64,000 bases of DNA from Auanema rhodensis (GCA_964057225.1 OZ059895.1:15872001-15936000), one strand, 5' to 3'; counted from the stretch's first letter, positions 1 to 64,000 are shown. Numbers and translations are program-made. The notes: generated by a model not told the origin, from the letters alone.

Positions 1-3000
1 CAGCGGACATTCACCGAGCACAACGTGACTACAGCCTGAACTTTTTTGTGAACAATCTTTTGGATGGGCCGGATATAAACCTCTTTTCCGGAAAAACGAA
101 AGATCCTCGTCAATTCTCACTATGAATATCAGATTCTACAGATCTGAATACTTCAGTTTAGTATATTCTTAGTGAAATATGTTTGATGAGGTTCGAGAAA
201 AGCGGACATTCACCGAGCACAACGTGACTACAGCCTGAACTTTTTTGTGAACAATCTTTTGGATGGGCCGGATATAAACCTCTTTTCCGGAAAAACGAAA
301 GATCCTCGTCAATTCTCACTATGAAAATCAGATTCTACAGATCTGAATACCTCAGCTGAGTATATTCTTTTTGAAATATGTTTGATGAGGTTCGAGAAAA
401 GCGGACATTCACCGAGCACAACGTGACTACAGCCTGAACTTTTTTGTGAACAATCTTTTGGATGGGCCGGATATAAACCTCTTTTCCGGAAAAACGAAAG
501 ATCCTCGTCAATTCTCACTATGAAAATCAGATTCTACAGATCTGAATACCTCAGCTGAGTATATTCTTTTTGAAATATGTTTGATGAGGTTCGAGAAAAG
601 CGGACATTCACCGAGCACAACGTGACTACAGCCTGAACTTTTTTGTGAACAATCTTTTGGATGGGCCGGATATAAACCTCTTTTCCGGAAAAACCAAAGA
701 TCCTCGTCAATTCTCACTATGAAAATCAGATTCTACAGATCTGAATACCTCAGCTGAGTATATTCGTTTTGAAATATGTTTGATGAGGTTCGAGAAAAGC
801 GGACATTCACCGAGCACAACGTGACTACAGCCTGAACTTTTTTGTGAACAATCTTTTGGATGGGCCGGATATAAACCTCTTTTCCGGAAAAACGAAAGAT
901 CCTCGTCAATTCTCACTATGAAAATCAGATTCTACAGATCTGAATACCTCAGCTGAGTATATTCGTTTTGAAATATGTTTGATGAGGTTCGAGAAAAGCG
1001 GACATTCACCGAGCACAACGTGACTACAGCCTGAACTTTTTTGTGAACAATCTTTTGGATGGGCCGGATATAAACCTCTTTTCCGGAAAAACGAAAGATC
1101 CTCGTCAATTCTCACTATGAAAATCAGATTCTACAGATCTGAATACCTCAGCTGAGTATATTCTTAGTGAAATATGTTTGATGAGGTTCGAGAAAAGCGG
1201 ACATTCACCGAGCACAACGTGACTACAGCCTGAACTTTTTTGTGAACAATCTTTTGGATGGGCCGGATATAAACCTCTTTTCCGGAAAAACGAAAGATCC
1301 TCGTCAATTCTCACTATGAAAATCAGATTCTACAGATCTGAATACCTCAGCTGAGTATATTCTTTTTGAAATATGTTTGATCAGGTTCGAGAAAAGCGGA
1401 CATTCACCGAGCACAACGTGACTACAGCCTGAACTTTTTTGTGAACAATCTTTTGGATGGGCCGGATATAAACCTCTTTTCCGGAAAAACGAAAGATCCT
1501 CGTCAATTCTCACTATGAAAATCAGATTCTACAGATCTGAATACCTCAGCTGAGTATATTCTTTTTGAAATATGTTTGATCAGGTTCGAGAAAAGCGGAC
1601 ATTCACCGAGCACAACGTGACTACAGCCTGAACTTTTTTGTGAACAATCTTTTGGATGGGCCGGATATAAACCTCTTTTCCGGAAAAACCAAAGATCCTC
1701 GTCAATTCTCACTATGAAAATCAGATTCTACAGATCTGAATACCTCAGCTGAGTATATTCTAAGTGAAATATGTTTGATGAGGTTCGAGAAAAGCGGACA
1801 TTCACCGAGCACAACGTGACTACAGCCTGAACTTTTTTGTGAACAATCTTTTGGATGGGCCGGATATAAACCTCTTTTCCGGAAAAACCAAAGATCCTCG
1901 TCAATTCTCACTATGAAAATCAGATTCTACAGATCTGAATACTTCAGTTGAGTATATTCTTTTTGAAATATGTTTGATGAGGTTCGAGAAAAGCGGACAT
2001 TCACCGAGCACAACGTGACTACAGCCTGAACTTTTTTGTGAACAATCTTTTGGATGGGCCGGATATAAACCTCTTTTCCGGAAAAACCAAAGATCCTCGT
2101 CAATTCTCACTATGAAAATCAGATTCTACAGATCTGAATACCTCAGCTGAGTATATTCTTTTTGAAATATGTTTGATGAGGTTCGAGAAAAGCGGACATT
2201 CACCGAGCACAACGTGACTACAGCCTGAACTTTTTTGTGAACAATCTTTTGGATGGGCCGGATATAAACCTCTTTTCCGGAAAAACGAAAGATCCTCGTC
2301 AATTCTCACTATGAAAATCAGATTCTACAGATCTGAATACCTCAGCTGAGTATATTCTTTTTGAAATATGTTTGATGAGGTTCGAGAAAAGCGGACATTC
2401 ACCGAGCACAACGTGACTACAGCCTGAACTTTTTTGTGAACAATCTTTTGAATGGGCCGGATATAAACCTCGTTTCCGGAAAAACGAAAGATCCTCGTCA
2501 ATTCTCACTATGAAAATCAGATTCTACAGATCTGAATACCTCAGCTGAGTATATTCTTTTTGAAATATGTTTGATGAGGTTCGAGAAAAGCGGACATTCA
2601 CCGAGCACAACGTGACTACAGCCTGAACTTTTTTGTGAACAATCTTTTGAATGGGCCGGATATAAACCTCTTTTCCGGAAAAACGAAAGATCCTCGTCAA
2701 TTCTCACTATGAAAATCAGATTCTACAGATCTGAATACCTCAGCTGAGTATATTCTTTTTGAAATATGTTTGATGAGGTTCGAGAAAAGCGGACATTCAC
2801 CGAGCACAACGTGACTACAGCCTGAACTTTTTTGTGAACAATCTTTTGGATGGGCCGGATATAAACCTCTTTTCCGGAAAAACGAAAGATCCTCGTCAAT
2901 TCTCACTATGAAAATCAGATTCTACAGATCTGAATACCTCAGCTGAGTATATTCTTTTTGAAATATGTTTGATGAGGTTCGAGAAAAGCGGACATTCACC

Positions 3001-6000
3001 GAGCACAACGTGACTACAGCCTGAACTTTTTTGTGAACAATCTTTTGGATGAGCCGGATATAAACCTCTTTTCCGGAAAAACGAAAGATCCTCGTCAATT
3101 CTCACTATGAAAATCAGATTCTACAGATCTGAATACCTCAGCTGAGTATATTCTTAGTGAAATATGTTTGATGAGGTTCGAGAAAAGCGGACATTCACCG
3201 AGCACAACGTGACTACAGCCTGAACTTTTTTGTGAACAATCTTTTGGATGGGCCGGATATAAACCTCTTTTCCGGAAAAACGAAAGATCCTCGTCAATTC
3301 TCACTATGAAAATCAGATTCTACAGATCTGAATACCTCAGCTGAGTATATTCTTAGTGAAATATGTTTGATGAGGTTCGAGAAAAGCGGACATTCACCGA
3401 GCACAACGTGACTACAGCCTAAACTTTTTTGTGAACAATCTTTTGGATGGGCCGGATATAAACCTCTTTTCCGGAAAAACGAAAGATCCTCGTCAATTCT
3501 CACTATGAAAATCAGATTCTACAGATCTGAATACCTCAGCTGAGTATATTCTTTTTGAAATATGTTTGATGAGGTTCGAGAAAAGCGGACATTCACCGAG
3601 CACAACGTGACTACAGCCTAAACTTTTTTGTGGACAATCTTTTGGATGGGCCGGATATAAACCTCTTTTCCGGAAAAACCAAAGATCCTCGTCAATTCTC
3701 ACTATGAAAATCAGATTCTACAGATCTGAATACCTCAGCTGAGTATATTCTAAGTGAAATATGTTTGATGAGGTTCGAGAAAAGCGGACATTCACCGAGC
3801 ACAACGTGACTACAGCCTGAACTTTTTTGTGAACAATCTTTTGGATGGGCCGGATATAAACCTCTTTTCCGGAAAAACGAAAGATCCTCGTCAATTCTCA
3901 CTATGAAAATCAGATTCTACAGATCTGAATACTTCAGTTTAGTATATTCTTAGTGAAATATGTTTGATGAGGTTCGAGAAAAGCGGACATTCACCGAGCA
4001 CAACGTGACTACAGCCTGAACTTTTTTGTGAACAATCTTTTGGATGGGCCGGATATAAACCTCGTTTCCGGAAAAACCAAAGATCCTCGTCAATTCTCAC
4101 TATGAAAATCAGATTCTATAGATCTGAATACCTCAGCTGAGTATATTCTTAGTGAAATATGTTTGATGAGGTTCGAGAAAAGCGGACATTCACCGAGCAC
4201 AACGTGACTACAGCCTGAACTTTTTTGTGAACAATCTTTTGGATGGGCCGGATATAAACCTCTTTTCCGGAAAAACGAAAGATCCTCGTCAATTCTCACT
4301 ATGAAAATCAGATTCTACAGATCTGAATACCTCAGCTGAGTATATTCTTAGTGAAATATGTTTGATGAGGTTCGAGAAAAGCGGACATTCACCGAGCACA
4401 ACGTGACTACAGCCTAAACTTTTTTGTGAACAATCTTTTGGATGGGCCGGATATAAACCTCGTTTCCGGAAAAACCAAAGATCCTCGTCAATTCTCACTA
4501 TGAAAATCAGATTCTACAGATCTGAATACCTCAGCTGAGTATATTCTTTTTGAAATATGTTTGATGAGGTTCGAGAAAAGCGGACATTCACCGAGCACAA
4601 CGTGACTACAGCCTAAACTTTTTTGTGAACAATCTTTTGGATGGGCCGGATATAAACCTCTTTTCCGGAAAAACGAAAGATCCTCGTCAATTCTCACTAT
4701 GAAAATCAGATTCTACAGATCTGAATACCTCAGCTGAGTATATTCTTTTTGAAATATGTTTGATGAGGTTCGAGAAAAGCGGACATTCACCGAGCACAAC
4801 GTGACTACAGCCTGAACTTTTTTGTGAACAATCTTTTGGATGGGCCGGATATAAACCTCTTTTCCGGAAAAACGAAAGATCCTCGTCAATTCTCACTATG
4901 AAAATCAGATTCTACAGATCTGAATACCTCAGCTGAGTATATTCTAAGTGAAATATGTTTGATGAGGTTCGAGAAAAGCGGACATTCACCGAGCACAACG
5001 TGACTACAGCCTGAACTTTTTTGTGAACAATCTTTTGGATGGGCCGGATATAAACCTCGTTTCCGGAAAAACCAAAGATCCTTGTCAATTCTCACTATGA
5101 AAATCAGATTCTACAGATCTGAATACCTCAGCTGAGTATATTCTAAGTGAAATATGTTTGATGAGGTTCGAGAAAAGCGGACATTCACCGAGCACAACGT
5201 GACTACAGCCTGAACTTTTTTGTGAACAATCTTTTGAATGGGCCGGATATAAACCTCTTTTCCGGAAAAACGAAAGATCCTCGTCAATTCTCACTATGAA
5301 AATCAGATTCTACAGATCTGAATACCTCAGCTGAGTATATTCTTTTTGAAATATGTTTGATGAGGTTCGAGAAAAGCGGACATTCACCGAGCACAACGTG
5401 ACTACAGCCTGAACTTTTTTGTGAACAATCTTTTGAATGGGCCGGATATAAACCTCGTTTCCGGAAAAACCAAAGATCCTCGTCAATTCTCACTATGAAA
5501 ATCAGATTCTACAGATCTGAATACCTCAGCTGAGTATATTCTAAGTGAAATATGTTTGATGAGGTTCGAGAAAAGCGGACATTCACCGAGCACAACGTGA
5601 CTACAGCCTGAACTTTTTTGTGAACAATCTTTTGGATGGGCCGGATATAAACCTCGTTTCCGGAAAAACCAAAGATCCTCGTCAATTCTCACTATGAAAA
5701 TCAGATTCTACAGATCTGAATACCTCAGCTGAGTATATTCTAAGTGAAATATGTTTGATGAGGTTCGAGAAAAGCGGACATTCACCGAGCACAACGTGAC
5801 TACAGCCTGAACTTTTTTGTGAACAATCTTTTGGATGGGCCGGATATAAACCTCTTTTCCGGAAAAACCAAAGATCCTCGTCAATTCTCACTATGAAAAT
5901 CAGATTCTACAGATCTGAATACCTCAGCTGAGTATATTCTAAGTGAAATATGTTTGATGAGGTTCGAGAAAAGCGGACATTCACCGAGCACAACGTGACT

Positions 6001-9000
6001 ACAGCCTGAACTTTTTTGTGAACAATCTTTTGGATGGGCCGGATATAAACCTCTTTTCCGGAAAAGCGAAAGATCCTCGTCAATTCTCACTATGAAAATC
6101 AGATTCTACAGATCTGAATACCTCAGCTGAGTATATTCTAAGTGAAATATGTTTGATGAGGTTCGAGAAAAGCGGACATTCACCGAGCACAACGTGACTA
6201 CAGCCTGAACTTTTTTGTGAACAATCTTTTGGATGGGCCGGATATAAACCTCGTTTCCGGAAAAACCAAAGATCCTCGTCAATTCTCACTATGAAAATCA
6301 GATTCTACAGATCTGAATACCTCAGCTGAGTATATTCTTTTTGAAATATGTTTGATCAGGTTCGAGAAAAGCGGACATTCACCGAGCACAACGTGACTAC
6401 AGCCTGAACTTTTTTGTGAACAATCTTTTGGATGGGCCGGATATAAACCTCGTTTCCGGAAAAACCAAAGATCCTCGTCAATTCTCACTATGAAAATCAG
6501 ATTCTACAGATCTGAATACCTCAGCTGAGTATATTCTAAGTGAAATATGTTTGATGAGGTTCGAGAAAAGCGGACATTCACCGAGCACAACGTGACTACA
6601 GCCTGAACTTTTTTGTGAACAATCTTTTGGATGGGCCGGATATAAACCTCGTTTCCGGAAAAACCAAAGATCCTCGTCAATTCTCACTATGAAAATCAGA
6701 TTCTACAGATCTGAATACCTCAGCTGAGTATATTCTAAGTGAAATATGTTTGATGAGGTTCGAGAAAAGCGGACATTCACCGAGCACAACGTGACTACAG
6801 CCTGAACTTTTTTGTGAACAATCTTTTGGATGGGCCGGATATAAACCTCTTTTCCGGAAAAACCAAAGATCCTCGTCAATTCTCACTATGAAAATCAGAT
6901 TCTACAGATCTGAATACCTCAGCTGAGTATATTCTAAGTGAAATATGTTTGATGAGGTTCGAGAAAAGCGGACATTCACCGAGCACAACGTGACTACAGC
7001 CTGAACTTTTTTGTGAACAATCTTTTGGATGGGCCGGATATAAACCTCTTTTCCCGAAAAGCGAAAGATCCTCGTCAATTCTCACTATGAAAATCAGATT
7101 CTACAGATCTGAATACCTCAGCTGAGTATATTCTAAGTGAAATATGTTTGATGAGGTTCGAGAAAAGCGGACATTCACCGAGCACAACGTGACTACAGCC
7201 TGAACTTTTTTGTGAACAATCTTTTGGATGGGCCGGATATAAACCTCGTTTCCGGAAAAACCAAAGATCCTCGTCAATTCTCACTATGAAAATCAGATTC
7301 TACAGATCTGAATACCTCAGCTGAGTATATTCTTTTTGAAATATGTTTGATCAGGTTCGAGAAAAGCGGACATTCACCGAGCACAACGTGACTACAGCCT
7401 GAACTTTTTTGTGAACAATCTTTTGGATGGGCCGGATATAAACCTCGTTTCCGGAAAAACCAAAGATCCTCGTCAATTCTCACTATGAAAATCAGATTCT
7501 ACAGATCTGAATACCTCAGCTGAGTATATTCTAAGTGAAATATGTTTGATGAGGTTCGAGAAAAGCGGACATTCACCGAGCACAACGTGACTACAGCCTG
7601 AACTTTTTTGTGAACAATCTTTTGGATGGGCCGGATATAAACCTCGTTTCCGGAAAAACCAAAGATCCTCGTCAATTCTCACTATGAAAATCAGATTCTA
7701 CAGATCTGAATACTTCAGTTTAGTATATTCTTAGTGAAATATGTTTGATGAGGTTCGAGAAAAGCGGACATTCACCGAGCACAACGTGACTACAGCCTGT
7801 ACTTTTTTGTGAACAATCTTTTGGATGGGCCGGATATAAACCTCTTTTCCGGAAAAACCAAAGATCCTCGTCAATTCTCACTATGAAAATCAGATTCTAC
7901 AGATCTGAATACTTCAGTTGAGTATATTCTTTTTGAAATATGTTTGATGAGGTTCGAGAAAAGCGGACATTCACCGAGCACAACGTGACTACAGCCTGAA
8001 CTTTTTTGTGAACAATCTTTTGGATGGGCCGGATATAAACCTCGTTTCCGGAAAAACCAAAGATCCTCGTCAATTCTCACTATGAAAATCAGATTCTACA
8101 GATCTGAATACCTCAGCTGAGTATATTCTTTTTGAAATATGTTTGATGAGGTTCGAGAAAAGCGGACATTCACCGAGCACAACGTGACTACAGCCTGAAC
8201 TTTTTTGTGAACAATCTTTTGGATGGGCCGGATATAAACCTCGTTTCCGGAAAAACCAAAGATCCTCGTCAATTCTCACTATGAAAATCAGATTCTACAG
8301 ATCTGAATACCTCAGCTGAGTATATTCTTTTTCAAATATGTTTGATGAGGTTCGAGAAAAGCGGACATTCACCGAGCACAACGTGACTACAGCCTGAACT
8401 TTTTTGTGAACAATCTTTTGGATGGGCCGGATATAAACCTCTTTTCCGGAAAAACGAAAGATCCTCGTCAATTCTCACTATGAAAATCAGATTCTACAGA
8501 TCTGAATACCTCAGCTGAGTATATTCTTTTTGAAATATGTTTGATGAGGTTCGAGAAAAGCGGACATTCACCGAGCACAACGTGACTACAGCCTGAACTT
8601 TTTTGTGAACAATCTTTTGGATGGGCCGGATATAAACCTCGTTTCCGGAAAAACCAAAGATCCTCGTCAATTCTCACTATGAAAATCAGATTCTACAGAT
8701 CTGAATACCTCAGCTGAGTATATTCTTTTTCAAATATGTTTGATGAGGTTCGAGAAAAGCGGACATTCACCGAGCACAACGTGACTACAGCCTGAACTTT
8801 TTTGTGAACAATCTTTTGGATGGGCCGGATATAAACCTCTTTTCCGGAAAAACGAAAGATCCTCGTCAATTCTCACTATGAAAATCAGATTCTACAGATC
8901 TGAATACCTCAGCTGAGTATATTCTTTTTGAAATATGTTTGATGAGGTTCGAGAAAAGCGGACATTCACCGAGCACAACGTGACTACAGCCTGAACTTTT

Positions 9001-12000
9001 TTGTGAACAATCTTTTGGATGGGCCGGATATAAACCTCTTTTCCGGAAAAACGAAAGATCCTCGTCAATTCTCACTATGAAAATCAGATTCTACAGATCT
9101 GAATAACTCAGCTGAGTATATTCTTTTTGAAATATGTTTGATGAGGTTCGAGAAAAGCGGACATTCACCCAGCACAACGTGACTACAGCCTGAACTTTTT
9201 TGTGAACAATCTTTTGGATGGGCCGGATATAAACCTCTTTTCCGGAAAAACGAAAGATCCTCGTCAATTCTCACTATGAAAATCAGATTCTACAGATCTG
9301 AATACCTCAGCTGAGTATATTCTTTTTGAAATATGTTTGATGAGGTTCGAGAAAAGCGGACATTCACCGAGCACAACGTGACTACAGCCTGAACTTTTTT
9401 GTGAACAATCTTTTGGATGGGCCGGATATAAACCTCTTTTCCGGAAAAATGAAAGATCCTCGTCAATTCTCACTATGAAAATCAGATTCTACAGATCTGA
9501 ATACTTCAGTTGAGTATATTCTTTTTGAAATATGTTTGATGAGGTTCGAGAAAAGCGGACATTCACCGAGCACAACGTGACTACAGCCTGAACTTTTTTG
9601 TGAACAATCTTTTGGATGGGCCGGATATAAACCTCTTTTCCGGAAAAACCAAAGATCCTCGTCATTTCTCACTATGAAAATCAGATTCTACAGATCTGAA
9701 TACTTCAGTTGAGTATATTCTTTTTGAAATATGTTTGATGAGGTTCGAGAAAAGCGGACATTCACCGAGCACAACGTGACTACAGCCTGAACTTTTTTGT
9801 GAACAATCTTTTGGATGGGCCGGATATAAACCTCTTTTCCGGAAAAATGAAAGATCCTCGTCAATTCTCACTATGAAAATCAGATTCTACAGATCTGAAT
9901 ACTTCAGTTGAGTATATTCTTTTTGAAATATGTTTGATGAGGTTCGAGAAAAGCGGACATTCACCGAGCACAACGTGACTACAGCCTGAACTTTTTTGTG
10001 AACAATCTTTTGGATGGGCCGGATATAAACCTCTTTTCCGGAAAAACCAAAGATCCTCGTCATTTCTCACTATGAAAATCAGATTCTACAGATCTGAATA
10101 CTTCAGTTGAGTATATTCTTTTTGAAATATGTTTGATGAGGTTCGAGAAAAGCGGACATTCACCGAGCACAACGTGACTACAGCCTGAACTTTTTTGTGA
10201 ACAATCTTTTGAATGGGCCGGATATAAACCTCGTTTCCGGAAAAACCAAAGATCCTCGTCAATTCTCACTATGAAAATCAGATTCTACAGATCTGAATAC
10301 CTCAGCTGAGTATATTCTTTTTGAAATATGTTTGATGAGGTTCGAGAAAAGCGGACATTCACCGAGCACAACGTGACTACAGCCTGAACTTTTTTGTGAA
10401 CAATCTTTTGGATGGGCCGGATATAAACCTCTTTTCCGGAAAAACGAAAGATCCTCGTCAATTCTCACTATGAAAATCAGATTCTACAGATCTGAATACT
10501 TCAGTTTAGTATATTCGTATTGAAATATGTTTGATGAGGTTCGAGAAAAGCGGACATTCACCGAGCACAATGTGACTACAGCCTGAACTTTTTTGTGAAC
10601 AATCTTTTGGATGGGCCGGATATAAACCTCTTTTCCGGAAAAACCAAAGATCCTCGTCAATTCTCACTATGAAAATCAGATTCTACAGATCTGAATACCT
10701 CAGCTGAGTATATTCTTAGTGAAATATGTTTGATGAGGTTCGAGAAAAGCGGACATTCACCGAGCACAACGTGACTACAGCCTGAACTTTTTTGTGAACA
10801 ATCTTTTGGATGGGCCGGATATAAACCTCTTTTCCGGAAAAACCAAAGATCCTCGTCAATTCTCACTATGAAAATCAGATTCTACAGATCTGAATACCTC
10901 AGCTGAGTATATTCTTAGTGAAATATGTTTGATGAGGTTCGAGAAAAGCGGACATTCACCGAGCACAACGTGACTACAGCCTGAACTTTTTTGTGAACAA
11001 TCTTTTGGATGGGCCGGATATAAACCTCTTTTCCGGAAAAACCAAAGATCCTCGTCATTTCTCACTATGAAAATCAGATTCTACAGATCTGAATACCTCA
11101 GCTGAGTATATTCTTTTTGAAATATGTTTGATGAGGTTCGAGAAAAGCGGACATTCACCGAGCACAACGTGACTACAGCCTGAACTTTTTTGTGAACAAT
11201 CTTTTGGATGGGCCGGATATAAACCTCTTTTCCGGAAAAACCAAAGATCCTCGTCATTTCTCACTATGAAAATCAGATTCTACAGATCTGAATACTTCAG
11301 TTGAGTATATTCTTTTTGAAATATGTTTGATGAGGTTCGAGAAAAGCGGACATTCACCGAGCACAACGTGACTACAGCCTGAACTTTTTTGTGAACAATC
11401 TTTTGGATGGGCCGGATATAAACCTCTTTTCCGGAAAAATGAAAGATCCTCGTCAATTCTCACTATGAAAATCAGATTCTACAGATCTGAATACTTCAGT
11501 TGAGTATATTCTTTTTGAAATATGTTTGATGAGGTTCGAGAAAAGCGGACATTCACCGAGCACAACGTGACTACAGCCTGAACTTTTTTGTGAACAATCT
11601 TTTGGATGGGCCGGATATAAACCTCTTTTCCGGAAAAACCAAAGATCCTCGTCATTTCTCACTATGAAAATCAGATTCTACAGATCTGAATACTTCAGTT
11701 GAGTATATTCTTTTTGAAATATGTTTGATGAGGTTCGAGAAAAGCGGACATTCACCGAGCACAACGTGACTACAGCCTGAACTTTTTTGTGAACAATCTT
11801 TTGAATGGGCCGGATATAAACCTCGTTTCCGGAAAAACCAAAGATCCTCGTCAATTCTCACTATGAAAATCAGATTCTACAGATCTGAATACCTCAGCTG
11901 AGTATATTCTTTTTGAAATATGTTTGATGAGGTTCGAGAAAAGCGGACATTCACCGAGCACAACGTGACTACAGCCTGAACTTTTTTGTGAACAATCTTT

Positions 12001-15000
12001 TGGATGGGCCGGATATAAACCTCTTTTCCGGAAAAACGAAAGATCCTCGTCAATTCTCACTATGAAAATCAGATTCTACAGATCTGAATACTTCAGTTTA
12101 GTATATTCGTATTGAAATATGTTTGATGAGGTTCGAGAAAAGCGGACATTCACCGAGCACAATGTGACTACAGCCTGAACTTTTTTGTGAACAATCTTTT
12201 GGATGGGCCGGATATAAACCTCTTTTCCGGAAAAACCAAAGATCCTCGTCAATTCTCACTATGAAAATCAGATTCTACAGATCTGAATACCTCAGCTGAG
12301 TATATTCTTAGTGAAATATGTTTGATGAGGTTCGAGAAAAGCGGACATTCACCGAGCACAACGTGACTACAGCCTGAACTTTTTTGTGAACAATCTTTTG
12401 GATGGGCCGGATATAAACCTCTTTTCCGGAAAAACCAAAGATCCTCGTCAATTCTCACTATGAAAATCAGATTCTACAGATCTGAATACCTCAGCTGAGT
12501 ATATTCTTAGTGAAATATGTTTGATGAGGTTCGAGAAAAGCGGACATTCACCGAGCACAACGTGACTACAGCCTGAACTTTTTTGTGAACAATCTTTTGG
12601 ATGGGCCGGATATAAACCTCTTTTCCGGAAAAACCAAAGATCCTCGTCATTTCTCACTATGAAAATCAGATTCTACAGATCTGAATACCTCAGCTGAGTA
12701 TATTCTTTTTGAAATATGTTTGATGAGGTTCGAGAAAAGCGGACATTCACCGAGCACAACGTGACTACAGCCTGAACTTTTTTGTGAACAATCTTTTGGA
12801 TGGGCCGGATATAAACCTCGTTTCCGGAAAAACGAAAGATCCTCGTCAATTCTCACTATGAAAATCAGATTCTACAGATCTGAATACTTCAGTTTAGTAT
12901 ATTCTTAGTGAAATATGTTTGATGAGGTTCGAGAAAAGCGGACATTCACCGAGCACAACGTGACTACAGCCTGAACTTTTTTGTGAACAATCTTTTGGAT
13001 GGGCCGGATATAAACCTCGTTTCCGGAAAAACCAAAGATCCTCGTCAATTCTCACTATGAAAATCAGATTCTACAGATCTGAATACTTCAGTTGAGTATA
13101 TTCTTTTTGAAATATGTTTGATGAGGTTCGAGAAAAGCGGACATTCACCGAGCACAACGTGACTACAGCCTGAACTTTTTTGTGAACAATCTTTTGGATG
13201 GGCCGGATATAAACCTCTTTTCCGGAAAAACCAAAGATCCTCGTCAATTCTCACTATGAAAATCAGATTCTACAGATCTGAATACCTCAGCTGAGTATAT
13301 TCTTAGTGAAATATGTTTGATGAGGTTCGAGAAAAGCGGACATTCACCGAGCACAACGTGACTACAGCCTGAACTTTTTTGTGAACAATCTTTTGGATGG
13401 GCCGGATATAAACCTCTTTTCCGGAAAAACCAAAGATCCTCGTCATTTCTCACTATGAAAATCAGATTCTACAGATCTGAATACCTCAGCTGAGTATATT
13501 CTTTTTGAAATATGTTTGATGAGGTTCGAGAAAAGCGGACATTCACCGAGCACAACGTGACTACAGCCTGAACTTTTTTGTGAACAATCTTTTGGATGGG
13601 CCGGATATAAACCTCTTTTCCGGAAAAACCAAAGATCCTCGTCAATTCTCACTATGAAAATCAGATTCTACAGATCTGAATACCTCAGCTGAGTATATTC
13701 TTTTTGAAATATGTTTGATGAGGTTCGAGAAAAGCGGACATTCACCGAGCACAACGTGACTACAGCCTGAACTTTTTTGTGAACAATCTTTTGGATGGGC
13801 CGGATATAAACCTCTTTTCCGGAAAAACCAAAGATCCTCGTCAATTCTCACTATGAAAATCAGATTCTACAGATCTGAATACCTCAGCTGAGTATATTCT
13901 TTTTGAAATATGTTTGATGAGGTTCGAGAAAAGCGGACATTCACCGAGCACAACGTGACTACAGCCTGAACTTTTTTGTGAACAATCTTTTGGATGGGCC
14001 GGATATAAACCTCTTTTCCGGAAAAACCAAAGATCCTCGTCATTTCTCACTATGAAAATCAGATTCTACAGATCTGAATACCTCAGCTGAGTATATTCTT
14101 TTTGAAATATGTTTGATGAGGTTCGAGAAAAGCGGACATTCACCGAGCACAACGTGACTACAGCCTGAACTTTTTTGTGAACAATCTTTTGGATGGGCCG
14201 GATATAAACCTCTTTTCCGGAAAAACCAAAGATCCTCGTCAATTCTCACTATGAAAATCAGATTCTATAGATCTGAATACCTCAGCTGAGTATATTCTAA
14301 GTGAAATATGTTTGATGAGGTTCGAGAAAAGCGGACATTCACCGAGCACAACGTGACTACAGCCTGAACTTTTTTGTGAACAATCTTTTGGATGGGCCGG
14401 ATATAAACCTCTTTTCCGGAAAAACCAAAGATCCTCGTCAATTCTCACTATGAAAATCAGATTCTACAGATCTGAATACTTCAGTTGAGTATATTCTTTT
14501 TGAAATATGTTTGATGAGGTTCGAGAAAAGCGGACATTCACCGAGCACAACGTGACTACAGCCTGAACTTTTTTGTGAACAATCTTTTGGATGGGCCGGA
14601 TATAAACCTCTTTTCCGGAAAAACCAAAGATCCTCGTCAATTCTCACTATGAAAATCAGATTCTACAGATCTGAATACCTCAGCTGAGTATATTCTTTTT
14701 GAAATATGTTTGATGAGGTTCGAGAAAAGCGGACATTCACCGAGCACAACGTGACTACAGCCTGAACTGTTTTGTGAACAATCTTTTGGATGGGCCGGAT
14801 ATAAACCTCTTTTCCGGAAAAACCAAAGATCCTCGTCAATTCTCACTATGAAAATCAGATTCTACAGATCTGAATACCTCAGCTGAGTATATTCTTTTTG
14901 AAATATGTTTGATGAGGTTCGAGAAAAGCGGACATTCACCGAGCACAACGTGACTACAGCCTGAACTTTTTTGTGAACAATCTTTTGGATGGGCCGGATA

Positions 15001-18000
15001 TAAACCTCTTTTCCGGAAAAACCAAAGATCCTCGTCATTTCTCACTATGAAAATCAGATTCTACAGATCTGAATACTTCAGTTGAGTATATTCTTTTTGA
15101 AATATGTTTGATCAGGTTCGAGAAAAGCGGACATTCACCGAGCACAACGTGACTACAGCCTGAACTTTTTTGTGAACAATCTTTTGGATGGGCCGGATAT
15201 AAACCTCTTTTCCGGAAAAACCAAAGATCCTCGTCATTTCTCACTATGAAAATCAGATTCTACAGATCTGAATACTTCAGTTGAGTATATTCTTTTTGAA
15301 ATATGTTTGATCAGGTTCGAGAAAAGCGGACATTCACCGAGCACAACGTGACTACAGCCTGAACTTTTTTGTGAACAATCTTTTGGATGGGCCGGATATA
15401 AACCTCTTTTCCGGAAAAACCAAAGATCCTCGTCATTTCTCACTATGAAAATCAGATTCTACAGATCTGAATACTTCAGTTGAGTATGTTCGTTTTGAAA
15501 TATGTTTGATGAGGTTCGAGAAAAGCGGACATTCACCGAGCACAACGTGACTACAGCCTGAACTTTTTTGTGAACAATCTTTTGGATGGGCCGGATATAA
15601 ACCTCTTTTCCGGAAAAACCAAAGATCCTCGTCATTTCTCACTATGAAAATCAGATTCTACAGATCTGAATACTTCAGTTGAGTATATTCTTTTTGAAAT
15701 ATGTTTGATCAGGTTCGAGAAAAGCGGACATTCACCGAGCACAACGTGACTACAGCCTGAACTTTTTTGTGAACAATCTTTTGGATGGGCCGGATATAAA
15801 CCTCTTTTCCGGAAAAACCAAAGATCCTCGTCATTTCTCACTATGAAAATCAGATTCTACAGATCTGAATACTTCAGTTGAGTATATTCTTTTTGAAATA
15901 TGTTTGATCAGGTTCGAGAAAAGCGGACATTCACCGAGCACAACGTGACTACAGCCTGAACTTTTTTGTGAACAATCTTTTGGATGGGCCGGATATAAAC
16001 CTCTTTTCCGGAAAAACCAAAGATCCTCGTCATTTCTCACTATGAAAATCAGATTCTACAGATCTGAATACCTCAGCTGAGTATATTCTTTTTGAAATAT
16101 GTTTGATCAGGTTCGAGAAAAGCGGACATTCACCGAGCACAACGTGACTACAGCCTGAACTTTTTTGTGAACAATCTTTTGGATGGGCCGGATATAAACC
16201 TCTTTTCCGGAAAAACGAAAGATCCTCGTCAATTCTCACTATGAAAATCAGATTCTACAGATCTGAATACCTCAGCTGAGTATATTCTTTTTGAAATATG
16301 TTTGATGAGGTTCGAGAAAAGCGGACATTCACCCAGCACAACGTGACTACAGCCTGAACTTTTTTGTGAACAATCTTTTGGATGGGCCGGATATAAACCT
16401 CTTTTCCGGAAAAACGAAAGATCCTCGTCAATTCTCACTATGAAAATCAGATTCTACAGATCTGAATACTTCAGTTTAGTATATTCTTAGTGAAATATGT
16501 TTGATGAGGTTCGAGAAAAGCGGACATTCACCGAGCACAACGTGACTACAGCCTGAACTTTTTTGTGAACAATCTTTTGGATGGGCCGGATATAAACCTC
16601 TTTTCCGGAAAAGCGAAAGATCCTCGTCAATTCTCACTATGAAAATCAGATTCTATAGATCTGAATACCTCAGCTGAGTATATTCTTAGTGAAATATGTT
16701 TGATGAGGTTCGAGAAAAGCGGACATTCACCGAGCACAACGTGACTACAGCCTGAACTTTTTTGTGAACAATCTTTTGGATGGGCCGGATATAAACCTCT
16801 TTTCCGGAAAAACGAAAGATCCTCGTCAATTCTCACTATGAAAATCAGATTCTACAGATCTGAATACTTCAGTTTAGTATATTCTTAGTGAAATATGTTT
16901 GATGAGGTTCGAGAAAAGCGGACATTCACCCAGCACAACGTGACTACAGCCTGAACTTTTTTGTGAACAATCTTTTGGATGGGCCGGATATAAACCTCTT
17001 TTCCGGAAAAACCAAAGATCCTCGTCAATTCTCACTATGAAAATCAGATTCTATAGATCTGAATACCTCAGCTGAGTATATTCTTAGTGAAATATGTTTG
17101 ATGAGGTTCGAGAAAAGCGGACATTCACCGAGCACAACGTGACTACAGCCTGAACTTTTTTGTGAACAATCTTTTGGATGGGCCGGATATAAACCTCTTT
17201 TCCGGAAAAACCAAAGATCCTCGTCATTTCTCACTATGAAAATCAGATTCTACAGATCTGAATACCTCAGCTGAGTATATTCTTTTTGAAATATGTTTGA
17301 TGAGGTTCGAGAAAAGCGGACATTCACCGAGCACAACGTGACTACAGCCTGAACTTTTTTGTGAACAATCTTTTGGATGGGCCGGATATAAACGTCTTTT
17401 CCGGAAAAACCAAAGATCCTCGTCAATTCTCACTATGAAAATCAGATTCTACAGATCTGAATACCTCAGCTGAGTATATTCTTTTTGAAATATGTTTGAT
17501 GAGGTTCGAGAAAAGCGGACATTCACCGAGCACAACGTGACTACAGCCTGAACTTTTTTGTGAACAATCTTTTGGATGGGCCGGATATAAACCTCTTTTC
17601 CGGAAAAGCGAAAGATCCTCGTCAATTCTCACTATGAAAATCAGATTCTACAGATCTGAATACCTCAGCTGAGTATATTCTTAGTGAAATATGTTTGATG
17701 AGGTTCGAGAAAAGCGGACATTCACCGAGCACAACGTGACTACAGCCTGAACTTTTTTGTGAACAATCTTTTGGATGGGCCGGATATAAACCTCTTTTCC
17801 GGAAAAACCAAAGATCCTCGTCAATTCTCACTATGAAAATCAGATTCTACAGATCTGAATACCTCAGCTGAGTATATTCTTAGTGAAATATGTTTGATGA
17901 GGTTCGAGAAAAACGGACATTCACCGAGCACAACGTGACTACAGCCTGAACTTTTTTGTGAACAATCTTTTGGATGGGCCGGATATAAACCTCTTTTCCG

Positions 18001-21000
18001 GAAAAACGAAAGATCCTCGTCAATTCTCACTATGAAAATCAGATTCTACAGATCTGAATACCTCAGCTGAGTATATTCTTTTTGAAATATGTTTGATGAG
18101 GTTCGAGAAAAGCGGACATTCACCCAGCACAACGTGACTACAGCCTGAACTTTTTTGTGAACAATCTTTTGGATGGGCCGGATATAAACCTCTTTTCCGG
18201 AAAAACGAAAGATCCTCGTCAATTCTCACTATGAAAATCAGATTCTACAGATCTGAATACTTCAGTTTAGTATATTCTTAGTGAAATATGTTTGATGAGG
18301 TTCGAGAAAAGCGGACATTCACCGAGCACAACGTGACTACAGCCTGAACTTTTTTGTGAACAATCTTTTGGATGGGCCGGATATAAACCTCTTTTCCGGA
18401 AAAGCGAAAGATCCTCGTCAATTCTCACTATGAAAATCAGATTCTACAGATCTGAATACCTCAGCTGAGTATATTCTTAGTGAAATATGTTTGATGAGGT
18501 TCGAGAAAAGCGGACATTCACCGAGCACAACGTGACTACAGCCTGAACTTTTTTGTGGACAATCTTTTGGATGGGCCGGATATAAACCTCTTTTCCGGAA
18601 AAACCAAAGATCCTCGTCAATTCTCACTATGAAAATCAGATTCTACAGATCTGAATACCTCAGCTGAGTATATTCTTTTTGAAATATGTTTGATGAGGTT
18701 CGAGAAAAGCGGACATTCACCGAGCACAACGTGACTACAGCCTGAACTTTTTTGTGAACAATCTTTTGGATGGGCCGGATATAAACCTCTTTTCCGGAAA
18801 AACCAAAGATCCTCGTCAATTCTCACTATGAAAATCAGATTCTACAGATCTGAATACCTGAGCTGAGTATATTCTTAGTGAAATATGTTTGATGAGGTTC
18901 GAGAAAAGCGGACATTCACCGAGCACAACGTGACTACAGCCTGAACTTTTTTGTGGACAATCTTTTGGATGGGCCGGATATAAACCTCTTTTCCGGAAAA
19001 ACCAAAGATCCTCGTCAATTCTCACTATGAAAATCAGATTCTACAGATCTGAATACCTGAGCTGAGTATATTCTTAGTGAAATATGTTTGATGAGGTTCG
19101 AGAAAAGCGGACATTCACCGAGCACAACGTGACTACAGCCTGAACTTTTTTGTGGACAATCTTTTGGATGGGCCGGATATAAACCTCTTTTCCGGAAAAA
19201 CGAAAGATCCTCGTCAATTCTCACTATGAAAATCAGATTCTACAGATCTGAATACCTCAGCTGAGTATATTCTTTTTGAAATATGTTTGATGAGGTTCGA
19301 GAAAAGCGGACATTCACCGAGCACAACGTGACTACAGCCTGAACTTTTTTGTGAACAATCTTTTGGATGGGCCGGATATAAACCTCTTTTCCGGAAAAAC
19401 CAAAGATCCTCGTCAATTCTCACTATGAAAATCAGATTCTACAGATCTGAATACCTCAGCTGAGTATATTCTTTTTGAAATATGTTTGATGAGGTTCGAG
19501 AAAAGCGGACATTCACCGAGCACAACGTGACTACAGCCTGAACTTTTTTGTGAACAATCTTTTGGATGGGCCGGATATAAACGTCTTTTCCGGAAAAACC
19601 AAAGATCCTCGTCAATTCTCACTATGAAAATCAGATTCTACAGATCTGAATACCTCAGCTGAGTATATTCTTTTTGAAATATGTTTGATGAGGTTCGAGA
19701 AAAGCGGACATTCACCGAGCACAACGTGACTACAGCCTGAACTTTTTTGTGAACAATCTTTTGGATGGGCCGGATATAAACCTCTTTTCCGGAAAAACCA
19801 AAGATCCTCGTCAATTCTCACTATGAAAATCAGATTCTACAGATCTGAATACCTCAGCTGAGTATATTCTTTTTGAAATATGTTTGATGAGGTTCGAGAA
19901 AAGCGGACATTCACCGAGCACAACGTGACTACAGCCTGAACTTTTTTGTGAACAATCTTTTGGATGGGCCGGATATAAACCTCTTTTCCGGAAAAGCGAA
20001 AGATCCTCGTCAATTCTCACTATGAAAATCAGATTCTACAGATCTGAATACCTCAGCTGAGTATATTCTTAGTGAAATATGTTTGATGAGGTTCGAGAAA
20101 AGCGGACATTCACCGAGCACAACGTGACTACAGCCTGAACTTTTTTGTGAACAATCTTTTGGATGGGCCGGATATAAACCTCTTTTCCGGAAAAACCAAA
20201 GATCCTCGTCAATTCTCACTATGAAAATCAGATTCTACAGATCTGAATACTTCAGTTGAGTATGTTCGTTTTGAAATATGTTTGATGAGGTTCGAGAAAA
20301 GCGGACATTCACCGAGCACAACGTGACTACAGCCTGAACTTTTTTGTGAACAATCTTTTGGATGGGCCGGATATAAACCTCTTTTCCGGAAAAACCAAAG
20401 ATCCTCGTCATTTCTCACTATGAAAATCAGATTCTACAGATCTGAATACCTCAGCTGAGTATATTCTTTTTGAAATATGTTTGATGAGGTTCGAGAAAAG
20501 CGGACATTCACCGAGCACAACGTGACTACAGCCTGAACTTTTTTGTGAACAATCTTTTGAATGGGCCGGATATAAACCTCTTTTCCGGAAAAACGAAAGA
20601 TCCTCGTCAATTCTCACTATGAAAATCAGATTCTACAGATCTGAATACTTCAGTTGAGTATATTCTTTTTGAAATATGTTTGATGAGGTTCGAGAAAAGC
20701 GGACATTCACCGAGCACAACGTGACTACAGCCTGAACTTTTTTGTGAACAATCTTTTGGATGGGCCGGATATAAACCTCTTTTCCGGAAAAACCAAAGAT
20801 CCTCGTCATTTCTCACTATGAAAATCAGATTCTACAGATCTGAATACTTCAGTTTAGTATGTTCGTTTTGAAATATGTTTGATGAGGTTCGAGAAAAGCG
20901 GACATTCACCGAGCACAACGTGACTACAGCCTGAACTTTTTTGTGAACAATCTTTTGGATGGGCCGGATATAAACCTCTTTTCCGGAAAAACGAAAGATC

Positions 21001-24000
21001 CTCGTCAATTCTCACTATGAAAATCAGATTCTACAGATCTGAATACCTCAGCTGAGTATATTCTTTTTGAAATATGTTTGATGAGGTTCGAGAAAAGCGG
21101 ACATTCACCGAGCACAACGTGACTACAGCCTGAACTTTTTTGTGAACAATCTTTTGAATGGGCCGGATATAAACCTCTTTTCCGGAAAAACGAAAGATCC
21201 TCGTCAATTCTCACTATGAAAATCAGATTCTACAGATCTGAATACTTCAGTTTAGTATGTTCGTTTTGAAATATGTTTGATGAGGTTCGAGAAAAGCGGA
21301 CATTCACCGAGCACAACGTGACTACAGCCTGAACTTTTTTGTGAACAATCTTTTGGATGGGCCGGATATAAACCTCTTTTCCGGAAAAACCAAAGATCCT
21401 CGTCATTTCTCACTATGAAAATCAGATTCTACAGATCTGAATACTTCAGTTTAGTACGTTCGTTTTGAAATATGTTTGATGAGGTTCGAGAAAAGCGGAC
21501 ATTCACCGAGCACAACGTGACTACAGCCTGAACTTTTTTGTGAACAATCTTTTGGATGGGCCGGATATAAACCTCTTTTCCGGAAAAGCGAAAGATCCTC
21601 GTCAATTCTCACTATGAAAATCAGATTCTACAGATCTGAATACCTCAGCTGAGTATATTCTTAGTGAAATATGTTTGATGAGGTTCGAGAAAAGCGGACA
21701 TTCACCCAGCACAACGTGACTACAGCCTGAACTTTTTTGTGAACAATCTTTTGGATGGGCCGGATATAAACCTCTTTTCCGGAAAAACCAAAGATCCTCG
21801 TCAATTCTCACTATGAAAATCAGATTCTATAGATCTGAATACCTCAGCTGAGTATATTCTTAGTGAAATATGTTTGATGAGGTTCGAGAAAAGCGGACAT
21901 TCACCGAGCACAACGTGACTACAGCCTGAACTTTTTTGTGAACAATCTTTTGGATGGGCCGGATATAAACCTCTTTTCCGGAAAAACCAAAGATCCTCGT
22001 CAATTCTCACTATGAAAATCAGATTCTATAGATCTGAATACCTCAGCTGAGTATATTCTTAGTGAAATATGTTTGATGAGGTTCGAGAAAAGCGGACATT
22101 CACCGAGCACAACGTGACTACAGCCTGAACTTTTTTGTGAACAATCTTTTGGATGGGCCGGATATAAACCTCTTTTCCGGAAAAACCAAAGATCCTCGTC
22201 AATTCTCACTATGAAAATCAGATTCTATAGATCTGAATACCTCAGCTGAGTATATTCTTAGTGAAATATGTTTGATGAGGTTCGAGAAAAGCGGACATTC
22301 ACCGAGCACAACGTGACTACAGCCTGAACTTTTTTGTGAACAATCTTTTGGATGGGCCGGATATAAACCTCTTTTCCGGAAAAGCGAAAGATCCTCGTCA
22401 ATTCTCACTATGAAAATCAGATTCTACAGATCTGAATACCTCAGCTGAGTATATTCTTTTTGAAATATGTTTGATGAGGTTCGAGAAAAGCGGACATTCA
22501 CCGAGCACAACGTGACTACAGCCTGAACTTTTTTGTGAACAATCTTTTGGATGGGCCGGATATAAACCTCTTTTCCGGAAAAGCGAAAGATCCTCGTCAA
22601 TTCTCACTATGAAAATCAGATTCTACAGATCTGAATACCTCAGCTGAGTATATTCTTTTTGAAATATGTTTGATGAGGTTCGAGAAAAGCGGACATTCAC
22701 CGAGCACAACGTGACTACAGCCTGAACTTTTTTGTGAACAATCTTTTGGATGGGCCGGATATAAACCTCTTTTCCGGAAAAGCGAAAGAACCTCGTCAAT
22801 TCTCACTATGAAAATCAGATTCTACAGATCTGAATACCTCAGCTGAGTATATTCTAAGTGAAATATGTTTGATGAGGTTCGAGAAAAGCGGACATTCACC
22901 GAGCACAACGTGACTACAGCCTGAACTTTTTTGTGAACAATCTTTTGGATGGGCCGGATATAAACCTCGTTTCCGGAAAAACGAAAGAACCTCGTCAATT
23001 CTCACTATGAAAATCAGATTCTACAGATCTGAATACCTCAGCTGAGTATATTCTTTTTGAAATATGTTTGATGAGGTTTGAGAAAAGCGGACATTCACCG
23101 AGCACAACGTGACTACAGCCTGAACTTTTTTGTGAACAATCTTTTGGATGGGCCGGATATAAACCTCTTTTCCGGAAAAGCGAAAGAACCTCGTCAATTC
23201 TCACTATGAAAATCAGATTCTATAGATCTGAATACCTCAGCTGAGTATATTCTTTTTGAAATATGTTTGATGAGGTTTGAGAAAAGCGGACATTCACCGA
23301 GCACAACGTGACTACAGCCTGAACTTTTTTGTGAACAATCTTTTGGATGGGCCGGATATAAACCTCTTTTCCGGAAAAACCAAAGATCCTCGTCAATTCT
23401 CACTATGAAAATCAGATTCTACAGATCTGAATACTTCAGTTGAGTATATTCTTTTTGAAATATGTTTGATGAGGTTCGAGAAAAGCGGACATTCACCGAG
23501 CACAACGTGACTACAGCCTGAACTTTTTTGTGAACAATCTTTTGGATGGGCCGGATATAAACCTCTTTTCCGGAAAAACCAAAGATCCTCGTCAATTCTC
23601 ACTATGAAAATCAGATTCTATAGATCTGAATACCTCAGCTGAGTATATTCTTTTTGAAATATGTTTGATGAGGTTTGAGAAAAGCGGACATTCACCGAGC
23701 ACAACGTGACTACAGCCTGAACTTTTTTGTGAACAATCTTTTGGATGGGCCGGATATAAACGTCTTTTCCGGAAAAACCAAAGATCCTCGTCAATTCTCA
23801 CTATGAAAATCAGATTCTACAGATCTGAATACCTCAGCTGAGTATATTCTTTTTGAAATATGTTTGATGAGGTTCGAGAAAAGCGGACATTCACCGAGCA
23901 CAACGTGACTACAGCCTGAACTTTTTTGTGAACAATCTTTTGGATGGGCCGGATATAAACCTCTTTTCCGGAAAAGCGAAAGATCCTCGTCAATTCTCAC

Positions 24001-24826
24001 TATGAAAATCAGATTCTACAGATCTGAATACCTCAGCTGAGTATATTCTTAGTGAAATATGTTTGATGAGGTTCGAGAAAAGCGGACATTCACCGAGCAC
24101 AACGTGACTACAGCCTGAACTTTTTTGTGGACAATCTTTTGGATGGGCCGGATATAAACCTCTTTTCCGGAAAAACCAAAGATCCTCGTCAATTCTCACT
24201 ATGAAAATCAGATTCTACAGATCTGAATACCTCAGCTGAGTATATTCTTTTTGAAATATGTTTGATGAGGTTCGAGAAAAGCGGACATTCACCGAGCACA
24301 ACGTGACTACAGCCTGAACTGTTTTGTGAACAATCTTTTGGATGGGCCGGATATAAACCTCTTTTCCGGAAAAACCAAAGATCCTCGTCAATTCTCACTA
24401 TGAAAATCAGATTCTACAGATCTGAATACCTGAGCTGAGTATATTCTTAGTGAAATATGTTTGATGAGGTTCGAGAAAAGCGGACATTCACCGAGCACAA
24501 CGTGACTACAGCCTGAACTTTTTTGTGGACAATCTTTTGGATGGGCCGGATATAAACCTCTTTTCCGGAAAAACGAAAGATCCTCGTCAATTCTCACTAT
24601 GAAAATCAGATTCTACAGATCTGAATACCTCAGCTGAGTATATTCTTTTTGAAATATGTTTGATGAGGTTCGAGAAAAGCGGACATTCACCGAGCACAAC
24701 GTGACTACAGCCTGAACTTTTTTGTGAACAATCTTTTGGATGGGCCGGATATAAACCTCTTTTCCGGAAAAACGAAAGATCCTCGTCCATTCTCACTATG
24801 AAAATCAGATTCTACAGATCTGAATA
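1..24826. repeat. 199-bp tandem satellite DNA, ~125 copies, continues beyond the left edge of the window
   Basis: The unit (e.g. 110-308, TCAATTCTCACTATGAAAATCAG...GAAAGATCCTCG) recurs at an exact 199-bp period: ORF starts 309 and 24587 differ by 122x199. Units differ only by substitutions at a handful of sites. The array ends abruptly after ...AGATCTGAATA at 24826. Confidence 0.99.
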
Positions 24827-25376
24827 TCTGTATAGATCGATAGTCCACCTCTAATCATTTTGGACTTGTTCTGCTTGAGTTGTCAATCATATATATAATA
24901 CTTGACTACCATATTTTTTGAATATTGTTTCACAAAACACAATAACAATACGAAATCAAAAACCAATTTTTTTTTATTTAAAGCTGATTTTAGACTTTTC
25001 TCAAACTTTTTGAAAAGTAATTAATGTTTCATCGGCATAAATAATTAATGAGATCAGTCAAGGGTATCATTGATAAATTTAAAAGTTGTGAATTTTAAAA
25101 AATTCTATAAATAATTCATTTCGTAAATCATAAATATCGAAAAATTATATTTGAAATAGGAAATAGAATTTTTATTATTCGAATATAGTTAAAACAGCAA
25201 TAAAATACCAGTGTTGCAACATGGTCCATATTGAACTTGTAAATGAAATCAAGTGAAGACGTGTAATTCAAATGTAATGCATGCATGCATTGACTTTCGA
25301 TGCTCTTCAAGTATTGTGTCGTACCTATATGATGAAAATAGTTCTTGAAGCTTATGAACTGCCAACAGTCGTTCTC

Positions 25377-26790
25377 TCAGGTTCTTAAATATAAAACTTG
25401 AATAGATTTCATTCTTATGAAGTACCAACTGATTTTGACAAACTTGTTCCCAAAATCAATAAAAGCAGTACGATAGTCACGATGTCCAAGAACAAGTACA
25501 AAACTGTTTCCCAGTCCATGAGTTGAAAAAACCATCATACACCATTTCATTAATTCTGAAACATCGGTATATGAAGTTTGATAAACGTTTTATCTACCTT
25601 TGAGCAGATATCCTTTAATCAGTACTACTATAGGAATAATCATAAGAGCAATCGGAACAAATGTCTGAAATTAGAAGACAAATTTCCATTCAAAAGCGTT
25701 CAGAATTGAGATTGTACCTGAACTAAAAGTGCTCGAAGCAGAGATCGTTGAAGCATTTTCGTTCGTTCAGATAAAAATTTGCTTGAAGTATACAAGAATT
25801 GATAACAGAGTGCCAAACAAATGATGTAAACCATAATGAATAAGATGCACAATACGAATACTAAATAACAATATAATTCTATTCCTGGAACCACAGCAAC
25901 ATCCGGTGTTTGCAATAAAGCAAAATATTCTGATGCGCAAATATTGTATCCCTTAAACATGCTGGAGTATATGACGACAGTCATGAGGTTACTACTTGAA
26001 AATGTTGCAACTTGATTTGATAGCTGCTAGACATAGTAGCCATTCCACAAGCAGCCCCAACAATCCATCCATTATACATTATAAAAGTTATAAAAGCATC
26101 GAATCGATCATTGAAATACATAACGTGATATGTTGGAAGTACTGCTCGTGTTCGATATTTCAACATATTCAAGTAAACGCCTCCTGTTTCTATAATTATG
26201 ATTTCATATATGAGCAATTACTTGAATAAATCTTGCCAATCAAAATTGCTGCCCAGACATAATAAACCCAATTAGCTGGGATTCCTGTGCCAGCTAGTGC
26301 TCCTAATTGACGAAATGCAGCATAGTCACTATATAACTGTACGAGGAAACAGATACAAAAGACGAAATCATTACTTAAGAAACTGATATAATCAAGTAGT
26401 GAAATGCACGAAAAACAGTAAAATCTTACCAAATCAGATGAAATAACAAAATATTTTTATAAGTCTGCATAGCTTTCGATGAATGATTGTAGACTATATA
26501 GAAGGTTAGAATAAATGCAACACAGTTAATACCAAATACTATATACTGTGAAATAATATATGAATGCATTTCTTCATATTCTAACTTCATACACATCTTT
26601 CAACAAAAATAGGAATAATGTCAATTTGACAAAGTAATTATAATGAATAGTTAGCAGTTTTGAGATAAAATGCCAATAGTTAGTCAATATGATGAGAGAA
26701 GGAATATATGATTTACAATCCTTGTATATGTATATAGTTAATCTGAATGAAATCAAATGAAAACTTCTCTTAGAACATATCAATAATGAA
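25377..26790 (-). CDS. Nematode serpentine (7TM) chemoreceptor, Srh/Sri-like (Str superfamily); multi-exon, 5' end uncertain (may extend to ~27000)
   Basis: Spliced exons give ...LGALAGTGIPANWVYY.. / ..LNMLKYRTRAVLP.. / ..LSERTKMLQRSLLRALLVQ / TFVPIALMIIP.. / ..MMVFSTHGLGNSFVLVLGHRDYRTAF. The S-x-x-T-x-x-LQ..AL..Q and STHG...H..YR motifs are typical of Srh/Sri receptors. Short GT-AG introns. Confidence 0.8.
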
Positions 26791-27521
26791 CTATTTATGA
26801 TATATTCTGCAATGGCATCGCAAATCTTTCGAAAGTAACATAATCAGAAACACCTACTATGAGTGAAGCAGAGCATAATATTCAGTGAAAACATAAATAA
26901 AACATAAGATTTCAATATCAGTTTGTTTTAAAAAACGAAACTCACTTAAGCTTTAAAGCTGCAGGCTTAACATATGAATCAAAGATTGTTTTTTTACATT
27001 TTCCTAATATGATATTTGGATCAATGTATGCGAAACAGATGAGATTCACAAGATGAAGACAACAAGCATGCCAGATTTAAGTATAATTAACATATTTGGG
27101 AAAATACAAATGTTTTTCACATCCTAGATCATTTTGAGAATAGTAAGTTTCTTTTAAAAATTGTATAATATGAACAGAAACCAATAATAATATTAAATAA
27201 CCGAATGAAAAGCATCTGTATTCAGTTTTTCACGTGGACATTCATGTAAAATGTATGAAAATTTGTTTTTCATCTTTACATTTCTATGTCGTAACTATCA
27301 ACATTATCATATTAAACTCATTGTAGACATGCAGAGCAGCGTTGTATAAGTAATTGATGATTTAGTAAATTCTTTATTGATGCAAATGTATTATAAACAT
27401 CATAATTTCAATTTCAACTCTTATTATAACAATATAAATCTTCTGTATAATAAATAAATAAATGTTGTACATCATCTCGATCTATCTCATTTCTGATCAA
27501 CAGATATTTGAATATTTAGTG

Positions 27522-27575
27522 AATCAAAGAACACATTTACGGATAATTTAACCCTGCTGATACTCACCACTACCA
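27522..27575 (-). pseudogene. Decayed, internally deleted terminal unit of the 727-bp array, including a tRNA-Asp fragment
   Basis: AATCAAAGAACACATTTACGGATAATTTAACCCT resembles the spacer AATCAAGGAACAATTTTACTGATAATTAACCCT. It is followed by GATACTCACCACTA (27559-27572), an exact 14-nt piece of the tRNA D-arm, which then joins the intact array. Confidence 0.7.
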
Positions 27576-27811
27576 CGCTACACGTTATCAGAATACCAAC
27601 GTTACGATTCTAAGTCTCTCCCTTAGCTTCAATCATCACAATTTCCTGAAAAGAAAAATTGTAGTATAGAAGTAATTTTATAACATGAAGAACAACCGGT
27701 CAAGTGCTATTATAATTCAAAAATGAAGTGAGCGTGTGGATGTACGTGGATCTCACGTGATGCTTTCAAGATATTCTAATCACCAAACATGAAATTTATA
27801 CTAGAGATTGT

Positions 27812-27973
27812 AAGGGACGCGCGAACGCATCCCCAAACGCAAAAATTTAGCTGTTGGCGAATCTCAACTCGAGATTGCCATACAGGTCAGCCCAATCGAA
27901 AAGTGCAATGATCAGGCCTCTTCGTAGAGAGCCCGCCTTGATGATCGCGGGCAGCTCCCAGCCAGGTAAGTTT
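27812..27973 (-). ncRNA. U1: U1 spliceosomal snRNA, copy 1
   Basis: The minus strand reads AAACTTACCTGG (5' splice-site pairing), then SL1 GCCCGC-GATCATCAAG-GCGGGC, SL2 with the U1A loop ATTGCAC, SL3 TGGCAATCTC-GAGTT-GAGATTCGCCA, the Sm site AATTTTTG, and SL4 GGGATGCG-TTCG-CGCGTCCC. The 3' end is uncertain by a few nt. Confidence 0.97.
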
Positions 27974-28014
27974 AATGGTCAACTCAATGAGTCTAACAGG
28001 CCATACCTTATTTA

Positions 28015-28034
28015 GTATCTCATATGGGTTTCAC
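28015..28034 (-). promoter_or_regulatory. Putative snRNA proximal sequence element (PSE) of U1, repeated in each unit
   Basis: GTGAAACCCATATGAGATAC lies at about -61 to -42 from the U1 start. Both the position and the GAACCC-like core resemble the C. elegans snRNA PSE. Inferred, not demonstrated. Confidence 0.5.
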
Positions 28035-28217
28035 TTCTTTTTAATATATGAACTTGAGGGAAAACATTCGGAATGTCTTTGATTGCAACTCATGTGGGAA
28101 AACCTGTAATCATATTAAAAACCATCCTGTTCACGACCAATTCGCCAATCAAGGAACAATTTTACTGATAATTAACCCTCAGGGCATTACATGGAAGGAT
28201 ATAAATCCAAGTGGTGC

Positions 28218-28221
28218 AAAA
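28218..28221 (-). terminator. Pol III terminator (T4) of tRNA-Asp, repeated in each unit
   Basis: On the minus strand the tRNA 3' end is followed by AATA-TTTT-GC, with a further T5 about 100 nt downstream. Confidence 0.6.
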
Positions 28222-28225
28222 TATT

Positions 28226-28297
28226 CTCCCCGGCCGGGAATTGAACCCGGGTCTCGCATGTGACAGACGCGGATACTCACCACTATACTACCGAGGA
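28226..28297 (-). tRNA. tRNA-Asp-GTC: tRNA-Asp(GUC), copy 1
   Basis: Minus strand TCCTCGGTAGTATAGTGGTGAGTATCCGCGTCT-GTC-ACATGCGAGACCCGGGTTCAATTCCCGGCCGGGGAG: a 72-nt cloverleaf with A and B boxes and anticodon GTC. Confidence 0.98.
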
Positions 28298-28538
28298 CAC
28301 GTCGGTACACGTTATCAGAATACCAACGTTTCGATTCTAAGTCTCTCCCTTAGCTTCAATCATCACAATTTCCTGAAAAGAAAAATTGTAGTATAGAAGT
28401 AATTTTATAACATGAAGAACAACCGGTCAAGTGCTATTATAATTCAAAAATGAAGTGAGCGTGTGGATGTACGTGGATTTCACGTGATGCTTTCAAGATA
28501 TTCTAATCACCAAACATGAAATTTATACTAGAGATTGT

Positions 28539-28700
28539 AAGGGACGCGCGAACGCATCCCCAAACGCAAAAATTTAGCTGTTGGCGAATCTCAACTCGAG
28601 ATTGCCATACAGGTCAGCCCAATCGAAAAGTGCAATGATCAGGCCTCTTCGTAGAGAGCCCGCCTTGATGATCGCGGGCAGCTCCCAGCCAGGTAAGTTT
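28539..28700 (-). ncRNA. U1: U1 snRNA, copy 2
   Basis: Same sequence as copy 1, offset +727. Confidence 0.97.
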
Positions 28701-28952
28701 AATGGTCAACTCAATGAGTCTAACAGGCCATACCTTATTTAGTATCTCATATGGGTTTCACTTCTTTTTAATATATGAACTTGAGGGAAAACATTCGGAA
28801 TGTCTTTGATTGCAACTCATGTGGGAAAACCTGTAATCATATTAAAAACCATCCTGTTCACGACCAATTCGCCAATCAAGGAACAATTTTACTGATAATT
28901 AACCCTCAGGGCATTACATGGAAGGATATAAATCCAAGTGGTGCAAAATATT

Positions 28953-29024
28953 CTCCCCGGCCGGGAATTGAACCCGGGTCTCGCATGTGACAGACGCGGA
29001 TACTCACCACTATACTACCGAGGA
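28953..29024 (-). tRNA. tRNA-Asp-GTC: tRNA-Asp(GUC), copy 2
   Basis: Same sequence as copy 1, offset +727. Confidence 0.98.
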
Positions 29025-29265
29025 CACGTCGGTACACGTTATCAGAATACCAACGTTTCGATTCTAAGTCTCTCCCTTAGCTTCAATCATCACAATTTCC
29101 TGAAAAGAAAAATTGTAGTATAGAAGTAATTTTATAACATGAAGAACAACCGGTCAAGTGCTATTATAATTCAAAAATGAAGTGAGCGTGTGGATGTACG
29201 TGGATTTCACGTGATGCTTTCAAGATATTCTAATCACCAAACATGAAATTTATACTAGAGATTGT

Positions 29266-29427
29266 AAGGGACGCGCGAACGCATCCCCAAACGCAAAAAT
29301 TTAGCTGTTGGCGAATCTCAACTCGAGATTGCCATACAGGTCAGCCCAATCGAAAAGTGCAATGATCAGGCCTCTTCGTAGAGAGCCCGCCTTGATGATC
29401 GCGGGCAGCTCCCAGCCAGGTAAGTTT
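29266..29427 (-). ncRNA. U1: U1 snRNA, copy 3
   Basis: Same sequence as copy 1. Confidence 0.97.
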
Positions 29428-29679
29428 AATGGTCAACTCAATGAGTCTAACAGGCCATACCTTGTTTGGTATCTCATATGGGTTTCACTTCTTTTTAATA
29501 TATGAACTTGAGGGAAAACATTCGGAATGTCTTTGATTGCAACTCATGTGGGAAAACCTGTAATCATATTAAAAACCATCCTGTTCACGACCAATTCGCC
29601 AATCAAGGAACAATTTTACTGATAATTAACCCTCAGGGCATTACATGGAAGGATATAAATCCAAGTGGTGCAAAATATT

Positions 29680-29751
29680 CTCCCCGGCCGGGAATTGAAC
29701 CCGGGTCTCGCATGTGACAGACGCGGATACTCACCACTATACTACCGAGGA
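29680..29751 (-). tRNA. tRNA-Asp-GTC: tRNA-Asp(GUC), copy 3
   Basis: Same sequence as copy 1. Confidence 0.98.
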
Positions 29752-29992
29752 CACGTCGCTACACGTTATCAGAATACCAACGTTACGATTCTAAGTCTCT
29801 CCCTTAGCTTCAATCATCACAATTTCCTGAAAAGAAAAATTGTAGTATAGAAGTAATTTTATAACATGAAGAACAACCGGTCAAGTGCTATTATAATTCA
29901 AAAATGAAGTGAGCGTGTGGATGTACGTGGATCTCACGTGATGCTTTCAAGATATTCTAATCACCAAACATGAAATTTATACTAGAGATTGT

Positions 29993-30154
29993 AAGGGACG
30001 CGCGAACGCATCCCCAAACGCAAAAATTTAGCTGTTGGCGAATCTCAACTCGAGATTGCCATACAGGTCAGCCCAATCGAAAAGTGCAATGATCAGGCCT
30101 CTTCGTAGAGAGCCGGCCTTGATGATCGCGGGCAGCTCCCAGCCAGGTAAGTTT
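29993..30154 (-). ncRNA. U1: U1 snRNA, copy 4 (one substitution in stem I at 30115)
   Basis: As copy 1 except plus-strand AGCCGGCC instead of AGCCCGCC. Confidence 0.95.
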
Positions 30155-30406
30155 AATGGTCAACTCAATGAGTCTAACAGGCCATACCTTGTTTGGTATC
30201 TCATATCGGTTTCACTTCTTTTTAATATATGAACTTGAGGGAAAACATTCGGAATGTCTTTGATTGCAACTCATGTGGGAAAACCTGTAATCATATTAAA
30301 AACCATCCTGTTCACGACCAATTCGCCAATCAAGGAACAATTTTACTGATAATTAACCCTCAGGGCATTACATGGAAGGATATAAATCCAAGTGGTGCAA
30401 AATATT

Positions 30407-30478
30407 CTCCCCGGCCGGGAATTGAACCCGGGTCTCGCATGTGACAGACGCGGATACTCACCACTATACTACCGAGGA
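30407..30478 (-). tRNA. tRNA-Asp-GTC: tRNA-Asp(GUC), copy 4
   Basis: Same sequence as copy 1. Confidence 0.98.
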
Positions 30479-30719
30479 CACGTCGCTACACGTTATCAGA
30501 ATACCAACGTTACGATTCTAAGTCTCTCCCTTAGCTTCAATCATCACAATTTCCTGAAAAGAAAAATTGTAGTATAGAAGTAATTTTATAACATGAAGAA
30601 CAACCGGTCAAGTGCTATTATAATTCAAAAATGAAGTGAGCGTGTGGATGTACGTGGATCTCACGTGATGCTTTCAAGATATTCTAATCACCAAACATGA
30701 AATTTATACTCGAGATTGT

Positions 30720-30881
30720 AAGGGACGCGCGAACGCATCCCCAAACGCAAAAATTTAGCTGTTGGCGAATCTCAACTCGAGATTGCCATACAGGTCAGCC
30801 CAATCGAAAAGTGCAATGATCAGGCCTCTTCGTAGAGAGCCCGCCTTGATGATCGCGGGCAGCTCCCAGCCAGGTAAGTTT
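30720..30881 (-). ncRNA. U1: U1 snRNA, copy 5
   Basis: Same sequence as copy 1. Confidence 0.97.
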
Positions 30882-31133
30882 AATGGTCAACTCAATGAGT
30901 CTAACAGGCCATACATTGTTTGGTATCTCATATGGGTTTCACTTCTTTTTAATATATGAACTTGAGGGAAAACATTCGGAATGTCTTTGATTGCAACTCA
31001 TGTGGGAAAACCTGTAATCATATTAAAAACCATCCTGTTCACGACCAATTCGCCAATCAAGGAACAATTTTACTGATAATTAACCCTCAGGGCATTACAT
31101 GGAAGGATATAAATCCAAGTGGTGCAAAATATT

Positions 31134-31205
31134 CTCCCCGGCCGGGAATTGAACCCGGGTCTCGCATGTGACAGACGCGGATACTCACCACTATACTACC
31201 GAGGA
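31134..31205 (-). tRNA. tRNA-Asp-GTC: tRNA-Asp(GUC), copy 5
   Basis: Same sequence as copy 1. Confidence 0.98.
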
Positions 31206-31446
31206 CACGTAGCTACACGTTATCAGAATACCAACGTTACGATTCTAAGTCTCTCCCTTAGCTTCAATCATCACAATTTCCTGAAAAGAAAAATTGTAGT
31301 ATAGAAGTAATTTTATAACATGAAGAACAACCGGTCAAGTGCTATTATAATTCAAAAATGAAGTGAGCGTGTGGATGTACGTGGATCTCACGTGATGCTT
31401 TCAAGATATTCTAATCAGCAAACATGAAATTTATACTAGAGATTGT

Positions 31447-31608
31447 AAGGGACGCGCGAACGCATCCCCAAACGCAAAAATTTAGCTGTTGGCGAATCTC
31501 AACTCGAGATTGCCATACAGGTCAGCCCAATCGAAAAGTGCAATGATCAGGCCTCTTCGTAGAGAGCCCGCCTTGATGATCGCGGGCAGCTCCCAGCCAG
31601 GTAAGTTT
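31447..31608 (-). ncRNA. U1: U1 snRNA, copy 6
   Basis: Same sequence as copy 1. Confidence 0.97.
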
Positions 31609-31860
31609 AATGGTCAACTCAATGAGTCTAACAGCCCATACCTTGTTTGGTATCTCATATGGGTTTCACTTCTTTTTAATATATGAACTTGAGGGAAAAC
31701 ATTCGGAATGTCTTTGATTGCAACTCATGTGGGAAAACCTGTAATCATGTTAAAAACCATCCTGTTCACGACAAATTCGCCAATCAAGGAACAATTTTAC
31801 TGATAATTAACCCTCAGGGCATTACATGGAAGGATATAAATCCAAGTGGTGCAAAATATT

Positions 31861-31932
31861 CTCCCCGGCCGGGAATTGAACCCGGGTCTCGCATGTGACA
31901 GACGCGGATACTCACCACTATACTACCGAGGA
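31861..31932 (-). tRNA. tRNA-Asp-GTC: tRNA-Asp(GUC), copy 6
   Basis: Same sequence as copy 1. Confidence 0.98.
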
Positions 31933-32173
31933 CACGTCGCTACACGTTATCAGAATACCAACGTTACGATTCTAAGTCTCTCCCTTAGCTTCAATCATCA
32001 CAATTTCCTGAAAAGAAAAATTGTAGTATAGAAGTAATTTTATAACATGAAGAACAACCGGTCAAGTGCTATTATAATTCAAAAATGAAGTGAGCGTGTG
32101 GATGTACGTGGATCTCACGTGATGCTTTCAAGATATTCTAATCAGCAAACATGAAATTTATACTAGAGATTGT

Positions 32174-32335
32174 AAGGGACGCGCGAACGCATCCCCAAAC
32201 GCAAAAATTTAGCTGTTGGCGAATCTCAACTCGAGATTGCCATACAGGTCAGCCCAATCGAAAAGTGCAATGATCAGGCCTCTTCGTAGAGAGCCCGCCT
32301 TGATGATCGCGGGCAGCTCCCAGCCAGGTAAGTTT
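32174..32335 (-). ncRNA. U1: U1 snRNA, copy 7
   Basis: Same sequence as copy 1. Confidence 0.97.
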
Positions 32336-32587
32336 AATGGTCAACTCAATGAGTCTAACAGGCCATACCTTGTTTGGTATCTCATATGGGTTTCACTTCT
32401 TTTTAATATATGAACTTGAGGGAAAACATTCGGAATGTCTTTGATTGCAACTCATGTGGGAAAACCTGTAATCATATTAAAAACCATCCTGTTCACGACC
32501 AATTCGCCAATCAAGGAACAATTTTACTGATAATTAACCCTCAGGGCATTACATGGAAGGATATAAATCCAAGTGGTGCAAAATATT

Positions 32588-32659
32588 CTCCCCGGCCGGG
32601 AATTGAACCCGGGTCTCGCATGTGACAGACGCGGATACTCACCACTATACTACCGAGGA
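32588..32659 (-). tRNA. tRNA-Asp-GTC: tRNA-Asp(GUC), copy 7
   Basis: Same sequence as copy 1. Confidence 0.98.
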
Positions 32660-32900
32660 CACGTCGCTACACGTTATCAGAATACCAACGTTACGATTCT
32701 AAGTCTCTCCCTTAGCTTCAATCATCACAATTTCCTGAAAAGAAAAATTGTAGTATAGAAGTAATTTTATAACATGAAGAACAACCGGTCAAGTGCTATT
32801 ATAATTCAAAAATGAAGTGAGCGTGTGGATGTACGTGGATCTCACGTGATGCTTTCAAGATATTCTAATCACCAAACATGAAATTTATACTCGAGATTGT

Positions 32901-33062
32901 AAGGGACGCGCGAACGCATCCCCAAACGCAAAAATTTAGCTGTTGGCGAATCTCAACTCGAGATTGCCATACAGGTCAGCCCAATCGAAAAGTGCAATGA
33001 TCAGGCCTCTTCGTAGAGAGCCCGCCTTGATGATCGCGGGCAGCTCCCAGCCAGGTAAGTTT
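32901..33062 (-). ncRNA. U1: U1 snRNA, copy 8
   Basis: Same sequence as copy 1. Confidence 0.97.
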
Positions 33063-33314
33063 AATGGTCAACTCAATGAGTCTAACAGGCCATACCTTGT
33101 TTGGTATCTCATATGGGTTTCACTTCTTTTTAATATATGAACTTGAGGGAAAACATTCGGAATGTCTTTGATTGCAACTCATGTGGGAAAACCTGTAATC
33201 ATATTAAAAACCATCCTGTTCACGACCAATTCGCCAATCAAGGAACAATTTTACTGATAATTAACCCTCAGGGCATTACATGGAAGGATATAAATCCAAG
33301 TGGTGCAAAATATT

Positions 33315-33386
33315 CTCCCCGGCCGGGAATTGAACCCGGGTCTCGCATGTGACAGACGCGGATACTCACCACTATACTACCGAGGA
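33315..33386 (-). tRNA. tRNA-Asp-GTC: tRNA-Asp(GUC), copy 8
   Basis: Same sequence as copy 1. Confidence 0.98.
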
Positions 33387-33627
33387 CACGTAGCTACACG
33401 TTATCAGAATACCAACGTTACGATTCTAAGTCTCTCCCTTAGCTTCAATCATCACAATTTCCTGAAAAGAAAAATTGTAGTATAGAAGTAATTTTATAAC
33501 ATGAAGAACAACCGGTCAAGTGCTATTATAATTCAAAAATGAAGTGAGCGTGTGGATGTACGTGGATCTCACGTGATGCTTTCAAGATATTCTAATCACC
33601 AAACATGAAATTTATACTAGAGATTGT

Positions 33628-33789
33628 AAGGGACGCGCGAACGCATCCCCAAACGCAAAAATTTAGCTGTTGGCGAATCTCAACTCGAGATTGCCATACA
33701 GGTCAGCCCAATCGAAAAGTGCAATGATCAGGCCTCTTCGTAGAGAGCCCGCCTTGATGATCGCGGGCAGCTCCCAGCCAGGTAAGTTT
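33628..33789 (-). ncRNA. U1: U1 snRNA, copy 9
   Basis: Same sequence as copy 1. Confidence 0.97.
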
Positions 33790-34041
33790 AATGGTCAACT
33801 CAATGAGTCTAACAGGCCATACCTTGTTTGGTATCTCATATCGGTTTCACTTCTTTTTAATATATGAACTTGAGGGAAAACATTCGGAATGTCTTTGATT
33901 GCAACTCATGTGGGAAAACCTGTAATCATATTAAAAACCATCCTGTTCACGACCAATTCGCCAATCAAGGAACAATTTTACTGATAATTAACCCTCAGGG
34001 CATTACATGGAAGGATATAAATCCAAGTGGTGCAAAATATT

Positions 34042-34113
34042 CTCCCCGGCCGGGAATTGAACCCGGGTCTCGCATGTGACAGACGCGGATACTCACCACT
34101 ATACTACCGAGGA
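34042..34113 (-). tRNA. tRNA-Asp-GTC: tRNA-Asp(GUC), copy 9
   Basis: Same sequence as copy 1. Confidence 0.98.
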
Positions 34114-34354
34114 CACGTCGCTACACGTTATCAGAATACCAACGTTACGATTCTAAGTCTCTCCCTTAGCTTCAATCATCACAATTTCCTGAAAAGAAAA
34201 ATTGTAGTATAGAAGTAATTTTATAACATGAAGAACAACCGGTCAAGTGCTATTATAATTCAAAAATGAAGTGAGCGTGTGGATGTACGTGGATCTCACG
34301 TGATGCTTTCAAGATATTCTAATCACCAAACATGAAATTTATACTCGAGATTGT

Positions 34355-34516
34355 AAGGGACGCGCGAACGCATCCCCAAACGCAAAAATTTAGCTGTTGG
34401 CGAATCTCAACTCGAGATTGCCATACAGGTCAGCCCAATCGAAAAGTGCAATGATCAGGCCTCTTCGTAGAGAGCCCGCCTTGATGATCGCGGGCAGCTC
34501 CCAGCCAGGTAAGTTT
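34355..34516 (-). ncRNA. U1: U1 snRNA, copy 10
   Basis: Same sequence as copy 1. Confidence 0.97.
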
Positions 34517-34768
34517 AATGGTCAACTCAATGAGTCTAACAGGCCATACCTTGTTTGGTATCTCATATGGGTTTCACTTCTTTTTAATATATGAACTTGA
34601 GGGAAAACATTCGGAATGTCTTTGATTGCAACTCATGTGGGAAAACCTGTAATCATATTAAAAACCATCCTGTTCACGACCAATTCGCCAATCAAGGAAC
34701 AATTTTACTGATAATTAACCCTCAGGGCATTACATGGAAGGATATAAATCCAAGTGGTGCAAAATATT

Positions 34769-34840
34769 CTCCCCGGCCGGGAATTGAACCCGGGTCTCGC
34801 ATGTGACAGACGCGGATACTCACCACTATACTACCGAGGA
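34769..34840 (-). tRNA. tRNA-Asp-GTC: tRNA-Asp(GUC), copy 10
   Basis: Same sequence as copy 1. Confidence 0.98.
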
Positions 34841-35081
34841 CACGTAGCTACACGTTATCAGAATACCAACGTTACGATTCTAAGTCTCTCCCTTAGCTTC
34901 AATCATCACAATTTCCTGAAAAGAAAAATTGTAGTATAGAAGTAATTTTATAACATGAAGAACAACCGGTCAAGTGCTATTATAATTCAAAAATGAAGTG
35001 AGCGTGTGGATGTACGTGGATCTCACGTGATGCTTTCAAGATATTCTAATCACCAAACATGAAATTTATACTAGAGATTGT

Positions 35082-35243
35082 AAGGGACGCGCGAACGCAT
35101 CCCCAAACGCAAAAATTTAGCTGTTGGCGAATCTCAACTCGAGATTGCCATACAGGTCAGCCCAATCGAAAAGTGCAATGATCAGGCCTCTTCGTAGAGA
35201 GCCCGCCTTGATGATCGCGGGCAGCTCCCAGCCAGGTAAGTTT
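35082..35243 (-). ncRNA. U1: U1 snRNA, copy 11 (intact RNA, upstream flank truncated at -56)
   Basis: Same RNA sequence as copy 1. Array homology stops at 35299, inside the putative PSE, and there is no upstream tRNA. Confidence 0.93.
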
Positions 35244-35407
35244 AATGGTCAACTCAATGAGTCTAACAGGCCATACCTTGTTTGGTATCTCATATGGGTA
35301 TGACTATTTATAAGAAACTTTGAGCTAAGAAATACATTTATTATTAGAAACAATATACCAATATCAAAAAAAATAAAGACTATTCAACATCAATTTGAAT
35401 AATGAGA

Positions 35408-35886
35408 TTAACGACGACAAACGAAAAATGCAAATCGGCCATTATTTCCTTGTATCTGACCACTTTCCCCGACACGAAGTTCCTTGAGTTCGCCATTTCT
35501 ATCGCGTAAGACGCATGCTAGAACAGAAGATTGAACTATCGTTTAAGCTTGTTCTTCACGTACATTCAATTTGGAAAGAATATGAAGAACCCCTAGAGCG
35601 GCAGTAGAACCGATAGCCCATTTGAGGATGAAGAATATGATCTACATAACTTTGGAAAGGCACATAAGCAGCTTCGGAAGTAAGCCAGTCAGCATAACAC
35701 CCTATGGAAGTATTTAAATTGCTATAACGATGTTAGACGACAAATTAATGTTTTACCGGCTCTACTAATTTCTCCATTTTTGCATTCTTTATAGAAGCTT
35801 CCCTGACGAAAGCGGAAACCTTCCTCACAGCACTGTACTGCTACCAATACGAAAATCAATATACTTCCGTGAGCGAGCCAAGCCAT
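35408..35886 (-). CDS. Small secreted Cys-rich protein (~125 aa, 3 exons), resembles nematode MIG-18-like fibronectin type I repeat proteins
   Basis: Spliced translation: MAWLAHGSILIFVLVAVQCCEEGFRFRQGSFYKECKNGEISRA/GCYADWLTSEAAYVPFQSYVDHILHPQMGYRFYCRSRGSSYSFQIE/SCVLRDRNGELKELRVGESGQIQGNNGRFAFFVCRR*. It has a signal peptide and two phase-compatible GT-AG introns. The domain call rests on Cys/Gly spacing only. Confidence 0.7.
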
Positions 35887-37251
35887 ATCTGCACGAATAA
35901 CTTAAGATATGAAGATGAATCTTTCAAAAACAAAAAGAAAATGACTGAACTAAGATTTAGTCATACGAAGCGCCGTTGCAGCTCTGCTTACTGCTGATAA
36001 TGCGGCTCATGCTGTATCTTCTTATTTCACATCCATCTCACTTTTTTAGGAGGTCAATACGATTAATTAACTTTAAGTATCAGCTGCTGTTCAGTCATTT
36101 TTTGGCTGAATATATCCACCTACGTTCACCGAAATAATGCTGATATGTAACTGCTTCTTGAGAGAAAGAAGTTTGAAAGAACGAAAAAAAGTTGGAAAAT
36201 GGATCTGAGCACAATGCTTATCTAAGATCGAAATACAATTTCTTTTGATTTACAACATCCAAGCAGTTTTGTCATTTTTTTCTGATTCCTTCTTAAAAAC
36301 ATTTTTGTTTCAATAAAAATGATTAATTATTGCAGCAACGGCTTTCAATGCTGAAATTTAAAAAATTGCAAGAATGCCACACCAGCGTTGTTAACGTTAA
36401 ATGCTCACGTTCATTCTAATAAACATGAAAACAATATGGCTTAGTATCATGTCGTATACTTCAATTATTTGTAGGAACAAGTTTGAAACATGAATCACAC
36501 AAAGCGAACAATGCTCAAAACGTTAACACGACCTTTCACGAATTTACTGGTCATGATTGTTAGTACGAACTCAATCTTTTTCTCCCCGCCGATTTATTAG
36601 AAGGTGATTCCCTCAAAACACAGTCATAATTCATCAATCGAAGCCAGGTGCAGTCCACGAGCGTTTGCTAACAAACAACTAAGAAGAAACTCGTTTATAT
36701 TCAAAGTGTGGAGACAGAGTGACAAGTGAACAGAAGAAACTTTAATATTTATTAATTGCTGAGAAAAATATTGATATATTCATGATCCACAATATAATTT
36801 TTATTTTTAATCTTTTGAATAACTTCATTCCAAGTGACACCAGGAGATCAGATTTCTGGGAGACGGCCTGTGGTCATTACAAATCCGTATAGGAAACTTT
36901 TCGTTTTTTATGAAGCCAGATGACGTCCGAGTAAATGACCCATGGCGCTCAATCGAAGCGTTGATATGATGCCACAGCGTAGCTATGAAGAAACAATGAT
37001 ACACGTAACGAAGATATCCACATCAGGGATACTGAAGGTGACACAGAGGATGGCAGTTGAGTGAGTGAAACAAACCAAGTTTTAGACAAGAAAAGGCTTA
37101 TAATAAATCATCATCACTTATAGAATATGCAGATTGGCGTAACGAAGATGACTTAAAAATAAAAAAAGAAAGAGAGTGCGAGAGAGAGAGAAAAGAAGAC
37201 AGAGTGAAAGAAAAGGGGCATAATGAACATTAGAAAGAATTTAGAGCTCAA

Positions 37252-37678
37252 CTATGGAATCTGAAGTTGTGACATAGTTCCTTGAGCTAGCATATGAATG
37301 ACGCGGGTATCTCGCTTAGGAGTTCGTCGCCCATCCCAACACAGATACATGGACCATACAAGTACCATCAAAATTGAAATAACCACGTAGGCAAAACTAA
37401 AAAAAAGCAAATCAATAGTTTGAAAAATCAGTCAAAGCCACAAGCAATCTTTCACGAATAAATCTAATTGAAATCAGATAAAGGAGTTTTAATTGTAAGA
37501 GCTCGAGAGCAAGTACTTGAGGAAGTAATCGCAACTGATGATGATAGCAGGCGGTAAGTGAAGATGAGTGAAAATTAAAAAGAGCCAACCTTATATAAGT
37601 TACAGCCTGCTCTCGAGTCCATATACCAAAAAAGAGTGTCGTTGAGTTTGTGTCGATCCTATCCCCGTTAAATTCCAT
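37252..37678 (-). CDS. Possible small single-pass membrane protein (~77 aa, 2 exons; may have further 5' exons)
   Basis: MEFNGDRIDTNSTTLFFGIWTREQAVTYIS/FAYVVISILMVLVWSMYLCWDGRRTPKRDTRVIHMLAQGTMSQLQIP*, using donor AAG|GTTGGC and acceptor TTTTTAG. One hydrophobic helix followed by basic residues. No recognised homologue. Confidence 0.35.
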
Positions 37679-38527
37679 ACATTCTTTTTGTCTGTAAAAT
37701 TAAAAAGATATTATCAAAACTGAATAATTAAAAACTCTTCGGTCCTGACACAATAGATAGATAATCAAAGGTGCAAAAACGAAATGTCAATTGAAATTTC
37801 TCTCATTTTCTTCCTCAATCATTCTTCCAAGCCTTAAACACTGTTCTACACCCAATTTCTCTCTCTCTTTTCCTTCTTCACTCCCTCTCATCTGATCATT
37901 ATCCACATATTACACATCAATAGAAATAAAGCTTGTTACGTTAGAAAGGACAATCCGAATAGTCTACTGCAAGATGCTAACAGTTTACAGAGGTGTGAGA
38001 GAAAGCATGAGCAAGAGAGAAAGTAAGAAGATGACCGCGAAATCGAAACTTGGAAGGATATTCGGCTATACGTTTTCAGAAAAAAAAGATGATGAATAAA
38101 ATTGTAGAGGATAGGAATACGCGTGAAAATGAACAGACGAATGAACTAATAATCTCATCAGCAAACCTGTGATAACAGTTGTTCTACAGAGATATCTAGG
38201 AGTTCGTAGTGACAATTTCGTTAGTGAGACGAAAAAAAGTAACAAGATTGAGAAGAGGAATAAATCTGAAATTGAGTTTCAAACTTGAGTTCGATGACGA
38301 AACAGATTAAACTCCAATGTCCTGCCCTTTCAGTGAAATTGCTTGAAGAATCAGGGAAAATCAAAGGACAATCTGGTTCATTCTGAGAATAATATCGAAT
38401 GATGAGACAAGGCTAGTAAACAATCATAACGGTGTGAGTAGTTCAAAGGTTTTATGAAGAAAAGCATATGTTGTTTCTTAGACGATAAGCAGGGTTAAAT
38501 GTTGAAGTTGATGATGCTCAACACATT

Positions 38528-38615
38528 CTCTCTCTCTCTCTCTTTCTCTCGCTCTCTCTCTCTCCCTCTCTCTCTCATCTGGCTACTCCTTTGCTGACTC
38601 CTCTCTCTCTCTCTA
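38528..38615. repeat. (TC)n microsatellite, imperfect
   Basis: Visible TC dinucleotide runs. Confidence 0.85.
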
Positions 38616-40452
38616 TTTCTCTTATTCGATTTGATTGAGATGGAAGTGCCGCCCACCCTCACAATGAAATAGTCCTCGTTTAAGCTGTAGTGAATTATAG
38701 TATTTTTTGAAGAAAGGTGAGCTGCGAAAGAGAAAATGATCCTGTTTAATGGGCTAGAAATCCAGCAAGAATTTGGATTTGGTGAGAAAAGAACATTGAG
38801 CGAAAGGAGCTATAACTTCCTCATAAATGAATTCATATCATCGCTCAATGTCATACTAAGGAATAAATAATAACTTAAGAAAATGAACATGACGCTAACA
38901 ACAGGAAGAAAGATACAGAGAGAGAAAGAGAGAGAAAGCAAGAAAAAGAAAAAGAGGAAGAGAAAGAGATAAAGTGGAAAATAAAAAAAAGCTTTTAAAG
39001 TTTTTTCACATTCCATGACGTTTGCAAAGAATGTAGACGAAATTAGCTGATAAACATGGACTATTTAATTATTCAGACAAATTATCTAGATCATGAGCCA
39101 AAGTAGTATCCCTTTTGGATACTCATTTTTGGGATTCAAAACAAGCTATAGAAATCGAAAACAAAAGTAGAAAATGGGATTTATGAAGCTACTAGCTACA
39201 CCTATGCGATAAACAATCATCAGAATTTCCCCAAACCTGGGACATAATGGCCGCTATATAGGATGATAGTTCAAAGTCAAACAACATATAAGAAGAAAGC
39301 ACTTAAAGGCTCGGTACTTCATAAAAGGAAAAGCTAGCGGAAGCGAGAACCCGGTTCAATGAGCAGCCGGCTCGATTAATTTATTTTTTTCTTTATGCTA
39401 GACAATGAGGAAAGATAGGAGTATAGTTAAAAGCTAAAAAAGTTCAAAAACCTCTGTTAGCAACAGCACTTATGAGGGCAATAATTTAAAAAAGGAGCAA
39501 GGCTTACAAGGAAGACATTTGAAAAAATCATTTAGCTGTTAATACTCTTTCTCGTTTTCTCTCTTTCTCTCTATTTATCTCAAAGTTTTTCCGGCTTCTA
39601 CTCGAAAAGAGATGAATGATGACTGGATTAAGTCAAGAGTAGGTCAGTAATATTCGAGGCAGGAAGGAGCCGTGACTCTGTAAACTATTAATCAAAGTAA
39701 ACGCCAATTCAGATTCTTAGGAGTAACAGGGATAGTTTAAGCATGACCTACACTCGTACTAAAATCCATATAAAAAACGGACAACGATAAAAATTAACCA
39801 AAAACTTGTACATATGGAGAAGATAAAGATAAAGTAACATCACCACCCGCACGCTTTTTACTTCCCGCTTTCTCTAAATTCTCATTAGAGTGTATTCATG
39901 TTCATGAATCCATAAACTAAAAAGAAAAAGCTCATCATAGTGAAAAGAAAATGATAGAGAAAAAAATAAGGGAAAGAGGGAGAGAAAGAGAGAAATAGGG
40001 AGAGTGAGGGTGAAAGAGGAAGGAAGGGAGACAGATAGTGGGAAGATAGCAAAATAGCAAAAGACAAATCTTTGATCAGTTTTAATAGATGAGACTTCGA
40101 TGCCAGCCTAGATACTCAAACACCAATCTTTATAATTGAATAGAAATTTTAAATTTCCAATTCATTTGGGTTATATTACTAGTAATAAGACTAACGCTTG
40201 GGTATAAATACAAAGGTAAGAAAGAGTGATAAACTTGAAAAAACTTAACGCAGTTCAAGAAATATGAGTCGAAAGAAGCGTTTTTTCGAGATCAAACATT
40301 TTCTATCTGATCTCTTCCTCTTTTATTTCAACTCACTATCCCTCAAGGTGAATTAGAAAACAATAGCATTGAAGAATTTGTAGAGAAAACTAGTTGTCAG
40401 AATAACACTATTCTGGATTAATTTTTAAAACAGAAGAAAAACGAAAACTAAC

Positions 40453-42095
40453 CTAATTCACCTTTTCTTCTCTTTTCTTGCTTCGCTCCTCTCTACTATA
40501 TCGATGCTTATAGATTCTGGCCGGTCGCTTATTACTCGTAGGTTTGCCAGATTCCAAAAACTTCATTTGCTGGGCTTTGCGAGCGTCTTCTAGACGAATG
40601 TCTTTGATTACAGCTTTGTAATGCTAAAGGAAATCATTAGGCAGATACAAACAAAATAAAAACTTCAATGAGCGCCTCCTCTTCTTGGACTCGTCCCTTG
40701 TTGCCTTTCCTCTTTGTAAACGATTTTCGAATTGCTTCACCCAAATCCTCTCCCAGAAAATATGACCGAAGCACCGAAGCAGACTGGGCTAAAGGAAGAA
40801 CTCTACGTTGTCCCTCTAATCTTAAAAAATAAAATACTTTTACTTTCTATTTATCTGGTAATTCTTACAAGACATGCTTTTCAACTGGTATTCTATAGGC
40901 TTTTATGTTTTCTTGAATAGCAACTGAATAACTGCTTGTGGATGGATGAGTATCTAGACTAGTGCAAAAGACAACAGCTTTACAACTTATTGGCTCCGCA
41001 GGTAGTACTTCCTTGGCTTTCCATGAAATGAAGATAGCATCTTCTGAAAAATGAATAATTCATTTTAATTTTGATTTGCATATAGAGCGGTTGTGTTTCA
41101 AATTCAACCTTTCACCAACTTTTATCACATGGTAAAACGCTCTTCAAGTTTCGGCTCGTTAATGTTGGTGAAAACAAGTGAGGTGTGAAATTATTTTGTA
41201 AACAAGTAGGTCCGTAACGAAACAGAAGTTGTCTGGAAATTAGATCATTTTTTGATTGAAATCTATCATGTGAATTACTTTTTGGCAATTTCTGACATTT
41301 GTTGATCTGGAGTATAATTAATTGATGTTATATCAAAAGGATTTCGAGAGAGCGAATTGAATTCATGAAGCTTCTGAATTTGGCTGAAAACATAACAGAA
41401 TATTACTATTTGCTCTCCAACCATAACTAACTTCATAAATACTTCTTGAGTTGCAAAGGAAAATTCGTTCAGAAATCTACAATCAATCAGCAATTTCGGC
41501 AGTTCATCTTGAAATGTAGCAGTTCGTATAAAGCGACTTCCGTAAGTTGTTTCTATTCGGTCTAAACGAACAACATCTTTAAAAACTGAAGCAAAACCAA
41601 CTTCTCAATGTAGCATCTTGGAGAAAAATTAAATTTCTGTCTTCTTTGCTTTCATTCTTATTATCAACAACCTTCAAAACAAACTTTAATAATAATTTTG
41701 GATATGAACTAACAAAAGTTGCTGATTTTTCTTCTACATTAAGCTTTTTTAACATTAAAAGATAGTTCGTTCTCTGCTCACAAGTTTTTAACAACATTAA
41801 ACTGTTCCAAATGTCATCCGTTAATTGAGGCAATGAGGTAGAGCCAATAATCTCGAAAAATGCCTGTAAAATGGCCAGATAACGGGTCTCTTTGAGCAAT
41901 GAAAACCTGAATCTCTGTCACCAGCCTTGCAAACTCTTCTTTTTGTGACGGCTTACGAACGTATTTATTTAAAAAATCGCTACTAGGAAGTTCTTTCTCA
42001 ATACTCCTAACCATAGGAGAAGCCGATTGGCACAAAAATCTAATTGAAGCTTGACGCAATAATGCTAGATTAGGATTCAGAATAGATTTAAACAT
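40453..42095 (-). CDS. TRM10-family (SPOUT) tRNA m1R9 methyltransferase-like protein, probably mitochondrial (TRMT10C/MRPP1-like); multi-exon
   Basis: Basic amphipathic N-terminus MFKSILNPNLALLRQASIRFLCQS. TRM10 blocks: PKLLIDCRF...NQIQKLHEFNSLSRNPF, IFISWKAKEVL, SSYSVAIQENIKAYRIPVEKHV and RRVLPLAQSASVL..GEDLGEAIRKSFTKRK. The protein ends ...YKHRYSREERSKKREEKVN*. Confidence 0.75.
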
Positions 42096-42098
42096 TTC

Positions 42099-42234
42099 CT
42101 GCAAGAAGTCTGATAATAACCACAACTTTTCGGCTCCCTACACAACGCAAACATATGAAATAATTGAAAATAGTTGAAAGTATCAGAATCAAACAGAAAA
42201 ACATAACAGAACAAAACAAAGATGAAGATTTATT
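42099..42234 (-). promoter_or_regulatory. Putative operon intercistronic region: poly(A) signal, U-rich tract, trans-splice acceptor
   Basis: On the minus strand: AATAAA (42234-42229), then CTTTGTTTTGTTCTGTTATGTTTTTCTGTTTG, then CTTGCAG|GAAATG about 130 nt after the AATAAA. Confidence 0.5.
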
Positions 42235-42443
42235 GTGATTTATGAAGAATTTTTAACGAAATAATAAATTTCTTTTGTTAATATTAAAAATATAAAGGCT
42301 TAGTCAAATTGTATTGGCACTTAAACTATTTTGTGATATGTAGCATGGAAATGATTAATGAATAATTTTTTAAAAATATGAGTAAAAATGTTTACAATCG
42401 CATTGTTTTCAATTCTATACCCTAAAATATTTTCCAAAATAAA

Positions 42444-44229
42444 TTAATTTTTCTTGACTAAGTATGAAACATCAAAAGCATGAATCTTGAAGTGAGCGCA
42501 TAACTGACGAACCTGAAAAAAAAATTAAAGTCATCTCCTTTTTGGTACTGACAAGTGAAAGGTTCAATACTTCAAAAAGTTCCATACTCACCACACACAC
42601 GCCATAATGGATATGAAGACCAGTGATAACAATAGTTGACAATCGAAGAAGAGTAAGTTCGAGATTAGGAAGGAGGAAAGAAATGGCTGAAAAAGATAGG
42701 AATTAAACTGTTGAAATGATTAGAGACAAACCTGCGACAGCAATGTAAATAGCTAGCAAAGTATTCCAAACTTTTGCTCTTGTGCTAGACATTTGGGAAA
42801 TTATCAAATGACACTGAAAAGGAAAAGATTGCTTTAACAGAGCCACATTTTTAAAATCTCTTACAGCAATGTTACTGAAGACGGTTCCCACACAGAAGAA
42901 GTACATACGTGGATCTTGATCAATAACATTTCCTACAAACACATGAGAAATTTTTTATGAAAACTGATTTTTGCTCACCTGGAGAATAAGCTGCCCACAA
43001 AACACTGGATACAAACAGAGTAATGATAGGGAACATGGGACGAGACATTTCCATAATATTAGGCTAAAAACCAATAAATTCTTTATAAATAATATTTTTA
43101 AAAAGCTATACCTGCTTAAAAGTCTTAGTTACAGCATACGCTTGCCACATGTTATAACCAGACATTACGAGTGATCCGATGCAACATACTGTAAATCGCA
43201 CTAACTCATAAAACTCAAATGTTACTAAAACTTACAATAAAAGCCAATTTCAAAAGTTGTGGCAAACGTTAATCCTCCGATAACGTAAAACTTGAACCAT
43301 TCATAACCAACGATGTAAGTAAATATATAAACAAAGACAAGTCCCTGATATCAAATAGATGACATAAATCAAGTGACTGAGTAAAAGACTTACATATTGA
43401 CTAGCATCGTATCCCCATGATAAGAACATTACTCCAGTATTATACTTCTCCCAATGAGTAACAATAAAAACTAATTGGACACTGATAAGAATATATAGTA
43501 AATTCAATGGAGGAACACTGAAAATATCATTTCAAAGAGAAGATTAACTACAATCTCTAACCTGAAATCTCCTTTTCCAAATACAGAGAAGATTGTGATT
43601 GTGAAAGGAACGGTGGACCATGAATCCAAACCATGATCAACTGAACAACCGAAATTTATTAAAAATTAATAAAAATGGGGATGGGTACATAGTTCTCCTG
43701 TTGGACCTGAGGCTCCAATTCTACGAGCTTGTTTTCCGTCTGTTCCATCTAATGTATGCCCTAAAAAGGTACAAATAGCAGCGGCCATCCAAAACCTAAA
43801 CAAGCACAAAAAGAAACGTTTCATGTCCTTTTTCATATTACCAATCTGGAATAGGACTCTTTGTTCCAACACTATTCCTATTTAAATCATAGTCCAAAAC
43901 ACATTCCAAAAAGAAACAACCCATTACGAAAGCCCATCCTGTTAGAGTAAGAACGTTGGGCGCAATGGTTCGTGGATAAAACTGAGATCATACTTAGGTA
44001 AATGGATACTATATTAATGATATATATTTAACCTCAACAATCCAATTCCAGAAAGGATGTGAGACATAAACGGAAATAGGGCTGTTATCTATGCAGCAAT
44101 ACTGAAAAAGAAATTACTCATGTTTTTACTTTACAAAAATTGAAAGTAATAAAAGCAAAAAAGGACCTTATATTTATCAAATCCTTTAATCTGCTCTGTA
44201 GATAGGTATTTCTTAGAGAAAAGACCCAT
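42444..44229 (-). CDS. EPT1: Ethanolamine/choline phosphotransferase (CDP-alcohol phosphatidyltransferase), EPT1/SELENOI type; multi-exon
   Basis: Start [39 protein letters not shown], then APNVLTLTG, the CDP-alcohol motif [27 protein letters not shown], and [17 protein letters not shown]. Ends [22 protein letters not shown]. Confidence 0.92.
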
Positions 44230-45113
44230 TGTGTCGTGTTCTCTCGTAATTTCACAATCTTAAAACTTATTATGAGGAAAGCATATGGAATCAAGAAAGT
44301 TTGAAAGGAGGAAAGCAAAAAGTCATATTAATACGATGGGATAATAGAAAAAATAAAGGATCGGCTTTTCACCTTTATTCAAAATAGGAACAAGATCATT
44401 TAAATCATTTTGATTTAACTCAGACTTCACTTCCACATCTTGCATGTCATAAAATGTATGTCTAAATAGAATTAACGCTATCAACGACAAAGGTTCATTT
44501 GAAATTCAGAACTAAAGCATTGTCAACATATTTAGAAATTTTCAAAATAACACTAATTAACTACATTCTACCAGTAGAAATAATAATTTAATTTTTCATA
44601 ATAAATAACAAATATGAATGGGTTTAGGTAAAAGATAAACAGCTGGAAGATTTTGTGACAGACTTAGTTCCGTAAAACATGCAAGATTCTGGTCACAGAC
44701 AAATTATGGCAAAAAAAAGGAAATTATTTCCATTATAGGACAAGCTGATAACTGAATAGCACATATGAGGTTCATTCTGATGTAGTCTGATAAGAGAATA
44801 GCTATGATAATGATACTTCTTTGCAAATTTTGAAAGAGAGACCGTCGGCTGCACGAAAACACTGTACGTGATTGAAAAATGAAACGGTAACTACATGAGT
44901 ACGTGAACAATTTAAGACTGGATTTAAATAAAAAATGATTGAAGAATAACTTCAGCATAAAAAAAGAAGATCAAATAAAATATATGAAACAAAATACGTA
45001 AAATAATAAATTTACTTCGACGGGATCTTGCATTAGTTGAATCATATATTAGTTCATAGAATGAAGACAATAAACCAAAGCATTGTGAGTATACGCATCA
45101 TAGAGAAATCTGT

Positions 45114-47319
45114 TTAGGTCATATCAATGGTAGGTGAAACAAAAAATATAGTTCCTATTACTACGGCCATAAAAACGGTGAAAATTATCAGACAGAAACG
45201 ATCAAGTGCCATTGCAGCTAACTTCCATTCATCCTAATAAATGAATACTGAATAAACAATCTTAAGTAGTAATTGAACGACTTACTCGATTTTTTTTTGT
45301 AACTGACCGCCTATCCACAAATTCGCGGATACGTCGAAGTCTATTTACAATACCGGAATATATATTTAGTAAGTACAAAGACATTTCCGCGTCTTCTTTA
45401 CTCTCATCTGTAAGAAATATTAAAGAAACTTTATAAAATTGCCATGTTACCTTCTTTCACAAGTTCAATACATTTTTTCAAGCATCGCTCATATTGATTC
45501 CATTGTATCTTCTTGCTATTTGTGAATATTTTGTTCATAAAAATTCCCTATAGTTATAATAAGTTTGATTGCTAACCCGTATCTGATTACCTGTCCAACT
45601 TTCCTTTCTAAGCCTAATTTCTCATTTGTCAACGATGATAGAATTGGATCATCTAACCCTTGTTCTGCTAGACATTTGGAAACTGTGTCTCCCGTCTTAT
45701 AGGCACACTTCAATGAGGATTGAGTTATTGAACTTAGAAGACCTTATAGGAAACCTGTGCACAGTCATGAAATTCTGGTGAAGAGGTGTTAACACACCTT
45801 CCCTTTACATACTTATGCTTCGGGCGTTTCAGCATAACCAACCAAGGTATCCATTCCACAAATACTTGTCGGAACTGAGATTAAAACAAACATTTTACAT
45901 ATCAATGGAATGACCAACGAAAGGTGACATTGTGTGATTGGCATGCTGACGATATCTGATGTTCAGTACAGCGATTGTAAACGTAGTTGTGATCGAAACA
46001 ATCAAAGTGACGGCTGAGAAGAACATTCCTAAGATGGTAAATCATAATTCAAGAACATAAAAAAAAGCAAAAATGCCTAAAAGTGGTATAGATTCTGATG
46101 TAGTTGGTATCATTTCCGATAAGATAGTTAGAAAGAAGCATACCGATAATAAAATTGTTGTTTCTAAATCTTATGAATTCAAACAGGAAAAAGCTGTAAA
46201 ACCTTACGAAAGCCAATTTTCTCGCTCATATCATCAGCTGGCAGGCAAAAGGCCAAAAGTGTCATTAAAGAAATCAAAAGTGATGGTATCAAAACATTGA
46301 AAGCATAATAAAGTGCTCTCCTTCGTATATAAATATAAAACCTGAAAAACATGTTGCTTGAGTATGGGCCACTACTTCTCCGCAAAACTTACTTGATAGT
46401 AGGGTAAGGTTCTAGACAGCATTTGTAAAACTTTACTTCTCTATGAGCTGGAGCATTTACGAGATGCCATTCTCCGTTTGTGATATATGTAGATAAATCA
46501 ACAGCAGGAGCTGAAAACATATAATTTTAATAATATTAAAATAAAGCTTGATCTTACTATCCTCTTTTTCAGTATCAACTTGTAGGTCAATTGAAAAGCC
46601 ATGATAGGTCCATGAACCAAACTTCATGAAGCATATCTAGAAAACAGAATTGAAAGTCAAAGACACGATTTGAGATGATTGAAACCTGCTCATCAAACGG
46701 AAACATCGTAATATCCATTTTACATGAAATTTTAAAAATCCCAGGTGGAATCCAGTTTACAAGTCCTGTAGAATACACGACTAAGTTTGATTTGAAGGAA
46801 GAATCAAATCGATCATCAGCACTAAAAACAAATTCACCAAAATCTAATTCTTATAGCACACCTATTATAGAGCAAAATATCAGGCTGCCAAACTTGATTT
46901 TCTCCTCCAGGAAAGCGAACTGAGGAAATATTATCGTAAGCTAGTGGACGCCATCGAAGGCGATAATCATTCCATGTCTAAAGAAATCAAAACAATCTGT
47001 AAAAGTTTCTAAATCCTTGATACAAACGTATTTCAACCAAGCATTGATTTCAACAACTTGATTCTGCTCATCAACATTGATTATCTGTTGTAAGAAGACT
47101 TTGATAAACACTGGTAATGGTTTGGACGGATTTCTAACGGGCCGAACTAGAGAACTATAATTTGTCAATAATGTCCTGAAATTGGTAGGAATCTAAGAAG
47201 ATAAAGCTAATTGCGCACTTATATAATACCGCTTCGGCTTTACTACTAGACACAGGTATCCAAACAGTTGCAAACAAGAAAATTGCAAAGGGGCATATCA
47301 TCCAAACTGTATTGTTCAT
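45114..47319 (-). CDS. Nicotinic acetylcholine receptor alpha-type subunit (ACR-16-like group; TM2 similar to the EAT-2/ACR-7 type); multi-exon
   Basis: Signal peptide MNNTVWMICPFAIFLF, then NYSSLVRPV, WQPDILLYN, Cys-loop [23 protein letters not shown], loop C with vicinal cysteines FYKCCLEPY, RRRALYYAFN, TM2 EKIGFQTTILLSVCFFLTILSEM and TM4 EWKLAAMALDRFCL. Confidence 0.95.
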
Positions 47320-47625
47320 TAACTTAGGAGCAGCACAACAAGATTCTCATGAACTATTAATGTACAAAACAAGTTTAAATATAAATTTTAATAATGAGGG
47401 TAGTAAATCTAACAGACAGAGTTGTCTGATTGGTGTGAATAGAAGCTAATCGAAGAACAGAAGAGGGCAAATATGTCAATTAGGTGCTCTCGAAAGACAA
47501 ACACGTCCAAATCTCAATAGTTCACTTCTCTTCACTGAATACTATCATTTCGAACATAAGATCAGCTTAACCATTTAAAATATAATATTGAATTATCGAA
47601 AATTTCATTTAGCCATAATAAACAA

Positions 47626-50600
47626 TTATTTGAATGGTATCCAAGATCGTTCAGATACTTTTTCCCAAGATTGATTTATGTGTTCCAAACTGCATCTAGA
47701 TGAAATTCATTAAAAGCGGTGAAATTATTTTCTTCATGTATTACCCTTCATTGTCTTCTATATGACCGTTAGGTGGTAAACTCTCAAACAACTGGAAAAT
47801 ATTTTCAATTTGAGTTGTCAATTTGAGATGTGAGGGGGTGTCTTACTTACTTCACGATAAGGATTACCAAGATTTTTTAGCCACATTTCCGTTTTATTCT
47901 GATATTCAACTTCTTCTCCATTTCCCAGCATAGAATTTCTAAAGACTAATTAAAGAACGTCCGAAAACTCATATTACAAGTCACAGTTATCCATTCCTTC
48001 TGACGCTTGATACATTTGCTTCGTTCCCGATGTTTTGAATAACTTGCGTTCAGTGTTAAGTAATGGTATTTCTATAAAATAGAATTTTCATTAGAAGACC
48101 TGGTAAAGCAAAAAATACCTATACCAATGGCTAATAAGAATGCACATATCAATGACAAAGAGAACACGGTTATAGCTAAAACGATGAAGTATAGAAAGCT
48201 GGTAGTAGATAGAGGTTGTCGAGATGTCCAAATCAGGAAAAGGAGAATTGGCTCATGACTCAAGAAAATTCCAAATGAAAGTCTACAGAAATGAGAACAT
48301 TTTTTAAAACAGTTTTAGAAAATACCTGGCAAGCGGCAGAAGTCTTGGACTAGTTAAGAAGTATGTTAAGGAAGGCATATATTTCAATTCGGATATATAC
48401 AAGATACCAGCTAAGCCTAAAGCCCAAGTAGTGCGATGGATAACAGTGTGATGATAAGTTAGAAGATTCTAAAAAGATGATTTTTCGAAAAAAAAACTTA
48501 ATTAACTATACGATTTCATAGCGTGATCCAAATAATGAGTAAAACAGGAAAACAAATATCATTGTATAACCCATGAGTTTCCTTACTGACGACAGGGAGG
48601 AAGATGACTTATTCAAGATTATCCATGCTGTGAACAGCCCTATAAACTTAGAATTGTTATTCACAACAAATATATATATATATAAACCTATGAAGAATGG
48701 AGGAGATCTGGATATGGCATTGGCATAGAGCCAACGGAAATAAAATTCCCCGGTTTCTAAAGACTCCGATTGCAACATGCTTACAAAAAAGTTTGTCGGA
48801 AGTCTTGAGAATAGAAGTAATAAACACGAAAAAACAAACAAAAAAGCTTACTGATAAATTAATAGCATCAAGAATCTATAACACAGTGGAAGAGTTATAA
48901 CGACTGAGCAAATTATCCATAATTTATTGCTGAACAATTTTGATTGCAGAGCCAAAAAAATTAGGGGAGAGAGCTGGAAAAGGAGCAGCATATGAATCAA
49001 AATGAAAGATTTACCATATACAGCTGAAAATCAACAGCTATATACCATAGCCAAGGCAGACAATGTGATGGGAATAAGTTGGAAACAAATAAAAAATGAG
49101 GCCATATCGATGAGAACGATGAACACTGCGTTCCGAATATACCTAAGAAGCAGGTTGAACGATAAGTTTATATTAGATACCGTTTGTATTCCACAGAGGA
49201 CCATCACCCAAATGGTTGTATATCACAGAAATGAAAAATAAATAAAAAGCTAATGATGGCCATAACCGAAATACTCGATGAGAATAAAAGAAAATAATTC
49301 TCGAACTTATAAATATATTTTTTTGGCTGAAATGAGCAACACAGGACTTCTGAAATGGGGATATAGAAATACCTGAACAGCATTCGTTTTCTAATTGAAC
49401 AAGCCAGCACAGCTCCCGAGATAAAGAGAAATGAATCAACAGCCAATGAAGAGTTTAAAAGAATTGAAAAAGCCCAAGATGATGTACTCATGGATTCTGA
49501 CATTATCTTTACTGTATCCATATAGCCGAGAGAGAAGAGGCAGCTATGACCGAGAATTACCTGAATAATAAATAATTCAGAGAGTAGTTTGGTCATAGAA
49601 CTATTACCCAGAAAGCCGACACAATTTTGAAGAAATTCAGTGTAGGCATGTCTCCACTTGAATTACGGAATAGAAATTCAAGAGACTTCTTTAAACTAAA
49701 GGAAGAAACCTGAATACGTCAATATAAAACAAAACAGATTTAAATAACTCACAATATCAATCACAACGCTTCTTAACGTTATTTTACTTAACGTAGGAAT
49801 ATTCTTGTATGTTAACGCTACAGATGGAGCTCTGGCATAATAATGCAAGCGTACATCCTCTTGACTAGAATCTAAATTGCAATACAATTTGAAACCTAGC
49901 TAATTACTCACCAGCATATCGACTCAAACTTTCCGGATATTCATTAATGTCGGAGATCCATCCCCGTTCTAAGCTTGTATCAAGCAAAGTTCCTCCAACA
50001 AGCAATAGTAACCATAAGACAATAATCAAAATAACAGCTGGCTTTAAGGAGGCAAATTCATTTTGTAGATAGAGCAGACAAGCATACTATAATACCTTGA
50101 CTTTCCAAGTCCAAGCTTTATCATCCCTAGCGCAATGAACAGACTGAACATCATATATCTTATTTCTCAGTTTTTGGATAACTTTATGAAAAACATCTTG
50201 ATTACAAGTTTTGGGTAAACATGCTCCTAAAAGACATTTCTGTTATTAATGCAAACGAAAATACTTATATTACCCGCCGTCACGGGAAGATTTCTTCCAA
50301 TTTTCCCAAATTTTTTCAAACTTCCAGAAATTGTACAATAATGAACTGGATTTTGGCTATGTATTAGGTTTCTGCATATATCATAATCACCCAGAAAGAA
50401 AAATGGTCCTCTTCTAAAAAATACTTGCCATTCAATATTATAGAACAATCACATTACTTAGTCAAGCCAGCTGGTATTTTAGGCCAAGAGTCTATTAGCT
50501 GCAATGAGAGCCAAGATTTTCCTTTGAATTCTGCAAAACAAGTTTATAACTTAAATACAAAATGCTCGAAATGCTTAAAATGAGAAAAAAACTAATATTC

Positions 50601-51400
50601 TTTAATGTAATATATAACTAAAAAAATTAACACACGTGCGCAAAATTTTGTGTTGGTCTTAAGAGGACATACAATTGCTGATATGATTACTAAGATATCT
50701 TTGACGCATTGACCAATATCTGTAAATAATGTTTTTTATAATAAAAACAAATTATCAACCGTAACCTAACAGTTTCTAGGAAAAAAACACTACAAATTGA
50801 ACCAAAACTACCATTTGATGAATCTAATTTAGTCAAAAATTTAATAATTTGTTGTTTTTCATCGTTGCGTAGCCATTTGATGTTGAAATCTTGAGGTAGA
50901 ATGTCGTTGATTACCCATGTAGACACTTCGTCAGAATAGCGTGAATCTAAAAGAAAATATATATGTATGGAACTGCAACTTATTATTTAGAAACAATGAA
51001 TGTACAAATATGAAAATTGCATAAAAGTGTACAATTCATTTGCGTGCATAATAACACAATTGAAGAAGAAAGATGTTGTTACTTTGATTAGCCATGCTCA
51101 TCTCACTCAAATCGCACTTATAAATTACATAGACGAAATCGGAATACCCAAAAGATAAGTATAATTAAATTCAAAACAATTACCATTTAAGGACTGCTGA
51201 AACTGTACATTGTAGCTGGATGATAATGCTGGATGAATACATTCTGTATGAATGAAAGTTGAAAATAAACAAAATAGTTTGAAACAAAAAAATGTTTTAT
51301 GTAAAAGCTTAGAAAGCTGAGAAATTGCCACCATCCAATTAATAGACAGAAAATTAATATGGCAAGAAAAATACGCAAAAAAAACGACCCACGTGAAAAT
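47626..51400 (-). CDS. NRF-6/NDG-4-like membrane O-acyltransferase (NRF domain + Acyl_transf_3); multi-exon, both termini approximate
   Basis: NRF domain LIDSWPKIPAGLT..GPFFFLGDYDIC..YC..ACLPKTC. Acyltransferase-3 motifs VILGHS, LAVDSFLFISG, FYSHRVFRLWP, WYIAVDFQL and SRSPPFFIG, with many hydrophobic segments. Confidence 0.88.
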
Positions 51401-54400
51401 CACGTAACATTCAAATTTTTATTTTGCTTGAGCAATGAAGATTGGTCGGTTGGGTACAGTATTGATCTAGTTAGTGATGGCAGTTCTTATTATCAGGTAC
51501 GATCTTATATTAATTAATGCTTTGCTATATCCAGAAAGTTATTACATTTCATAATAGCAGTTCTTTTAAATGTTACAGTAGTATATTAATTAATTAATGT
51601 AGTATAGACTATGAAACTGCCTCTGAATATGACTAGTTATGCTCTATTTTTTCACTCTCAATATCATTCTCTCTACATTTTCTCTCCATATGTCTAATTT
51701 AGCCTGTGTATCAAGCTGCATCTATCATTCTGCCTCTTCTTTGTCCGAACTCTTCCTCCGCATTTTTTCTATTTTTTTGCCACTTCTTGTAGCCACTCTT
51801 TCTTTTTTTTTCTCCCCCCTCTCTCGAGCCCTATTGCTATTTTTCATTGTTGAATTTGGCAAAGGGTCAAATTGCAACAGGCTATTCCCTGACATCGGAA
51901 GATGTAAATCGGAAACTCCTCCAACAGATTCTTCGGCTGTCATGAATTACGCTGAAGCTTTTCAGACTTCTAAATACCTTCCTCTTCTCTTTCTCGCCTT
52001 TCCTCTATATAAGTCTGTCTGTTCTATCTGCATCTCTTGTCTGGCATTCCTTATTCACTTCATTTTCTAGTCCTTAATTCATTAGACGATCAACAGATAC
52101 AGATGCATGATACAAGTATATACGCTCTATTCACTGTGTGTCCATTTTACGAGCTCAATTGCTCTTTTTCTTGCACACTTTGTTAATTCAAATCAGACTT
52201 TCTTATTCCTATTCTTCTTATTCTTATTATTATTAGTTTTTTTATTCTCGCATTCGCACTCCCATATGTTATGTGTATGTTGTTGTGTCGTTTTCATAAG
52301 TCAGAATAGGCCGAAGCCTCAGTCAGTCAGTTCAAAATTTTGCTTTTGTTGTATTATATAGTACTTTCCGTCTCAAATATTCTTTTTCTTTTTCTCCCGT
52401 GAGTCCTAGTTATGCGCTGATTCTCTCGCTTGCTTCACTTATCCCTTCCATGCTTTTTCTGAGAATCACTGAATTTTAGTGACTTTTACTTGATAACAAC
52501 TTGCTGACTTCTTCATCGACAACGAATCACGCTACCTTTGTTTTGTTCATGTTTATAGCTTAAGTATGATTGAACATAAGAATATAGACGCTTAATCGAT
52601 TAATATTCAATATATCTCATAACATTTATAATGAACTTGTACTACCACGCATTTCCTTCTTACTTTTCTCTTCTTTTTTTCTTCTTTTCTTTCGCATATG
52701 TCTCTATTTCTGCCATCGCCTCATGATTTTGACGGTTTTGTCAAGTTGAGTGTAAATCTCAAGCTAATCATATGGTGAGGATGATTATTGTGAATCTTTC
52801 AAGTTTCCAATCTTAATTATGTAGCCCATGTCTCAACTGCAGATGACATGTTACGTCAGCATTTCATAGATTACTTGAATCATATGAGTGTAACATGCAG
52901 TTTTCTATAGTATAAAACTACTTGAACTCTACATTCATAGAGCTTATTGACATCATTTGTTCAACAAAAAATGCCTTCGTTGTATTTGAGTTATTTTTTC
53001 TTCTTTCTCTTGTCTGCTCTGTAGAATAATATATTTGCCAATTTCTCAATTTATATTGTGATGTTGACTAATAATGATGTGCAACGTCTACTGAAATATC
53101 TGTGTTTGATGCAAATCTAAACATTTCAAATGATTTGCCCTTTTAGCTTAAACTTTCTTGTTATTTTTTTGCTTATCTTTCAGAACTTTTCTTGTAAGAA
53201 GATAAAGAGGGAATTCTGATGAAGGCATAATGAGAGGCAAGGAGAGAGTAGGGTGCAAACCCGGAGAAACAGCTTGTGCCGTTTATTCCTTCGTTGTTCC
53301 GTTGTTGTAAATGTTGGAAATCTAAAGCTTAAAAGTCTGAAAATCGAGTAAAATAATTTCCATAAACTCCTTTAAAAAATTTATTTCTTCTAACATCATA
53401 TGATGTTGTTTTAAAACACTAAAAGCCACGTACTTGAAATGAGCTCTTATGCTGCAACAGTCTCACTTGCAACCCACATCTTTTCAAAACTCTTACCCCG
53501 CTTTTACTTCTTATTAATACCCAGTTTTCTCACTCTTTCACTATTTTTACCCTCCCTACCCTCCCTCCTTTTCTTAACACGTTGCATCACTTCATCATCA
53601 TCCATCAGTTCATTTTCCCTCTCTTCACAATCTGTCTCTTATGTACCAAGTTTTCATGGCTATTTATCGAAACCACCAGATGTTACAGCTTTAGAGATCA
53701 ATTTTAGTTCTAATTCGTCTTTTATCATATTTTGTTTTACGATACAATCAAGTGAAAGTAAAGTTTAACGATTTTCATCCCGGCCATTACCTTTTTCAAA
53801 AAAAAAGAAGAAGACGACGACGACGACGAAATTTTTCTTTATAGATTACAATGTTTTAGTCGGTTGTCATTTACTTAAGTGTTGAATAATCTCATTTTTG
53901 CTGCTTCCAGTATCATTAGTAATGCTAAGCCTACGACTAATTAGCTATTTCATACTTCTCAGATTAAGTCATCACGATAGTAGCTCATATTTCTCTACTC
54001 AACTTACAGATTTTTCTGTTTGGTCATCATCAAAATTCTCAAATCTTACATATGTGTATATATGTGTTGAAATTTTGTGTCAATTCTCATATCTCCCTTC
54101 TGGCTCAATTTTCATCATCGACCCTCATTACTAATTGAGAATGTATCATCTTATCATCGTCGTAGCTTCAGCATACTGTTATTACTTAACTGAATACTTT
54201 TTTTTGACGCCGAAAGCATCAGTTTTCCCTTACGGATTAGATATATGCATGTATCTTGTGCTTGCTAGCGCCTGAAATAATCAGCCATCTATCCTTAACA
54301 TGTTTTCCTTAATAAATGACTCTTCTTCATATAGTACAAGAACAATTTTGAACTAGTAATATGTGATTATAATCAATTTTTTTTCCGTTCCCGCGATATG

Positions 54401-55758
54401 TCATCAAAGTGCTGTTAATGCTTTTGACTAGTAATTCTTTCGATTGCAACTATAGGCAATGTTTCTTCACTTATAACAAATAATCTTAATATAATAATAA
54501 TATTCGTTTTATTTTAAATATCGAAACTATACCTTGTAGTAGTGATTATTATATAATTATTCCATTCATTTATGAGTTATTGGTTTTCAACTGATTTAAG
54601 TATCATCCAATTTCTATTCTTGTTCTTTTCTTTCTTTCGTTCTCTCTTTCTCTCTCTCTTCCTCTTCCTATTTTCTTTTCTCGCTCCTTCTCTCCACCAA
54701 TCTACCACCCACTTCATCTCCCACTCTTTTCCTTTCTCTCATATACATCATCTTCATAAGTAAATTAATAACATTTCATTTATTTTAACTATATGTAATA
54801 TCTTACTTTGACCTCTCATGAAATTATACTAAAATTAAATAGAAAATTACTACGCAATTTCTCTCATAACTGTTATCCATATGTCAGAGCTGTGAAAGTA
54901 TGAGCCATCATCACCCATCGTCTATTTGACTTCTAGCGACCAAACCCATTTCACGCTGAAGTCAGTTTCACCACGATTGAGACGAAGACAGCAGTATTCG
55001 CGCTTCATCATCATCCGAGCGAATTGCACCCTCGCCGAATCTCTTAGTATCAGTCCATCATAATCATTTATCGGAATGTATGTGTCTGTGTATGTGCATT
55101 TGTGTACGCATATTCAAGCAAAATCACTGCCGAAAGCCCTTATTCGCCAGCTTTAGCTCCATCTGGTGTTCAGAAGTCTGTTATGCTCAGCACTCCAGAT
55201 TCCCAAGCTTTAAAAGCGGAATAAAGCCATACCAAGCAGTTGGTCGTCGAACGTGTGCAGCAAGGTCATGGATCGGTATATCCTTTTATTATTCTTAGGC
55301 CAGCACCTTCAATTCAATGTCTCTGCAACGCCAATAAGAGTAAGGTCTCCTATTCTGGAGATCAACTCATCGAAGCCGCATGCTTTACTTCATTCGTCGT
55401 TCAGTTCTTCATTCCCATTATTTATCTTTCGTTTTTATATTTATTAATAGTCATTACACATGAACATAGTACATTCATCCATAGTTTGAGACAAAATGTC
55501 TTCGTCATCCATTTACAAAGGTAGATGCATATGCATTGGAAATCCCAAGCACATTCCATTTACATTGCGTTCTCATCTCCAGTTCCATTCGTCCATTCTC
55601 AAACGTCTGCCATCAAACGTTGCCCTCATTTATCAAAAACATTAATGAATGATCAGGCTGATTAAAATCATTTCAAACGTTTGTCACAAGCTGTTGCTCG
55701 TCTTGAATGTGTTGTACTGACGTATTTAAGGGCCGACAACAAAAGTACGCTATTTGGT

Positions 55759-55807
55759 GTGCTGCTTGCGAGAGATGGCCGTGCTGCTTGCGAAAGATGG
55801 CCGTGCT
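55759..55807. repeat. 22-bp tandem duplication (2.2 copies)
   Basis: GTGCTGCTTGCGAGAGATGGCC / GTGCTGCTTGCGAAAGATGGCC / GTGCT. Confidence 0.85.
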
Positions 55808-56742
55808 CTCAAGATCACATTCAATGTGTTTCTTAATCAACATCTCTAATAACTTGAACCACAATTTTCTTTTTTTTTGTTGAATTTTTCATGTTTTCAC
55901 CTACAAGATACTCACATGCACATATTCTGCATCTTGTTTTCGAGCGTTGTTACTCAAGAGTAGAAGTAGGAGAGAAGTTTCCTCCCTCACTCTCTCTCTC
56001 TCTCTCTCTCTTGAGATTATCTAACCAATGCTACTCTTACCCTATGATATTTAGATCAACAAGTCATCCATGATATCAATTACCTAATTACTAATAACAC
56101 TGGAAGAATTATGATGATGCATATCGCCTACGTCATTACAAAGTATTTTGATCTGCTTTCATATGGTGGTGAGCATGCGCCTACATATGCTATAGGTTTA
56201 CCCTCCTTCTCAAGCATTTTCTGTATTCCTTCAAGTTCTATAATCTTTAAGTAATACAAGACGAGTAATTTATATTTCATTCTTCAAACGAAAATTGAGA
56301 GTATGTCGTTTTCGCTGTTACTGATCTTACATCTGAAACTAGAGCCAAATCTTTATCCGTACATGGTAATTAGAATACATAGACGATGAAGATGACAACG
56401 AATACGAATCGTGTATGTTAATCTGTATCAGTCTTTCACTATGCTCAAACTTGTAAGTTGAACCTAACCGTCTCCTCTGCCATGTCTATCTTCACTTAAT
56501 TGTTACTATGTGATTGTGATGTGCAATCATGAACTAGAGCATAGGCTCTATTCAGTTGTGGCATGTTGCATTCCAAATATATCCACCAGAGGACAAGAGT
56601 TTTTTTTCTTCTTCACAAGAAGAATGAAGGAGAAGAAAGAAAGATATGAAGATAATAGACGGAATCTTTCTTTAAGCTACATTTTTCTTTTATCTTTCTG
56701 TCCTCGTTTTCCCCACCCCTATCTTCTCTCTCTTCCTCCCCG

Positions 56743-56810
<68 letters not shown>

Positions 56811-56830
56811 AAACACACACACACACGCAC
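56743..56830. repeat. (TC)n followed by (AC)n microsatellite
   Basis: Visible dinucleotide runs. Confidence 0.9.
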
Positions 56831-59710
56831 AAATCATATCTCCCTGTTATTCCACTTTTTTTTCAGCTAAAGAGTATCTATAGCCCCTCATCTATAAATA
56901 TCTTTGTATTGAAAAAAAAATTTAAGAACACGAATAGAAGGAATAAAATTATTCATTCATTACATAGTCTTAAATATAGGATCTGATTACTACAACATGG
57001 CTCTTCTATGTATTTCAGTCTTTTCACTCTTTCTTTCACTTCTTTTTATCCTTTCTTCCTTCGTCCTCTTCCATATTTTGAAGCAGAATCATGCTTGTCA
57101 TATTACTTACAGAGATACATAAGAGATTAGAAGAGCTGAGAAAGTTAAAGTAACCTCTACCTAACTTATCCCTCTATTTTCTCTCTCTCTCTCTCTTTCT
57201 CTTTCTCATTCTCTCTTTTTCTCTCTCTAAGTCTCTCTTTCTCGCTCTTTCTCTCTCTTTCTCGCTTTTCTCCTCTTTATCTCTTCTCACTTACCTTCCC
57301 CTGCTTTCTCTGGTTCCCTCTAAGTATATTTTTCTACCTTCCCTTTTCCCCTGGCACGTTTGGGTGAGAAGAGGAGGATATTGTGTGGGATGGAATATAT
57401 TTCAAAGAGAACGAAAGATCCAACTCTTGATTGTAGGTCGTACTGCAGACAGGAGATTCCCTTCAAGCGCTACACATAGATATATTTATTCATCAGTTCC
57501 TAAAGTTTGTTACATCTCTCAATGCATCCGAATGTTCAGACATTTCTATTCAAAATCAAGGTTTTAGCTTCTTTGTCCTCAATTTTTTCTCATATTTTGT
57601 GCCTAATGTCACATGCTCTCACTGTTCTCTTCGTATAATCTATGAAAATTATATTTTTCTCAAATATAGTTCCAGCTTTATGTCTTTATTTTCAGTTTCT
57701 TTTTATATTTATCTTTTCTCAATATAATATATCTTACAACGTGCACATAGATCACGTCTTTTACCCCACTATTTAGGGAGAAACCGTCAATCTGATGCTT
57801 TTTCATCTTTTTGTTTCCATCTCATTCATTCGTTTTATACATCTATATCTTCTTCATCTATCCACTATTTTATCTTTTTCTCTTCTTTCTCTTCTCCATT
57901 TTCTACTCTCATACTCTTTGTTGCTTTTCAACTCATTATCCTCTACTTCGTTTCCATATATGTAATGTCTCAGCGAATGCCATCATGCCGTTTCGACTTT
58001 TCGATCATCTAATGACCTTACCACAAGGTTCAATCTCAGTCTTCTCGTCAACTAAAACAGAAAAAACTTACAAAACAAATCAGATTTCCTTTTCTCATTT
58101 TTCAATTCCTCCTCGAACACTTGTCGCTAAATGTTTCGTCACTGATTGACTGATATACGAGATACATACATAGATCTCGAACCTCTAAACAAGCACATTT
58201 TTAATCTTCTCTTGTCAAAAGATGTTGTCGTGCTCTTCTTTATTCTTGTAAAAACTTAAAAATCATATTGCTTCCTTCTCATATCTCTTTTAATTCAAGT
58301 GTAACACTTTACGGTACGCATACGTGCATATAGTTAAGCTGAATGTATATGTCTTAGCTTATAAGCGTGAAGTTATATATGCTGCTACATCTATGGCACC
58401 TCGTACATCCTTTCATGTGTGTCTGTGTGGGCTTGTGTACGTCCCATCTTCACAACTGTTTCGTGGGCAGTTTGATAAAATGTTGTACATTGTGTTAGTT
58501 AGTTTTGAATAATCTATATTTATATATGCAGATTTGTCCATATTTTTTCCTCCTGTCGTTCTAGGCACAATATGCCCCACTTAGTTATGTCCCAAGTAGT
58601 CAACGTACATGAGAGATTGGCTAAATACTTGTTCTCCGAAATTTCTTTTTTTGGCTTGGCATCCGGCTTCAACTTCCTTATTCATGATCTGTTCACTCAT
58701 TTCAATTTTGATGTTCAAATTTGATGATCAGCCTTAAATCAATAATCTTTGAGCATATGCATATCGTATATATGAACATCAGAGCTATTATTTGATCATG
58801 TATGTTCCTTATTAAAGTATTGTAGCACTTTTTCAATCACTTTTCATACTTTGTATGAAGCAGAAGTAATAACGTTTTGTCCTGAACGTTTTCGCCGAGC
58901 GTTCGCTAATGACACGAGAAGTCTTGAACTCTTCCTGTCAGCTTTGTTTGCTTCTCGCTTGCTTCATGATCTCAACTCGTATTCATAAATTCGCAAATTA
59001 CATTGAAATTTTGCATGAACTTCATGCGTATCCGTTATGTTTTGACAGCGTTTCTTTCATTCATTTCTTGCTCTATTCAGCATACTGACCTTCCAACGAG
59101 ATTTCTGTCCAGCTCTCCGCTATTTCCTTCGTTCAGCACCTTTCTTTTCTCAGGTCTCTCTCTCTTTCTCTCTCTGAGCTATTTCGGTGTCGTTCCTCCC
59201 TTCTTGACTCATTGTCTATCTTGACTCTCAAACTCATGTATTGTTTTCTTTTTTTTTTGTCCTATTTTCATTTTCTGGTGTCTGATTCTGTAGTTATTTT
59301 TATAACATTTCCAGTCGTTAAGCAAGATCCTTACACTATACTTTCAATTCTTTCATACAGTACAGTATTGAAATGTGATCAGAAGTTGGATTAATTCCTT
59401 TTTTGCAATTGTTTCTTCATTTATCAATTACCATCATATTTTTCTTTTTGATCTTCTCCTCATCTCATCAACAATTGTGCTGATCATCAGCTCATCCACA
59501 CATCGTCTCATCTTTGCCAACTTCCTCGTCATTTCAGTACTGATATCTTAACTTATATTTACATATATTACTGCATATTATTCAAGTGAATTAATATATT
59601 TATATTTTTTTCACATAATTCATGAATTCTATTATGAAGTTTTTTTTTGTTTAAAAAAGAAAAAAAAAAGAAAGAAAACTATTTAGGGTTGGCCTCCGGC
59701 TTCGGCTATC

Positions 59711-60252
59711 ATGAGCAATTGCTCGCTACAACGCGAGCCTGTCATGGCGGTAACCACATCCATGATGTCTATCATAACATGTTATATTGTGGTCTTTATC
59801 ATAGCTTTTGTTGGAAATGTTACTATGTTTTTAATTATTTTACGGTACGTTCTAATCATATAGTATATAGGATATAACTAGAAGAGATATAACTAGTCGA
59901 GTATATGTAGCAGAGATATGCATGTACGTTCATATTGATGTCACATACATCCATATGATGCGGTGGTACATGTGTGCATTCATCTTATACATGCATATAT
60001 CAAAATATTATATTATTGAATATTCTAATTATAATTAGAATAATTAAAATTACTATAATTTTATTTATTTATAGTAATCAATTGATAAAAGTACGACGTG
60101 TTCATTCGTTACTACTTCATATGAATATAGCACATCTCATGGTCACCCTGCTATATATGCCTAAAGAAATACTGCATAACTACACAATCGCATGGTTAGG
60201 TGGAGATTTTGTAAGTTTTAACTATTTATTTATCTTATAAACTATATTATAT

Positions 60253-60335
<83 letters not shown>

Positions 60336-62408
60336 TGTATTTCATATATTTCAATAATATTATAATTCTCTTTTGATTAAGAAGAACATATGTATACACC
60401 ATAGACACAGATATTCATGTATTTGTATGTGTTTATACTATATGCTTATATGTGCATTCATCTTCGAAACCATAACAAATAGGGCACGTAGTATTGAAGG
60501 ATTTGCATAATACATAATATTATATAATTTATATAATTTTAATTATACATATAATCTTCATTTTTAATGTGCTTTTCAGCTTTGTCGTCTCTGCAAGTTT
60601 TTTGACGTCTTCGGCATTGCTTTATCCATGAATATACTGATTTGTATATCATTAGATCGATTTTATTCCATATTCTTTCCACTATATGCTATGAGAGCTC
60701 GAAAAAGTGTTCAACGTATGGTCATGATAGCTTGGGTTGTAAGCTTTATGACATCAGCTCCACAGGTACTGTATATGATATAGCTTATACAAGCACACAC
60801 ACACACACACATACACATATCCACACTCAATAGATGGACAGCACGTTTGCATTCATTTGTCATTGTTCTCATACTTATCTTGTCCTCCCGAACATTTTCA
60901 TCTTCATATTGCTTCAAACCCTTTTTTTTTATATATTTTGCTCCAGCCTATTGTTCCTCCAATTTCAGCATAATATTTTACTATTTCTAATAATTATAAT
61001 TATTTTAGTTGTACTTATTCAAAATGGCTGTTCATCCCTGCTTTCAATGGTATACACAATGTGTTTCAAAGAACTTTATTGGCGAAATGTCTACCGAGGT
61101 AGTTTATTGAGATGATTCATTATTCCATTCAAACATATAATTTTGAATACCATATAAATTATACAAACTATATACATTTATCCTAATTTATGGATAGCTC
61201 ATATATTTTTTTTTGGATAATTTGTACTCTTCATATCCGTACTCTTGTGATCTCAAGTTCAGATTGAACAGAAATCTTGCTGCATTTCCTTTGATGGTGA
61301 CGATAGTATGAAAGCTAAAAATCAAAATGCTATTATTATTTTATATTTATATTATTATAGTTATTATAGTTATAAAGGTAATTATTTAATATATTCGCCT
61401 TTTTCAGGCTGTTTTTTACTTTTCAATATTGAATATTGTACAAGTTTACTTCTTACCATTAGTTGTCACATTACTTTGCTATTCACTGATTTTATGGAAA
61501 ATATCTGCTCAAACAACGGAGAAAGAAAGTAAAAATTAAATATTTCTTGTTTTAACTATATATGTATATACTTAACTATATACATATACTGTTATAGATC
61601 TGGAAAAGAATGATATGTTGCTGCGGCGAAATGGTGTGAATACGCTGGAGCGTGCTCGAAGTCGTACTTTGCGCATGACATTCGTCATTGTGCTGGCATT
61701 CATATTATGCTGGACACCTTATGCTATTCTCATGTTTCTTCATTTCCTGACAAAAACTGATTGGTTAGTTAGTTTTCTCATTAATTTCTATTATTCTATG
61801 GCTAATAGCCGTTCACTTATTTCCGAAATATATTTTGACGACGACATTTCTGAGGCAGTTTATTGAATAAATTTTAAAAATCATCTAATTATGCTCTATA
61901 AATAAGCTTTGAAATGCATTTAGAGCAGATTCATAGACCATCCTTTGCGTAATTATTAATACAATTATCTGAACTATTCATGTACTTTATTTTCCGGCCA
62001 AACTTTAAGTGGAGAAAAGAAAAAATGGAGAAAAGTAAGAAAACCGAGGGGCACTGCTTTGATGAATGGGACCCCGAGACTCTTGTCGACTATATATAAA
62101 TCAGCTATTTTTGGATTCAAAGAAGAAGCAAAAAACTTTCTTTTTTTCTATCATCTCTCACCTTTTCGTATACTAAAATAATATAGTTGCACTTACAATA
62201 TGTCTGAATATCTCATTCTCCCTTTCTCTCTCTTCCTCTCTATGTCATACTCTCACCCTCTTAGACGTATATAAGTTTGAGGTAAAAAGATAATTGCTCC
62301 AAGCTATTTCTATGGACATTTTAAATGAATTTTGACACCTATGCTTAGATAACTGGCAATATGAGTATGAGCTTGTTGAAGATCTATACAACATATATTA
62401 TATATATA

Positions 62409-62467
<59 letters not shown>

Positions 62468-63813
62468 TTCCCTATTCACTGTCTATTGGAAGTAGGAAGG
62501 GGGATTAGCAAAAATTGACACATACGTACCATTGTGAAGGTGGCAGAACAGAAGTAAGAGAGGGAGAGAAAGAGAGAATTGCGGTAGTGAGGGGAAAAAA
62601 CAGAAGCGTTATAAACTCGTTAACGTCCATCATTCTCTCGAACCAATTGTACGAAGTTTTGCTTAAAAAAACAGAAAGATAGGAAGAAAGAAGGGAAAAG
62701 AGAGAAAGAGAGAAAGAGAGAGAGAGAGAGAATGTGTAAGAATGTTGAATTAAATTGACACAGTGAGAGAGGGAACTATTAGAATCAGAAGAGGATTAGG
62801 AGACTATAAAGCTAAAACCTTCAAGCTTGATCAAGCCATAAAACAAAGCCTTAATTACCATATATACATGATTTGTTTATAGATTCTATCTATTATAATG
62901 AGAATTGAGTCAAACCATATGATATCTATTACATCTAATCTTTCAGGATCCCAAAAGATCTGCGCAAGTTCATCTATGCTTTTGCTGTGTTCAACTCAGC
63001 TATATCTCCATATCTTTATGGATATTTCTCATTCGACGTACGACGTGAGCTGAAATTGTTAATGACATGTTCAAAACTGACGGCATCAGAGCGTAACTTG
63101 TCATGTTCAACCAATGTGTCTCGGTAAGTCTTCTTGTATTCAACATCCGATCATCCGCTTGAAGCATGTATCCTTTGACGAACATCTTCAGCCTTTCATC
63201 CACCCCACACCATGCCCATAACGTCTCCCTCCAAACCACCCCCAAAGCCATACGCTTAGGTCTATTATGCTTGAAACAATCATAAGCTGAAAGTGTTCCG
63301 CTCGTTTGCCTCAGCAAAGCACATGGCAAGCTGTTTGCCATCCAGCTACACGTTAGCCTAACAATGACTGAATAAGTGAAAACGTTGTCGTCGACAATAG
63401 CCAAACACACATTAGCATCTCCTTTTCAGCAACTTTTTTTTTGTTTGAAGCTATGAAACTTCAGCCTATCCCGTAGTAATCGTATCTATATAAATCTTGC
63501 ATGCAAATTCCCGCATGTTTCACATCCGTTTGAGATAATCAAACCCAAACGATTGCTATTTACTCCATAATTTATAATTTAGTTGGGATTGGTATAATGC
63601 TCAAAGACAACATGAGCTCCTCCTTCTTCTCTCCCTTCTTCTTTACCCTCTCTGTATTATGCTATAATGAGAACTAGTCTCTCGCTTAGTGTCTGATTCT
63701 TTCCAACTATCTCTTCCATCTATTTCATGCTTTTTCATCTGTGAATTAAAGACCTCCCACTCATTCCCTGCTATCTCACTTCCTCTCCCTTCCTTTTATT
63801 CCTCTTCCTCTTT

Positions 63814-63897
<84 letters not shown>

Positions 63898-64000
63898 TTC
63901 TCTCTTTCTCTCTTTCTCTCTTTCTCTCTTTCTCTCTTTCTCTCTTGCTCTATTATCTTTCTTACTACTTCTGTCTCTTTATACAGCAGATCTACTAATG
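59711..64000 (+). CDS. gnrr-1: Rhodopsin-family neuropeptide GPCR, GnRH/AKH receptor-like (gnrr-1-like); at least 7 exons, C-terminus probably beyond the window
   Basis: Exons at about 59711-59844, 60075-60210, 60581-60765, 61009-61098, 61409-61528, 61598-61763 and 62947-63122. They encode FVGNVTM, LLLHMNIAHLMVTLLYMPKEI..AWLGGDFLCRLCKF, CISLDRF, YTQCVS, RARSRTLRMTFVIVLAFILCWTPY and FAVFNSAISPYLYG. A likely next acceptor lies near 63986-63989. The family is certain; the orthology symbol is moderate. Confidence 0.85.
60248..60333. repeat. (AT)n microsatellite in a GPCR intron
   Basis: Long TA run. Confidence 0.95.
62393..62464. repeat. (AT)n microsatellite in a GPCR intron
   Basis: Long TA run. 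Confidence 0.95.
63818..63945. repeat. (CT)n microsatellite with a degenerate CTCTCTTT tail
   Basis: Long CT run. Confidence 0.95.

Follow-up and report, generated by a model that had tools for sequence, protein, structure and literature searches.

The window, which is the whole stretch of 64,000 nucleotides of Auanema rhodense DNA that was analysed, contains a tandem array of head-to-tail units that repeat exactly every 727 bp; 11 U1 snRNA genes and 10 tRNA-Asp(GTC) genes lie in it, all on the minus strand. On that strand each unit reads tRNA, 252 nt, U1 and 241 nt before the next tRNA, which is the order and spacing of the original prediction; the tRNA count comes from ARAGORN and Rfam alike, the U1 count from Rfam and the 727-bp period from the shift-727 identity profile. 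The whole array, which is block B of a larger family, occupies positions 27520-35299 (10.6 units of 727 bp, degenerate terminal remnant included; minus strand, as for all features below). Identity in the shift-by-727 self-comparison was 96-100% from about 27,576 to 35,299, with a background of about 25% beyond the array, and TRF placed the array at C3 15,899,576-15,907,299 (period 727, 10.6 copies, 99% matches). A tandem repeat tool with a maximum period of 500 made no call for the 727-bp array because 500 is its longest period. The predicted extent (27576-35299) holds at the high end, but at the low end the array reaches about 50 bases further; this degenerate terminal unit (27520-27576), identified by comparison with the subfamily alignment, consists of an internally deleted remnant of a tRNA fused to spacer of the C/D/E-subfamily type.

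Regarding the U1 genes, Rfam RF00003 yielded 107.9 bits for ten copies and 101.9 bits for one (model positions 1-166), and the covariance-model check proposed with the original prediction therefore returned 11 full-length U1, all above the gathering score of 69.5. Copy 1 (35082-35243; 107.9 bits), which lies furthest 5' on the minus strand, has no upstream tRNA yet is intact, as seen in the upstream alignment; its promoter homology begins at -55, some 30 bp away from where the neighbouring gene ends. Copy 2 (34355-34516; 107.9 bits) is identical to eight further copies (blastn identity 100%, 107.9 bits each) at 33628-33789, 32901-33062, 32174-32335, 31447-31608, 30720-30881, 29266-29427, 28539-28700 and 27812-27973. 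The remaining copy (29993-30154; 101.9 bits) carries the single change G40C, in variable unit column 364, which breaks the stem-loop I pair 25-40. In the cmscan alignment the array U1 has the 5' splice-site pairing sequence ACUUACCUG, the Sm site, which is a T5 run inside the gene, and the stem-loop II loop AUUGCAC. The stem-loop I loop (AUCA..AAG) is present, and the variant falls within the range of five canonical U1 genes found elsewhere in the genome. Stem-loop I pair 18-46, most commonly G-C in the canonical genes, is A-U in the array U1 only, and pair 23-42, most commonly U-A, is C-G in the array U1 and in one canonical gene (L002); pairing is kept at both positions, and at the sequence level the differences from canonical U1 are compensatory.

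ARAGORN identified 10 tRNA-Asp(GTC) genes, and Rfam found the same 10 (RF00005, 55.4 bits; cut-off for the tRNA comparison 29). Copy 1 lies at 34769-34840, and the identical copies at 34042-34113, 33315-33386, 32588-32659, 31861-31932, 31134-31205, 30407-30478, 29680-29751, 28953-29024 and 28226-28297. The gene folds as a cloverleaf with a GTC anticodon, its internal A and B boxes are legible as TAGTATAGTGG and GGTTCAATTCC, and it matches dispersed tRNA-Asp genes of C3 6.36-9.1 Mb at 100% identity. A TTTT run, predicted as the Pol III terminator in a terminator-like scan (34761-34764 for copy 1), stands 5-8 nt past the tRNA in every unit and is kept in both unit subfamilies despite the diverged flank, as in the alignment of AATATTTTG with AATGTTTTA. 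By their sequences, both genes of the array, U1 and tRNA, look functional.

A PSE-like motif, AACCCATATGAGATACC, lies at -57 to -41 of U1 (34557-34573 for copy 2) and recurs every 727 bp. The canonical U1 genes carry CACCCATAnnAGATACG at the same upstream position, and ACCCATAnnAGATAC, a putative SNAPc site, is common to array and canonical genes. The strict canonical form of the motif had six matches genome-wide, four of them upstream of canonical U1, and its reversed control had none. Between the unit subfamilies the U1 promoter (-64 to -1) has 0-2 differences. A second conserved segment, a block of 175 bp that follows the 3' flank of U1 and precedes the tRNA (34121-34295; unit positions 546-720 in every unit), differs between subfamilies at 3/175 positions, the counts for the other spacers being 58/189 and 10/59; it is confined to the U1/tRNA-Asp arrays and gave no Rfam match and no stable fold.

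Of the 17 variable columns in the 10 full units, 16 fall in spacers and one in U1, while the tRNA has none (Fisher p = 0.017, genes versus non-genes), which bears out the prediction that both RNAs are nearly invariant with most SNPs in the spacers. Within arrays, U1 is the least polymorphic part, with 1.9% of columns variable versus 9.6-11.9% in the two flanks. Units are at least 99% alike within blocks and about 84-86% alike between subfamilies. Between subfamilies A/B and C/D/E, differences number 0/72 in the tRNA, 0/162 in U1 and 1-2/64 in the U1 promoter, versus 58/189 in the flank 3' of the tRNA and 10/59 in the one 3' of U1 (p = 3e-22, genes versus the two flanks, which differ by 17-31%); the tRNA-to-PSE spacer of about 190 bp is the most diverged segment of the unit. 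Blocks A and B differ in the tRNA 3' flank at 1/189 positions and from C/D/E at 58/189, a contrast that may reflect a swapped segment rather than steady divergence, which makes this flank an imperfect neutral yardstick. Among 47 C/D/E units, 5/72 tRNA columns are variable, and the tRNA copies of the array could stay identical, with no selection on them, through ectopic gene conversion from the numerous tRNA-Asp genes elsewhere. The subfamily-invariant genes, the compensatory changes in stem-loop I and the shared PSE-like motif are evidence that the array genes have been kept by selection. With its fixed unit length, greater likeness within than between arrays, conserved genes and freely varying spacers, the array classes as a concertedly evolving tandem multigene family.

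The original prediction, made from the sequence alone, could not see that the block belongs to a larger family, which has about 111 units. The 5' 30-mer of the array-type U1 had 111 exact genome matches, and 100/100 among the matches listed fell within C3 15.86-16.64 Mb, where the family is arranged in several blocks in both orientations. Six blocks within 264 kb (C3 15,832,001-16,096,000) hold 67 U1 and 65 tRNA-Asp genes. The period is 727 in all blocks, the tRNA-then-U1 order and strand are constant in both subfamilies, and a 199-bp satellite and inserted transposons interrupt the family. Only five other U1 genes, canonical and dispersed, exceeded the Rfam cut-off among those scored; by gene count the family (about 111 array-type copies versus five) is the main U1 locus, a point that the original prediction had set out for checking. 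The linkage that was to be sought genome-wide did not extend to the canonical genes, since no tRNA lies within 1.5 kb of any of the five. The tRNA-Asp 30-mer had 1,441 exact genome matches and U1-linked units number 111, and more than 1,300 tRNA-Asp copies therefore lie outside those units. In sister arrays the U1 5' 30-mers are 733 or 633 bp apart and the tRNA-Asp 30-mers 1,314 bp apart, spacings that would imply some U1 copies without a tRNA-Asp of their own. The tRNA 3' flank motif of the unit had 84 matches, all on C3 and exclusive to the U1/tRNA-Asp family. U2 arrays are also present in the genome. The assembly comprises 180.9 Mb, and the available text of an August 2026 preprint describes tandem tRNA, 5S and U2 arrays and 19,554 tRNA loci, i.e. 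the amplification of many small-RNA genes in A. rhodense (Gonzalez de la Rosa et al., bioRxiv 10.64898/2026.08.27.747507).

The array adjoins a 33-kb satellite and two spliced genes that are expressed, as judged from RNA contigs. One of these genes (35327-35862; exons 35862-35756, 35700-35564 and 35517-35327; seen as spliced contigs in RNA runs X11 and X12) has GT..AG introns of 55 and 46 nt, an RNA word depth of 103-174 and exon-wise open frames with a stop in exon 3, and ends about 30 bp from the array. The array U1 was represented in one of two RNA runs by a single 184-nt contig of depth 2.7, extending 24 nt upstream beyond +1, which could be DNA carry-over or read-through. Canonical U1 was not found in either RNA run, and the libraries therefore lose snRNAs. 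Depths in the whole-worm DNA run X7, coarse because they are taken from contigs, were 83.9 for unique flank, 69.4 for a canonical (L001-type) U1 contig, a yardstick presumed to lie in retained DNA, and 8,189 for the array U1. The latter is 98 times the flank versus 111 assembled copies, and the depth per assembled copy (8,189/111 = 74) is close to flank and canonical U1. Eliminated DNA, according to the preprint text, has about 8-fold lower depth than retained DNA and only ten genes above 3 TPM (bioRxiv 10.64898/2026.08.27.747507). No break-site-like palindrome and no telomere repeat was found within C3 15,832,001-16,096,000. DNA depth and the expressed neighbouring genes suggest that the array remains in somatic DNA, and the contig depths lean against its assignment to the eliminated class.

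The array is probably a co-amplified two-gene family under concerted evolution, with independent genes whose pairing is a by-product rather than a regulatory coupling. Unequal crossing-over would have amplified a U1 gene jointly with the tRNA-Asp gene beside it, and concerted evolution would keep the units homogeneous. Each 727-bp unit would comprise two independent same-strand transcription units: tRNA-Asp, presumably transcribed by Pol III with the A and B boxes as internal promoter and the TTTT 5-8 nt downstream as terminator, and the variant U1, presumably transcribed by Pol II with the PSE-like element at -57 to -41. The 175-bp block shows that the unit contains something outside this co-amplification model. 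It is rather improbable that the array encodes a U1 variant with a function of its own, expressed in bulk (e.g., a high-demand germline or embryonic supply, like the embryonic U1 arrays of frogs), that the block is a regulatory element in common use (an enhancer, an insulator or a termination zone) and that the unit, tRNA included, is one selected regulatory module; if the block were regulatory, U1 and tRNA would no longer be chance neighbours.

The original prediction went further and proposed that chromatin at the U1 PSE may be opened by TFIIIC at the tRNA. A functional coupling of this kind, in which TFIIIC/TFIIIB at tRNA-Asp opens or insulates chromatin and thereby keeps active the U1 PSE lying 190 bp downstream, the pair having been amplified because U1 needs the tRNA, is very doubtful. 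tRNA genes can serve as nucleosome-free boundary elements, and the constancy of gene order, strand and 727-bp period across all blocks and both subfamilies would fit, but constant order is expected from co-amplification anyway. The canonical U1 genes share the PSE-like motif and its spacing, and none has a tRNA within 1.5 kb; the tRNA-to-PSE spacer is the least conserved segment (58/189), and the first U1 of the block is intact without an upstream tRNA. The U1 spacings of 733 or 633 bp versus 1,314 bp for tRNA-Asp in sister arrays, and the amplification of tRNA-Asp alone more than 1,300 times elsewhere, likewise argue against the coupling. What stands of the predicted compact two-polymerase repeat is the pairing of a tRNA with a gene that has an snRNA-type promoter, for which the likeness to the SL1-5S repeat is a fair one in layout; the chromatin-opening mechanism is not supported.

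Inert, satellite-like amplification, with a silenced or little-used array, U1 supplied by the five canonical genes, and likeness produced only by rapid homogenisation and biased gene conversion, is unlikely. It would suit a genome that amplifies many small-RNA genes (19,554 tRNA loci, 5S and U2 arrays), an array beside a 33-kb satellite and broken by transposons, the point changes in some tRNA copies, and the lack of a clear array U1 signal in two RNA runs, which lose snRNAs. However, homogenisation works within subfamilies and alone would not hold only genes and promoter alike across two of them (0/162 in U1 and 1-2/64 in the promoter versus 17-31% in the flanks); the changes from canonical U1 are compensatory, and neither the PSE-like motif nor the Pol III terminator has been lost. 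Most improbable is a germline-restricted supply of bulk variant U1 for oocytes and early embryos, similar to the embryonic U1 arrays of frogs and sea urchins. The distinct sequence of the array U1, the adjoining satellite and the developmentally switched U1 isoforms of Xenopus, mouse and sea urchin (PMC4291461) are in line with it, but the per-copy depth of 74 resembles flank (83.9) and canonical U1 (69.4) rather than the depth of about one eighth of retained DNA that the preprint reports for eliminated DNA. Against it as well are the two expressed spliced genes abutting the array, and the stretch C3 15,832,001-16,096,000 without a break-site-like palindrome or telomere repeat. A joint amplification of two independent genes remains the preferred reading.

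Trypanosomatid snRNA genes are driven by the A/B boxes of a divergent tRNA about 100 bp upstream and are read by Pol III. A tRNA stands next to an snRNA gene in both systems, but the A. rhodense array does not fit a tRNA-dependent promoter of this type: its genes share a strand, are 252 bp apart, and U1 has its own PSE-like motif; the T5 run of the U1 Sm site would stop Pol III. The SL1 RNA and 5S rRNA tandem repeat of C. elegans (unit of about 1 kb, about 110 copies) likewise pairs an snRNA-type Pol II gene with a PSE and a Pol III gene under concerted evolution. SL1 and 5S lie on opposite strands, whereas U1 and tRNA-Asp share one; the partners also differ, being SL1 and 5S there and U1 and tRNA-Asp here, and the U1 genes of C. 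elegans are dispersed.

Linked tandem repeats of 5S rDNA and U1 are known from the crustacean Asellus aquaticus (Pelliccia et al. 2001) and from fishes (Silva et al. 2015), as cited in PMC3464664 and PMC10361878, and 5S-tRNA linkage from mussels and a fungus (PMC3464664). U1 or tRNA ride there as passengers in the unit of another small RNA, which the literature reads as co-amplification; the carrier is 5S rDNA, whereas the A. rhodense unit has U1 and tRNA only, and literature searches found no unit made of these two alone. Tandem U1 and U2 arrays with developmentally switched isoforms occur in vertebrates and sea urchin (Xenopus, mouse, sea urchin: PMC4291461; Xenopus copy numbers: PMC10361878). 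They resemble the A. rhodense array in having many tandem copies, variants beside the canonical form and concerted evolution, but they have no tRNA partner. A. rhodense itself has tandem tRNA, 5S and U2 arrays (bioRxiv 10.64898/2026.08.27.747507). The preprint's text, as far as available, names 5S, several tRNAs and U2 but neither U1 nor a mixed U1/tRNA unit, and describes its arrays in eliminated DNA, whereas the U1/tRNA-Asp array appears to be retained. The phenomenon is thus published for this genome with the cassette itself unnamed in that text, and the array represents the same amplification of small-RNA genes in the same genome.

The array in the window lies on the minus strand at 27,520-35,299 (block B). 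ARAGORN predicted ten tRNA-Asp(GTC) genes on that strand, and the search against Rfam returned 11 full-length U1 snRNA genes as well as these ten tRNAs; all are minus-strand genes at an exact spacing of 727 bp. Ten of the 11 U1 copies scored 107.9 bits and the remaining one 101.9 bits, all above the RF00003 gathering score of 69.5; the array tRNA scored 55.4 bits. Read along the minus strand, the unit runs tRNA, 252 nt, U1, 241 nt and the next tRNA. In a self-comparison shifted by 727, identity was 96-100% across approximately 27,576-35,299 and at background level elsewhere. A tandem repeat search with a longest period of 500 did not report the array, which was detected by TRF with a longer period limit. 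At the low-coordinate end stands an internally deleted tRNA remnant (27,520-27,576). Every number in the original prediction's description of the array (11 U1, 10 tRNA-Asp, 727 bp, 252 nt) was correct, and its statement that the RNAs are nearly invariant and the SNPs mostly in the spacers was borne out as well: of the 17 columns that varied across the ten full units, 16 fell in the spacers, one in U1 and none in the tRNA (Fisher p = 0.017).

Block B belongs to a larger family on the same contig, C3 (OZ059895.1). In the genome assembly (180,911,798 bases) an exact 30-mer of the array-type U1 5' end gave 111 matches, and the 100 matches listed all fell within C3 15.86-16.64 Mb, on both strands; arrays past 16.096 Mb are known from pattern-match coordinates alone. 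The 264 kb of C3 examined contained 67 U1 and 65 tRNA-Asp genes, distributed over block A (15.862 Mb, plus strand, two units), block B (15.8996-15.9073 Mb, minus strand, 11 U1 and 10 tRNA-Asp), block C (16.027-16.033 Mb, nine units), block D (16.045-16.053 Mb, 11 U1 and 10 tRNA-Asp), block E (16.059-16.082 Mb, 32 units) and block F (16.083-16.094 Mb, remnants), the last four on the plus strand. Blocks A and B flank, in opposite orientation and with their downstream ends towards it, a 32.8-kb satellite of approximately 165 copies of a 199-bp unit, 97-99% alike (window 1-24826; C3:15,864,033-15,896,826); the unique DNA between the satellite and the two blocks showed no mirror symmetry. Long open reading frames interrupt blocks C, D and E. 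The gap between C and D holds a frame of 2,679 codons on the minus strand (C3:16,034,351-16,042,387) with reverse transcriptase, RNase H, aspartyl protease and viral fusion-glycoprotein-like domains; it is an enveloped LTR retroelement that has inserted into the array, and identical 29-mers at C3 16,033,561 and 16,045,274 look like its two ends. The gap between D and E holds a frame of 1,099 codons without a Pfam match (C3:16,052,932-16,056,228), and immediately past the last array remnant comes a frame of 690 codons that weakly matches a MULE transposase (L050:7880-9949).

Outside the arrays lie five further U1 genes (109-116 bits), here called canonical; C3 5.75-6.15 Mb holds four and contig C7 the fifth. 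Four of these loci form two recent segmental duplicate pairs, L001/L004 and L003/L005, with flanks 97-98% alike, and a tandem repeat of approximately 366 bp adjoins L003 and L005 (L003:1771-3161; L005:1-1414). In the array U1, which is 162 nt long, the 5' splice-site sequence, the AUUGCAC loop and the Sm site are all retained. It differs from canonical U1 at 7-9 positions plus one inserted base, and from the C7 copy at 18 positions; its array-specific bases include an additional U in the loop of stem-loop II. The array-versus-canonical changes lie mostly in stem-loop I, where two pairs are altered on both sides with pairing kept, 18-46 from G-C to A-U and 23-42 from U-A to C-G. Positions -57 to -41 of the array U1 read AACCCATATGAGATACC, and exactly the same position in four canonical U1 genes reads CACCCATAnnAGATACG. 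The strict canonical form of this PSE-like promoter element gave six genome matches, of which four belong to canonical U1 genes, and the reversed control gave none. A pattern combining the PSE with a U2 start, for which the U2 5' end used is probably wrong for nematodes, yielded no match.

The 727-bp unit falls into two subfamilies, blocks A/B and blocks C/D/E, and their comparison is a clean natural experiment that separates the kept from the free parts of the unit. When the consensus of block B was compared with that of block E, no differences were found in the tRNA (0/72) or in U1 (0/162), two in the U1 promoter at -64 to -1 (2/64) and three in a 175-bp block that lies before the tRNA (3/175), as against 58/189 in the tRNA 3' flank, 10/59 in the U1 3' flank and 5/7 in the last 7 nt before the tRNA (genes versus the two diverged flanks, p = 3e-22). 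Polymorphism within the 47 C/D/E units followed the same trend. Variable columns made up 1.9% of U1 and 2.9% of the 175-bp block, as against 9.6% and 11.9% of the two flanks; with 6.9%, the tRNA was less protected than U1. We read this pattern as a sign that U1 and its promoter are under purifying selection. The kept parts are U1, its 64-bp promoter, the tRNA with its terminator and the 175-bp block. Regarding blocks A and B, the tRNA 3' flank differs at 1/189 positions and the U1 3' flank at 9/59, a contrast which indicates that the history of the unit is a mosaic; the 31% divergence of the tRNA 3' flank between the subfamilies may therefore stem in part from a swapped segment. The 59 bp directly after U1 (window 34297-34354, recurring every 727 bp; unit positions 487-545) are hypervariable and show the highest polymorphism within the array.

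The 175-bp block (e.g., window 34,121-34,295) recurs every 727 bp upstream of each tRNA and shows the same degree of conservation as the genes. It gave no Rfam match even at E values up to 10, folded no better than shuffled sequences on either strand, showed no likeness to the flanks of canonical U1 and had no RNA contig in the RNA runs X11 and X12. A reading as a C/D-box RNA was rejected, as GTGATGA, the form in block B, is replaced by GTGATCA in three of the four blocks compared with it.

The array tRNA has the same sequence as dispersed tRNA-Asp genes at C3 6.36-9.1 Mb, and a TTTT run occupies +5 to +8 behind it. An exact tRNA-Asp(GTC) 30-mer had 1,441 genome matches (492 forward, 949 reverse), with only approximately 100 copies linked to U1 and more than 1,300 outside the 111 U1-linked units. 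The conservation of the tRNA is compatible with selection as well as with ectopic conversion by its numerous other copies.

The original prediction proposed that TFIIIC at the tRNA opens chromatin for the U1 PSE. Such Pol III-Pol II cross-talk found no support. None of the five canonical U1 genes has a tRNA within 1.5 kb. The stretch from tRNA to PSE is the least constrained part of the unit between the subfamilies, and the first U1 of block B has no upstream tRNA, its homology beginning at -55. The spacing in sister arrays was 733 or 633 bp for U1 30-mers and 1,314 bp for tRNA-Asp 30-mers. Derivation of the unit from a pure tRNA-Asp satellite was also considered and rejected, since the 3' flank motif of the unit's tRNA is confined to the U1/tRNA-Asp family; its 84 matches, like the 114 first-look candidates for the 175-bp block, all lie in the C3 cluster. 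Judged from these motifs, the U1/tRNA-Asp unit is a lineage of its own. The array is real and tidy and probably functional, without the proposed polymerase cross-talk, and it reveals no new mechanism.

Whether the array belongs to retained or eliminated DNA was assessed with public runs, all of them assembled contigs in which starts, ends and expression levels are not readable; the stretch compared excluded the tRNA, which resembles human tRNA-Asp. The array flanks were identical in organisms A, B and C of this comparison. In the DNA run X7, a 3.3-kb contig of unique flank had a word depth of 83.9, a 124-nt contig matching canonical L001 (nine differences and one gap) a depth of 69.4, and the array U1 piece a depth of 8,189, i.e., 98 times the flank, compared with 111 assembled copies; in the DNA run X9 the ratio of U1 to flank was roughly 70-100. 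Eliminated DNA has approximately 1/8 of the depth of retained DNA, about 29x against about 236x in gene-rich regions, according to the genome report (10.64898/2026.08.27.747507), and together with the X7 depths this indicates that array, flank and canonical U1 are alike in status. The runs X11 and X12 represent genuine RNA, with contigs from which minus-strand GT..AG introns are spliced out. They cover well an expressed three-exon gene at window 35,327-35,862 (minus strand; introns of 46 and 55 nt), which ends approximately 30 bp from the array and its first U1 promoter, and whose product, with exons translated singly, resembles a small secreted protein rich in cysteine. A second spliced, expressed transcript lies beside the array at 36,753-37,693 (minus strand). 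According to the genome report, no more than ten eliminated genes lie above 3 TPM (10.64898/2026.08.27.747507). No break-site-like palindrome or telomere repeat was found in the 264 kb of C3, where two scans for break sites matched the two retroelement ends only, and three guessed break-site patterns had no match on C3. Taken together, these observations favour retained DNA as the probable location of the array. A short dispersed repeat at window 37054-37285 exceeded the flank in DNA word depth, by a factor of 9-33 in X7 and of 5-20 in X9, and many of its contigs continue into unlike sequence.

Regarding the expression of the array itself, X11 contained one 184-nt contig over the array U1 (depth 2.7), which extends 24 nt upstream of +1 and carries G40C, the variant of the U1 copy at 29,993-30,154. 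X12 had no array U1 contig, and canonical U1 was absent from both runs, whose libraries lose snRNAs.

The A. rhodense assembly of 180.9 Mb has 19,554 annotated tRNA loci, and the eliminated DNA is reported to include tandem 5S rRNA, several tRNA and U2 arrays; U1 is not named in the main text (10.64898/2026.08.27.747507). An array apparently in retained DNA qualifies the picture of the repeated small-RNA loci of this species as germline-only. U2 genes (147-150 bits) form arrays with a period of approximately 2.46 kb at C1:10,958,341-11,283,156 and are scattered on C8:6.98-10.33 Mb; with U2 also arrayed on contig C1, tandem growth of small-RNA genes is seen as a habit of this genome. A telomere-seeded near-palindrome just left of the U2 arrays (C1:10,852,760-10,852,784) may be a DNA-elimination break site. 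If the array genes are expressed, approximately 95% of A. rhodense U1 genes would be a sequence variant in one tandem family, and the species, with its huge tRNA, 5S and U2 arrays besides, would be handy for studies of snRNA gene dosage and variant evolution.

The SL1-5S repeat of C. elegans is a tandem unit with two kinds of small-RNA gene. Linked tandem units of 5S and U1 occur in a crustacean and in fishes, and of 5S and tRNA in mussels, according to PMC3464664 and PMC10361878; tandem snRNA arrays with variant isoforms are already known (PMC4291461). A unit of U1 and tRNA-Asp was not found in the literature searched. Like SL1-5S, 5S-U1 and 5S-tRNA, the array unit combines two kinds of small-RNA gene, and it is filed here as a known kind, the two-gene small-RNA tandem unit, in a new form, the pairing of U1 with tRNA-Asp.
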